In this document: piece after piece, positions 1 through 64,000 of the stretch
How the letters are laid out: each line of letters starts with the position of its first letter
Position numbering within the stretch: position 1 is the stretch's first letter
Source of the DNA: Heptranchias perlo
Lineage: Eukaryota
Direction: 5' to 3'
NCBI RefSeq assembly: GCF_035084215.1
Contig: NC_090335.1
Coordinates: 47,554,001 to 47,618,000, forward strand
Length of the DNA stretch: 64,000 bases
Program-made: the position numbers and the translations under genes
The notes under the pieces: model-generated
Told to the model about the DNA's origin: nothing
Databases searched by the model: none
The model's input: only the letters and a program-made list of their open reading frames with translations

Positions 1-10744: not shown

Positions 10745-13700
10745 TGTTGCCTCCCTGGTGCTAGGGTCAAGGATGCCACGGAGTGGCTGCAGGACATTCT
10801 GAAGGGGGAGGGTGAACAGCCAGAGGTCGTGGTCCATATCGGTACCAACAACATCGGTAAAAAAAGGGATGAGGTCCTGCAAGGAGAATACAGGGAGTTA
10901 GGAAATAAATTAAAAAGCAGGACCTCTAAGGTTGTAATCTCAGGATTGCTCCCAGTGCCACGTGCTAGCAAGAGCAGAAATAGGAGAATAGACCAGATGA
11001 ATGCGTGGCTTGAGAGATGGTGTAGGAGGGAGGGGTTTAAATTCCTGAGGCAATGGAACCGATTCTGGGAAAGTCAAGACCTGTACAAGCTGGACGGGTT
11101 GCACCCAAGCAGAACTGGGACCAATATCCTCGCAGGGGCATTTGCTAGTTCTGTTGGGGAGGGTTTAAACTAGTATGGCTGGGGGATGGAAACCAAAGGG
11201 CAGGTACAGATAGACAAATTCAGACCAGGAAACGGGAAATAGAAAAGCAGTTAGTGACGTAGTTAGCGACTCAGAAAGGCAAAAGAACCAAAGGTTAAAT
11301 AGTGTTCAGCGCAGGAATTTGACGGGATAAAGGGTATATACTTCAATGCAAGGAGTATTACAAATAAAGCAGATAAGCTAAGGACACAGATCGACACATG
11401 GCAGCATGATATCATTGCTATAATGGAAACCTGGCTTAAAGAGGGGGATAATTGGAAGCTCAATATCCCTGGATATAGAGTTGTCAGATAGGATAGAGTG
11501 GGTGATAAAAAAGGAGGGGGGTAGCATTATTGGTTAAAGAATCAATTACAGTTGTGAGAAGGGATGATATGCTAAATGGATCGTCAATTGAGGCCATACA
11601 GGTTGAGCTAAAATAAAAAAGGGGCAGTCACACTACTAGGAGTGTACTATAGACCCCCGAATAGCGAAAGGGAGATAGAAGAAGAAATATGTAGGCAAAT
11701 TTCTGAGTGCAAAAATAAGAGGGCAATAATAGTAGGGGACTTCAACTACCCTAACATCAACTGGGATTCAAACAATGTGAGGGGCAGAGAGGGCGCAAAA
11801 TTCTTGATCGGTGTTCAGGAGAACTTTTTTATCCAGTACGTGACAAGCCCAACAAGAGGGGATGCAATTCTAGATTTAGTCCTGGGAAATGAAGATGGGC
11901 AAGTGGGTGAAGTGACAGTGGGTGGCCATATTGGGGATAGTGACCACAATTCAGTTAGATTTAGCATTATTATGGAAAAGGACAGAGATAAATCAGGAGT
12001 AAACGCTTTAAATTGGGGGATGGCAAATTTTACAAAACTAAGAGGTGATTTGGCAGAAGTGGACTGGACACAACTACATGAGGAGAAATCAGTGGCAAGC
12101 CATTGGGAGGCACTAAAAAGTGAAATTCTACAGGTACAATGCAGAAACGTCCCCTCAAAGAAAAAGGGTGGCACTGCCAAATCTAGAGCCCCCTGGTTGT
12201 CCAGAAGTATACGGGGCAAGATAAAGCAGAAAAAGAAAGCTTATGACTGTCACAGAAGACTAAATACTGCAGAAAGCCGAGAGGAGTATAGAAAGTACAG
12301 GGATGACTAAAAAAGGAAATAAGGAAAGCAAAGAGAGGGCATGAAAAAATATTAGCTAGTAAGATTAAAGAAAAGCCAAAGATGTTTTATCAGTACATTA
12401 AGAACAAGAGGATAGCTAAGGAAAAGATGGGACCAATCAGGGATGATGAAGGTAACTTGTGTGTAGAAGCAGAGGATGTGGGTAAGGTTTTAAATGAATA
12501 TTTTGTCTCCGTATTCATAAAGGAAAGGGATTATCCGGATGTAGTAGTTAAAGAGGAGAGGTGTGACATATTGGATAAGGTAAACATAATGAGAGAGGAA
12601 GTACTAGAGGGACTGGAATCCTTGAAAGTTGATAAGTCACCAGGGCCGAATGGATTGTTTCCTAGGCTATTGAAGGAAGCCAGGGAGGAAATAGCGGATG
12701 CTCTGAGGATCATTTTCCAATCCTCACTAAATACAGGGGAGGTACCGGAGGAGTTCAGAAGAATGAGAGGCGATCTTATTGAAACATATAAGATTGTGAA
12801 GGGGCTTGATCGGGTGGATGCGGTAAGGATGTTCCCAAGGATGGGTGAAACTAGAACGAGTAAAGGGAATTAGGGGTTACGGGGAGCGGGCAGGAAATTG
12901 GACATGATTTTAGATTTGAGGTTAGGATCAGATCAGCCATGATCTTATTGAATGGCGGAGCAGGCTCGAGGGGCCGATTGGCCTACTCCTGCTCCTATTT
13001 CTTATGTTCTTATGTTCTTATGACTGGAAGACTGCAAACGTAGTACCATTGTTTAAAAAGAGTACAAGGGAAAGGCTGAACAATTATAGGCCGGTCAGTC
13101 TTACCTCGGTGGTGAGCAAACTATTCGAATCAATACTGAGAGATAGGATAAACTGTCACTTGGAAAGGCATGGTTTAATCAGGGATAGTCAGCATGGATT
13201 TGTTCAGGGAAGGCATGCCTTACAAATCTGATTGAATTCTTTGAGGAAGTGACAAGGAGGATTGATGAGGGTAGTGTAGTCGATGTTGTCTACATGGATT
13301 TTAGTAAGGCATTTGACAAGGTCCCACATGGCAGACTGGTCAGAAAGGTAAAAGGGCATGGAATATAGGGAAATGTGGCGAATTGGATCCAAAATTGGCT
13401 CAGTAACAGGAAACAAAGGATAAAAGTCGATGGATGTCTTTGCGAATGGAAATCCGTTTCCAGCGGTGTGCTACAGGGCTCAGTGTTGGGTCCCTTGCTG
13501 TTTATGGTATATATTAATGATCTGGGCTTGAATATAGGGGGCATGATTGGCAAATTTGCAGACGACCCAAAAATTAGCCGTGTAGTTGATAGTGAAGAGG
13601 ATAGCTGTAGACTCCAAGAAGATATCAATGGGTTGGTGGAGTGGGCGGAAAAGTGGCAAATGGAGTTCAACCCAGAGAAGTGTGAGGTAATGCACTTAGG

Positions 13701-14481
13701 GAGGGCAAACAGTCAAAGGGAATACACAGTAAATGGGAATATATTGAGAGGGGTAGAGGAAGTGAGAGACCTTGGAGTGCATGTGCACAGGTCCCTGAAG
13801 GTGGCAGTACAGGTAGATAAGATTGTGAAGAAGGCATACGGAATGCTCTCCGTTATTAGCCGAGGTATAGAATACAAAAGCAGGGATGTAATGATGGAAC
13901 TGTATAAAACGCTGATAAGGCCACAGCTGGAGTATTGTGTGCAGTTCTGGTCACCACATTACAGGAAGGACGTAATTGCTCTGGAGAGAGTGCAGAGAAG
14001 ATTTGCAAGAATGTTGCCAGGGCTTGAAAATTGCAGCTACGAGGAGAGATTGGATAGGCTGGGGTTGTTTTCCTTGGAGTAGAGGAGGCTGAGGGGAGAC
14101 TTGATTGAGGTGTACAAAATTATGAGGGGCCTAGATAGAGTAGACAGGAAGTACCTGTTTCCCCTAGCGGAGAGTTCAAGAACTAGAGGACATAGATTTA
14201 ATCTGATTGGCGGAAGGATTCGATGGGACATGAGAAAAACTTTTTTACCCAGAGGGTGATGGGTGTATGGAATTCGCAGCCCGAATTGGTATAGAGGCAG
14301 GGACCCTCAACTCTTTTAAAAAGTACCTGGACCTGCACCTAAAGTGCTGTCAGCTGCAGGGCTATGGACCGGGTGCTGGAAGGTAGGATTAGAATGGTCA
14401 CCTGGTTGTTCTTCGAGCCAGTGCGGACACGATGGTCCGAATGGCCCCCTTCTGTGCTGTATCTTTTCTATGGTTCTATGG
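10745..14481 (+). mobile_element. Near full-length CR1 LINE (ORF1 SGNH esterase, ORF2 APE endonuclease + RT), decayed
   Basis: CLPGARV..VVVHIGTN..DGLH; YYRPP..IIVGDFN..SDHN; QGSVLGP..KFADD; ttctatgg tail. Confidence 0.95.
12751..13021 (+). mobile_element. Short young CR1 nested in CR1 RT
   Basis: interrupts GEVPE|DWKTANV; nearly identical to 2958-3065 plus 3227-3468. Confidence 0.9.
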
Positions 14482-15259
14482 CTCAGTCATTTTTGAAGGC
14501 TTGAGCGGTCGAACTGTTAGGAGTCAGGTTTTCAACTGGAGTCACCGGTTTGAATTATCTCTCCATCAAAAAGTTCTGCACAAACAATCTCCTTGAGCAA
14601 AGGAATCATCATAAGCGTTTCTGGGAAATCAGCATTTGTGTGTGAAAATACTGGCTACTGCACATTTCTGGCCCGCAGCCAATGCATGAGAGATGGGAAC
14701 TCCCCCTATGGCTGCCTTTGCTAAGCGTTGGCTACGGGCAACCTTGATTTTGATTGCTGAGGGTTAATGGTTGTTGTTCATATCCATATCAGGCTGACTC
14801 AGCTGCTATGCTTTTCTTAAACACACTAGGGATGATGTCATTAAGACACTGTTATGATGGAAACAACCTTGGTTACTCATCCTGCCTGTTTTAGAAAATT
14901 GGTTCAATAATATATAAAATTAAGTTTTAGAACATAACTCCACAGCAAGTGGGGAAGCAACATTCTACTAGGTGTTCCAGTAAGTATAATACAGTGGCAT
15001 CCAGTCAGGGACTTAGGGAGACAACATAATTATGAAACACTGAAAATTGTCACCTTAGCAACAAAGTCGGCATAACTAAAAAATGCAAAAATACGAGTCT
15101 GCTGCCATTTTTACAATACAACAAGGTTTGTTATTTATTGTTTGAATAAAAACACTATCAGGATAGTGTTTGCTGTCTGTGGTATGGGGAGGTCGCTGTA
15201 ATTTACTCAGCATTGAACTGAAGGGATAAACAAACTGTTCATGATGTTCTGCTTGACCC

Positions 15260-15915
15260 TGAGCTGATCTTCAAACCTCACAACAGGGCGATCATCAAAG
15301 CAGCTAACTTCCCCTCTGGAACATCATCCACCTTCTCCTCTGATGCTGCTGAAACCTTCCATTTCACAACCTCAAAACTTAATGTCTCCAATGTTCCCTC
15401 ACTGACTTTCCCAGCTCCACCATACACAAACTTCAATTCACCTAGAACTGTAGAGCCCGATAAACTTTTCCACAATAAGTCCTGCACAACCCCCACCCCT
15501 ATCCTCGCCAATCTCCATTGGCTCCTTGTTCCCCAGTATATTCATTTCAAAATTGTTGTTCCCACCTTCAATTCTGGTCTTGCTGCACCTTGTTCTGTAA
15601 TATCTCCAGTCCTTTAGCCCAGCATACACTTTTGCTTTTCCAACTTTCGCCTTCGGCACACCCCTCCCTCCCACTGCTTCACCATCAGGAAGAGAATGTT
15701 CAGCCAGCATGCTACACATCCTGAAATTCTCTCTATAAACCTTTGTCTTGCTACCACTTTTCCTTTCAAGAAAATTCTCCCCCAAACTTAGCTCTGTGTC
15801 CATACGTCACCTTCCCTGACTTCTTTTTTACTTGATCCAGATGTTTGCAACCCCTTGTAAAGCACTTTGGGACATTTCACGTGAAAGGCACTATATAAAA
15901 ATAGATCGTTATTGT
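15260..15915 (+). mobile_element. L2 LINE 3' fragment, old
   Basis: C/T-rich decayed ORF2 end; tail gaaaggcactatataaa. Confidence 0.6.
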
Positions 15916-16151
15916 CTTTGATTTTCCTCACTCCCTGGTGTAGGTGGTCATTTTAGTTTACTGCTGGCATGTGCTGTATAAAATGATTTACAAATTAGTC
16001 ATGGTGCCAATTTCCCTGCTACCGTCTGACTTTTAAAATAAATTCTGCTTTTACAAGGCACGACATGTTAGACTAACGGTCTGACTAAGAACTGACCAAA
16101 CTAATCTTAACTGAGGCTGGCAGATTTGAATCACCTGGGTTCTCAACGTCT

Positions 16152-16314
16152 GAGAAACAGAGTTAATGTTTCAGGTCGATGATCTATCATCAGATCATCG
16201 ACCTGAAACATTAACTTTGTTTCTCTCTCCACAGATGCTGTCTGATTTGTTGAGTGTTTCCAACATTTTCTGCTTTTATTTCAGATTTCCAGCATCTGCA
16301 GTATTTTGCTTTTG
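16152..16314 (+). mobile_element. Short probable PLE-derived element with 34-bp inverted repeat and degenerate hammerhead
   Basis: arms 16152-16185 and 16192-16225 (1 mismatch); minus strand reads CTGATGA-tagatcatcgacct-GAAA-catt. Confidence 0.6.
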
Positions 16315-16879
16315 TTCAGAATATCTGATCTCTGTATTATCAAATCAGGGCTCACAAGCAAACTGTCATGCACTAGTGAACAATAGACATATTATTTTTA
16401 CAATTGCAGAACTGCAGTCAAGCTATTTTGTCCAAAGGCAATTGGATTGCCAGTGTCCAAATGAGATAACTTGTCCAGCAAGAATGATTCCTGGTCTGGT
16501 GCTTTTAAGGCACATCCAAAATTGGTCTGGTCACTTCTAGAACTAGCATGGCAATCTGTGGTCTTTTGGGTTTTGATTGGATGAAAAATGATCATTTTTT
16601 TGATGTAGGTTCCCTCTCCAAAAGGCATGATAGAACCTCAGAGGCAGAGGAAAACATATAAGTAAAGTGTTTTAGACTATAAACAATCTAGAATAGTTAG
16701 AATAGGGCACAATGTTTAAAAATAAAGTTAAAAACAAAGTTAAAATAAAATAGAGCAGAGTAAGTGGCAAAGAATGAATGGAAAGGCAAGTCAGTGCATG
16801 CAAAATTGTTTCAAATTTTTAGATTTTATATTTTAAATTATATTTGAGTGTTTACTTTAGTTTGATAATCACTGCCCCA

Positions 16880-17740
16880 TTCCGTATTGCCCTGCAGAAT
16901 ATTTATGGATGATTCTATTGATATATTGGCACTGTCAGAAACCTGGCTTATGACCGACAATTCCTTCCCCTCATTAAAATCTCCCCACCTGCCCTGCTCA
17001 AACCACCCTAGCAATGGTGCAGCTCTGATTGTCAAGTCCCACCTCACTCCTGCACTCTCTCTTCCTTCGAGCATCTCACACACCTCCATCCCTCCCACTT
17101 CTCATTCAAAATTCTTATCATCTACTGCCCCCCAAGTCCCACATTGGTTTCCTTATCAAGCTCTCCTCCTTCCACTTCATTAGCTTCTGCACAAGTGACT
17201 CCTTATCTTCAGTGACTTCAACCTACACCAAAACTCCCCTAGCGTTCTTTCCTCTGACCACCACTCTATTATTCTCACTCAATCTCATCCTTCATATAAA
17301 CTCCCCAAAGCATATCCATAGCCACTCCTTGGCCATAGGTTCTCTCTACACCCGAGGCCTAAATCATTGATAAGGCCATCTCTACTATTCCCTCCCCTTC
17401 CTCTCCTCCTCTGCTGCCCTCAGCCTTCTAACGACTTCAGCCCTGAACCCTCATCACTTTGCAGTTTCTCCCCATCATGCTTTCCAAACTCATCACTTTT
17501 GTGAGATCCACTTCCTACTGCCTCGACCTGCTCTCTCTATGCCACTCCTGGTCACTGAACTGCCCTTCCTGGTTCTCATGGGGCTTGACATTATTCACAA
17601 TTGCCTTTTTCTGACACTGTCCTTGTCCCCTTGAAAATGCTGTCATCAACCCTACTGTTAAAAAGCTCACCATCAGCTATCCATCCTTTCTAACTATCAC
17701 CCCATCTCTAATTTCCTTTTGCATTCCCTAATATTTGAAG
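16880..17740 (+). mobile_element. L2-like LINE fragment, old
   Basis: DILALSETWL endonuclease motif; C/T-rich; decayed NYxPIS-like motif near 17690. Confidence 0.55.
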
Positions 17741-19059
17741 CACGTCGATACAAGTTATTACATTGCTGTTGTTTGTTTACCAAACTTATATAAAGTCTCT
17801 CATCGTAGTTCGAACACTATACTGGCTGGAGTGGAGTGTGCACACCAATGACAAGGCTCTATTGATGGAAAGTGAAGAAGAAAAGAAAGGGTGATTGTGT
17901 CTGTGTTTGGTGTGGTTTTGGTGCATATAAACTTCAGACAAAATGCATAATAAACGGATTCAACTGTCATCTTCATTGACCAATAGTGCGTACATGTGGA
18001 AAACAATTACTCCATTCACCTCCTTCAATCCTTTAGGGATTGAATGTGACTTAAACAGGACTCTGTATATGAAGGCACTTAAGACATGCAGCTTATTGAC
18101 TGTAATAAACCAGCTGATAAAATTGGAACTTATACCTGTCCAGTACATTTATATATATTTACATGTATTGAATGAAATTTCAGTTGATACATGTCTTGAT
18201 AAGTATCAAGTAATCATGATTGAGGATCTAATTCTGAAATGTTCTTAGATTAATTATATACATACAGTCCAGGATTAGTAGAAACTTATTCTGTGAGAAA
18301 TATGATGACATGATAAGAACTTCAAATGACAACTTGTAGGTTCCATGAATTACCAATGTGTATGTTAGAATGTAGTATTTTTCTCAATTGATCCTGTTAC
18401 TAGATTTGAATGTTACATTGTGATTACAGCCATAAACTATTGAATAAATCAACCTTTATCATTTTTCAAAATTGAATGGAGGAATTGTTTTTTAAAATGC
18501 ACACGCTACTGGGCATTGAAGATGCCAATTGATGCCATTTACTGTACAAGTTTTCTAAAGTTTGAATATTAAACAGAATTATCAACATTGGACAAATTGT
18601 TAGCATAAAAGTTTCAGGTGCTGATTTGTGCCAATATATAAACATAGTTAAAAATGACAAGCTGTATCTCTCACAGAAGCTGCAGGGTTGAGCAAGTAAC
18701 ATTAATATAGATTACTTCTCTCCTCTCGCATCCTTTTTTTCTTAATTTATCTCTTTTTCTCTCATTCATTCGTTCTCGCTCTCTTTTTTCCTCTCTTTCT
18801 CTCCTTATAGCCTGCCTGGCTGCAGGTGTTGCGAGTGTTTCCTCATGAATAGTAAAAGTCCTTTATTAAAGTGCTTTATTAAAACTACAGCCCATAGTTG
18901 CCTTTATTTCATAGATATCTTTAACAATTCCCAGTTCTTTAACAACTCCCAGTCACCCATATATATCCTCACCTCTATATTAAGATAGTGACAGCCTTGC
19001 TGTTATGCTCTTATACAAGTTATGGAACTTCTTACAAATCCTCTAAGTGGTTTCCCCAG

Positions 19060-21610
19060 TGTTTTTATCAGTGCAAGTTTGAGGAAGTGATATCCGAAGT
19101 GGACTGTGGAACCCTACAACATGATGTACCTTGATTTCCAAAAAACATTTGACATTTCCACATGAAAGATTACTACTTAGGCTTCAAACAATGAGGAGTT
19201 CAAGGTAAAACTTGAGGATGGTTAAGAAATTGGTGAAGGGTAGGAAAGAGCAGGTATTTGTTAAAATAGTTATGTCTGGAGGGCACTAGGGGAAGTAGTG
19301 CTGAGTAAAATGTCCCAGGTATCAGTTGTGGGACCCAGACTGTCTCTAGTGTACATTAATAACTTGGATCAGAAGCTCAAACAGGTCACATTTGTAGATG
19401 GTAACAAATTAGAAGGGGATCATAGAATCATAGAAAGGTTACAGCACGGAAGGAGGCCATTCGGCCCATCAAGTCCGCGCCGGCTCTATGCAAGTGCAAT
19501 CCAGCTAGTCCCACTCCCCGTAGCCCTGCAATTATTTACTTTCAAGTACTTATCCAGTTCCCTTTTGAAGGCCATGATTGATTCTGCCTCCACCATCCCC
19601 TCGGGCAGTACATTCCAGATCCACTTGCTGTGTAAAAAAGTTTATCCTCATGACATCTTTGGTTCTTTTGCCAATCACCTTAAATCTATGTCCTCTAGTC
19701 CTTGACCCTTCCACCAATGGAAACAATTTCTCTTTAGCTACTCTGTCTAGACCCTTCATGATTTTGAATACCTCTATCAAATCTCCTCGCAACCATCTCT
19801 GTTCCAAGGAGAACAACCACAGCTTCTCCAGTCTATCTGCGTATCTAAAGTCCCTCATCCCTGGAATCATTCTAATAAATCTCTTCTGCACCCTCTCTAA
19901 GGCCTTCACATCTTTCCTGAAGTGTGGTGTCCAGAGCTGGACGCAATACTCAAGTTGTGGCCGAACCAGTGTTTTATAAAGATTCATCATGATTTCCAAA
20001 CTTTTGTACTCTATGCCTCTATTTATAAAGCCCAGGATCCCATATGCTTTTTTAACCGCTTTTTCAACCTGCCCTGCCACCTTCAACAATTTGTGCACAT
20101 ATACCCCCAGATCTCTCTGTTCCTGTACCCCTTTTAGAGTTGTGCCCTCTAGTTTATATTGCCTCTCCTCATTCTACCGAAATGTATCACTTCACATTTT
20201 TCTGCGTTAAATTTCACCTGTCACGTGTCCGTCCATGCCACCATGCCTATCTATATCCTCTTGAAGTCTATCACTATCCTCCTCGCTATTTACTACCCTT
20301 CCAAGTTTTGTGTCATCTGCAAATTTTGAAATTGTGTCCTGTACTCCCAAGTTCAAGTCACCAACATATATCTAGAAAAGCAGTGGTCCCAGCACTGACC
20401 ACTGGGGAACACCACTGTACACCTCCCTCCAGTCCGAAAAACAACCAACCATTCACCACTACTCTCTGTTTCCTGTCCATTAGCCAATTCTGTATCCATG
20501 CTGCTACTGCCCCCTTTATTCCATGTGCTTCAATCTTGATGATAAGCCTACCGTGCCGCACTTTATCAAATGCCTTTTGAAAGTCCATATACACCACATC
20601 GACTGCATTGCCCTCATCTATCCTCTCTGTTACCGCATCAAAAAACTCTATCAGGTTAGTTAAACACGATTTGCCTTTAACAAATCCGTGCTGGCTTTTG
20701 CTAATCAATCCACCCTCGTCCAAGTGACTGTTAATTCTGTCCCAGATTATCATTTCTAAAAGTTTCCCTACCATTGAGGTTAAACTGACTGGCCTATAGT
20801 TGCTGGGTTTATCCTTACATCCTTTTTTGAACAAGGGTGTAACATTTGCAATTCTCCAGTCCTGTGGCACCACCCCCGTATCTACGGATGTTTGGAAGAT
20901 TATGGCCAGTAGCTCCGCAATTTCCACCCTTACTTCTCTCAGCAACCTAGGATGCATCCCATCAGGACCAGGTGACTTATCTACTTTAAATACAGCTAGC
21001 CTTTCAAGTACCTCTTCTTTATCAATTTTTAGCCCATCCAGTATCTCAACCAAATCTTCCTTTACTGAGACTCTGGCAGCATCTTCTTCCTTGGTAAAGA
21101 CAGATGCAAAGTACTCATTTAGTACCTCAGCCATCCCCTCTGCCTCCAAGAGTAGATCTCTTTTATGATCCCTAATCGGCCCCCACCGATGGCTCAGTAC
21201 CTACAAAATTATTTGGACAAAATATGTAACTGAGTGGAACAATAGCAGATGAGATTCCATACAGACAAATGTAAAGCACTGTACATAGGAATAAAACAAA
21301 ATGGAAAACATAAGTACTCCATGGAATCTGTTGAAATAGCTAAGGAGTAACAAGGAACGTGATCATGGGGTTTTAGTACACTTGATGCCACATATGTCCA
21401 ATCACTGTGTGATAGCAATCAAGCAAAGCAAATAGAATGCTGAATTATACAGCCAAAGCAGTAGAGTACAAGTTGGAAGAAGTCATGCTTAGCTGTACAG
21501 TGCTCTGGTTAGGCTGCATTTTGTGTACTGTGCCCAATTTTGGCCACTAATACACAAAGAAGACATTACAACAATGAAGACCGTTCAGAAAAGGGATACA
21601 AAACTGATTT
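19060..21610 (+). mobile_element. Old CR1 RT fragment split by a younger CR1
   Basis: YLDFQK.FD / VVGP..YINNLD remnants at 19120-19420, continuing at 21190-21610. Confidence 0.6.
19421..21187 (-). mobile_element. CR1 LINE (RT to 3' end)
   Basis: ORFs 20358-21149 and 19550-20098; ttctatga tail. Confidence 0.95.
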
Positions 21611-21689
21611 AATGGGGTAATTTTAACATAACCCACCCAAAGGAAAACGAATGGGATCGGGTTGGCCATCTGTTTTACACCTTGCGTGA

Positions 21690-22362
21690 TTTTATCATTC
21701 TGGTAAATCTGCCTTGCACCCCCTTCAAAGTATGTCCTTTCTGAGGTGCAGTGCCCAGAACTGAAAGCAGTACTGCAGATGGGGTCTAACCAGAGCTCTG
21801 TACAGCTGTAACATAACTTCCACCCCTTTGTATTCCAGCCCCCTTGAGGTAAAGGCCAACATTCCATTAACCTTTTAAATTATTTTTTGTACCTACCCAC
21901 TAGCATTTAGTGATTTCTGTACTTGGACCCCTAAATCTCGCTGCTCATCCACAGTTCTTAGCTTCTTGCCTTTTAGAAAATACTCTGATCTTTCCTCCTT
22001 AGGTCCAAAGTGGATGACCTTACACTTTCCCACATTGAACTCCATCTGCCACAGTTTTGCCCATTCACTTAATCTATCAATGTCGCTTTGTAACTTTCTG
22101 CTCCCATTTACAATATTTACTGTGCCACCCAACTTAGTGTCATCAGCAAACATAGTTATATTGCTCTCTATTCCTTCATCCAAGTCATTTCTAAATATAG
22201 TGAAAAACCGTGGTCCCAGTACGGAGCCCTGGGGGTCACCACTATTTACATCCTGCCAATTTGAGTACATACCCATTACGCCTACTTTCTGTCTCCTATC
22301 TCCTAACCAATTCCCTATCCAAGCCAATAGGTTGCCTCCAATTCCATGCACTCCCATTTTTG
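21690..22362 (-). mobile_element. CR1 LINE RT fragment
   Basis: PQGSVLGP..FADDTKLGG..WQMEFN. Confidence 0.9.
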
Positions 22363-22369
22363 TAAACAC

Positions 22370-22600
22370 CAAGAGAACTCCCCTGCTGTTCTTCAAATAG
22401 TCCCATTGGATCTTTTAAGTTCATCTGAGAGGCCAGGTGGAACCTTGGCTCATCTGACGAACAACACCTCCGAAAGTACAACACTCCCTCAGTACTGCAC
22501 TGAAGTGCCAGCCTAAATTATGTGCTTGTTGCTGGAGTGGGGCTTGAACCCACGACCTGCCGGCTCAGGCCAGAGTGCTACCACTGAGCCAATGCTATCA
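22370..22600 (-). mobile_element. Deu-type tRNA SINE
   Basis: reverse complement of the 3655 family with A box and B box (ggttcaagcc). Confidence 0.75.
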
Positions 22601-22949
22601 GCTATGAAGAGTGAATTGAGCATTATTGGAAGTGCAGCATGATCGGTTGATTTTTTCCCCCCCTGCGAATTGATTTATTTTGCACAAATTCATCCACAGC
22701 AAAATCATGCACGCTTGCCATTTTGATTTAGATTTGTTAACTTCTACAATAACATGGAAATTAACCCTTTATTTGCAGAAAAAGAGGAAAATACACGCAG
22801 AGGCAGTGAAACTCGCCCACAGCAATTTAGTGACAACGCACAATCTTAATGTACACAGTGCCAGGAGCCCATTGCTTCCAAAATATGTGTATATCAACAA
22901 ACAATAAGAACCTGTCTTCCAACTGCAGAAACAAAAGTAAAAAAATCCA

Positions 22950-23710
22950 GGGTCGTGAGGCGGGATTGCAATCCCTTGATTTTTTTTAATCGCCAAACGT
23001 CTCCGCCCGCTGAGCTAAACCCTCCCCTTTAAGAGCGCTAATTACCTGAAAGAGGGTAAAGTCTTTTTTTTGGAGCTTCCGCCTGCTTTATACGGCGAGG
23101 GATTAATGTCGATGGGGGCAGGGAATAGAAACTTCGGAAGTGCCTGACAAATGAAGCTTTTTTTTTTCTTTCCCTCCTCCCGGACGTGAAAGAAGGTTTC
23201 TACACGGAGTTTACAAAGTTTTTGTAAAAGTGTGAAGCTTCAGTTCAGAGTTTGTACTGTTGGAAAAAGTGCCACCTGGAGTCAGAGTGTGACGTGTTGG
23301 AAACCCTCCAGGAGTTAGTACTGAGGGGATTTCCCCCCCCCCTTTGCTGCGAATATTATAAGTGTTTCAGAGAAAGGCAGATCCTTGGAGAACATGGAGC
23401 GGTCGGCGTGGCTGCTGCTGGTGATGGTGAATTGGGGTAAGTTTTCCGGCGCTGCGCTCCCTGGAGCCCCCACCCCCGCGTGCCGACTCTTACTGCACTT
23501 CTTATACCGCCGACTCAAACCAATTCCTCCCATCAAAGGACCACGTTTCTGGGGCGGAAAGTATCGCCGTAGACTGGGAGGCGGTGAGCTCGAAGGAACA
23601 AGAGCCTCCTCAGCTCCGGGGATTGCGGATTATAGGTGGTTTTCATTAAATAAGCAAACACACACACACATAACCCGTCCAGAGCAGTTTGCCCCCGTTT
23701 AATGCTGCTG
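22950..23710 (+). promoter_or_regulatory. PTGFRN: CpG-rich promoter / first-exon region of PTGFRN
   Basis: local CpG enrichment in non-repeat DNA; GC boxes (ccgccc ~23002, ggggcgg ~23551); ETS-like cggaagt 23135-23141. Confidence 0.65.
23394..23436 (+). CDS. PTGFRN: PTGFRN coding exon 1 (signal peptide)
   Basis: Kozak aacATGg; MERSAWLLLVMVNW; donor G|gtaagt phase 1; joins exon 2 to give ..NWGLSSG/RIVKVP. Confidence 0.8.
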
Positions 23711-24119
23711 CTGTGATCAGAATCTTTGGTTTTTAGGTGGAGGAATTCGTATTTATTTCACAGTTAATCTAGGATCAACCTCAATGTTGTCCGATAAACT
23801 GCTGAGTCTAAGCGATGATCTTTCGGGACTGGAATTATTCAAAAGTGATTTGAGTTTACAGGTTGGTTGCGACTTGGCCTTATTTGTTGGAACCGATCCC
23901 ATGATTTCAGTCTCCTGACTCGATACGTTTTCGTGGAGATAATTTAACTTTTTTTGGCAGCGACATTTTAATGTTGTACAGGCAGGGTAAATGTGCGACT
24001 AATTTAAACAGATGCACGGTGTCACTCTACAATGACAAGCAGTTTATCACCTTCTTCTGCCCTCTGCATTCCCAATTTAAATTAAAAGCTTTCCTTTTTT
24101 TTAAGAAAAAACTATCCTT

Positions 24120-24308
24120 GTCAACCTTCATATAGGGTCAAAATCCTGGAACACCCTTTCTAACGGCACTCTAGGAGAACCTTCACCACACGGACTGCAG
24201 TGGTTCTAGAAGGCAGCTCACCACCACCTTCTCAAGGGCAATTAGGGATGGGCAATAAATGCTGGCCTTGCCAGTGACGCCCGCATCCCATGAACAAATA
24301 AAAAAAAA
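24120..24308 (+). mobile_element. LINE family B 3' fragment
   Basis: matches 56580-56760. Confidence 0.85.
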
Positions 24309-24469
24309 TAGACAGAAAACTAACCTGAGCAGCGATGGGTATAATAGTTATTTACTGTGCGGACTCAGTCACAATACATTCTCTGCCTGAGTGTTACTTG
24401 GTTGAATAACCATTGGCTAAATTATGTACAGTGGGACTCTTGGTGTGTATTTATTTCTGAACCTCATAA

Positions 24470-25523
24470 AGGAGGAGCGATCACAGGACTTTTGCAACTG
24501 GAACGCTGTTTCCTGTGGGGTCCCGCAAGGCTCCGTACTGGGTCCCTCTCTTTTTGTGGTATATATTAATGATTTGGACTTGAATGTGGGGGGCTTGATC
24601 AAGAAGTTTGCAGGTGATACAAAAATTGGCTGTGTGGTTGATAGTGAGGAGGAAAGCTGTAGACTGCAGGAAGATATCAATGGACTAGTCAGGTGGGCAG
24701 AAAAGTGGCAAATGGAGTTCAATCCAGAGATGTGAGAGGGAAAACAAGGCTAGAGAGTACACAATAAATGGGGAGGATACTGAGAGGTGTAGAGGAACAA
24801 AAAGGACCTTGGAGTGCATGTCCACAGATCCCTGAAGGTAGCAGGACAGGTTGATAAGGTAGTTAAAAAGGCATACGGAATTCCATGCCTCGGCTAATAA
24901 AGGAAAGAATATAAGAGCAGGGAGATTATACTAGAACTGTATAAAACACTGGTTAGACCACAGCTTGAATACTGCATACAGTTCTGGTCACCACATTACA
25001 GGAAAGATGGGATTGCACTTGAGAGGGTACAGAAGAGATTTATGAGGATGTTGCCAGGGCTGGAGAATTTTAGCTATGAGAAAAGATTGGATAGGCTGAG
25101 GTTATTTTTTTTTCCTTGGAACAAAGGAGGCTGAGGGGAGATTTAATTGTGGTGTATATAACATTATGACTGGACTAGATGGAGTGGATAGGGAGGACCT
25201 ATTTCCCTTAGCAGAGGGGTCAGTGACCAGGGGGCATAGATTTTAGTGATTGGTAGAAGGTTTAGAGGGGAGCTGAGGAGAATTTTTTTTTCCACCCAGA
25301 GGGTGGTGGGGGTCTGGAACTCACTGCCTGAAAGGGTGGGAGAGGCAGAAACCCTCAACTCATTTAAAAAGTACTTGGATGTACACTTGAAATGCCGTAA
25401 CCTACATGGCTACGGACCAAGTGCTGGAAAATGGGATTAAGCTGGATAGCACTTTTTCCGGCCGGCACGGACACGTTTGGCTGAATGACTTCCTTCTGTA
25501 CCGTAACTTTCTATGATTCTATG
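24470..25523 (+). mobile_element. CR1 LINE, 5'-truncated
   Basis: GVPQGSVLGP..WQMEFN; ttctatgattctatga tail. Confidence 0.92.
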
Positions 25524-26286
25524 ACTTCATCTCCTCAAATCTGACTGGTTTTGTTGCTTTTTCTACTACTTTGCCATGCTCAGAAATATTCTGGCTTGTT
25601 CTTTATCTGTGGTTGTTATTGGGACCCTATCATTGAGTGTAAGTTATATTTCAGATAGACATTTTGATAAATGTGTAAAGTTCAACAGTGTTTGTCCCAG
25701 TGACAGATGTCAACAGTCTTGACGCTTTCTGGGGCTACCCCACATCTGAGTGTAATCACCCATGGTCCTGAAAAAATGATTTGTCACTTAGTTAAACCCA
25801 CATTTGTTATTGTAGTGTTTCTATTTAAAAATACCAGGGTAATATCATTTTGGCCTTCGAGTCCTGTATATAAAGAAAAAAAAATGCCAACTTGGTAATT
25901 TTAATCTTTGAAACAAACTCACATCATTCTATTATTGCTGAGATTTTAATATCTGCAGTCAGCTAAACTAACTCATAATGAAATCTGCGAACTGAGATTT
26001 TATTATCTACACGATTGCCACAGAATAAAATAAGTTTTTCCATTTTGATAAGTTTATACCAAGTATTTTTTACACATTGTTGCCATAGTGATACCCTAAA
26101 AAAACATTTTACAAGAAAGTTTAGAGCCACACCTTGTGTAAGCAATGTATGTGGGATCATGGTATTATGTTACCGATTGTACTTGTCTGGTTATTTTTGC
26201 TAGTTTTGTCCCCTCTTTATTGAATTACAATTCCACTGAACCAATTACTTTGTCCATGTAGTCATTGTTAATTTGTAAACCTACAC

Positions 26287-27480
26287 AACAGCAATAACTT
26301 GCATTTATATAGTGCCTTTAACGTAGAAAAAATGTCCAAGGCACTTCACAGAAGTGTAATCCGACTTTGAATCGACACCAAGCCAAAGGAGGAGATATTA
26401 GGAGGGGTCACCAAAAGATCAAGGAGGAGTGTCTTATAGGTGGAGAGGTTTAAGGAGGGAATTCCTGAGCTTAGGGCCCTGACAGCTAAAGACACAGCTG
26501 CCAGTAGTGAGGCAAAGGGAGTGGGGGCTGCACAGGAGGCCACAGCTGGAGGAATGCAGAATCCTCGAAGGATTGTAGGGCTGCATAAGGTTACAGAGAT
26601 GGAGAGGGGTGAGTCATTGAAGGGATTTGAACACGCAGATGAAAATGTTAAATTTGAGGCATTAGGGTACTGTAGATCGATGAGCACAGGGGTGATGGTT
26701 GAGTGGAACTTGATGCAAGATAGGATACGGGCAACAGAATTTTGGATGAGCTAAAGTTTATGAAGAGTGGAGGATGGGAGGCCGGCCAGGAGAGCATTGG
26801 AATAGTTTGGAGGTGACAAAGGTATCAATGAGGGTTTTGGCAGCAGATGTGCTGAGGTAGGGGCAGAGATAGAAGTAGGGGTCTTTGTAATGGAAACGAT
26901 ATGGGGTCAGAAGCTTAGCTCTAGGTCAATTAGGATGCCGAGGTTGCATGCAGTCTGGTTCAATCTGAGACGTTGGCCAGGAAGAGGGATGGAATTGGTG
27001 GTGAGGGCACAGTTTATGATGGGTCAATGGTGATTGCTTTGTTTTCCCCAGTGTTTAATTGTGGCTCATCCAGGACTGGATGTCTGATAACAGGGAAGCA
27101 GTGAACAGGTGCAGAAGTAGAGCTGGGTGTCGTCAGTGTACATATGGAACTTGACGCCATGACTTCAGATGAGGCTGCTGAAGGGCAGTATATAGATGAT
27201 GAGGATTGATCCTTGGAGGACTCTGAAGTTAATGGAGTGGGACGAGAAGCCATTGTTGGCGATGCTCTGGTTATGATTGGGTAGGTAAGAATGGGACTAA
27301 GTGAGGCAGTTCTACTGAGCTTGACAAAAGAGGAGAGGTGTTGGAAGAGGATGGGTGTGGTAGATTGTGTCAAAGGCTGCAGAGAGGTTGAGAAGGATGA
27401 GGAGGGATAGTGCATCACTGTCATAGTCACTGAGGATGTCATTCATGACTTTGATTTCGGTGCTGTGTCATGGGTGGAAA
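26287..27480 (-). mobile_element. L2 LINE fragment
   Basis: LSAAFDT and YxDD remnants on minus strand; tail ttaaaggcactatataaatgcaag. Confidence 0.8.
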
Positions 27481-27519
27481 ACTGGATGTTTGAATCTCTC
27501 CATTGTTGGCTGTTTTTGT

Positions 27520-27715
27520 TACCGTTGAGGGCATCACAACTGACTGATCCTGTCCATACCTGATGTTCATACACAAACTTTCCAGCAGGGGGTCACTGGA
27601 CAACCATGAGGAGTAGGCAGAGATCGGCTAACTCGGCACAGACTGGAAATCAAAGCTGGAACCAGCCTGTGGCTTAATTATTTACTTCTTTTACTAACTA
27701 AACCATCAGGAAGCT
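27520..27715 (-). mobile_element. Ancient SINE-like repeat (family C)
   Basis: shares gcatcaca..tcctgtc..tttcca..gtcactgg..gcacagac with 46640-46975 and 53430-53740. Confidence 0.5.
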
Positions 27716-27849
27716 TGTTTGTTTTAAGTATAATGATTTAGAAATATATTTTCTGTTTTCAAGTTAAAATGACTAAAAATTATTGTGATGATTCCGAACA
27801 TTTCAATCTCTGATTTTAATTGGACTTTTGTGTCTTTGGCCTTTGGGAA

Positions 27850-27945
27850 GGAGCGGGAGAGTGGGCCTAATTGGATAGCTCTCTTAAAGCATTGGCACAG
27901 GCACAATGAGCCAAATGGCCTCCTTCTGTGCTGTAACATTCTAAA
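27850..27945 (+). mobile_element. CR1 3' UTR fragment
   Basis: ggatagctct..atggcctccttctgtgctgtaa. Confidence 0.65.
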
Positions 27946-29689
27946 AATATTAATGCATTCAGTACAAAATTGGCAGTTGGACTTGAAGAGTTTTTAAGGA
28001 TACCTGAGGGTAGTAAATGGAAATTCGTATTGGTGCAGTGATGGTGCTCTCTTCCTGTGGGCTGAAGCAGAGAGAGCTTTACTCTTCACTCCGTCTGTAA
28101 TAGAAGCTTTTCGCAACTGGTGGGCACTACAAGATAACTCTAACTTCACAATCATTGTGTAACAAGTTACTCACAGATTTTCACTTTGTTTGGGCAGATC
28201 GTCAGGCCTTTATTAAGGGGATGCGCCTCACCCTGGGGAGCATTGGGATTTGCCCAATGACATTCTATTAACCTGTGCCATGCTTGATGAATGCAAAAAT
28301 GAGAGTGTTTCTTCCAAAGCATTAAGATCCTTTTTCCTGAAGCAATTCAAAAAGAAAACAGTAATTGGTCATAACTATTATAAATTTTCACCTAGAAATT
28401 TTAATTTTTAAAATGGTCTTTGGATGCTGATTACCAAGTTAAATTAGGAGGTCATGAAAGTCTTAAGTTGGTATGATATTAGACGTTATTATGTGGCTAT
28501 GCTAGGAGTGAGCTTGTACTTGGAGCCTTTACATTGTTAAGTGTTTATTAGTTTGGTGAGATTTAAGGCCATGGACTAGTGGTGCAGACGGTGTCAGACA
28601 TAAGGGTCTATTAGTTTGACTGTATGTTGTAATATTATTTGCTACAGTTTAGATTTTGATGTTTGCTAAATGTAGCTACCCTTTCCCCCCCCCCCCCCCC
28701 CCAAAATATGGATTTACTTTAGCAGGCTTTTACTTTCTGTTTTTGATTTACTCTGTCATACTGTTTCAGTTTGGTTAAGCATTAAGAGTGAAACTTGGCT
28801 ACTAGTGTGTGTGTCAAATAAGGAATAAAATCTCTTCAGAACCAAGAAGGGCAAGGAAGAAAAGGTTAGAAATAAATCAGTTGTTACTCGGGCTCTAACA
28901 ACATTTTGAGGCCGAGTTCCACAAGCCTTTGAAGCTTAGCAGAGCTTCTATTATGTTAGGATGATGCCACAGGGAAAGTGCTAGACAAATTACTTGTTCT
29001 CCCTAACAGTTTTAAATCATATAGCATCGGAACTTACACTTTTTAAATATGTTTTCCTTTTTTAAAAAAAAAACAAATCCCCATTCTAGTCTCCTGGGCT
29101 ACTTCTAGACCACTCTGCGTTTGTTGTTCTTGAGGCAATTGCTAAGGTATGCATTCCACTGAATTTCTTTTTCCTTACTCCCTCTGCACCTTAGGAAATG
29201 TCTGGCTTCTGAGTGACGCCTTTGCTCGGTGGCGTAGCTGAGTTTAAGAAGGCAATGGAATGGGATCAAACATGTCCCATCGCTCCTTGCTGCTTTGCTG
29301 TGTTTTAGTGTGCTGTGCCAATAATCAGACATCTTTTTAAAATTATGAACAAATTAGATGATAGTTTTCCTTTAAAACTTTGATAGTATTCTAGATAGGA
29401 AGCTTCAAAGCTAAAATACTAGACTTCACTATAGTCCTCATTTGTGCTTAGAGCTGCATTCAGAGGCTTTAACTTGAATTAGTGAAACCAGAGAAATTAT
29501 ACTAATTTTAACGGGGGGGGGGGGACAGAAACATGGCTACTGCTGGATTTCTTCCTGCCCCACCCCCGCTGCTCATGATCACAAGACAATAATGGATGAG
29601 GGAGGTCAATTGGTTCATCTTCGTTCACCCATGGGGAATGACCCTAAGTCCCCAAGTTGCAGAATCCAACTGGCCGTTTTTTGGATTTA

Positions 29690-30990
29690 CTTTTTTCATA
29701 CCGTTTATACTTTTCTATATACTTCTAATAAGATCATCTCTCATCCAAGTCTCTCCTTATACCTAAGTCTCCTAACACTAGGGCTCTGTCTTGTGACTCT
29801 TCTCTGCACTGCTTCCTATGCTTGAATGTTTCCGTTGTGTCTCAATGATCGTAGCTGGACACCGTAGTTAAAGTCTGGTCTGAGCAGAGCACTGTAAAAA
29901 ATTTGATTGACTTGTATTCTACTGTTTTGACTCTATAAAGTTCAACGTTTTGTTGATTGCTACTCTGCATTGGTTGGACATGTTAAGTATGAAATCTACT
30001 AAGACTCATGTTTTTTTCTCAACTTTGTCTTGGCTATTACACCACCATTCATCGAATATATATGTTGCCCACTTTTCCTTCCCATGTGTAGTATTTTACC
30101 CTGGCCAGCATCAAATTTCATCTGTTCTGACCATTTACATATTCTGTCCAGCTTACATTTAATGTCTGAGCTTCCTTCTCTGATTCCACTGCCTATCCTA
30201 GTTTCAATTTGCATTGGGTTTCTGAGTTCAAGTCATTGATGTAAATTAGAAACAGCAAAGGCCCCAACAATGAGCACTAGGGCATCCCTTTCAGTACTGC
30301 TTCCCACCCACTATGTAACTCCTGTAACAAGTACCTGTTGTTTTCTACCCTTCAGCCAAATTTTCATTCATACCCAAGATTTACCCTAAATTGCTACAGC
30401 TTTGAGCTTAATTAATAGCCTTTCATGTGGAACTTTGTCAAATGCATTCTAGAAGTCCCAGTACCACACGTTATAAGGCTTACCATAGTCCACTTGGGTC
30501 GTGACTTCCTCAAAGAAGTCAAGGAGGTTGGTTAGGAAGATCTCTTTGTTCTGAATCCATGTTAACTGGTGTTTACTAAGTTGTTGTACAGATTAAGTTC
30601 AAGTTTACTCATGATGATTAATTCAATTTTTTTTACATGGGATTTAAGTACATTGAATGGATCTGTAGTTTCCTGTTTCTGATTGAGTGGTTTTTTTGAA
30701 AATGGGCAACACATTGACCTGCTTCCAATATACTGGTCCAATGATGCCTTCATAATTGTCAATGCCTCACAAATCTCTTTCCTGGCCTTTTAGCACTAGG
30801 ATAAATACTGTCTATCCATGGGAATTTATTGTTTTTGAGCCTTTTAGCCCATCCAGGGCTTCTATCTCATTTATATCTGCCATTAGTTTTGCCTGGGTTA
30901 ACTCTGGGAAGGGTATCTTGCTCATATTTTCCCTTGTGAATACCTGGAGTTGATCATTTAGCATGTTTGCTATCCTGTGCTTATCCTCTG
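29690..30990 (-). mobile_element. Old CR1 RT fragment
   Basis: AFDKVPH and W..QMKF remnants. Confidence 0.7.
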
Positions 30991-31549
30991 TTTTGCACCC
31001 TGTTGCATCTCTTGTGGTTCTCGCCCCTCGTCTGACTGATCATTTATTGTTATAGTACTGAAGGCACTTATGTTTTGCATCTGCAGCTATGTTTTTTTAA
31101 AGATTTTTTTTCCCTCTGATTACCTTTTTATCATGCTTCAGTGCTATTCTCGTTGAGCATCACGTACTTGTAACTTCTTTGTGTGACTGCTCTTCACATT
31201 GTTCTGAAACATTTATTTGTTACCTCTTTTTCAGCTCTGTTTAACAACCATGTGGAGAGTAGTTGTTAGGTCTGTTCAGAGAGTGGGAGTTGGACAGTAG
31301 TCACATGTTGATTTGCCCTCCAACAACAGTGTCAGTTGGAGCTCTAATTTGGAATAAAACAAAATAACCAGGAAGGTTATAAATGGCCTAAATTTGTAGA
31401 ATAATGATACAGGAGCTGAGTTACATTCCTGCTCCCACCCCTAACTTGGCAATTCTAGTCATGATGTGGAGATGCCGGTGATGGACTGGGGTTGACAATT
31501 GTAAACAATTTTACAACACCAAGTTATAGTCCAGCAATTTTATTTTAAA

Positions 31550-31588
31550 TTCACAAGCTTTCGGAGGCTTCCTCCTTCGTCAGGTGAA
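31550..31588 (-). ncRNA. Minimal type I hammerhead ribozyme
   Basis: exact reverse complement of 31638-31676. Confidence 0.82.
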
Positions 31589-31637
31589 CGATGTGAAAAT
31601 GAAATCCTCGAAAAATGAGGATTTCATTTTCACATCG

Positions 31638-31676
31638 TTCACCTGACGAAGGAGGAAGCCTCCGAAAGCTTGTGAA
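31638..31676 (+). ncRNA. Minimal type I hammerhead ribozyme
   Basis: ttcac-CTGACGA-a-ggagg aag cctcc-GAAA-gctt-gtgaa; 5-bp stems I and II. Confidence 0.82.
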
Positions 31677-32399
31677 TTTAAAATAAAATTGCTGGACTAT
31701 AACTTGGTGTTGTAAAATTGTTTACAATTGGCAATTCTAGTTTGACATTTCAAGAAGGGTATTGGTTAGAACAGCTCTGAAGTGTGTGTGCACAATAATG
31801 ACAATGTACAAGCCGGTCACAGCAGTTCAGATAGTGTCAGATGTAGTACTCTACAGCTTATTAAAGTATATAGGTGGCATAAACTTTGTTTTAAGACAGA
31901 CTGATGTATTGATATAAATATTTGGCCACTTCAAAATGTGACTTCAACTGGCTAGGTACTTCAAAATGTTTTAGCTCTCATCTGGTGTAGCAATTAAGGC
32001 ACCTGGTCAAAATCCTAAAACGTGAAACACAGTGCCAAGTTAACTTTTTTTTCCCCCACTGAACCCTGAGTTTGTGATACTACCCTGAATTCCTTCAATG
32101 TTACGTGATACCCTAAGTAGAACCCTTCCCTATGATGCTACCTGATGATTATGTTCATTTGTAACAATTGTCTGTTGAAGTGCAAAGTGCCTGACTCGAG
32201 TGAAATGTGCATTTAGGTTAAAAAAAATTTAAATTCCACGCCTTTTTTAAAACTGCATAATTTCAAAAGATATTTAATGGTAGATGTATGCAAAAGTCAT
32301 TAATTGTTTGAAACCTTGTGATGTTGCCAGATTATATAAAAGATCGATTATAAAGGGATACAATACAATCTGTTATCTTCCAGTGTGATATTTTGACTC

Positions 32400-32640
32400 A
32401 TTTTAGTAGCACCGGCCTCTGAGTCAAGAGGTTGTGGTTTCAAGCTGCGCTCCAGAATTTAAGCACAGAATTTAGGCTGATGCTTCAGTGCAGTACTGAC
32501 GGTATTGTACTGTTGGAGTTGTCATCCTACGGATTAGACATTAAAGCGAGGCACTGTCTATTTGTTCATTCGGATGTAAAATATTCCATGGCAGTATTTG
32601 AAGAACAGGGAGTTCTCAGTATTCTGACCAATATTTATGG
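32400..32640 (+). mobile_element. Deu-type SINE, diverged
   Basis: similar to 3655-3920. Confidence 0.7.
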
Positions 32641-32709
32641 CACAGAAGGAAGCCATTTGCCCCATCGTATCTGTGCTGGAAATGTTAGTGATCTCTTTTT
32701 AAAAAAAAA

Positions 32710-33560
32710 ATTCAACTAGATTAGTCTAACATGACCTACCTTTCACATCCATGTTGACTCTTTGATTTGCTGATACTTGTCCAGTAATTTCCCCACAATT
32801 GATGTTAAACTGACAGATTTGTAGTTACCTGGTTTCTCCCTCCCTCCCTTCTTAAATAATGGAGTGTCATTTACAATTTTATAATCCATAGGCACAATTT
32901 CTAAATCTAGAGAGCATATGGAAAATTATGACAAATGCACCTGCAATTTCCTCACCTATTTTTAATACTCTGGGGTGGAACCCACCAGGTCCTGAGGATT
33001 TGTCTGTCTTAAGTCCTGTTATTTTCTCCATTTTTAAGATTTATCTACTGTATTATATCAAGTTCATCTTTACTTATTTCTAGGTTCTCTTGTACCACTG
33101 GTATTTTGTTCTCTGTGAAAACTGATAGAAAGTACTAATTTAATGTCTGCCATTTCCTTATTATCCATTGTAGTCTCACCTGTATCCATCTTTAATGGGC
33201 CCACATTCTACTTTTTCTCTTAAAATACTTCTTTAAAAACCTTTGCTGTTAGCTTTGATATCCCTTTCAAGTTTATTTTCATATTTCCTTTTGGCACCTC
33301 TTACCTTTTTTATAACCCTTTGTTGCTTTGGGCACTAGATGATTACTACCCCGGAGGTTCTGCTTATTAAACTAGAATTTATCTCCTTGAAATCTCTTAG
33401 ACAGGAGTAGATTCAAGGTTCTGCAATGTCATTGGTTCCCAAATGAACCACAACTTCCGGCTGCTCACCCTCCCATTCCAGAACCTTTTGTATTTGCTCT
33501 GTGATGTCCCGAACCCTGGCACTCGGGAAGCAACATATCATTTAGGTCTCTGGATCTACA
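32710..33560 (-). mobile_element. Old CR1 fragments (ORF1/ORF2)
   Basis: decayed NYxxVSLTS and LPSARV motifs. Confidence 0.6.
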
Positions 33561-34859
33561 TAAACTATCTACCTCTGACTACAGAATCTCCCACAATCAC
33601 CATTTGCCTATTCTTACTATCCGCACTGTTTTCCTCTATGACTAACTACTCGTTACCCAGTGCCTTGTGGTCGCTCATAGTTACCCTCTTCTGTCACCCT
33701 TTTTGTCCACATCACTGGTACCTGAACAGGTATACCTATTGGAGAAATCCTGCTCCAAAGTTGATCCCCTTTCTACTGTTGCTTCCTGCCCTGTCTGCCG
33801 ATGGTCACCTAATCTCCCTTGCCAGATTGTCCACTAGCAACCTGTGGGTTGACCACCCTCTACAACATCTCCCTCCCAAACGCTGCGGAGTGTGTCCCGT
33901 TGACTCTCTAGCTGTATAACTTGCTGCTTGAGGAGCACAACCTTTGTACAGTTAATACATATGATTCATCCTGCATGGTATGAGTGTCCAGGCAGGTCCA
34001 CACCTTGCATAACACACACATCACTCCAGACTCTGATCCTACCACGCCTATATGTGTTTGTGTGGTCTTGTGCAGAAGTTACACCATGCCAAGACAGGAC
34101 TGGCTCAGTGGACAGCTGGTCTTTACCTTTCCTTTTTCATATGTTTGTAACTCCTTGACTGTTCAGACTCATGAATGATGTGACTGATATTTTTAAAAAC
34201 ACACAGCATTATGTATCTCTCAGGTTATCATGCAAGATTGCACAATTATTCTGATTTAGTGTTGTCATTTTGATCAGATATTGTCTCCTTATCTTTGAAA
34301 ATAACTGTTCATATGTACAGTTTGCATCCTGTAACCACTGTCGTTACGTTGACCGGTGTCCAGAGCTGAAGGTCAGGATTTGTTATAGAAATTCAGAAAA
34401 TGAAGTCAAACAATTGAAGAATATTGGGTAGCTCCTGACGTGACTTTTTAGGCTTAAAGTTTGCCCAGTAGTATTGAAATTGTGTATATATTGAATGCAT
34501 CTTTAAACTTCACATCCTATATAAGCACTCCACTTACAGCAGATGTTATACATTACCAGGGCTAGACTAACACACAAGTCACCCAAGGATGTGCCTATAG
34601 CATCAGGGAGAGGAACGAAAATCAACTTGGCAAAATATACTTTTACCTGCATGCTGTTTGTCATTGGGTGTTCAAAACCATGATGTTAAATGTTATAGTT
34701 ACTGGAGTACTGATGGGTGCTTAGACTGCCAATGCTTAAACTGAGATTGCTTGCACTGGCAGGTGAGGTGTGCTGTGCATGCAAAAATATGAAGTTATTT
34801 TCCTCTGCTTAAAGCAAAATTTCCCAGCTGATGGTTGTTCACAATAACAAATTAGGGGG

Positions 34860-36170
34860 CCATGGCAAACAGTGAGGAAGGGTCTAAGAAATTGCATAAG
34901 GGGACACAAGTTAGCAGAGTGGGTAAATAGATGGCAGATGCAATTTAATGCAGAAAATATGAAGTAGTACATTTTAGGAGAAAGAACAGTGAAAGGAAGT
35001 ATATTCTAAATGGTCAGACCAGAGATATCTAGGGGTGCAGACACATAGAATCATAGAACGGTTACAGCATGGAAGGAGGCCGTTCGGCCCATCGAATCCG
35101 TGCTGGCTCTATGCTTGAGCAATCGAGAGAGGCCCACTCCCCCACCGGATCGCCATAGCCTTGCAAATTTTTTCCTTTCAAGTACTTATCCAGTTCCCTT
35201 TTTGAAAGCCATGATTGAATCTGCCTCCATCACTCCCTATGGCAGTGCATTCCAGATCCTAACCACTTGCTGTGTGAAAGTTTTTCCTCACGTCACCTTT
35301 GGTTCTTTTACCAATCACCTTAAATCTATGTCCTCTGGTTCTTGACCCTTCCGCCAATGGGAACAGTTTCTCTCTATCTACTGTCTCGACCCTTCATGAT
35401 TTTGAATACCTCTATCAAATCTCCTCGCAACCTTCTCTGTTCCAAGGAGAACAACCCCAGCTTCTCCAGTCTATCCACATAACTAAAGTCCATCATCCCT
35501 GGAATCATTCTAGTAAATCTCTTCTGCACCCTGTCTCTAAGGCCGTCACATCTTTCCTGAAGTGTGGTGCCCAGATCTTTAAAGTTGGAATGCAGATAGA
35601 AGAGGGCACAAAAAGCAAGAGAAATTCTGTGGTTGTTATACAGAGGGTTATTGAATATAAAAGCAAGGGAATGGTTTTGAAATTGTACAGAACATTAGTT
35701 AGATCACAGATGGAATATTTTGTGCAATTCTGGGCACCCCTTTTATAGGCAGGTTATTGGAGTCATGGAAAAGCAAAGCCACAGAATATTCACTGAAATG
35801 ATACCAGGAATGAGAGGTTATAGTTATGAAGAAAGGCTTAACTATTGTGTTTTTTTACTGGAGCAGAGAGATTTAAGTGGAGATCCAGTAGTGGTTTTCA
35901 GAATTGAGAGGTTTTGAGAAAGTAAATGGTAATAGATTGTTTCAAGGGAGCATTGGTTTAGGATTATCACTGGAAGATCGTGGAAGGAAATTAGAAGAAA
36001 GGGTTAGGAGGACCTGGAATGCTTTACCACAAGAGACTGTAACACCATTTTAAAGGGGAATTAGATAAGTATTTGAAAATTTAAAAAATACATGGACAAA
36101 GGGAAATGGGATTCGAGTAACAGGTCCAGTTGAAGAGCTGGCCATATGGCCTCTTTCCATGGTTTAAATT
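34860..36170 (+). mobile_element. Old CR1 fragment split by younger CR1
   Basis: WQMQFN.. then IEYKSK..LYRTLVR..QFWAP. Confidence 0.7.
35046..35575 (-). mobile_element. CR1 3' fragment (same subfamily as 19421-21187)
   Basis: near-identical to 19421-19935. Confidence 0.9.
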
Positions 36171-36859
36171 AATACAGTAATTTATACCCAGCCACAATTG
36201 GTTCTCCTTTGAAATCTATATTTGTTTTTGAAACAAAACCAACAGTGAGCTCACTGGAAACATTGCTGGATTGTGATTTGTGAATATTGAATTTCTTTGC
36301 CCAATTCTTGTTATACCAGTTAGATAAAACTTTGGCTAGGAATGCAAGTTAGCCATTGCGGTCTACCAGCCTTCTAGTTTGAAATTGATGTAATTGTCTG
36401 CACGTCCCTTTTTGAGATGGTAAGCACATTCCTATGTAAGCACTTAGTATTTTCAATTAACCACACAATTGGATCCCAATAACTGCATGGATTCTTATTC
36501 ATATATTCTGACTCCATTGTAGGTGCTGGCAGAACAAACTACAGTGGAAGCTTTGAATGGGGCCAAGTCCTTACTCCACAGTAACATGAGCCCATGTTGG
36601 CTAGTGGACTAAACCCAGGATTGAGATAGCAAGCACAAAGTCGATCTACATCACTTCCTTCCACCACCACTGTTGCATGGCTGCTTCAAAAGGAGTGTAA
36701 TAGATTCCATAATATGATTTATTGGCTTAAGTTTTGAAAATAGCATAAATCAATCTGTCTGTCTCTCCTTCAGTGGGCTGATGAGAGTTCATGGATGTAA
36801 AGGCAGAGAATAGCTATTTGTACCCACTTCCCACCAGACCTTTACCTTCCTTACCTAAC

Positions 36860-37155
36860 CTCTGGGTCAGAAGGTTGTAGGGTCAAGTCCCATTCCAGAG
36901 ACTCGAGCACATAATCTAGGCTGATCCTTCAGTGCAGTACTGAAGGAGTGCTGCACTGTTGGAGGGAATGTCTTTCGGTTGAGATGTTAAACTGAGGCCC
37001 CGAATGCCCTCGGGTGGACATCCGAGATCTCATGGCACAATTTAGAGAAGAGCAGGGGCGTTCTCCCAGGTGTCCTGGCTAATATTTATCCTTCAATGAA
37101 CACCACAGATCATTATTTCATTGCTGTTTGTGGGAGCTTGCTGTGTGCAAATTGG
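36860..37155 (+). mobile_element. Deu-type SINE
   Basis: similar to 3685-4000. Confidence 0.8.
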
Positions 37156-38639
37156 CTGAAAATTTTAGCCTTTGCAATTTTTTTCCCCCTTTTTTATTTC
37201 TATTGCATTCTCAGTCCTCCTAAGGACTTACATGACAGGATCCCATTACTGGCACGTAAGGAGGCTTTTCAAGCTGTACTCGTTCATTCCAGCTTCAGAG
37301 CCGAGAGTTTGACAGAACTGCAGTCTCAGCATTAAAGATCTTCAGGCAACAAGCCTCCCTCCAATCTCAGCACACTAAAACTATATTGATTGGTGTCCAG
37401 GATTGAGAATACCAGATAATACTGTGATGAGTGGGTACAAGACTGAATCAGAACCCTCACCAATGAAGCTGTTTCCCCATCAAGTGACCGTGTTCTATCG
37501 ATGTTTCATTGGAGTGGGCATTGAGTGTTGGCAGTTTTAAAAATCTTCCAAAGCTATTGTGGAAATTAAAGCAAATGATGCGAGTCAGTCGTCACTAACA
37601 TGCAAAAATTTCAGGTTTGCAAGGCAGAAATTCCTGATAATTATACTCCTCACGGACCTGTAGCATTTTATCTTAAAATCTGATATACAAGTTTTATTAC
37701 TTTTTCCCATCTTCCCAATTTGTTCCTTTTTCTGTTGACCAGCCCAACTGTCATATTTGAGTAAGTATTTTATTTTATAGTTTAAGGGATAGCTTTTGTT
37801 TCTTAAGAATACAAAATTGGTTACTCCTCTCTCTCGGTGAGGAAGTGTTGATTTGGGGATTCCTAAATTTCATTTCAAAATCTAAATACTTTTCAGTTTG
37901 CACCAAATAATTTAACTCTTTGACATAGAATTGTATATTGAACAGCTGCAATGGGGTTGCTAGGAAGGATGGATGTGGAGTAACTTAAGAAACAGCTAGT
38001 AACGGGGACATGGGAGAATTCATATTCTAGAAGGATGCAATCAAATGAGCCGAAGGCTGCCTTTGTTCCAATCCATCCCGTGAATTAGAATTTTCAGTAT
38101 CGAGACTGCAGCCCTTTATTAAGTAGCGATCTGAGCCTCCTAACTAGGAAATATTAACTGCAACATTTACTTTGTATATAAATCTTGGGATCCTGTCCAT
38201 GTATTGTAGTGAAAGACTAAGCTCCTGAATGTGTGTGATTCCAAGTTTAACTATTGAAAATCACCAATGTACTGGTTCTGTCCCTTCTCTGCACAAAGTG
38301 GAGGGGTGCACCCAGGATTTTAGAAAGCCCCTTGACAATTTTTTTTTAATACAACCGTCTCTCTTGCTGCAATGTTCTCCTGAGTACAGAATATCATTTA
38401 TGTAAATTATTTATTACTTATTGATTGAGCTGCAGTTGAACACATGCTCTTTGGAGAATGGGGTGGGGGCGATACAGTTATCAATGGAAGCATTGGAGAG
38501 TTCGACACTTAGCAATAGTACAGTGCCTGCCATTAAAATCAGCAGAATCAAATTTCCTATGCCTTGTTGAGTCACCAGTGACTGATGGTGATACTTCCCT
38601 GAGCTCATGAAATTTGAATCCACTGATTTTTGACATGCA

Positions 38640-38795
38640 TGTGTGCTGCTGCTGCTAATGGTGCTTCTCTCTTGTGTATTGCTGATAATGGTGTTTCTCT
38701 CCCCTGTGTGTTGCTGACAGTGATGTTTCTCCACGGTGTGCTGCTGATAATGTTGCTGCTCTCCCTTATGTATTGCTGATAATGGCATCTCTCTC
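38640..38795. repeat. Minisatellite, ~27-30 bp unit, ~5 copies
   Basis: tgctgataatggtgtttctctcccctgtgt variants in tandem. Confidence 0.8.
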
Positions 38796-38799
38796 TCCA

Positions 38800-39420
38800 G
38801 CCTTTAACTACAGGGCTAGAATATAAAGGGGAGGAAGTTTTGCTACAGCTATGCGTAGCCCTGGTTAGTCCACATCTGGAGTACTGAGTACTGTGTACTG
38901 TTCTGGGCACCGCACCTTAGAAAGGATATATTGGCCTTGGAAAGAGTGCAGCATAGATTCCCCAGAATGTTACCAGGGCACCATGGGTTAAATTATGAGG
39001 AGAGATTACATAAACTAGGCTTGTATTCCCTGGAATATATGCAGGGTGATTTTGATTGAGGTTTTTAGGATTTTAAAAGGAATTGATAAGGTAGATAGAA
39101 ACTGTTTCCGCTGTTGGGGGAGTCTAGGACAAGAGGACATAATCTTAAAATCAGAGCCAAGCCATTGAGGAGAGAAGTTAGGAAACATTTCTTCACGCAA
39201 AGGTTAGTAGAAGTGTGGAACTCTCTCCTGCAAAAAGCAATAGATGCTAGCTCAATTAATTTTAAATCTGAGATCGATTTAAATTTTTGCTAGCCAAGGG
39301 TATTAAGGGATAGGGAGCCAAGGCGGGTGGATGGAGTTAGGAAACAGATCAGCCACAATTTCAGTGCATGGCGGAACAAGCTTGAGGGGTCAAATGGCCT
39401 ACTCCTGCTCCTATGTTCCA
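38800..39420 (+). mobile_element. CR1 LINE, 5'-truncated
   Basis: GLEYKGEEVLLQL..; 3' UTR ctatgttc; similar to 9610-10220. Confidence 0.9.
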
Positions 39421-39585
39421 CGTTGCCATCGCTGATTAAGGTCCTGCTTTTCCTGACTTCTACTCTCCAAAGGGCATGTGTTAGGTCTTGGGCTGAGGCT
39501 ATGCCTAGAGGCAGGGCTATGGGGCAATGCTGTGAGTATGGGACCCAGTATTGGGAAGTGAAGGGTGGGAATATAGGGGGTGGGT

Positions 39586-41180
39586 GGGGGAAATTGGTTA
39601 GGGCCTATTAGGTGTAGGTAGTACGATCCGCTATTAACTCATGCCCAAAGGCCCCTGCGCAGGCAGGACGAGACTTTCGTCCAGGCTCACTACTTACCTT
39701 CAGGCAGCATTCTGAATCAGCGTTGCCACGAGGACTCAATGCAATTCGCACTTTCCACCAGCAGGCTGTCTCTTAAAAATCTCTTTAAAGGTAGCCATTA
39801 CCTGTTATTTGCTGAAAATAACAGTCTGCTGTCTGCAGAGTCTGAACGGAGATCAGACATCGCACACGTAAAACACAGATTCAGCTCCCATCCCTATGTT
39901 TTAACATAACTCATCAGTTTGTATAGATTGAATAAAGATTGCCCACCAATAAATCCCATATCCTCCAATCTCCACACCAGACCTCACCAATCTGCCGATC
40001 TGAGTTTGCACCGGGCCTGCGAGAGTGCATGCACCAAGTTTCTCTGATGATGCACTAGAGACCTTGGTGCAAGAAGTGGACAGAAGGAGGGATATCCTAT
40101 ATCCGTGGGGGTGGTGGGAGAACAAGGCAAGAGTCCCTCCAGACATATGCCCAAAAGGCAGTGGGAGGCAGCAGGGGAACAAAGTCAATGTCAGCCACAC
40201 AACACCACGAACATGAATGCAGTGCAGGAAGATGGTCAAGGTGAGTGAGGTCAAGTGGCGTCTCTTGCCTACTATGCCACTAGCCACACCCACTGCTCCA
40301 CGCACTACATCCCCCATCTACCAACAAATGCTTTCCATCGGTACTCAACTCTTCCCATCAGATGCTTCCTCTCACCCTTGCACATTAGCACAGTCGCAAG
40401 CTGCATACCCACAACTCACCGGTCACACACTAGCAGCTAGTCAACCATGACAGGCACACCACCCAAACACACGTCCTGTTTTCTTGCAGGAGAAGGTGGC
40501 ACGTAACAGGAGGCAGCAAGTGGTATTTAGCCCCTCGCGCCTGTTCCGCCATTCTGAGATCATAGTTGATCTGTGGCCTTAGCCCCATATCCCTTATTAC
40601 CCTTGGTTCACTGAAATCTATTAATCTCAGATTTAGAATTTACAATTGAGCTAGCACCAACTGCCATTTGTGGAAGAGCGTTCCAACCTTCTACCATGCT
40701 TTGCATGTAGAAGCATTTCCTAACTTCACTCCTGGCTCTAAATGTTAGACTATATCCCCGCGTACTAGTATTCAAGTATAGGAGACCTCCAAAAACAGTT
40801 ATGAATGCATCAGCAGCCAGAAGGAATAATCCAGCAACTAATCTGTAAATCTTGCATGGTCCCTTTAAACAGCGCTGGTTGGGGGGGGGGGGGTCCCCCA
40901 GGCATTCTAAGACGTGTACAGATGGTTGTGGTTAAGATTGTGCATTGAGTTGAGTGTTAAGTCCCAAAATGATGTCTGTCTCTTTAAATCAGCATTGCAC
41001 ACTGATTGTATCCATTTTCTCCTTACTTTACATGCAGCCGGTATTCGGTATTTGCGCATGCGCTATACCAAGTTGGCGTCCGGCACACATCGTGCTGGAA
41101 ACATGCCAAGACACCATCTTGGCATTTCGGAAGGCTGCGTAGCGCTGAAACTACAAGCGCTAGGCGGCCGAATTTCTAGT
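39586..41180 (-). mobile_element. Harbinger deletion derivative (inverted relative to 5038-10303)
   Basis: APSFSDDALETLVQEVDRRRDILYP Myb/SANT exon on +; 40800-41180 is the reverse-complement homolog of 5040-5430. Confidence 0.8.
40525..40770 (-). mobile_element. CR1 3' fragment within Harbinger derivative
   Basis: reverse complement of CR1 terminal region. Confidence 0.75.
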
Positions 41181-41449
41181 TCAAGGTGTCTGCAAGGTTG
41201 TAGCCCAGACACACTCTCATAGTACTACACAGTAACTTTTTGTTAATGGTCATAAACCCAACAATGTTTTGCTCAAGCCATTTTCTGATGACTGGAGGTG
41301 GGTCTGCACCTGCAGTTTCACACTTGAGATTTTGGTTTCAGTTGTGCTCCTTTTGGGTAATTGTCAAGTGGAAGACTTTCAAATGCTTTGTAGGATTTGA
41401 ATACATTCCCAAAACCAACAAGCTCAGACTAAATAAATGGATCAGCAAA

Positions 41450-44145
41450 CAAATTAAGTGAGAGAGAGAGGAAAAATAGCCTGCACAAATCCTGCAGGAG
41501 AAGGAGCTCACTGGAATGTATACAAGAAACCGCAGAATTACGTTTTTTTTAAAAAGGTGATCAGAGGAGCAAAGAGGGACCTTGAGAAAAGGCATACATC
41601 TGAATCTAATCAGAAAAATAAAAAAACATCTTTCTGTGACTGCTCTCAATATTGTGATGAAGAGGTGAAAACCATAAAAGATGCCAGCTTCAAATTGAGG
41701 ACAAGCACAAAATAGTAAATATTTTGAATGACCACTTCCTTCAAGTATTTACAAGGGAAGATACGAGCAACATGCCCTTTCCAACCAATGCCTTTGTTAT
41801 AAATGAGATGAAAGTTCTAGATAGGTTAATTGGGCTCAAAACCAATAAATCCCCAGGAATAGATGTTATTTATCCCAGAGTGTTGGAGGGATTAGGGAGC
41901 AGATCAGTGAGTCGCTGAAGATCACTGAGGGAGCCATTAAATACTGAAGAGGTACCAATAGATTGGAAACAGGCTAACATGGTGCCATATTCAAAAAGGG
42001 TGACCAGAGACACCTGCAACTAAAGACCCTTTAGTCTTGTTTCCATTCCAGGTAACATAACACAATGGAATTCATTATCAGGAGTAAACTTGAGCATCAC
42101 CTGCACAATAAGAATCTAGTGAACAGCAGTCAACGTGGACTCAGAAGGGGAAGTTCCTGTCCTATTTCTTTGAGGCAGTGACAACCCAAATACACTGTAG
42201 CAAGTCCTACAATGTGGCATCCCTAGACTTCTAAAAGGCTTTTGACAAATTTCCATACAAAAGGTTATTGATTAAGCTTTAAACTTTAAAGCTGTGGGGA
42301 GTCATTCCGGTCCGGATGGGATGCATCCTTGGTTGCTGAGGAAAGTAAGGGTGGAAATTGCGGAGGTACTGACTATAATGTTCCAAATATCCTTAGATTA
42401 TGGGGGTGGTGCCAGAGGACTGGAGAATTGCAAATGTTGAACCCTTGTTCAAAAAAGGGTGTAAGGATAAACTCAGCAACTACAGGCCAGTCAGTTTAAC
42501 CTTGGTGGCGGGGAAGCTTTTAAAAATGATAATTCTGTCCTGGATTAACAGTCACTTGGACAAGTGTGGATTGATGAGGGAAAGCCAGCATGGATTTGTT
42601 AAAGGCAAATTGTGTTTAATTAACCTGAGTTTTTTGATGAGGTAACAGAGGGTAGATGAGGGCAATGCAATTGATGTGGTGTATCTGGACTTTCAAAAAG
42701 GAGATTGATAAAGTGCTGTCTAATAGGCTTGTCATCAAGATTGAAGCCCATGACAAAATTGGCTAAGTGACAGGAAACGGAAGCAAGTAGTGAGTGGTTG
42801 GTTTTTTTTGGACTGGAGGGAGGTGTACAATGGTGGTCCCCAGGGGTCAGTACCATGGATGGATGGATTCTAAAAGGGGTACAGGAAAAGAGATCTGGGG
42901 GATATGTGCACAAATCGTTGAAGGTGGCATGGCAGGATGAAAAAGTGGTTTTAAAAAAAACATGGGATCCTGAGCTTTACAAATAGAGGCATAAGAGTAC
43001 AAAAGCAAGGAAGTCATGATGAACCTTTTATAAAACACTAGTTTGACTACAACTGGAGTATTGTGTCCAGTTTTGGGCAATGCACTTTAGGAAAGATGTG
43101 AAGGCCTTGGAGAGGGTGCAGAAGAGATTTACTAGAATGATTCCAGGGATGAGGGACTTTAGTTACATGGATAGACTGGAGAAGCTGGGATTGCTCTCCT
43201 TGGAATAGAGGAGATTTGAAAGAGGTATTCAAAATCATGAAGGGTCTAGACAGAGTAGATAGAGAGAAAATATTTCCATTGGCGGATGGGTCAAGAACCA
43301 GAGGACATAGATTTAAGGTGATTGGCAAAAGAACCAAAGGTGATATGAGGAAAAACTTTTTTTACGCAGTGAGTGGTTATGATCTGGAATGTGCTGCCAG
43401 GGGGGATGGATTCAATTGTGGCTTTCCAAAAGGGAACTGGATAAGTACTTGAAAGGAAAAAAATGCAGTGTTAGAGATAGGGCGGGGGAATGGGATTAGC
43501 TGGATTGCTCTTGCATAGAGCCGGCACGGACTCAGTAGGCTGAATGGCATCTTTCCACGCTGTAACCTTTCTATGATTCCTTTCTTTCTATGATTCAGGG
43601 TAAACCCTGAGAATGGATAAGAAACTTGTTGAAGGTTAGGAAACGATTGCTCGTGAGAGGAATCATGTCAGAGTGGGAGGTTAGGGAAAGTACTGAGTGA
43701 GGGCTCAGTGTTGGGAGCATTACTGTTTTTAATTTACTGTCCATTTACGTAGGTGCAGTGGAATTAGAAGAGGTGGCTCAGAAATTACAGGATGAGTTGG
43801 GCAAGATATGCAAGTACACAACAATTAAAGATGAAATTAAATAATCAGGTGTGAAAAGCTGCATGTAGGAAGAAAAAGTAGGCAACATGCTTCATGAATA
43901 GTGTTGAAATAGCTAAGAATGAAGTTGAACGCGATCTAGGAGCTTCAGTAGACACATCGATAAACGTATCCAACCAATGCAGAGCAGCAATCAACAAAGT
44001 GATGGACTACATGGTCAAAACAAAGAATATAAGTCATAGGAGGTAATGATCAAATTAGACTAGAGGAGGCAAATTTTTTTTTAAAAAACATTTGGATGTC
44101 ACAAGGATGGATGAAGTAAATGTGCTGAATGGCCTTCCTCATCCA
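41450..44145 (+). mobile_element. Old CR1 ORF2 split by younger CR1
   Basis: NKSPGID.IYPRVL, AFDK remnants; resumes at 43597. Confidence 0.7.
42304..43596 (+). mobile_element. CR1 LINE (RT to 3' end) nested
   Basis: GVVPEDWRIANV..NYRPVSLT; ttctatgattc tail. Confidence 0.92.
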
Positions 44146-46639
44146 TCATGATCTTGAGACAATTTTGCTTCCTAAAAGCCTTCTTTTGAAGGAGAGCAAT
44201 AAAAAGAGGGAGCAGCACTGAATCTCAATTCTGCACCGCACAGTCAGGGAGACCATGAAAGGAGGACCAGAGGCGCATTGAACATCTGGGACTATGGATA
44301 AAAGCACCTTCGAGAGGAGGGGGAGAGATCCTAATTCCCAAACCAATAATAATTAAGTAAACATTTAAAAGCCACTAACAGCTCTTTGAACAGGCTTTAT
44401 GTAAAAATAGCAGTTTCTGTACGTGGGGGCTGCTCGGTGTATTTCTTGATTTAGAAAGCAAGTGCAATGTTAGCATTTATCTGGAAGGTTCAGGGCAGGC
44501 AACTGTCACTGATTTTTCTAGTCCAGGTGCTCACTTGTGCACACTGATGTTTCAGGAAATCGAAGGTTAAATAAAGATGTGATGAATAGATTTCACCTAT
44601 TCAGGCAAATATTTGGAGTAGTCTTTTCCTGCTGTGGCATGTAAATGTGTGAGTAATGTAGTTCATTTCTGGATTATGGTCTACAATATATGGCAAATTC
44701 AATCTATAAATTATAGTTTAAATAACACATTGCTATACTTAACAACATTTAGTAAAGAAAAAAAAACTTGAGTGTTAATTGTCCAAGTCATTTTTTTAAA
44801 AAGCACTGTACAGTTAACAGGTGCTGAGGCTGTTTTACTAATTCTAATCTTTTCCCCAAGGTATGATGTAATGCTGTGAAACTGGCTACAAATATTATGC
44901 AATGTTTTTACTTGAGTATAGTGGGTGCTGCTTGTTTCAGGCCAGTGGCCTCAGTTTAGCTGCTGTTTGATCATTAATGTGCTTACATGTTTTGGCTCTT
45001 TTTCAAAAAATAAACTCACATTGGGCAGCAATGGATTTTTGACTAGCAGTTACCTGTGGCACACCATATATGGCGTGGCATAAGGATTTTTTTGTACTAT
45101 AGGCACAAAAGGGGTGGGGTGGGGGGGGGGGCGGGGAAATCAAAATAGAATGCGTTAGCAGTTTGAATTTCTAATTTTATTGGCCACCAAAAATCTAGTT
45201 TGACTTCTTCAGTAAGGCACTGACACTTTGGGGTGGTGGCTGAACAGCTTCAGTTGGATGCCAGTATTTTTTTTTAAAAACACATCTTTTGAGACCTGTG
45301 TTGCCACTAGTCACCACACGCACTGTCCTCTTGAGTATGGGAATCTCATGGGAACAGTGCTGGAATAACTGATGAGTGATGGGACATGGAAAATAACCCA
45401 CGTAGTGACATTTTGAATGTGACTCAAGGCCACGTTAGATTGTTTTATATATTCCACCACTCCATATTTATATCCCCTCACCCATTACTTATTAAAGCTT
45501 CTTGTACAGTATCTTTGATTGGGTTGGACTGTCTTTAATTGGCTGAAAGCTTTAATGTCAGACTCCAGTCACTCTAGCCTTTTTTTAAACACAACGTGCA
45601 TAGGGTTAAAATGGGGGCATACTACTTACCTCGCCATTCATGCCACACTCCTGCCTTCTGCTAATGTAACTCCTGGTTTTTCGGGAGGCTCACTGCAGGC
45701 AAGCGAGGGTCTCAAATCTGCAAAAGTTAGGATCCTATGATGCAAATAGGACCCAACATGATCTTAATGTGCAATTGCGCAACTGAGTGCCAGACCCACC
45801 AGAGATAGTTCGTGGCAAGCAGGATCGAGGCTAGAAGAAGCCCAAGAAGGTAGATTTTTTTTTAATGATCCCCTTTATGGGCTAGGAGGAGCAGGAATAC
45901 TCTTCCAGCCCCTACAAGGAAACCTTGGGTCTCCCCATGCCCTGGGCTTCCTCCTCCTGAACCGGGATGCCTCTGGACCCCCGACCCATTTACCTGACTG
46001 TTAAGAACCATTCTCTTGGGTACCTAGTGGCAGCCTCCAGTCGCCCAAAATCCCTTTCCTGCGTACCGGCCAGGTAGTGATTTTTGGTGGGAGCCTCACT
46101 TCAAATGTGAAAGAGGCCTGGATACTAAAATGGCTGGGCCACATAAGGGTTCAGACAAGTGAGCTTGACTGCCCCCCACCACCCCCTCACTCCACATTTA
46201 TGGTTTAAAATCAGGGCTTTTATTTTCAATGCCTCTTATTTTTTAAATTATATGATTGTCTGTCTTAATTTTTGGGAGGAATCGGCACCTAGAATGGAAC
46301 TATCACACTACCCTCATAACTTATGGCAGCTTTAGCCTGCAAAGGAAAATATTTTTATTAATGGGTGGTAACAATAAATGCAATGATATTGCTGATCTTG
46401 TTGTTCTACTGCTTTATAAAGGCGATAAGCCTTGCAAGAAACTACATCTAATAACTCTGGCTCTTTAGTACATTTCAAAACCCTACTTCTTCCAAAGGTG
46501 TTAGCTCTTGCGTTGGTACTCAAGAATATCGAGGCATTCTTTTTCACAGTCCAGAGCTTTATTCTAGATTCTCCTCAAAACAATGTAGCTTTCACAAACA
46601 TGAACAAGTCAAATCATTGTTTTTCTCTTTTTCTCTCAT

Positions 46640-46975
46640 GTTGCAGTATAATTCTGTGGGCGGCAGCAGACCGACTGACTGTAGTCCACCCAAGTGGCTA
46701 TTCTTTACATCTGACCCCAGACAATGAGTATTGACAAATTGTGGCGAATATCACAGCAGAGCCCAAACACACACACTAATAGAAATCACTGGATGCTAAT
46801 CAAGAAAGGAAATCCTCACTGCTGGAAGTTTTGACCCCTCTCAGACCAGGCATGCTGAAGTGAGTTATAGTGCCCTGCCTACATCCCAACCCATATCAGC
46901 CAAATCAGCACAGACCAATAATAAAATCTTGGACCTTTCTGCTCTATATGGCTCGGTATCACACTGGATGGTACA
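46640..46975 (-). mobile_element. Ancient SINE-like repeat (family C)
   Basis: diverged similarity to 53430-53740. Confidence 0.45.
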
Positions 46976-48743
46976 TGCATTAAATAAATTTAATGCATGT
47001 ATCTATGTGAGGAGATCCCCACCATCTTTGGCAACCACCCCATAACCTTCCTGCCTAATCATTTTGACTCCGAACTCTAACTGCTTGAAATGGGGTAATG
47101 ATCTTCTCATTTATTAATGTGAGGCAGAGATAAGATGTGCATTTATACTGCAGGTACTGATTCCAGCCAGGCAGTACCCTATTTATATTGTCTGACTCCA
47201 AATGGAATTCTCTGCCCAGGAGAGGAATCTACACATGCAGAGTTCCCCCTCCAACTGTTTAAATTTTAGATGTTTTCAGAGCAGGAGCATCTGCCTTAAT
47301 ACATTTACATCAACTCTGAATAAGTTCAAAACAAACCCCTTGAGCACTTTTTAAATTCAAATTGCCACTGCACTTCATTTAGACCGCATGTGGTGTCAGA
47401 TCCTAGTGTTGTAAAATGCTCTCTTCATTGGGCTCGCGCATAGACTCCATAGTTTCATTTTAGTGAAGTTGGAAAACTGAGACAAAGACACCCCTATCTG
47501 GATGAACATTTGGCTCTTCATCTCATCTACCCTCTCCCTGAACAGGCTGTTGAGATACAAGGAGCTTGATGGTCTAGTTATCATGCAATGGATCGAAAAA
47601 ATCCATTACTCCATATTTTATGCACTTCTGTTCATTGAATCGGAACACTATTCATCAGGTCCAGTTGCAGTAGGTCACCCCAACACTAAACTCTTTTTGA
47701 CTGGCCCAATATTCAAAAATAATAACTTGCATTTATATGGTTCCTTTAACATAAAAAAAATGTCCCCAGGTGCTTAGATTACCTTTTAACTAAAGTTAGG
47801 ACAAACAAAACCAAAGCATTATTTTGCACCTAGTTACATCTCATAGGACATCAGATTGGAGTTAGTGTTATTCCCTTTTGCAGACTGGACTGCCTGGCTG
47901 CTGTTATCATGTCTGAAATGTTAATGCATGCAATTTAGTCATTTCTATTGTGTTTTGAGTATAAAGACCACTCTGGAAAATTGTGCAAAGAAAACCAGCA
48001 GTTATTAGCCATTGCCACTTTGTTCGCAAAAGATGCAAGGACTGTTATATCTTGTTTGATTGTCCAATTCAGAAGAAATGGCTTTATGTGGAAAGTTCTA
48101 GAAGGTAAATGTTGTAGATTTAGTGAAAACATATTTGCTATGTGAGTGTGTGACTTGTATCCTACATGTAAAATCCTTCTCTGAACATGGACAAGTGAAA
48201 GCTCTTGAAACTGCTGTATGACCTATTTTCTATCAAGAGATTATAAGAAGTAACTTTCTGAAAATGGGTATCTTAACCCTGTATGGAATGGTTCATAGTC
48301 TCACGTTAAGTATTATACCAAATAGTATCTTGCTGATCTCGCTGCTTCTGTGTATTATTTATTGATCAACAAACCTGGAAAAGTCGTTTTAGCCTATACT
48401 GAGTGATACAACATTGTGTGTTGGCGTTGCCCTCTTTCCCCACCGCCCCCCCCCCCCCCCAACCAAATCTTCAGAGGTGACAGGAGAGCATGGTAGGCAT
48501 TGAGTATTCTGCAATGAGCGATTTACCACAAATCAAGAGCTTTTGGTTTGTAACACTTTTTTTATGGAAATTGTTGTCTAGTCACGAACACAAAAAAGGC
48601 ATTGGGGAAGAGAGAACTCTTAACTGTCTTAGTTTTAGTCATACTGTTTGTTTAGCTGGTGGCTGACTTGTTAATAACCCATTTATTTCAGATACAAGGA
48701 ATCTTACAACACCAGGTTATAGTCCAACTGTTTTATTTGAAAA

Positions 48744-48780
48744 TCACAAGCTTTCGGAGACTTTCTCCTTCGTCAGGTGA
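48744..48780 (-). ncRNA. Minimal type I hammerhead ribozyme
   Basis: minus strand tcac-CTGACGA-a-ggaga aag tctcc-GAAA-gctt-gtga. Confidence 0.8.
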
Positions 48781-48935
48781 GTGTGGGATTCGGATTCCAT
48801 GGAAGGTTGCTGCATTTATAGTCAGAGAACAATACCTGGTGATTAGATAATCTTTCCAACTGCCCGTTGGTAATCACCAGGTATTGTTCTCTGACTATAA
48901 ATGCGGTAACCTTCCATGGAATCCGAATCCCACAC

Positions 48936-48972
48936 TCACCTGACGAAGGAGAAAGCCTCCGAAAGCTTGTGA
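48936..48972 (+). ncRNA. Minimal type I hammerhead ribozyme
   Basis: tcac-CTGACGA-a-ggag aaagc ctcc-GAAA-gctt-gtga. Confidence 0.8.
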
Positions 48973-51900
48973 TTTTCAAATACAACACCAGGTTATAGTC
49001 CAACTGTTTTAAGATTCCTTACATTTGTTAACCCCAGTCCATCACCGGCATCTCCACGTCACATTTATTTCAGGCAACAGAATGGCCTTATCTGCATTAG
49101 GGTTATTGCATGGAAAAGTTGGTATCTAGAAAGATGAGATCAAATGAGTCAAATATTTTTCTTCACTAAAACCTGTCTTGAAACATTCCCAGATATGTTT
49201 TGTGCAGTGTTATAGAATCGTCGAATGTTATAGCACAGAAATAGACTAGACTATTCAGCCCACCAAGTCTGTGCAGGTGTTTTTTTTCTGCCCCCCCCCC
49301 CCCCCCCCCCAGCAAAACCACTTAATCTAATCCAATTTTCCTGCTTACACTCCATATGTTTTTTTGATAGTTCTCCCTTTTTCAAGCAGCTATTTTAATA
49401 TTTTTCTGTTTGCTTCCTTCCTCCTTGCTGTTAGCAAAGCAATCTAGAGATATTTGTTTATATTAATGGATTGCTGTGGTGATGAGATTTTTACACTGTT
49501 CAGGCTCTGCAGGTTTTCTTGGTTTGTGAAACAAGCAAGAAGGACAATGGTGGGAGACTTTGTATGGCTGGTTCACACTTGACTGGAAGCAAATGGCAAC
49601 ATAGTCCAGTACTTCATGTAGCGTACTTGATGGATAAGAAGACTACGCTGAAAATCCACAGTATAAATGTATGCTTAATACAACGTAGATTATGTATCAT
49701 TACAGTATTCCATAAAGCACATAAAAATGTGACTTTATAATTTGCATAATGGTGATCTTCATGCACTCAGCTGCTGCTTACAGTTGCCATGACTGTCATG
49801 GGGTCCTGCTAATGTTCTGCCACCACGGACCTTGCCAGTACTGCAGTTCTACTGATACATGTATTTGGATTTATTTTGTGATTCATGTACAAAGTGTAAG
49901 GGTAACAGTGTGAAGTCCAATAGATGAAATACAATCTTGGTTAGTTCTGGTGATCTTAGACCACTTATGCTTTGCAGAATAGAGCTTGTGCTCGGTCGGC
50001 TTCTGGTTGATAAGCAGCATGGATTTCAAAATACTAGTTTTCATCTATAGAACACCAATAAAACTTAAATTTTACAGAAGGCATAGCAGTTTATTCAATA
50101 ACATAGCTGGCACCTTTTTCACATACTTAATATCCCTTTGTGGCTCCAGCTTTTTAAAAAAAAATCAGAAATGGTGAGTAGTTGAATTGTTTTGTGAGAT
50201 GGACTCCGTGCCATGGGTATAATGCAAACTTGCCATATCCAACCCCTCAAAGTCTGTGTGACTTCTCATGTAGTCCACTCCCACAGCTGCTCTGTTTCTA
50301 TTTGCCCTGACATTTTTTATGTTGGTAGCGATACTGGATTTGCCTATTTGAATATCTGAGGCATGGGTCTGCTCGCTTTTAGATGGATTCAAGATATAGC
50401 CACCAAATGTGGGAGAAATCCTGAGAACAACCTGCCAGGCCCACCAAATGCGAATGTTAGCAGCATAAAAATATCTCTACAACCAGAAATGTGGTGGTGT
50501 CTGCAGAACTGGCTCCATCCAACCTCTGACCTGTCCTGAGCAAGACAAAGCTTAATCTCTAAGATCAGTTGAGAAAATAGGGAGTTCATTTACCTCAATA
50601 TTAATAGGGAAGCAATTGCTTTTCCTGTTTGTTTCTCCCTCCCCAGTATTGGAGCTTATCACTCAATCTTAGTGGCAGCTATCCTCCTTGAAAAATTATT
50701 GCCATCACTTTCTAGCTGTGTTTGTAAATGCACAACAATGACTGTTGCATCGAAGGTATTGTGCCACTTGAATGTAAGGTTGCCATGATGCACCAATTAT
50801 CAATGTTGGTCTCTTCTTGGTGCCTTTCTCCCCCGACATCAGCAGTCCCCCTTAAATACAAATTCTAGTATTACACAAGAAATTAAAAACAGGAATTTGC
50901 TGTAGATTGATATAATTGTACAACTTGATAAATGTCAGTGCAAAAAATGGAAGTGCGCAAAGGATCTAAACCACTTCAATAAACCTAGGGGGTTGGGCAT
51001 TTTATGTAGTTGCCCATCCCCCTACCTGATGCCACCTTAGCTATAAGACCTGTATCTCTTTGTTCATTTCTCTTTGTGCCAAATAGCTATACAGTTCCAC
51101 CTGAGTAATCTAATCTTGCACAGCCCTGGTAACCTGGGAAACTAATTCTTAATTTACAATAAAGTTTGGCATGGAGGACTGTCCACAGTTCATAAATTGT
51201 CTTTATTCACAACTGCTCTTTGTTCTTGGTTGTTTTCTTGGGAGGCAAGACAGCTCCCTTCTCCTTTCACCTGTGCTGTTCAAGCAGCAGGCATTTTCTA
51301 CAGTTTTGCTGCCTCCACCCTTTTTGTTCCTTGTTATTGGCACAATGATCTTTTTTAAATAAAATAGAAGCAAAATTGAAGTTGGAGTGATAATAGATCG
51401 TTTGAAGATCTTACTTTAGTCATTTTTTAGTTTTCAATTCAGAAATTTGTGTTTAAGAAGATGAAGATTACAGAATGGCAAGGAAGTGAGGGTGTTTTAT
51501 TTTCAAAAGCACAAACTTTATATGAACTGGCCATATAATGCTTTTAACTGAAGGCTTCACATTGGGTGCTCTGGAAAAACCAATTGTGGGGTGTGCTTAA
51601 ATTTTGGGTGTACACTGGGTAACACTATTGCTGTTAAGTAATTAGATTCCTCCCATTACAGTGTTGACTCATTAATTCTTTCAGGTGTGTATAATATGGT
51701 ATGTGGATTTTTTAATGAGTACAGAGTCTGGAAATTCTCTCAGCAAGTGATGACATTTTATGGACGGCCATGGCCTTTTCTTCCAAAAGTTAATTACATT
51801 AGACCTTTATGTGTGACTAATAATGGTCTGTGATTTGTCCAGAGTCCAAAAATACTTGCTTGTTTATCACATTTCTACAAATGAACACAGTATTAAGTTT

Positions 51901-52029
51901 TGTCTCTTGTTCTGAAGATATTGTATCTTTGTTTTGGAATGGTTCCAATGGCAATTATTCATGTACAAATCTTGATATTGTATAAAAAGGTTAAAGTACA
52001 CGTGCATACACAATATGAATGAGTATTAC

Positions 52030-52250
52030 GTAGAACGTATAGCCCAGAAACAGACCATTCGGCCCAACTGGTCTGTGCTGGTGTCTATGCTCCACACAAG
52101 CCTGCTCCCACCCCTCTTCTAACCTTTTCATTCTTTTCCCACTCGTGCGTTTATCTAGCTTTCCCCTGAAATGCTATTTGCCTCAACTACTCCACGTGGT
52201 AGCGAATTCCACGTTCTAACCTCCTCTCTGGGTAAAGAAGCTTCTCCTCA
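52030..52250 (-). mobile_element. CR1 3' fragment
   Basis: similar to 1745-1910. Confidence 0.65.
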
Positions 52251-52881
52251 ATTTAAGTGCACTCAAGGATGTATATTTAATAAAAGAAAAACTTTAGCAT
52301 TGCTCCAGTATAATTGAGGTGAAATGGCAACCTTCTCTATCATTGAGATCACATACTAAACAACTGTGGTAAATAAAAAATGAGCAATAGACAATCAGAA
52401 ATACAATTAGTCACATCTTGATTCCCAGTTAGCCACATGTGGCTAATGTATTGGACAACACTGGCTTATTGCATCCACTTCTATTCTGATTTGTGCCTGG
52501 AGAAACAGATGGTTTAATTTTAAAATGTTGGCCCTGATGGGAAGTGATACTTTGTGAAATTAAGTATATTGTAGTAATAGCAACTCCAGTGCCAGTAAAT
52601 GCCTTTTTAAAATAAACTTCTCATCTGCCTCTTAACAGCTATCTTGCAATTCACCAGATGAGCCACAGTTTGACTAAAGCAGTTAGATTTCAATCAATTG
52701 AAACCGTATCCTAGTAAAGTATAGCTAGTAGCTATGTTTATGCTCGTCTGCAAGCATTTATAGGCTTCATGTTGGCAGGGATGTGGGAGTTCTTATCTTA
52801 CTCAATATTCTACAGCATCCATATTGCAATCTTAGTTGAAGGGTATTCATTTATTGTTTGTTTCTCTTCTGTTTCTTGCAG

Positions 52882-53247
52882 GACTGAGTTCAGGACGTAT
52901 TGTAAAAGTCCCATCAGGTCCTCTGTACCGTGTGGTAGGAACACCAGTCAGCATTCCCTGTAATGTCAGTGATTATCAAGGGCCGTCTGAACAAAACTTT
53001 GATTGGTCTGTGTCTCATGCGGGTCAAAGGCGAAAGATTGTCAGCACATTGGAACCTGAATTTTCAGATGCTGAATACAAAGAGAAAATCCAGAAAAAGG
53101 AGATTTCAGTGGTGAGACTCAGTGACAGTTCTGTGGAGCTGCACTTCAAGAGTGCTCAACTTGATGATGATGGGGACTATCAATGCCAGACACCTAGCAC
53201 TGATGAAAATAGTTCTGGAAATTATGATGCCAATGTGATTTTGAAGG
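52882..53247 (+). CDS. PTGFRN: PTGFRN exon 2, Ig-V domain 1
   Basis: polypyrimidine tract + cag acceptor, gtaagt donor, phase 1/1; RVVGT..IPCNVSDYQGPSEQNFDWS..C.TPSTD..GNY matches the PTGFRN N-terminus (paralogs IGSF8/IGSF3 fit less well). Confidence 0.92.
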
Positions 53248-53429
53248 GTAAGTTTTGCAAAGGATGCATTAATTGCTGTTAAATTTAATTCATTTTATGT
53301 GGATATTTATGTTACATGACTACAAATTGATAATCCCACTTTTATCTATTTTCATTATATGATTTGCTAACTTAAAGTAAAATATATCATAAAAATGTTC
53401 TCCCTCCTCCCCTAAAGTTGTCAACTGAT

Positions 53430-53740
53430 TCAGTGGGAGCTGGCAGCTTGCTGGTATCTCGCCCAAGTTGCTGTATTTAGTGTGACAGTCTTGACCACAT
53501 GGTAGGCTGTTCAACTGTGGGGGCATCACAGCTGAGCCTAATCCTGTCTTGTGCACGCTCACGCATCCTTTCCAATGGTGGTCCCTGGCTAACTATCAGG
53601 GAAAGGAATACTGGGGCCTTGTTTCACCCGTCCCCAGCCAGGGGTACTGTTGCCAATTGTAGTATGCCTACCACTGCCCTGGCTGAGATCAATTTAAATT
53701 AGCACAGTCCAGAAATTGAACTTGGTACCTTGGTCTGTAT
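53430..53740 (-). mobile_element. Ancient SINE-like repeat (family C)
   Basis: B-box-like gttcaat on minus strand; similarity to 27520-27715. Confidence 0.5.
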
Positions 53741-54099
53741 TCACCCATTTAAAATATTCCAATTATTTAATCTAAGTATAGTTCTTATGTTATTCTTCTG
53801 GTGGTCTGGTATATTTGTTTTATATTAGTATTAGGAAATCTGACCCTTAACTAAGCCTGCATCACATGCCTTCACCCTGTCTCTGGATTAAAAAGTTGTG
53901 ACCAACATCATATCAAGCACGTCGTGCCTCTCACTGTGCCACTTGCTACTTGTGAATTGAGGTCAGACTCCGATTGGAACAGATGAACATGCAGCCTGCT
54001 CATCTATAAAAAAAAAATAATTAAATAAATAATCTTTTTGACTTTTGTGCTCAACAAAAGTAGAGACCAGATTTTCATAGCATCCTGATTTGGATATAT

Positions 54100-54260
54100 A
54101 TTGCTATTCCTTCTTCGCTGGGTCGGAATCTGGCAATTCCTTACCTAACACCATTGTGGGAGCACCATCACTACAAGGACTGCAGCAGTGTGAAGGCCCA
54201 CCACCACCACCCGAAGGCAACTAGATATGAGAATATATGTTGCCTTGCCCATGTCATCCA
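54100..54260 (+). mobile_element. LINE family B 3' fragment, diverged
   Basis: similar to 56570-56750. Confidence 0.7.
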
Positions 54261-54280
54261 CTCCCCTCCCTCATCATTTA

Positions 54281-56770
54281 GGGTATGGTAGCATAGTGGT
54301 TATGTTACTGGACGAGTAATCCAGAGGCCTAGATTAATAATCCAGAGTCACGTGGGGAATTTAAATTCAATTAATTAAATTCAATTAATTAAATAAAAAT
54401 CTGGAATTAAAATACTAGTATCAGTAATGGTGGCCATGAAACTACCGGATTGTCGTGAAAACCCATCTGGTTCACGAATGTCCTTTTTAGGGAAGGAAAC
54501 CAGCCGTCCATACCCGATCAGGCCTATGTGACTCCAGACCCACAGCAATGTGGTTGATTCTTAATTGCCCTCTGAAATGGCCGAGCAAGCCACTCAGTTG
54601 TACAATCTCGCTTAAAAAAAAAGTCACAATAAGAATAAAACCGGACGGACCACTAGGCACCGGACAAGACAAAGGCAAACCAAGCCCAGTCGACCCTGCA
54701 AAGTCCTCCTCACTAACATCTTGTTCCAAAATTGGGAGAGCTGTCCCACAGACTAGCCAAGCAACAGCCTGACATAGCCATACTCATGGAATCATACCTT
54801 TTCAGCCAACGTCCCAGACTCTTCCATCACCATCCCTGGGTATGTCCTGTCCCACCGGCAGGACAGACCGACCAGAGGTGGCGGTACAATGATATACTGT
54901 CAGGAGGGAGTGGCCCGGCATATTCCTCAATCTACCGTTACCAACAAGCCAGGGGATCAACCCTGGCTCAATGAGGAGTGTAGAAGAGCATGCCAGGAGC
55001 AGCACCAGGCGTACCCAAAAATGAGGTACCAACCTGGTGAAGCTACAACTCAGGACTACATGCATGCTAAACAGCGGAAGCAACATGCTATAGACAGCTA
55101 AGCGATTCCACAACCAACAGATCAGATGAAAAGCTCTGCAGACCTGCCACATCCAGTCGTGAATGGTGGTGGACAATTAAACAACTAACGGGAGGAGGAG
55201 GCTCTGCAAACGTCCCCATCCTCAATGATGGCAGAGTCTAGCACGTGAGTGCAAAAGACAAGGCTGAAGCGTTTGCAACCATCTTCAGCCAGAAGTGCTG
55301 AGTAGATGATCCATCTCTGCCTCCGCCCGATATCCCCACCATCACAGAAGCCAGTATTCAGCCAATTCGATTCACTCCACATGATATCAAGAAATGGCTG
55401 AGTGCACTGGATACAGCAAAGGCTATGGGCCCCGACAACATCCCGGCTGTAGTGCTGAAGACTTGTGCTCCAGAACTAGCTGCGCCTCTAGTCAAGCTGT
55501 TCCAGTACAGCTGCAAAACTGGCATCTACCCGACAATGTGGAAAATTGCCCAGGTATGTCCTGTCCACAAAAAGCAGGACAAATCCAATCCGGCCAATTA
55601 CCGCCCCATCAGTCCACTCTCAATCATCAGCAAAGTGATGGAGGGTGTCGTCGACAATGCAAACAAGTGGCACTTACTCACCAATAACCTGCTCGCCGAT
55701 GCTCAGTTTGGGTTCCGCCAGGACCACTCTGTGCCAGACCTCATTACAGCCTTGGTCCAAACATGGACAAAAGAGCTGAATTCCAGAGGTGAGGTGAGTG
55801 TGACTGCCCTTGACATCAAGGCAGCATTTGACCGAGTGTGGCGCCAAGGAGCCCTAGTAAAATTGAAATCAATGGGAATCAGGGGGAAAACTCTCCAGTG
55901 GCTGGAGTCATACCTAGCACAAAGGAAGATGGTAGTGGTTGTTGGAGGCCAATCATCTCAGCCTCAAGGCATTGCTGCAAGAGTTCCTCAGGGCAGTGTC
56001 CTAGGCCCAACCATCTTCAGCTGCTTCATCAATGACCTTCCCTCCATCATAAGGTCAGAAATGGGGATGTTCGCTGATGATTGTACAGTGATCAGTTCCA
56101 TTGGCAACCCCTCAGATAATGAAGCAGTCCGAGCCCGCATGCAGCAAGACCTGGACAACATCCAGGCTTGGGATCATAAGTGGCAAGTAACATTCGTGCC
56201 AGACAAGTGCCAGGCAATGACCATCTCCAACAAGAGAGTCTAACCACCTCCCCTTGACATTCAACGGCATTACCATCGCCGAATCCCCCACCATCAACAT
56301 CCTGGGGGTCACCATTGACCAGAAACCTAACTGGACCAGCCATATAAATACTATGGCTACCCTAAACATTCACTCCCTTCACCACTGGCGCACTGTGGCT
56401 GCAGTGTGCACCATCCACAGGATGCACTGCAGCAACTTGCCAAGGCTTCTTCGACAGCACCTCCCAAACCCGCGACCTCTACCACCTAGAAGGATAAGAG
56501 CAGCAGGCACATGGGAACAACACCACCTGCACGTTCCCCTCCAAGTCACACACCATCCCGACTTGGAAATATATCGCTGTTCCTTCATCATCGCTGGGTC
56601 AAAATCCTGGAACTCCCTTCCTAACAGCACTGTGGGAGAAACTTCACCACACGGACTGCAGCGGTTCAAGAAGGCGGCTCACCACCACCTTCTCGAGGGC
56701 AACTAGGGATGGGCAATAAATGCTAGCCTCGCCAGCGACGCCCACGTCCCATAAACAAATTTTTTTTTAA
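54281..56770 (+). mobile_element. LINE family B (CR1/L2/Jockey group): tRNA-like head, APE fragment, RT; internally deleted
   Basis: PDIAILMESYL..RQDR..GGG; GPDNIP..NYRPIS..AAFDRVW..PQGSVLGP..FADD. Confidence 0.9.
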
Positions 56771-57519
56771 AATTTAATTTTTCTATTTCCTAACTCTGTT
56801 TACCCATGTGTCTATATCCATACCTGCTTGAGTCCTAGCCTCTTAAGCCACCTCATCACTTGGGTGGGAGTCATTGAGTCACTCTTGAGACATGGCGGCA
56901 TCTTCAGCTTTCACTCCTGGTAGCCCACTAGCGTTGGGCATTGGCTTTATTGGCCGAATGGTCAGTTGGAGAACAGGTCGAATAGTTGCAGTTAAGTCTT
57001 GGAAGACCTGAACTATGGTGCTGTTAAGTTTGTCTTGCAAGGAGCCACTGGAAGCAATTCATAGCTTCCATTCCAGAGACAATGACTGTCCATGGGTCTG
57101 CCTCCCAGGAATTTTATAGCTGTACATCTCTCTTGGATAACCTCAAGCTCCTGGGTGATCTGCATTGCTTTGCAAATTTCCTTCATGGCGTTGCTGATGT
57201 GGGTTGTGGATTTCTCCAACTTATCCACCATCTGCAGCACATTCATGGAAACCATCTCCACTGCTTGCATGAGTTCTATACTCTCCATGCAAAAAAAAGT
57301 TTTAAAAAAAATTCAACCCCTGAAATTAAGGCCCCTGGACTCCTCAGCAGTTGTTTCTGTCCCCACAGGTCTGACTCTGTTATATCCTCACCTTTAACTT
57401 CCTGCTCACTGGTGCTCTGTGCATCATGTGATAGTCCTTCTGGTTCGTTCGTTCTTTGTGTATCTGAGCAGTTAGCAAGGTGCCATGATATGGGTGGGGC
57501 TGATGTAGCAGTTGTGGAG

Positions 57520-57820
57520 GTGCAGCAAATTTGCACACAGCAAGGTGCCACAAGTAGCAATAAAATAAATGATGAGTTAATCTGTGGTGGTGGTGATTTG
57601 AGGGATAAATGTTGGCCAGGACACCGGAAGAACTCTCCTGTTCTTTGAATACGGTCTCTTACGTCCACCTGAGGGGTCAGATCGGGCTTCAGTCTAATGT
57701 CTTATCTGAAAGACGGCACCGAAAGTACTGCATTGAAGTGACAGCTCAGATTATCTGTCCTGGAGTGGGGTTTGAACCTACAACCTTCTGACTCAAGTCA
57801 GTATGCTATCACTGAGCCAA
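57520..57820 (-). mobile_element. Deu-type SINE
   Basis: reverse complement of the 3655 family, with A and B boxes. Confidence 0.75.
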
Positions 57821-58719
57821 AGCTGAAACTTCATCTTCCATCCCAGAGTTTTAAAGCCAAGCATCCTGAGCTGAATATAAATCTCAATCAGAATGGTGTC
57901 AAATTTTAATTGTATGCTTTACAAATAATTTATTTAGTCTATCTAGTTACACTTCCTACTTGGAAATGATTTGGAACCACCGCAGTTTACAATTTCTGTT
58001 TTTTTTTCCCCCTCTTCCTCCTCCCCACCCCGAGCCAAAATTAAAAACCTAAAGTTTACCTCTTGGGGAATAGTGTTTGAAAGGACATTTGGCTCAGTGG
58101 ACCATGTTCAAAGTTGATTATAGGCCATCAAACATGTGAAGATTTTTGATTCTGTAGGGCATCAGTGGTGGTCTAATTTGAATAGAATGACAAATGGTTC
58201 CAGTTGCAAAGAATCCAATGACCAGATGGTTCAAAAGAATGGCAGAAATCATGATTAAAGAGTAATATGAGCTGCTGCTTGCATTGTCCAGGGAGCAATG
58301 TTGCTTTTCAATAGTGTGCACTATGAACAAGGGTGAGGGCGATGAAACAACAACTTGAGTTCATATAGTGCCTTTAAGGGACAGGCGAGAAGAAAGCCTC
58401 CTTCAACAAGTACATAGCTGACAGAGAGGTTTTATTTTAATAACTGAATGAATTGTTAAGTATTTCTGTTTTGTAATGTTGTCTTGCAGTTACTGATGCC
58501 AGCCTTTGTTGACACTTGTCAGTTTGGGAATGCTAAAGAATCTATCTGTTATCCTTCCAAATGCAGTCTAGGTCCTGGGAAGCTGCCAGGTCCTATAATT
58601 GTTCTAGCTGTGTAGAATGGGTCATTGATTACACACTGATGTTCTGTACTCACTTACAATGAAGTCTGGACAGTGTTGATAGAAGCTTGATGTTTCAGTC
58701 TCTATCTTGCAGCATATAA

Positions 58720-59095
58720 AGTAATAAAATAAAGGGGTAAAGCTAAACTTATACACATTATTGATTAGGCCTCAAGTTAGAATATTCTGTCCAGTTTTGG
58801 GTGCCTTACTTTAGGAAGGATGTCAAGGTGATTCACTAAGGTGATATCAGGTATCAGAGAGGTTTTAGTTATAAAGACTAGAGAAACTCATTCTCTTTTC
58901 AGGTCAAAAAAAGTCAAGGGGAGATCTGATGGAGAAAAAATAATGGGGGTTAGGGGAAAAAACAATTTCCACTGGTAAGTGAATTGGTCATTTGAAGGCG
59001 TATATTTAAGATTGTCGCCAAAAAACAAAGGGAGACACTAGGATATTGTTTTTTAACGCATTAGGTTGATAGAATGTCTTACCAGAAACGATGTT
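58720..59095 (+). mobile_element. Old CR1 3' fragment
   Basis: LIRPQ.EY.VQFW remnants. Confidence 0.6.
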
Positions 59096-59268
59096 ACATA
59101 GAGATAAAAGTTAGCTGAAACATGTCACAGCTGACAGGTCAAGGGTGTGAAACAAGATGTTACCGAGACACCAAGTAAAAATCCTGATTCTTTTATAACT
59201 ATCCCTTTTTTAAGCTTCGGAGTGTTCTGGTTTTGTTAATAATCCTGATGCACTCTTTCATTAAACAG

Positions 59269-59700
59269 TGATCCCAGATGGACTGACTGTGTTATCTGGA
59301 AAATCCAGAAGTGTGAAGTCTGCAAATTACACTGAAGGGAAACCACTGGAACTTCAATGTGTCGCCACCACCACGTCATCTGTTTTCACCCATCTCTCTG
59401 TCACATGGCAGTTAAAGTCAGAAGAAAATGGTAGTGTGATTCAGGAGAACATTCTGTCATTCACTGAAGATAACAGATTTCAGCCTGGTGATTCATACAA
59501 AAATAGGTATCAGAGTGGTGATATTAGAATGGTCATGGAAACAAATGGTGTCTTCAAATTGATTATTGCCCACTTGCGACCTGAGGACCATGGTGTTTAC
59601 TCCTGTGTAGTAGCAGAATGGGTCAGAGAAGATGGCTCCAATTGGAAAAAAATCCAGGAAAAAAGTACAGACATTGCATCGATCAAAATACAGCAGTTAG
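59269..59700 (+). CDS. PTGFRN: PTGFRN exon 3, Ig-V domain 2 (EWI-motif domain)
   Basis: cag acceptor, gtatgt donor, phase 1/1; EG.PLELQC..THL..W..RYQSGDIR..D.G.Y.CVVAEWV..NWKKIQEK. Confidence 0.92.
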
Positions 59701-59959
59701 GTATGTTCTATTTGCAGTAAATTATCCTGTAATTCAGGAATAGGTTAAATCTTCATGCAAATATTGCTGAATAACCATTCCTCACTTTCCTGGGTATACC
59801 AGTGGTTTGGATAGAGTTGCTAGTATAGGGGTTAAAAACGGTGCAAATTTAACAATTAATTTCAGCAAGCTGTTCAACATTTGGGGAATGCAATTTGAAA
59901 ATTTGTGCTCCTTTTTTTTATTTTGGTTTTCTTCTTTCTCACTTTTTGTTCACCCTCTG

Positions 59960-60335
59960 TACTAACTAAACAGCATCTCAAGTGCATCGGGCCAAAAAAA
60001 GACAAATGGAATACGGGGTGGTACGACAAGAGTTGTAGAATATAAAAGTAGAGATGTAATGAATCTATTTAAAACCTGTAAGATTACAGTTGGAGTACTG
60101 TGTGCAGTTTTGGGCACCGCGCGTAGGAAGGATGTTGATGAAATAGAGATGGTCCTGTGAAGTTTCACTAGGATGCTGCCTGGTAGGAGGAAATACAAAT
60201 GCAAAAAGATGTGAAAAATTGGGACTGTTTTTGTTAGAAAATAGATGATGGGATGATTTGATAGAAGTGTTTAAAATTATGAAGCTATGGGCTAGAATAG
60301 ATAGAAATGAGACTGTTTCCAGTGGATGATGGATC
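59960..60335 (+). mobile_element. Old CR1 3' fragment
   Basis: EYKSRDV..QLEYCVQFWAP. Confidence 0.7.
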
Positions 60336-60339
60336 TTGT

Positions 60340-63300
60340 GGGAATTCCTTGTACACCTTCCTCTTTCATTCTCCCAGGTTTAGTTTTATCTTGGGTGTGG
60401 TTATTACTAGACCATCCTCAAAAATGTACACACTGCGCCTCCACAAAGCTTGTGTCTTGACCAACACTTGAACGTTTAACACAAACTCCCAACTTTCTGG
60501 GATCTGATAGTTGTCAATTTAGTTACATTCAACATACAGTTCATAAGCTTTCAGTCCCCGTGATAGTCTTTGTAGTGGCTGGGTCCAGCTGTGTGCTGTT
60601 GCCTTTCCGAACTCCGTCTCCACTGACTACTGTTGCATGCTTTTGTTGTTGACTGTGGATTCGCCCACAGACTGGATATTAGTCCGAACAATAGATACCG
60701 TCCAATTTCCATTTCCAGTTTTTTTTTTTAGTTCTGTAAATCAAGCATAGTTTCTGTTACTATCTCAGTTTAAAACATAATTTTTAACCTGCTGTTTTAA
60801 ATTGGTTAATATGATACCATTTGCTACTTTTTGACATTCTTCTCAGTATTTTGAATCAAGTATATTGATGGGCTAGCTTTATCAATTATGGGGAATGGTC
60901 CCTTCCATCTAGGTGCTAAGGGGTGTTCCTTTTTTCCATAATCTATTACCATTACTGGGTTGCCGACCTGATACTCAAAAGGTTCTACCTTTTTTGTCAA
61001 AGTATCTTCATCTGTTTTTTTTGATTTGCCCAATTGTTTAGCCATGTAAATGTTTGTGGTCCTGATTGATTATTTTTTTTTTTTGGTACCCAATTTTCAT
61101 TGACTGCTCCCTGCAACATTGGTGTAACTGTTGGGGTTAACAAGTGACCAGGTGCCCTCATCAACCTTCCGGTCACAGCCTGGTATGGCGATATGCCGGT
61201 TATAGAATGTGGGGTAGCTCTGATAGCCATTAAACACATAGGAAGCATATTTGGCCATTGTGCAGGGTGATCGGCACAAAATTTCCTGAGCATCAATTTT
61301 TGGGTCTGATTTACTCCTTTCCGCTACCTCCGAGGATTGTGAGTGACGGGAAATGTGTAACTTCTGTTTGATTCCTGTTGTTGTTTGTAACTCGGTGAAG
61401 ATTTTCCCTGTGAAATGTGACCCCTGATCACTCTCCACCTGTATTGATACTACCCACCTGTGGACCACCTCGTGCAGTAACATGCAAGCTACGGTTAAAG
61501 CTGTGTTGGTGCATACCGGGAAAGCCTCTATCCATTTAGTAAATTTATCCAAAATGACTAGACAGTAAACAAAACAACCCAGCACTTGTAGTTGACCAAT
61601 AAAATCAATTTGAACGTGGGTCCAAGGACCGTCTGGCGGAGGTGCTGACCTTAAAGGCTCTATTGACTCCAGCACCTGGGTTGTGCTGCAGACAAACTAA
61701 ACACTGACTAACTCTATGAACAATGAATGATTTAAGGGAGGGCCACCAGGCCGATTCTTTAATTTCAGAGATGGTAGTTTCCGATGACGCATGACCGCCC
61801 ATAGGTAATGAGTGAATGAAAGGTTTGGAAGAAGTCCTCTGCATAACTGGGTGGTGCGCACACAACTGGAAATTGGCACCCGTGCCCTTCTTTCATGAGG
61901 ACCGAATGTGACTTGTGGATCAAGAGTCGTACAGTGGGCATACGGCATGGGTTGTGGCACTTTGGTGGTGCCACTCGCGAATCTGGCAGTAGAGTTCACT
62001 ACTCATTCTGTAAGGTGTGCAAGCCACCAGGAGAGGTTGGAGAGTTCACCACTGATACCTGCTGCATGAGAGTAGCTTCCTACGGTGCCCCGTGCTGTGC
62101 TGCCGCCTTAGCATGTTGATCAGCCAGCGAGTTTCCGTGGGGAAACCATTCTGCTATGAGCCCTGACTTTCCCAAGGTAGATTGGCACCTTCCTGTCTTG
62201 TAGCGCCACCCAAAATTGGGAGAGCATTGCTGCGTGTTCCCGATCTGCAGTACAGAAGTTATTCTGGTGATTCAGTAGTAACAATTGTACTGTTGACGAC
62301 ATAGACACACTCCGAGTAGATGTTGATAGCCACATTAGATATGATGTGAACGGCCGTCAGAAAAGCTGCCATTTCAGCCTACTGTGCACAGTGCATGTTG
62401 CATTTATACTAGTACACCTGCTTGGGTAACCACTGCCAATCCAGTATGTGGTTTCCCATTTACGTGGTAGGCTGAGTTGTCAATGTAGACACTTTGCGCA
62501 TTGCCTATTGGGGTCTTCAGGACTGGGTGGTGATCAAACTGTAAAATGGGCAAGGGACACGTATGTGTCTCCCCTTGGTACAATAAAAGATACGGAATGA
62601 GCATTGTCTTTTTAGGGGTGACCTGGAGGTTACGTTCCATCAGCAGCAATGTCCGGTGGTTCAGTCGTTGTGACGCGACCAACGTGTTGCCAGGCTTTAG
62701 CAGCAAGTGCAGAGGTGTGTGGGGAGAATGCAACACCAAAGTCTGTAGCCCAGTGATATAAGTAAAATGCTTGACTGCCCAGAAGGTTGCCAAAAGGTGT
62801 CGCTCACATGGGTCGAACATCTTCTCCACTCTAGTCAGGATGCGGGATGCATAAGCAATTGGATGTGGCCGCCACTTCCAGGTAAAATGGCTGATTTGGG
62901 CCTGGAGCGATTAAGCACGTAGCATGCCCAACTGCTTGCTTCAGCTCGGTTGCTGCATCGGTATGTTTGTTCTTCCAATCCTGCTGAACTGAATCATCAT
63001 TTCCCTTGAGTAAGTCATACAGCGGCTTAGCAAGTTCTGCAAATTGTGGAATGAACGATTGTTGGTACCCCACCAGCCCCAAAAATGACCAGAGAGTTGT
63101 CTTTGACACTGGCTATGGTAGCCTCTGTGTAATCTCCACTTTGTGGGTGTCAGGCAACTTTCCGTTGTGCTATAAACTGATCCCCAAAAAAATACTTCTA
63201 ATGTAGTAGCTGAGCTTTCTTGGGATTGATCTTTAGACCAGCTGTCCTTAATACTTCAGGATGTTCCGGGCAGACTATCAGATGTTGTTCTCGTGTCCTG

Positions 63301-64000
63301 GTGGCAATCAAAATATGATCCATCTATTGTAGAACAGACTGAGAACATCCCTTCAGTATAGATGCCTTACAATTGTGGAAGCTTATAGGGGAGTTATGGA
63401 ACCCCTATGGTAAGCATGTTCAGCTATATTGTTGGTCGTTGAATGTAAATGTGAACTTAAACTGATCCTCTGGGTGAACTGGAACACTCAATGTATTGGA
63501 GATATCGAGGGTTGTAAAGATCTTGGCTGTCCTTGGAATCTCTGCCAGCAACGTGGGTGAATTGCTCACAACAGGTGTGCATGAAGGTGTGACTGAATTC
63601 AGTTTTCTGTAATCAGTTGTTAATGGTCAACTACCATCTGGTTTCTTTACCAGCCAAATTGGTGACTTCACCATGAATGATCCCTGATGGATCGCAATTT
63701 GCTCTTAATTCAATTGCAGCCTGTACATAAGGATGGCCTTCAGTGGGCATTGGATATTGTTTACATTTACCACGAGGTAGGCCGTTAACCCTTATTTCCT
63801 TGTCTAGCCTACCACAATCATATTTATGTTTAGCCATCACCCCATCAATCTTGATTAAGATCACTTGAATGCCTGGGTCAGAATGAGTGAGGGGAGGATA
63901 TGGTTCAAGTTTCTTAATTGCATACACGGTAAAAACATCAAATATAATCGTAGAAGACATATTACCCTGTTGTCCTGTTATAGCTCTTATCCACAAACAT
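60340..64000 (-). mobile_element. Decayed retrovirus-like / LTR element pol (RT, tether RNase H, RNase H, integrase); continues beyond window
   Basis: SPIWLVKKPDGS*..DYRKLN; TCLP*GFHNSP; FLGLVGY; CERHLLA; YID..KVRAH..GNSLADQHAK; HHCC; QIDFIG..SDQGSHF..AER; PRWKGPF. Confidence 0.9.

What the first reader, a model, noticed from the sequence alone, without database searches (positions are those of the whole stretch)
31460..31730. Perfect 114-bp palindrome carrying a hammerhead on each strand, flanked by a TSD
Seen: a 271-bp non-coding insertion made only of PLE 3'-end sequence, with two exact inverted arms, a 7-nt loop, one ~35-nt PLE tail and an 11-bp (up to 14 with microhomology) TSD. Whichever strand is transcribed, the RNA contains the antisense copy first and then a sense hammerhead, so the ribozyme would be locked in a long hairpin. 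Inverted pseudo-LTRs are an established product of PLE insertion, but here the whole element is reduced to that ribozyme palindrome.
Basis: partly seen in the sequence, partly recalled or inferred. Interest (0 to 1): 0.8.

Follow-up and report, generated by a model that had tools for sequence, protein, structure and literature searches.

The report
Minimal fold-back Penelope retroelement insertion
This is a real 271-bp insertion made of two inverted, 5'-truncated copies of the 3' end of a shark Penelope-like retrotransposon, each carrying a minimal hammerhead ribozyme motif; it is the standard head-to-head product of Penelope insertion in its smallest form and is most likely dead on arrival.

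Summary
There are exact 114-nt inverted arms (31496-31609 and 31617-31730), a 7-nt spacer, and a 36-nt tail on the left arm only (31460-31495). A perfect 14-nt target-site duplication flanks the insertion; 11 nt of it is unambiguous and 3 nt is microhomology. A complete Penelope-type minimal hammerhead lies on each strand.

The same hammerhead-plus-tail module ends a 5'-truncated Penelope-like element at 5696-7159, whose ORF encodes the C-terminal part of the RT region (downstream of the RVT_1 domain) plus a GIY-YIG endonuclease. So the arms are Penelope 3' ends.

Short-read contigs from the same sample cross both junctions and cover the spacer. That argues against an assembly fold-back, but the runs may be the assembly's own source.

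Head-to-head inverted truncated copies, a 30-40-bp tail at only one end, a TSD, and paired minimal hammerheads on opposite strands are all published Penelope features.

My reading is target-primed reverse transcription from the tailed end, followed by a turn-around of the polymerase on its own cDNA (snap-back). The spacer's first 3-4 nt continue the tailed arm, and the two truncation points coincide to within about 4 nt.

In any transcript the ribozyme is buried in a 114-bp duplex and lacks a sense partner to dimerise with.

First-stage notes of this scan list similar fold-backs elsewhere in this genome; I could not check them. Interest is low to moderate.

The parts
31446..31459 (.). Left copy of the target-site duplication TTGGCAATTCTAGT
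   Evidence: Exact 14-nt direct repeat with 31728-31741
31460..31495 (-). 36-nt 'tail': the outer 3' terminus of the Penelope-like element, read on the minus strand. Present on this arm only.
   Evidence: Matches the conserved terminus of the copies ending at 7159 and 49061. In runs X1 and X2, dozens of family contigs diverge into unrelated flanks at 31460-31462 (164 contigs in X1, 125 in X2) (table 7).
31496..31609 (-). Left arm: 5'-truncated element 3' region, sense on the minus strand
   Evidence: Exact reverse complement of 31617-31730
31550..31588 (-). Minimal type-I hammerhead motif on the minus strand; predicted cleavage between 31555 and 31554
   Evidence: Descriptor match
31610..31616 (.). 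7-nt spacer GAAAAAT. The first 3-4 nt continue the element sequence of the tailed arm; the last 3 nt match neither arm nor the family consensus.
   Evidence: Family contigs match up to 31612/31613 and then continue with other element sequence (table 7)
31617..31730 (+). Right arm: the same 5'-truncated element 3' region, sense on the plus strand. It ends at the inner, untailed terminus.
   Evidence: The untailed end of the second fold-back (48692/48696) falls within 3-7 nt of the same element position.
31638..31676 (+). Minimal type-I hammerhead motif: TTCAC / CTGACGA / A / GGAGG-AAG-CCTCC / GAA / AGCT / T^ / GTGAA. Predicted cleavage after 31671.
   Evidence: Descriptor match, 0 of 200 simulated windows. 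The features match the published PLE min-HHR (PMC4209133).
31728..31741 (.). Right copy of the target-site duplication; its first 3 nt overlap the arm (microhomology)
5696..7159 (+). Reference copy in the same window: a 5'-truncated Penelope-like element. It has the C-terminal RT region and GIY-YIG ORF (homology ends 6781, stop codon ends 6787), a 3' region with the min-HHR at 7034-7070, and the tail ending at 7159.
   Evidence: tblastn against shark proteins; homologues carry RVT_1 and GIY-YIG; nhmmer and alignment
48692..49061 (.). Second, older fold-back of a different subfamily. The tailed arm is on the right, with a 12-nt TSD CATTTATTTCAG (48680-48691 and 49062-49073) and a junction about 55 nt further upstream.

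Best explanation
A single abortive insertion of a Penelope-like element (PLE) in a cartilaginous-fish genome.

Shown: a staggered target break (11-14-nt TSD); both outer ends of the insertion are element 3' termini; the two heads meet at the centre; the tail is on one arm only.

Inferred sequence of events:
1. The plus-strand 3'-OH at 31459 primed reverse transcription at the outer start site, which gives the tail.
2. After about 154 nt the polymerase left the RNA and turned round on its own nascent cDNA (snap-back, with about 3 untemplated or slipped nucleotides). It copied the cDNA back as the sense arm.
3. That strand ended at the element's inner terminus and was joined to the other target end through 3 nt of microhomology (TTG).
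4. Repair then filled in the TSD.

The hammerheads are passengers. This minimal type needs a second sense copy to form the active double hammerhead. In a transcript of either strand the only sense copy is preceded by its perfect antisense, so it folds into a 114-bp duplex and should not cleave. The copy is therefore a dead-on-arrival by-product. If transcribed, it would at most yield a long dsRNA hairpin.
For: Anatomy.

PLE identity of the arms: the same hammerhead-plus-tail module ends a copy whose ORF is 89% identical to shark proteins with RVT_1, and aligns over the GIY-YIG domain of P0088.

min-HHR: all published diagnostic features are present, and the descriptor hits only the five arms (PMC4209133).

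Polarity and snap-back:
- The spacer's first 3-4 nt continue the family sequence of the tailed arm (loose ends at 31612/31613), so the tailed arm reaches further in.
- The two truncation points coincide within about 4 nt at an arbitrary internal position, although the family consensus runs on for at least 30 nt.
- Of the 19 distinct fold-back joints shown from other copies in the contig sets (324 joints in all), 11 are symmetric about 31613 to within 6 nt, and the 12 between-sequences shown are 1-11 nt (tables 5 and 5c).

Literature:
- Inverted pLTR, one tail and a TSD, with palindromes at the inverted junction read as self-priming (PMC3846280).
- A tail of 30-40 bp at one end only (PMC8557442).
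- Two RT start sites define the tail, and the hammerhead is not needed for insertion (PMC11167929).

Ribozyme locked: the hairpin is -227.5 kcal/mol, z = -34. Forcing helices I and II costs +68.5 kcal/mol on either strand. The double-hammerhead pairing of two sense copies is feasible at -20.7 kcal/mol.
Against: - Snap-back does not by itself explain why the returning strand stops at the inner terminus instead of copying the tail. I have to assume a protein block or endonuclease resolution there.
- The last 3 nt of the spacer are unexplained.
- The fold-back joints in table 5 come from contigs of an extremely deep repeat, where rare library chimeras could also pass the abundance filter. Only 15 joints and 12 between-sequences, out of 324 joints, were shown.
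- The purified lizard PLE protein cleaves and extends both target strands (PMC11167929), which would allow a two-sided model.
- No cleavage or expression data exist for this locus.
Confidence: 0.6

Rival explanations
1. Two-sided target-primed reverse transcription. The PLE dimer cuts both strands. Each 3'-OH primes its own cDNA, one at the outer start site and one at the inner. One polymerase then jumps from its RNA onto the 3' end of the other cDNA, joining the two head to head.
For: The lizard PLE protein cleaves and extends both strands and uses two adjacent start sites that delimit the tail (PMC11167929). Both outer ends here are canonical termini, one tailed and one untailed. The TTG microhomology at the right junction fits priming as well as joining.
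Against: Two independent cDNAs would have to stop within about 4 nt of each other at a non-special internal position, since the family sequence continues beyond it. Synchronous synthesis would predict a 36-nt offset because of the tail, and that is not seen. Eleven of the 19 distinct joints shown in the genome are also near-symmetric.
Confidence: 0.2
2. Retrotransposition of a pre-existing hairpin transcript. A fold-back copy elsewhere was transcribed, and its sense arm and tail were recognised by PLE reverse transcriptase. The whole hairpin was then copied into this site. This would make it a non-autonomous 'hairpin' lineage, as in the related note's 'ambisense hammerhead retroelement'.
For: The minus-strand transcript would end in a sense arm plus tail, the region used for priming. 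Contigs cover the spacer position 31616, and two X2 contigs carry a variant with one extra C there (table 4). That may indicate another locus with a near-identical centre.
Against: The two fold-backs in the window differ in junction position, spacer and subfamily. The contig sets show 324 different joints rather than a few dominant ones. The 5' end of the insertion coincides with a canonical inner terminus, which this model needs as a coincidence. Contig depths cannot be read as copy numbers (tool warning).
Confidence: 0.1
3. Artefact or later DNA-level event: either an assembly or read fold-back, or a palindrome formed after an ordinary single-copy insertion by a replication template switch.
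For: PLE inverted structures are known to trouble assemblies (PMC8557442, PMC3846280). The only read evidence may come from the sample used for the assembly.
Against: There is a perfect TSD at the exact boundaries, and both flanks continue on the same strand. Contigs of two runs cross each junction and cover the spacer. The untailed end sits at a canonical element terminus, which a random DNA-level duplication would not give.
Confidence: 0.05

Closest known systems
Canonical endonuclease-positive Penelope-like element insertions with an inverted 5'-truncated copy, a one-sided 30-40-bp tail and a TSD (Evgen'ev and Arkhipova 2005, as cited in PMC8557442; Arkhipova et al. 2013, PMC3846280; Craig et al. 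2021, PMC8557442)
   Same: Head-to-head orientation with the 3' ends outward, a tail on one arm only (36 nt), a short TSD, a hammerhead in the repeated region, and a palindromic junction.
   Different: There is no ORF and no direct pLTR between the arms. Both arms are truncated to 114 nt, so the whole insertion is just the inverted pair. The arms are still 100% identical.
Minimal type-I hammerheads of metazoan PLEs (Cervera and de la Pena 2014, PMC4209133; dimer cleavage by Lunse et al. 2016, as cited in PMC6765202)
   Same: CUGANGA and GAA core, an extra nucleotide before G10.1-C11.1, a 5-bp helix II, a 5-bp helix I, and a palindromic AGCU in place of helix III. That paper also reports pairs of motifs 100-700 bp apart on opposite strands.
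   Different: This is a cartilaginous-fish family. Here the two motifs are 54 nt apart and lie inside one perfect hairpin. Activity was not tested.
Non-LTR retrozymes (Cervera and de la Pena 2020, PMC7229834; Li et al. 2026, bioRxiv 10.64898/2026.07.22.740005)
   Same: Short, non-coding, PLE-related sequences carrying type-I hammerheads.
   Different: Retrozymes are direct (tandem) repeats whose paired sense hammerheads release a circular RNA. This element has inverted copies and cannot do that.
LINE-1 twin priming, and snap-back or hairpin-primed second-strand synthesis by reverse transcriptases
   Same: A turn-around of DNA synthesis during target-primed reverse transcription gives inverted element sequence within a single TSD.
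   Different: Twin priming inverts a different segment of the element, so the arms are not copies of the same sequence. Here the arms are exact mirror copies with a 7-nt turn.

Membership tests
Penelope-like element (EN+ canonical) insertion | The sequence belongs to an element encoding a PLE-type reverse transcriptase with a C-terminal GIY-YIG endonuclease | tested here: met
   The same hammerhead-plus-tail module ends the copy at 5696-7159. Its ORF is 89% identical to shark protein P0001 (RVT_1) and aligns across the GIY-YIG domain of P0088. The 271-bp insertion itself has no ORF.
Penelope-like element (EN+ canonical) insertion | Inverted, 5'-truncated copy arranged head to head | tested here: met
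   Exact 114-nt arms with 3' termini outward and truncated heads at the centre
Penelope-like element (EN+ canonical) insertion | Optional 30-40-bp tail, often at one end only | tested here: met
   A 36-nt tail at 31460-31495 on the left arm only. The untailed ends of the two fold-backs fall within 3-7 nt of each other.
Penelope-like element (EN+ canonical) insertion | Target-site duplication | tested here: met
   14/14-nt direct repeat at the exact boundaries
PLE-type minimal hammerhead ribozyme | Conserved core (C3-A9, G12-A14, A15.1-U16.1, H17), an extra nucleotide before G10.1-C11.1, palindromic 15.2-16.2, and a helix I of 4-5 bp | tested here: met
   Descriptor match at 31638-31676 (+) and 31550-31588 (-), with 0 of 200 simulated windows matching
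PLE-type minimal hammerhead ribozyme | Match to curated hammerhead covariance models (Rfam) | tested here: not met
   No hammerhead family appears even at E up to 10; only sub-threshold long-hairpin miRNA models hit. This is expected, because the minimal variant lacks helix III (PMC4209133).
PLE-type minimal hammerhead ribozyme | Covariation that keeps the helices | tested here: inconclusive
   Among five arms, one compensatory change occurs in helix II (G-C to A-U at the loop-closing pair) and one copy has it broken. There are too few copies to decide.
PLE-type minimal hammerhead ribozyme | Self-cleavage, as a dimer | not testable with these tools
   Only energy estimates are available: the double-hammerhead pairing is -20.7 kcal/mol
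Non-LTR retrozyme | Two or more sense hammerheads in direct (tandem) repeats | tested here: not met
   The two motifs lie on opposite strands, and there is no tandem repeat in 29500-33500
microRNA precursor (MIR821, MIR7807 and similar) | Score at or above the family's gathering threshold | tested here: not met
   137 bits against a threshold of 249, and 76 against 90. These are generic matches of any long perfect hairpin.

The most novel reading that the evidence does not exclude
Fold-back mini-insertions like this one are not just debris. When transcribed inside host genes, their perfect hairpins could be processed into small RNAs against the hammerhead and tail region of active Penelope elements, giving a self-generated silencing trigger. 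Alternatively, some of them could propagate as a non-autonomous hairpin lineage.
Probability: 0.07. Interest if true: 0.6.

Novelty: new member of a known kind. Interest (0 to 1): 0.22.

Why it matters
As an object it is ordinary: one more Penelope fold-back in a genome full of them. Its value is as a clean, undecayed record of one insertion event.

- Because the arms are exact, the spacer is only 7 nt and the tail is on one side, it fixes the order of events: the tailed arm was made first and the untailed arm was copied from it.
- It therefore argues for a polymerase turn-around rather than two independent primings. This bears on the still unresolved question of how Penelope elements make their inverted repeats.
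- A census of such minimal fold-backs in this genome could settle that question without any experiment.

Tried and rejected
- Rfam at gathering and at relaxed thresholds: no hammerhead family, only sub-threshold long-hairpin miRNA models, which I reject as generic.
- Pfam on the window ORF gave nothing, even at E up to 10. The local copy does not report the newer families PF26215 and PF28514 that are precomputed for its homologues, so I established the link through homologues instead.
- A PDB sequence search of the ORF was blank.
- Two metagenome scans, one with a hammerhead pattern and one with a tail pattern, found nothing.
- The Lunse 2016 and Pyatkov 2004 papers are not held.
- I tried to polarise the second fold-back by aligning its 25-nt spacer to the copy at about 6900-7060. 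That copy is too diverged upstream of the hammerhead, so the result is inconclusive.
- Contig depths over the repeat and over the joints were not used as copy numbers, following the tool's warning.

Full report
**Observation**

The plus strand at 31446-31741 reads as follows:
- TSD (TTGGCAATTCTAGT)
- a 36-nt tail
- a 114-nt arm
- the spacer GAAAAAT
- a 114-nt arm
- TSD

The arms 31496-31609 and 31617-31730 are exact reverse complements with 0 mismatches. The 14-nt direct repeat is exact. Its first three bases, TTG, are also the last three of the right arm, so the duplication is 11 nt for certain and up to 14 nt with microhomology. As RNA the region folds into one hairpin of -227.5 kcal/mol, z = -34.5 against shuffles.

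**The hammerheads**

Rfam finds no hammerhead family, at gathering thresholds or at E up to 10. It finds only sub-threshold matches to models of long plant miRNA hairpins, which any perfect palindrome would give.

I wrote a descriptor from the published definition of the Penelope minimal hammerhead. It requires helix I of 4-5 bp, CUGANGA, an optional extra nucleotide, helix II starting with G10.1-C11.1, GAA, a palindromic A..U helix III, and H17. It matches + 31638-31676 and - 31550-31588, plus three further sites at 7034-7070 (+), 48936-48972 (+) and 48744-48780 (-). It matches nowhere else in the window and in none of 200 simulated windows.

The motif reads TTCAC / CTGACGA / A / GGAGG-AAG-CCTCC / GAA / AGCT / T^ / GTGAA. 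That gives every feature listed as diagnostic by Cervera and de la Pena (PMC4209133):
- an enlarged helix II
- a short helix I
- an extra base between A9 and G10.1
- G10.1-C11.1
- palindromic 15.2-16.2

Among the five copies, the loop-closing pair of helix II changes from G-C to A-U in two copies and is broken in one. That is too little for a covariation test.

**Are the arms Penelope 3' ends?**

A profile of the arms finds only three loci in the window: this one, a second fold-back at 48692-49061, and a single copy ending at 7159.

The single copy is continuous with an ORF whose Penelope homology spans 5696-6781. The ORF is 89% identical to a shark protein that carries RVT_1. It is 33% identical over 384 residues to P0088, which carries RVT_1 and GIY-YIG, and the alignment runs through the GIY-YIG domain (VVYLIRC...YIGET...R..H). 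The best relatives are all from sharks.

That copy places the hammerhead about 250 nt after the stop codon and about 90 nt before the terminus ...CACCGGCATCTCCACATCA. This conserved last stretch is the tail of the finding. In the contig sets of runs X1 and X2, dozens of family contigs (164 and 125) diverge into unrelated sequence at exactly 31460-31462. The left boundary is therefore the family's canonical outer terminus (table 7).

The untailed right arm ends at the element position ...ACAATTG|TCAACCCC. The untailed arm of the second fold-back ends 3-7 nt from the same position. This fits the published 'tail': a 30-40-bp extension often present at only one end (PMC8557442, PMC3846280). It corresponds to the stretch between two adjacent start sites of reverse transcription (PMC11167929).

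**Reality of the locus**

Only Logan contigs were available, and the four best runs may be the assembly's own sample.
- In two of those runs, one contig runs 31000-31479 and another 31706 or 31707-32200, each without a mismatch. The flanks are therefore joined to the tail and to the untailed arm.
- Contigs also cover spacer position 31616.
- No contig breaks at 31459/31460, and no empty-site joint appears among the 15 joints shown of 324. There is thus no sign of an empty allele, though the evidence is weak.
- With the TSD and with both flanks on the same strand, an assembly fold-back is very unlikely.
- The element family is enormously repeated: over 18,000 contigs were laid in one run.
- A contig from another species is identical over 104 nt (table 8).

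**Mechanism**

Both outer ends are 3' termini and the truncated heads meet in the middle. This is the head-to-head arrangement described as the commonest for Penelope (PMC3846280).

Three observations polarise the event:
1. Family contigs match the left, tailed arm through 31612/31613 and then continue with further element sequence (TGAAATCGCATTT...). The first 3-4 nt of the spacer therefore belong to the tailed arm, and the element was not at its natural 5' end there.
2. The truncation points of the two arms therefore differ by only about 4 nt, at an arbitrary internal position.
3. The contig sets contain 324 other fold-back joints. Of the 19 distinct ones shown, 11 are symmetric about 31613 to within 6 nt, and the 12 between-sequences shown are 1-11 nt. 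Examples are 31566/31660 with AAAAT, 31587/31639 with CAC, and 31595/31632 with G (tables 5 and 5c).

The simplest account is one continuous plus-strand synthesis. It is primed from 31459 and templated first by the RNA (tail and arm, about 154 nt). After a turn with about 3 extra nucleotides, it is templated by the nascent cDNA itself. The new 3' end is then joined to the other target end through TTG.

Two independent primings on the two strands are allowed by the in vitro behaviour of a lizard PLE (PMC11167929). They would need both cDNAs to stop at the same place by chance, and synchronous synthesis would give a 36-nt offset. I rate snap-back at about 0.6 and two-sided priming at about 0.2.

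Three points remain unexplained or weak:
- why the returning strand ends at the inner terminus
- the origin of the last 3 nt of the spacer
- with a repeat this deep, some joints could be library chimeras

**Function**

The minimal hammerhead has no helix III of its own and is thought to act as a double hammerhead of two sense copies (PMC4209133, PMC6765202). The pairing is feasible here at -20.7 kcal/mol.

In a transcript of either strand there is only one sense copy, and it is made after its perfect antisense. Forcing helices I and II costs +68.5 kcal/mol relative to the hairpin.

The hammerhead is in any case dispensable for insertion in vitro (PMC11167929). The surroundings hold no convincing exon, only LINE-like fragments, and no tandem repeat. 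Whether the locus is intronic or transcribed could not be tested: the runs guessed to be RNA cover only the repeated part.

**Comparison and novelty**

Every element of the structure is published:
- an inverted 5'-truncated copy, a tail at one end and a TSD (PMC3846280, PMC8557442)
- palindromes at the inverted junction, read as self-priming (PMC3846280)
- paired min-HHRs 100-700 bp apart on opposite strands (PMC4209133)

It is not a retrozyme, because those need direct repeats. The two fold-backs in this window differ in junction (about 26 against about 80 nt upstream of the core), in spacer (7 against about 25 nt) and in subfamily. They are separate events, which speaks against a single propagating hairpin element.

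First-stage notes of this scan list further fold-backs on other pieces of this genome, from a 98-bp hairpin to a 3.7-kb palindrome with a 9-nt spacer. I could not check them. If correct, they fit a turn-around at variable distance.

**Limits**

Two metagenome scans were blank, and two key papers are not held. No census beyond the window and no long-read check was therefore possible.

**Verdict**

This is a real, young, minimal head-to-head Penelope insertion: a new member of a known kind. It is useful mainly as a clean footprint of the insertion mechanism.

Noticed in passing
window 48981-49011 versus 48705-48735: In the second fold-back, a 31-nt segment of the right arm is inverted relative to the family. 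It is 100% identical in direct orientation to the left arm, while the rest of the arms are about 84-90% alike. This looks like a later strand-switch or conversion between the arms of the palindrome.
   Followed up: partly
window 5552-5695: The ORF that continues into the Penelope RT-C-terminal and GIY-YIG region starts 48 codons upstream of where Penelope homology begins (5696). Another note reads this as a fusion to a transposase N-terminus. I only saw that the element is 5'-truncated at about 5696.
   Followed up: no
window 48446-48461 and 49292-49312: Two long poly-C tracts lie about 850 bp apart and bracket the second fold-back. They may be the ends of another repeat into which it inserted.
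   Followed up: no
window 32743-33031 (-) and 2903-3274 (+): Short ORFs with LINE-type reverse-transcriptase-like peptide motifs, judged by eye. No Pfam family was found for the ORF at 2903-3274, and the one at 32743-33031 was not scanned. The neighbourhood of the finding looks like repeat-rich non-coding DNA.
   Followed up: no
window 31463-31566, run X10 (another species): A contig from a different organism is identical to the tail and arm over 104 nt. The contig from that run that crosses 31613 carries the same upstream continuation, and one breaking at 31612 carries a related variant. This subfamily is therefore shared, nearly unchanged, between species.
   Followed up: no
window 31451-31737, runs X5-X8: Runs guessed to be RNA hold the repeated part at high depth, about 13-fold higher over the tail end than at the centre, but not the unique flanks. 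This could mean abundant transcripts of Penelope 3' ends, or simply DNA. It cannot be decided from contigs.
   Followed up: no
tool behaviour: The local Pfam library reports no family for the window's Penelope ORF or for P0002, although PF26215 is precomputed for P0002 and PF26215 and PF28514 for most other homologues.
   Followed up: partly

What the first reader, a model, noticed from the sequence alone, without database searches (positions are those of the whole stretch)
48692..49061. Second double-hammerhead palindrome with 12-bp TSD
Seen: 112-bp arms with three transition mismatches, a 25-nt spacer, hammerheads at 48744-48780 (-) and 48936-48972 (+), and the PLE tail on the right. The inner sequence differs from the 31.5 kb element, so this is a distinct subfamily with a conserved ribozyme/tail module.
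Basis: seen in the sequence. Interest (0 to 1): 0.7.

Follow-up and report, generated by a model that had tools for sequence, protein, structure and literature searches.

The report
Head-to-head Penelope stub with micro-inversion
This 370-base mirror-image repeat is one short insertion of a very abundant Penelope-like jumping gene, a known layout that was likely built on landing when both cut DNA strands copied the end of the element's RNA; its one unusual trait is a flipped 31-base block that recurs, with the same ends, in three other copies.

Summary
In detail: 12-bp TSD, 112-bp arms with three transitions, 25-nt loop, a minimal hammerhead motif on each strand, tail on the right. It is no separate ribozyme element. 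It is a 5'-truncated, head-to-head insertion of a Neptune-like Penelope retroelement (RT, CX4CxxC linker, GIY-YIG-like end); 2,117 arms in the genome carry its inner sequence. The 'spacer' is the left arm running on into parental 3' UTR. The 31.5-kb element belongs to a sister subfamily (ORF 93-94% identical). Of 65 head-to-head insertions, 61 pair one tailed arm with one ending 24-45 nt short, none has two tails; arms share alleles (5% discordant, 34% shuffled); either arm can be longer. This fits priming from both target strands on one source RNA. Inverted pLTR, tail, TSD and opposite-strand hammerheads are published, and this scan noted such palindromes before (153 notes, at least 29 genomes, this one included). 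One transcript carries only one sense hammerhead, buried in a long hairpin. Ordinary, with one mechanistic footnote.

The parts
48680..48691 (+). Left target-site duplication, 12 bp
   Evidence: D5; family mode is 12 bp, 29 of 63 TSDs found
48692..48695 (.). Four junction bases; 2 of 4 match the parental continuation (untemplated, or two substitutions)
48696..48869 (-). Inverted, tail-less arm: parental 3' UTR/pLTR from about 215 to 40 nt upstream of the ORF start codon; 3 substitutions and a 2-nt deletion against the family majority; includes 24 nt of the apparent spacer
48744..48780 (-). Minimal type I hammerhead motif, left arm (one change in the stem II loop)
   Evidence: pattern as in PMC4209133
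48870..49061 (+). Forward, tail-bearing arm: from about 190 nt upstream to the A of the ORF start codon
48936..48972 (+). Minimal type I hammerhead motif, right arm: 4-bp stem I, CUGA-N-GA core, extra A, 4-bp stem II, GAAA, 2-nt palindromic loop III; predicted cut between 48968 and 48969
   Evidence: cut site inferred from hammerhead numbering
48981..49011 (-). 31-nt block (TA...TA, 27 nt between) inverted in place, about 80 to 50 nt upstream of the start codon; parental block has a 6-of-7 imperfect terminal inverted repeat
49022..49061 (+). Tail: the roughly 35-40 nt present in one arm only, between the two family end points
49062..49073 (+). Right target-site duplication, 12 bp
   Evidence: bridged by contigs

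Best explanation
It is a short, head-to-head insertion of a Neptune-like Penelope retroelement, likely made in one event in which the element's endonuclease cut the two target strands about 12 bp apart and each cut end primed a reverse transcript of the same source RNA. One cDNA likely started at the tail end (at the ORF start codon) and ran about 190 nt; the other likely started about 35-40 nt further in and ran to about 215 nt upstream; both are antisense and point at each other, their 3' ends were joined blunt, and repair filled in the TSD. Each arm therefore carries a copy of the pLTR hammerhead, on opposite strands. A 31-nt block of the right arm was inverted by a short template switch, at insertion or later. 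The copy encodes no protein and is most likely inert; if transcribed it would form a 112-bp double-stranded RNA that buries the sense hammerhead. Shown: parentage, anatomy, family statistics, recurrence of the inversion. Inferred: dual priming, one RNA, timing and cause of the inversion, inertness.
For: Parent ORF upstream of the same UTR: RVT_1 E 5.2e-9, DKG, CX4CxxC, GIY-YIG-like motif. 65 head-to-head pairs among the 174 loci then held: 61 tail + short end, 3 tail + other, 1 short end + other, 0 tail + tail; TSD found in 63 of 65, mode 12. Tail-less arm is longer by more than 35 nt in 10 of 39 pairs (7 by more than 500), tailed arm in 13: fold-back of the tailed cDNA cannot give the first class. 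Same source: 16 of 310 polymorphic sites discordant between arms versus 33.6% in shuffles (minimum 22.6% in 500); 32 shared rare variants, 1.5 per kb versus 0.13, 11 private to the pair; 9 of 9 tiny palindromes concordant at an A/T site. Inner ends within 35 nt in 16 of 39 pairs versus 2.8 permuted (maximum 10 in 10,000), as if both cDNAs often ran off one RNA end. In vitro a Poseidon protein cuts and extends both strands and starts RT at two sites that bound the tail (PMC11167929).
Against: In vitro the two start sites are used alike on both strands, which does not explain the strict one-and-one pairing seen here. Conversion between arms after insertion could also make arms concordant. The window copy is the only one of 39 pairs discordant at the polymorphic site 48809 (6 C/C, 32 T/T, 1 C/T), which a two-template origin would also give. 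No excess of shared A-to-G changes (3 of 32), so single-molecule copying is not shown. The pairs were gathered by my searches, not at random, and short pairs are favoured. No intermediate was observed.
Confidence: 0.72

Rival explanations
1. Fold-back (self-priming): one cDNA folds on itself and copies itself back, as proposed for Adineta PLEs on an antisense template; possibly a hybrid in which both ends prime and one cDNA then folds back and anneals to the other.
For: Explains identical alleles in both arms and the 16 of 39 near-symmetric centres. In the window copy the 3' part of the loop can form a 5-bp mini-stem. Proposed in PMC3846280 Discussion.
Against: Arms differ in length by hundreds to thousands of bases in both directions (23 of 39 pairs); pure fold-back from one fixed strand predicts one direction. 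Fold-back from the tail-less cDNA needs a second source for the tail.
Confidence: 0.17
2. Two RNA molecules (same or different source loci), one per subunit of a dimeric protein, each copied once.
For: Protein predicted to be a dimer (PMC11167929). The window copy is discordant at one family-polymorphic site. Two transcripts of one locus, or two units of a tandem transcript, would still share alleles.
Against: Different source loci are disfavoured by 5% versus 34% discordance; two independent molecules do not predict coinciding inner ends (16 of 39 versus 2.8).
Confidence: 0.25
3. A non-autonomous double-hammerhead mini-element (MITE- or retrozyme-like) that spreads as a unit and uses both ribozymes.
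For: Compact, TSD-flanked, both motifs intact.
Against: Junction not seen elsewhere among 40 scored candidates; sister palindromes have their own junctions and range from under 0.1 to over 5 kb; motifs are on opposite strands and paired in the MFE fold; retrozymes are defined by tandem same-strand units.
Confidence: 0.03
4. Assembly or sequencing artefact (fold-back chimera).
For: No long reads could be examined.
Against: Perfect TSD, arms that differ by private changes, unequal ends that follow the family rule, and contigs of raw runs that bridge both outer junctions.
Confidence: 0.02

Closest known systems
Endonuclease-bearing Penelope-like elements with an inverted 5'-truncated copy, a 30-40-bp tail at one end and a TSD (PMC3846280: passages and Discussion read; PMC8557442: passages read)
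   Same: Head-to-head inverted pLTR, tail on one arm, variable TSD, C-terminal GIY-YIG ORF; CX2-5CxxC linker as in Neptune and Nematis.
   Different: Here the insertion is so short that no ORF is left; the papers leave the cause of the inversion open or propose self-priming on an antisense template.
Minimal hammerheads of metazoan PLEs (PMC4209133: parts 1-2 of 4 read)
   Same: Short helix I, extra base before helix II, no true helix III, palindromic 2-nt loop; the paper reports pairs of such motifs 100-700 bp apart on opposite strands.
   Different: Helix II is 4-5 bp here; activity untested.
Poseidon PLE of Anolis in vitro (PMC11167929: parts 1-2 of 4 read; supplements not opened)
   Same: Two RT start sites bounding the tail; both target strands cut and extended; hammerhead upstream of the start sites.
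   Different: There the sites lie 111-118 nt inside the ORF and are used alike on both strands; here the ends fall at the start codon and about 35 nt upstream, one per arm.
Short template-switch inversions (four-point model; PMC5453318: passages read)
   Same: In-place inversion of a short block with 2-3 nt of identity at switch points.
   Different: Here the same block with the same ends is inverted in four independent repeat copies.
L1 twin priming (recalled; no call)
   Same: Second target strand primes a second cDNA, giving a 5' inversion.
   Different: In L1 the two cDNAs copy mostly non-overlapping parts; here both copy the same 3' end, giving a palindrome.
Non-LTR retrozymes (bioRxiv 10.64898/2026.07.22.740005: part 1 of 5 read)
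   Same: PLE-derived, hammerhead-bearing, non-coding.
   Different: Retrozymes are tandem same-strand units; this is an inverted pair.

Membership tests
EN+ Penelope-like element | Parent ORF with PLE-type RT (DKG motif, RT core) | tested here: met
   647-aa partial ORF of L062 ending upstream of the same UTR: PF00078 E 5.2e-9, 36.5 bits over cut-off 29.6; PADKGG and YIDD present
EN+ Penelope-like element | [quoted passage not shown] | tested here: inconclusive
   Motif seen by eye at the C-terminus (VYLIRC-x3-C-x4-YIG, later histidines), but Pfam gave no GIY-YIG hit at E 0.01 or 0.1
EN+ Penelope-like element | pLTR with minimal hammerhead | tested here: met
   77 of 99 tail-bearing arms match a strict minimal-hammerhead pattern; both window arms match
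EN+ Penelope-like element | 30-40-bp tail at one end; inverted 5'-truncated copy; variable TSD | tested here: met
   61 of 65 pairs; TSD 9-18 bp, mode 12
Neptune/Nematis clades | CX2-5CxxC linker between RT and EN | tested here: met
   C-x4-C-x2-C in the L062 ORF; definition in PMC8557442
Neptune clade proper | RT phylogeny with reference PLEs | not tested
   No reference PLE set was available in the tools used
Hammerhead ribozyme (active) | Self-cleavage, probably as dimer or protein-assisted | not testable with these tools
   No Rfam match; monomer fold not above shuffles; co-folding two copies did not give the helix III dimer
Non-LTR retrozyme | Two or more consecutive same-strand hammerhead units in tandem | tested here: not met
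   Motifs on opposite strands; definition
MITE-like non-autonomous family | Same composite unit present at many loci | tested here: not met
   Exact junction only at this locus among 40 of 370 candidates scored; junctions differ across the pairs listed

The most novel reading that the evidence does not exclude
The 31-nt inversion is a footprint of the PLE reverse transcriptase itself: while finishing a double-primed insertion it hops back onto the element's RNA at a fixed site about 50 nt upstream of the start codon (5' foot of the small hairpin that borders the second start site), copies to about 80 nt upstream and returns by a 6-of-7 match. Together with the strict one-tailed/one-tail-less rule and shared alleles, the genome would record a coupled, asymmetric two-site, one-RNA insertion reaction that the published in vitro work does not show.
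Probability: 0.2. Interest if true: 0.55.

Novelty: new member of a known kind. Interest (0 to 1): 0.2.

Why it matters
The locus itself matters little: it is one of thousands. As a set, these insertions bear on an open question named in PMC8557442, how PLEs form tandem/inverted structures: the counts here favour priming from both target strands at two fixed RNA sites on one source, without an antisense template. My searches found no paper stating this for PLEs (held library only), but the scan's own notes have said it many times, so this locus adds only a replicate and the recurrent micro-inversion. If the copy lies in an intron, it would put a 112-bp hairpin into a pre-mRNA, a possible editing or small-RNA substrate (inferred, untested).

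Tried and rejected
Rfam: no family at gathering in the window; only generic miRNA-hairpin matches far below gathering near the element, rejected as palindrome effects. Expression: no RNA holder listed; guessed-RNA run X5 holds only family-shared words. Centre of the palindrome (48845-48866) had no exact contig cover in 4 of 4 runs laid; the tool states that a hole proves nothing. No empty-site joint among the rows shown (48 rows not shown); all four DNA runs are one sample. Controls for the inversion: product with inner breakpoints, no new locus; loop inversion of the perfect 6-bp hairpin nearby, 0; same block in the sister subfamily, 0 against 3,717 arms (about 0.9 expected at the same rate, so uninformative). 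A looser inversion pattern was swamped by normal copies (14,584 matches); its two extra exact hits were tiny head-to-head insertions, not inversions. A first k-mer scan for other inversions missed the positive control and was discarded; the repaired scan found 3 of the 4 known cases, one palindromic false hit and nothing else, with low power. Association of the inversion with head-to-head insertions (4 of 4) is not significant: at least 46% of arms are in such pairs and one of the four was chosen for being a palindrome. First exon of the neighbouring gene not found in the window by a CpG and signal-peptide scan. A paper search for shark PLEs gave nothing relevant in the 15 listed. One regular-expression script had a wrong spacing and was rerun. 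Supplements of the papers were not opened; those of PMC11167929 (genomic ends, Fig. S2) may bear on the end-point claims.

Full report
Observation. A 12-bp direct repeat flanks 48692-49061. The inverted arms are 48729-48845 and 48871-48987 with four mismatches; the inner 112 bp hold three transitions. The hammerhead-like motifs sit at 48744-48780 (-) and 48936-48972 (+). The element folds at -241 kcal/mol, beyond all 100 shuffles. Contigs of four short-read runs of one sample pass from unique flank through both outer junctions. Long reads were not available.

Parentage. The genome holds 3.25 billion bases in 1,879 contigs; it is a vertebrate by its genes, and the repeat resembles ones I recall from cartilaginous fishes (recalled, not tested). 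The right end matches many loci at 90-95%, the shortfall being the inverted block. Upstream of the same sequence, longer copies carry an ORF with an RT domain (PF00078, E 5.2e-9), the DKG motif, a C-x4-C-x2-C linker and a GIY-YIG-like end. By the definitions in PMC8557442 (passages) this is an endonuclease-bearing PLE of the Neptune or Nematis type; no tree was built, and Pfam did not call the nuclease. An inner 36-mer has 2,117 matches (1 mismatch allowed); the outer 46-mer has 16,778 (2 mismatches); reversed-pattern controls have 0. In a partial tandem copy the tail runs straight into the ORF's start codon (L026).

Anatomy corrected. Against a real long copy, the left arm is 48696-48869 (about 215 to 40 nt upstream of the start codon, inverted) and the right arm is 48870-49061 (about 190 nt upstream to the A of the start codon), joined blunt. 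So 24 of the 25 spacer bases are parental. The left arm has three substitutions and a 2-nt deletion; the right arm two substitutions and an inverted block.

Subfamily. The 31.5-kb element's inner 36-mer has 3,717 matches. In the 25 loci fetched, its ORF is 93-94% identical to the L062 ORF in the five longest matches, its non-coding part 77-85% and its outer module 88-91%.

How common the layout is. Of 52 distinct arms taken from pattern lists, 24 have a head-to-head partner within 1.5 kb and 2 a tail-to-tail neighbour. Among the 174 loci held at that point I found 65 head-to-head pairs; they were gathered by my searches, not at random. 61 pair an arm ending at the start codon with one ending 24-45 nt earlier; 3 pair a tailed arm with a more deeply cut one; 1 has neither arm tailed and no TSD; none has two tails. 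TSDs were found in 63, 9-18 bp, 29 of them 12 bp.

Mechanism. For the 39 pairs whose arms both reach the subfamily-specific part: 16 of 310 comparisons at 15 non-CpG polymorphic sites are discordant, against 33.6% in 500 shuffles (minimum 22.6%); arms differ by 2.4% against 3.9%; they share 32 rare variants, 1.5 per kb against 0.13. Inner ends lie within 35 nt in 16 pairs against 2.8 by permutation; the tailed arm is longer in 13 and the tail-less arm in 10, 7 of these by over 500 nt. Junctions: 19 with overlap of 2 nt or more, 8 blunt or 1 nt, 12 with inserts (from BLAST ends). Best reading: both target ends prime antisense cDNA on one source, at two fixed sites, and the cDNAs are joined. This matches PMC11167929 (parts 1-2 of 4 read), where a Poseidon protein cuts and extends both strands and starts at two sites bounding the tail, but there the sites are used alike on both strands, so the one-and-one rule is unexplained. 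PMC3846280 (Discussion) proposed self-priming on an antisense template; it fits the near-symmetric class but not large asymmetry in both directions. Against my reading: conversion between arms could add concordance; the window copy is the only discordant pair of 39 at site 48809; and shared A-to-G changes, which an earlier scan note used as evidence for one RNA molecule, are not enriched here (3 of 32).

The ribozymes. Each motif fits the minimal hammerhead of PMC4209133 (parts 1-2 of 4 read), which also reports opposite-strand pairs 100-700 bp apart and low activity that needs dimers. 77 of 99 tailed arms keep the pattern. Rfam does not call it. In this palindrome a transcript holds one sense motif, and the predicted fold pairs it into the long stem. 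In PMC11167929 cleavage needed protein and was dispensable for insertion. No function of the pair is supported.

The micro-inversion. 48981-49011 is the reverse complement of the parental block, bounded by TA on both sides. The pattern with up to 2 mismatches has 4 matches in the genome against 16,778 normal arms. The four have different flanks, junctions and UTR alleles, and only one arm of each is inverted, twice the tailed and twice the tail-less arm, so they arose separately. All four lie in head-to-head insertions, which is not significant given. The parental block has a 6-of-7 terminal inverted repeat. Products with inner breakpoints, the loop inversion of a perfect hairpin nearby, and the sister-subfamily equivalent were not found. 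The simplest cause is a short template switch of the kind in PMC5453318 (passages); that the same outer breakpoints recur, while the inner ones with longer homology do not, leaves room for an RT hop at insertion. That is speculation.

Context. Two plus-strand Ig V-type exons follow at about 52.9 kb and 59.3 kb; the first starts behind a splice acceptor and resembles the PTGFRN/EWI family (name recalled). The element may lie in the first intron; the first exon was not found.

Known and new. The layout is described as typical in PMC3846280 and PMC8557442. Searches for PLEs with twin priming or head-to-head mechanism listed no paper that states dual priming for PLEs (held library, listings only). 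The scan's notes hold 153 findings with these words in at least 29 genomes, several with the same reading, one in this genome; none was returned for the micro-inversion words or for this place. I had reached the dual-priming reading before seeing them. Verdict: real, a new member of a known kind, interest 0.2.

Noticed in passing
window 5534-7162: 5'-truncated copy of a sister PLE subfamily: 417-aa open frame (93.7% DNA identity to the reference over 1.1 kb) and a tailed pLTR with a third stem II loop variant at 7031-7159.
   Followed up: partly
window 31460-31734: Head-to-head stub of the sister subfamily with tail on the left; its small hairpin next to the tail-less end point carries a compensatory G-C to A-U change relative to this subfamily (one event), hinting that the hairpin marks the second RT start.
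   Followed up: partly
L012/L017 (G000:C3:97583924-97584818): Four head-to-tail units of about 250 bp, each with hammerhead, pLTR end and some non-PLE flank: a retrozyme-like tandem array derived from this subfamily.
   Followed up: no
G000, 9 loci listed (e.g. L202): Tiny perfect palindromes without hammerhead, joined at the same self-complementary T/A run about 80 nt upstream of the start codon, which is also one boundary of the inverted block.
   Followed up: partly
window 52884-53246 and 59265-59717 (+): Two Ig V-type exons of a probable PTGFRN/EWI-family gene (name recalled); V-set E 9.9e-9 for the second.
   Followed up: partly
window 16169-16193 (-) and 22454-22475 (+): Further hammerhead-core-like motifs unrelated to this subfamily, possibly decayed pLTRs of other PLE families.
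   Followed up: no
window 61097-62910 (-): Fragments resembling integrase and RNase H regions of an LTR retroelement (by eye).
   Followed up: no
L066/L173, L146, L141: Head-to-head insertions of 4-5.5 kb with near-full-length arms follow the same tail/tail-less rule as the stubs.
   Followed up: partly
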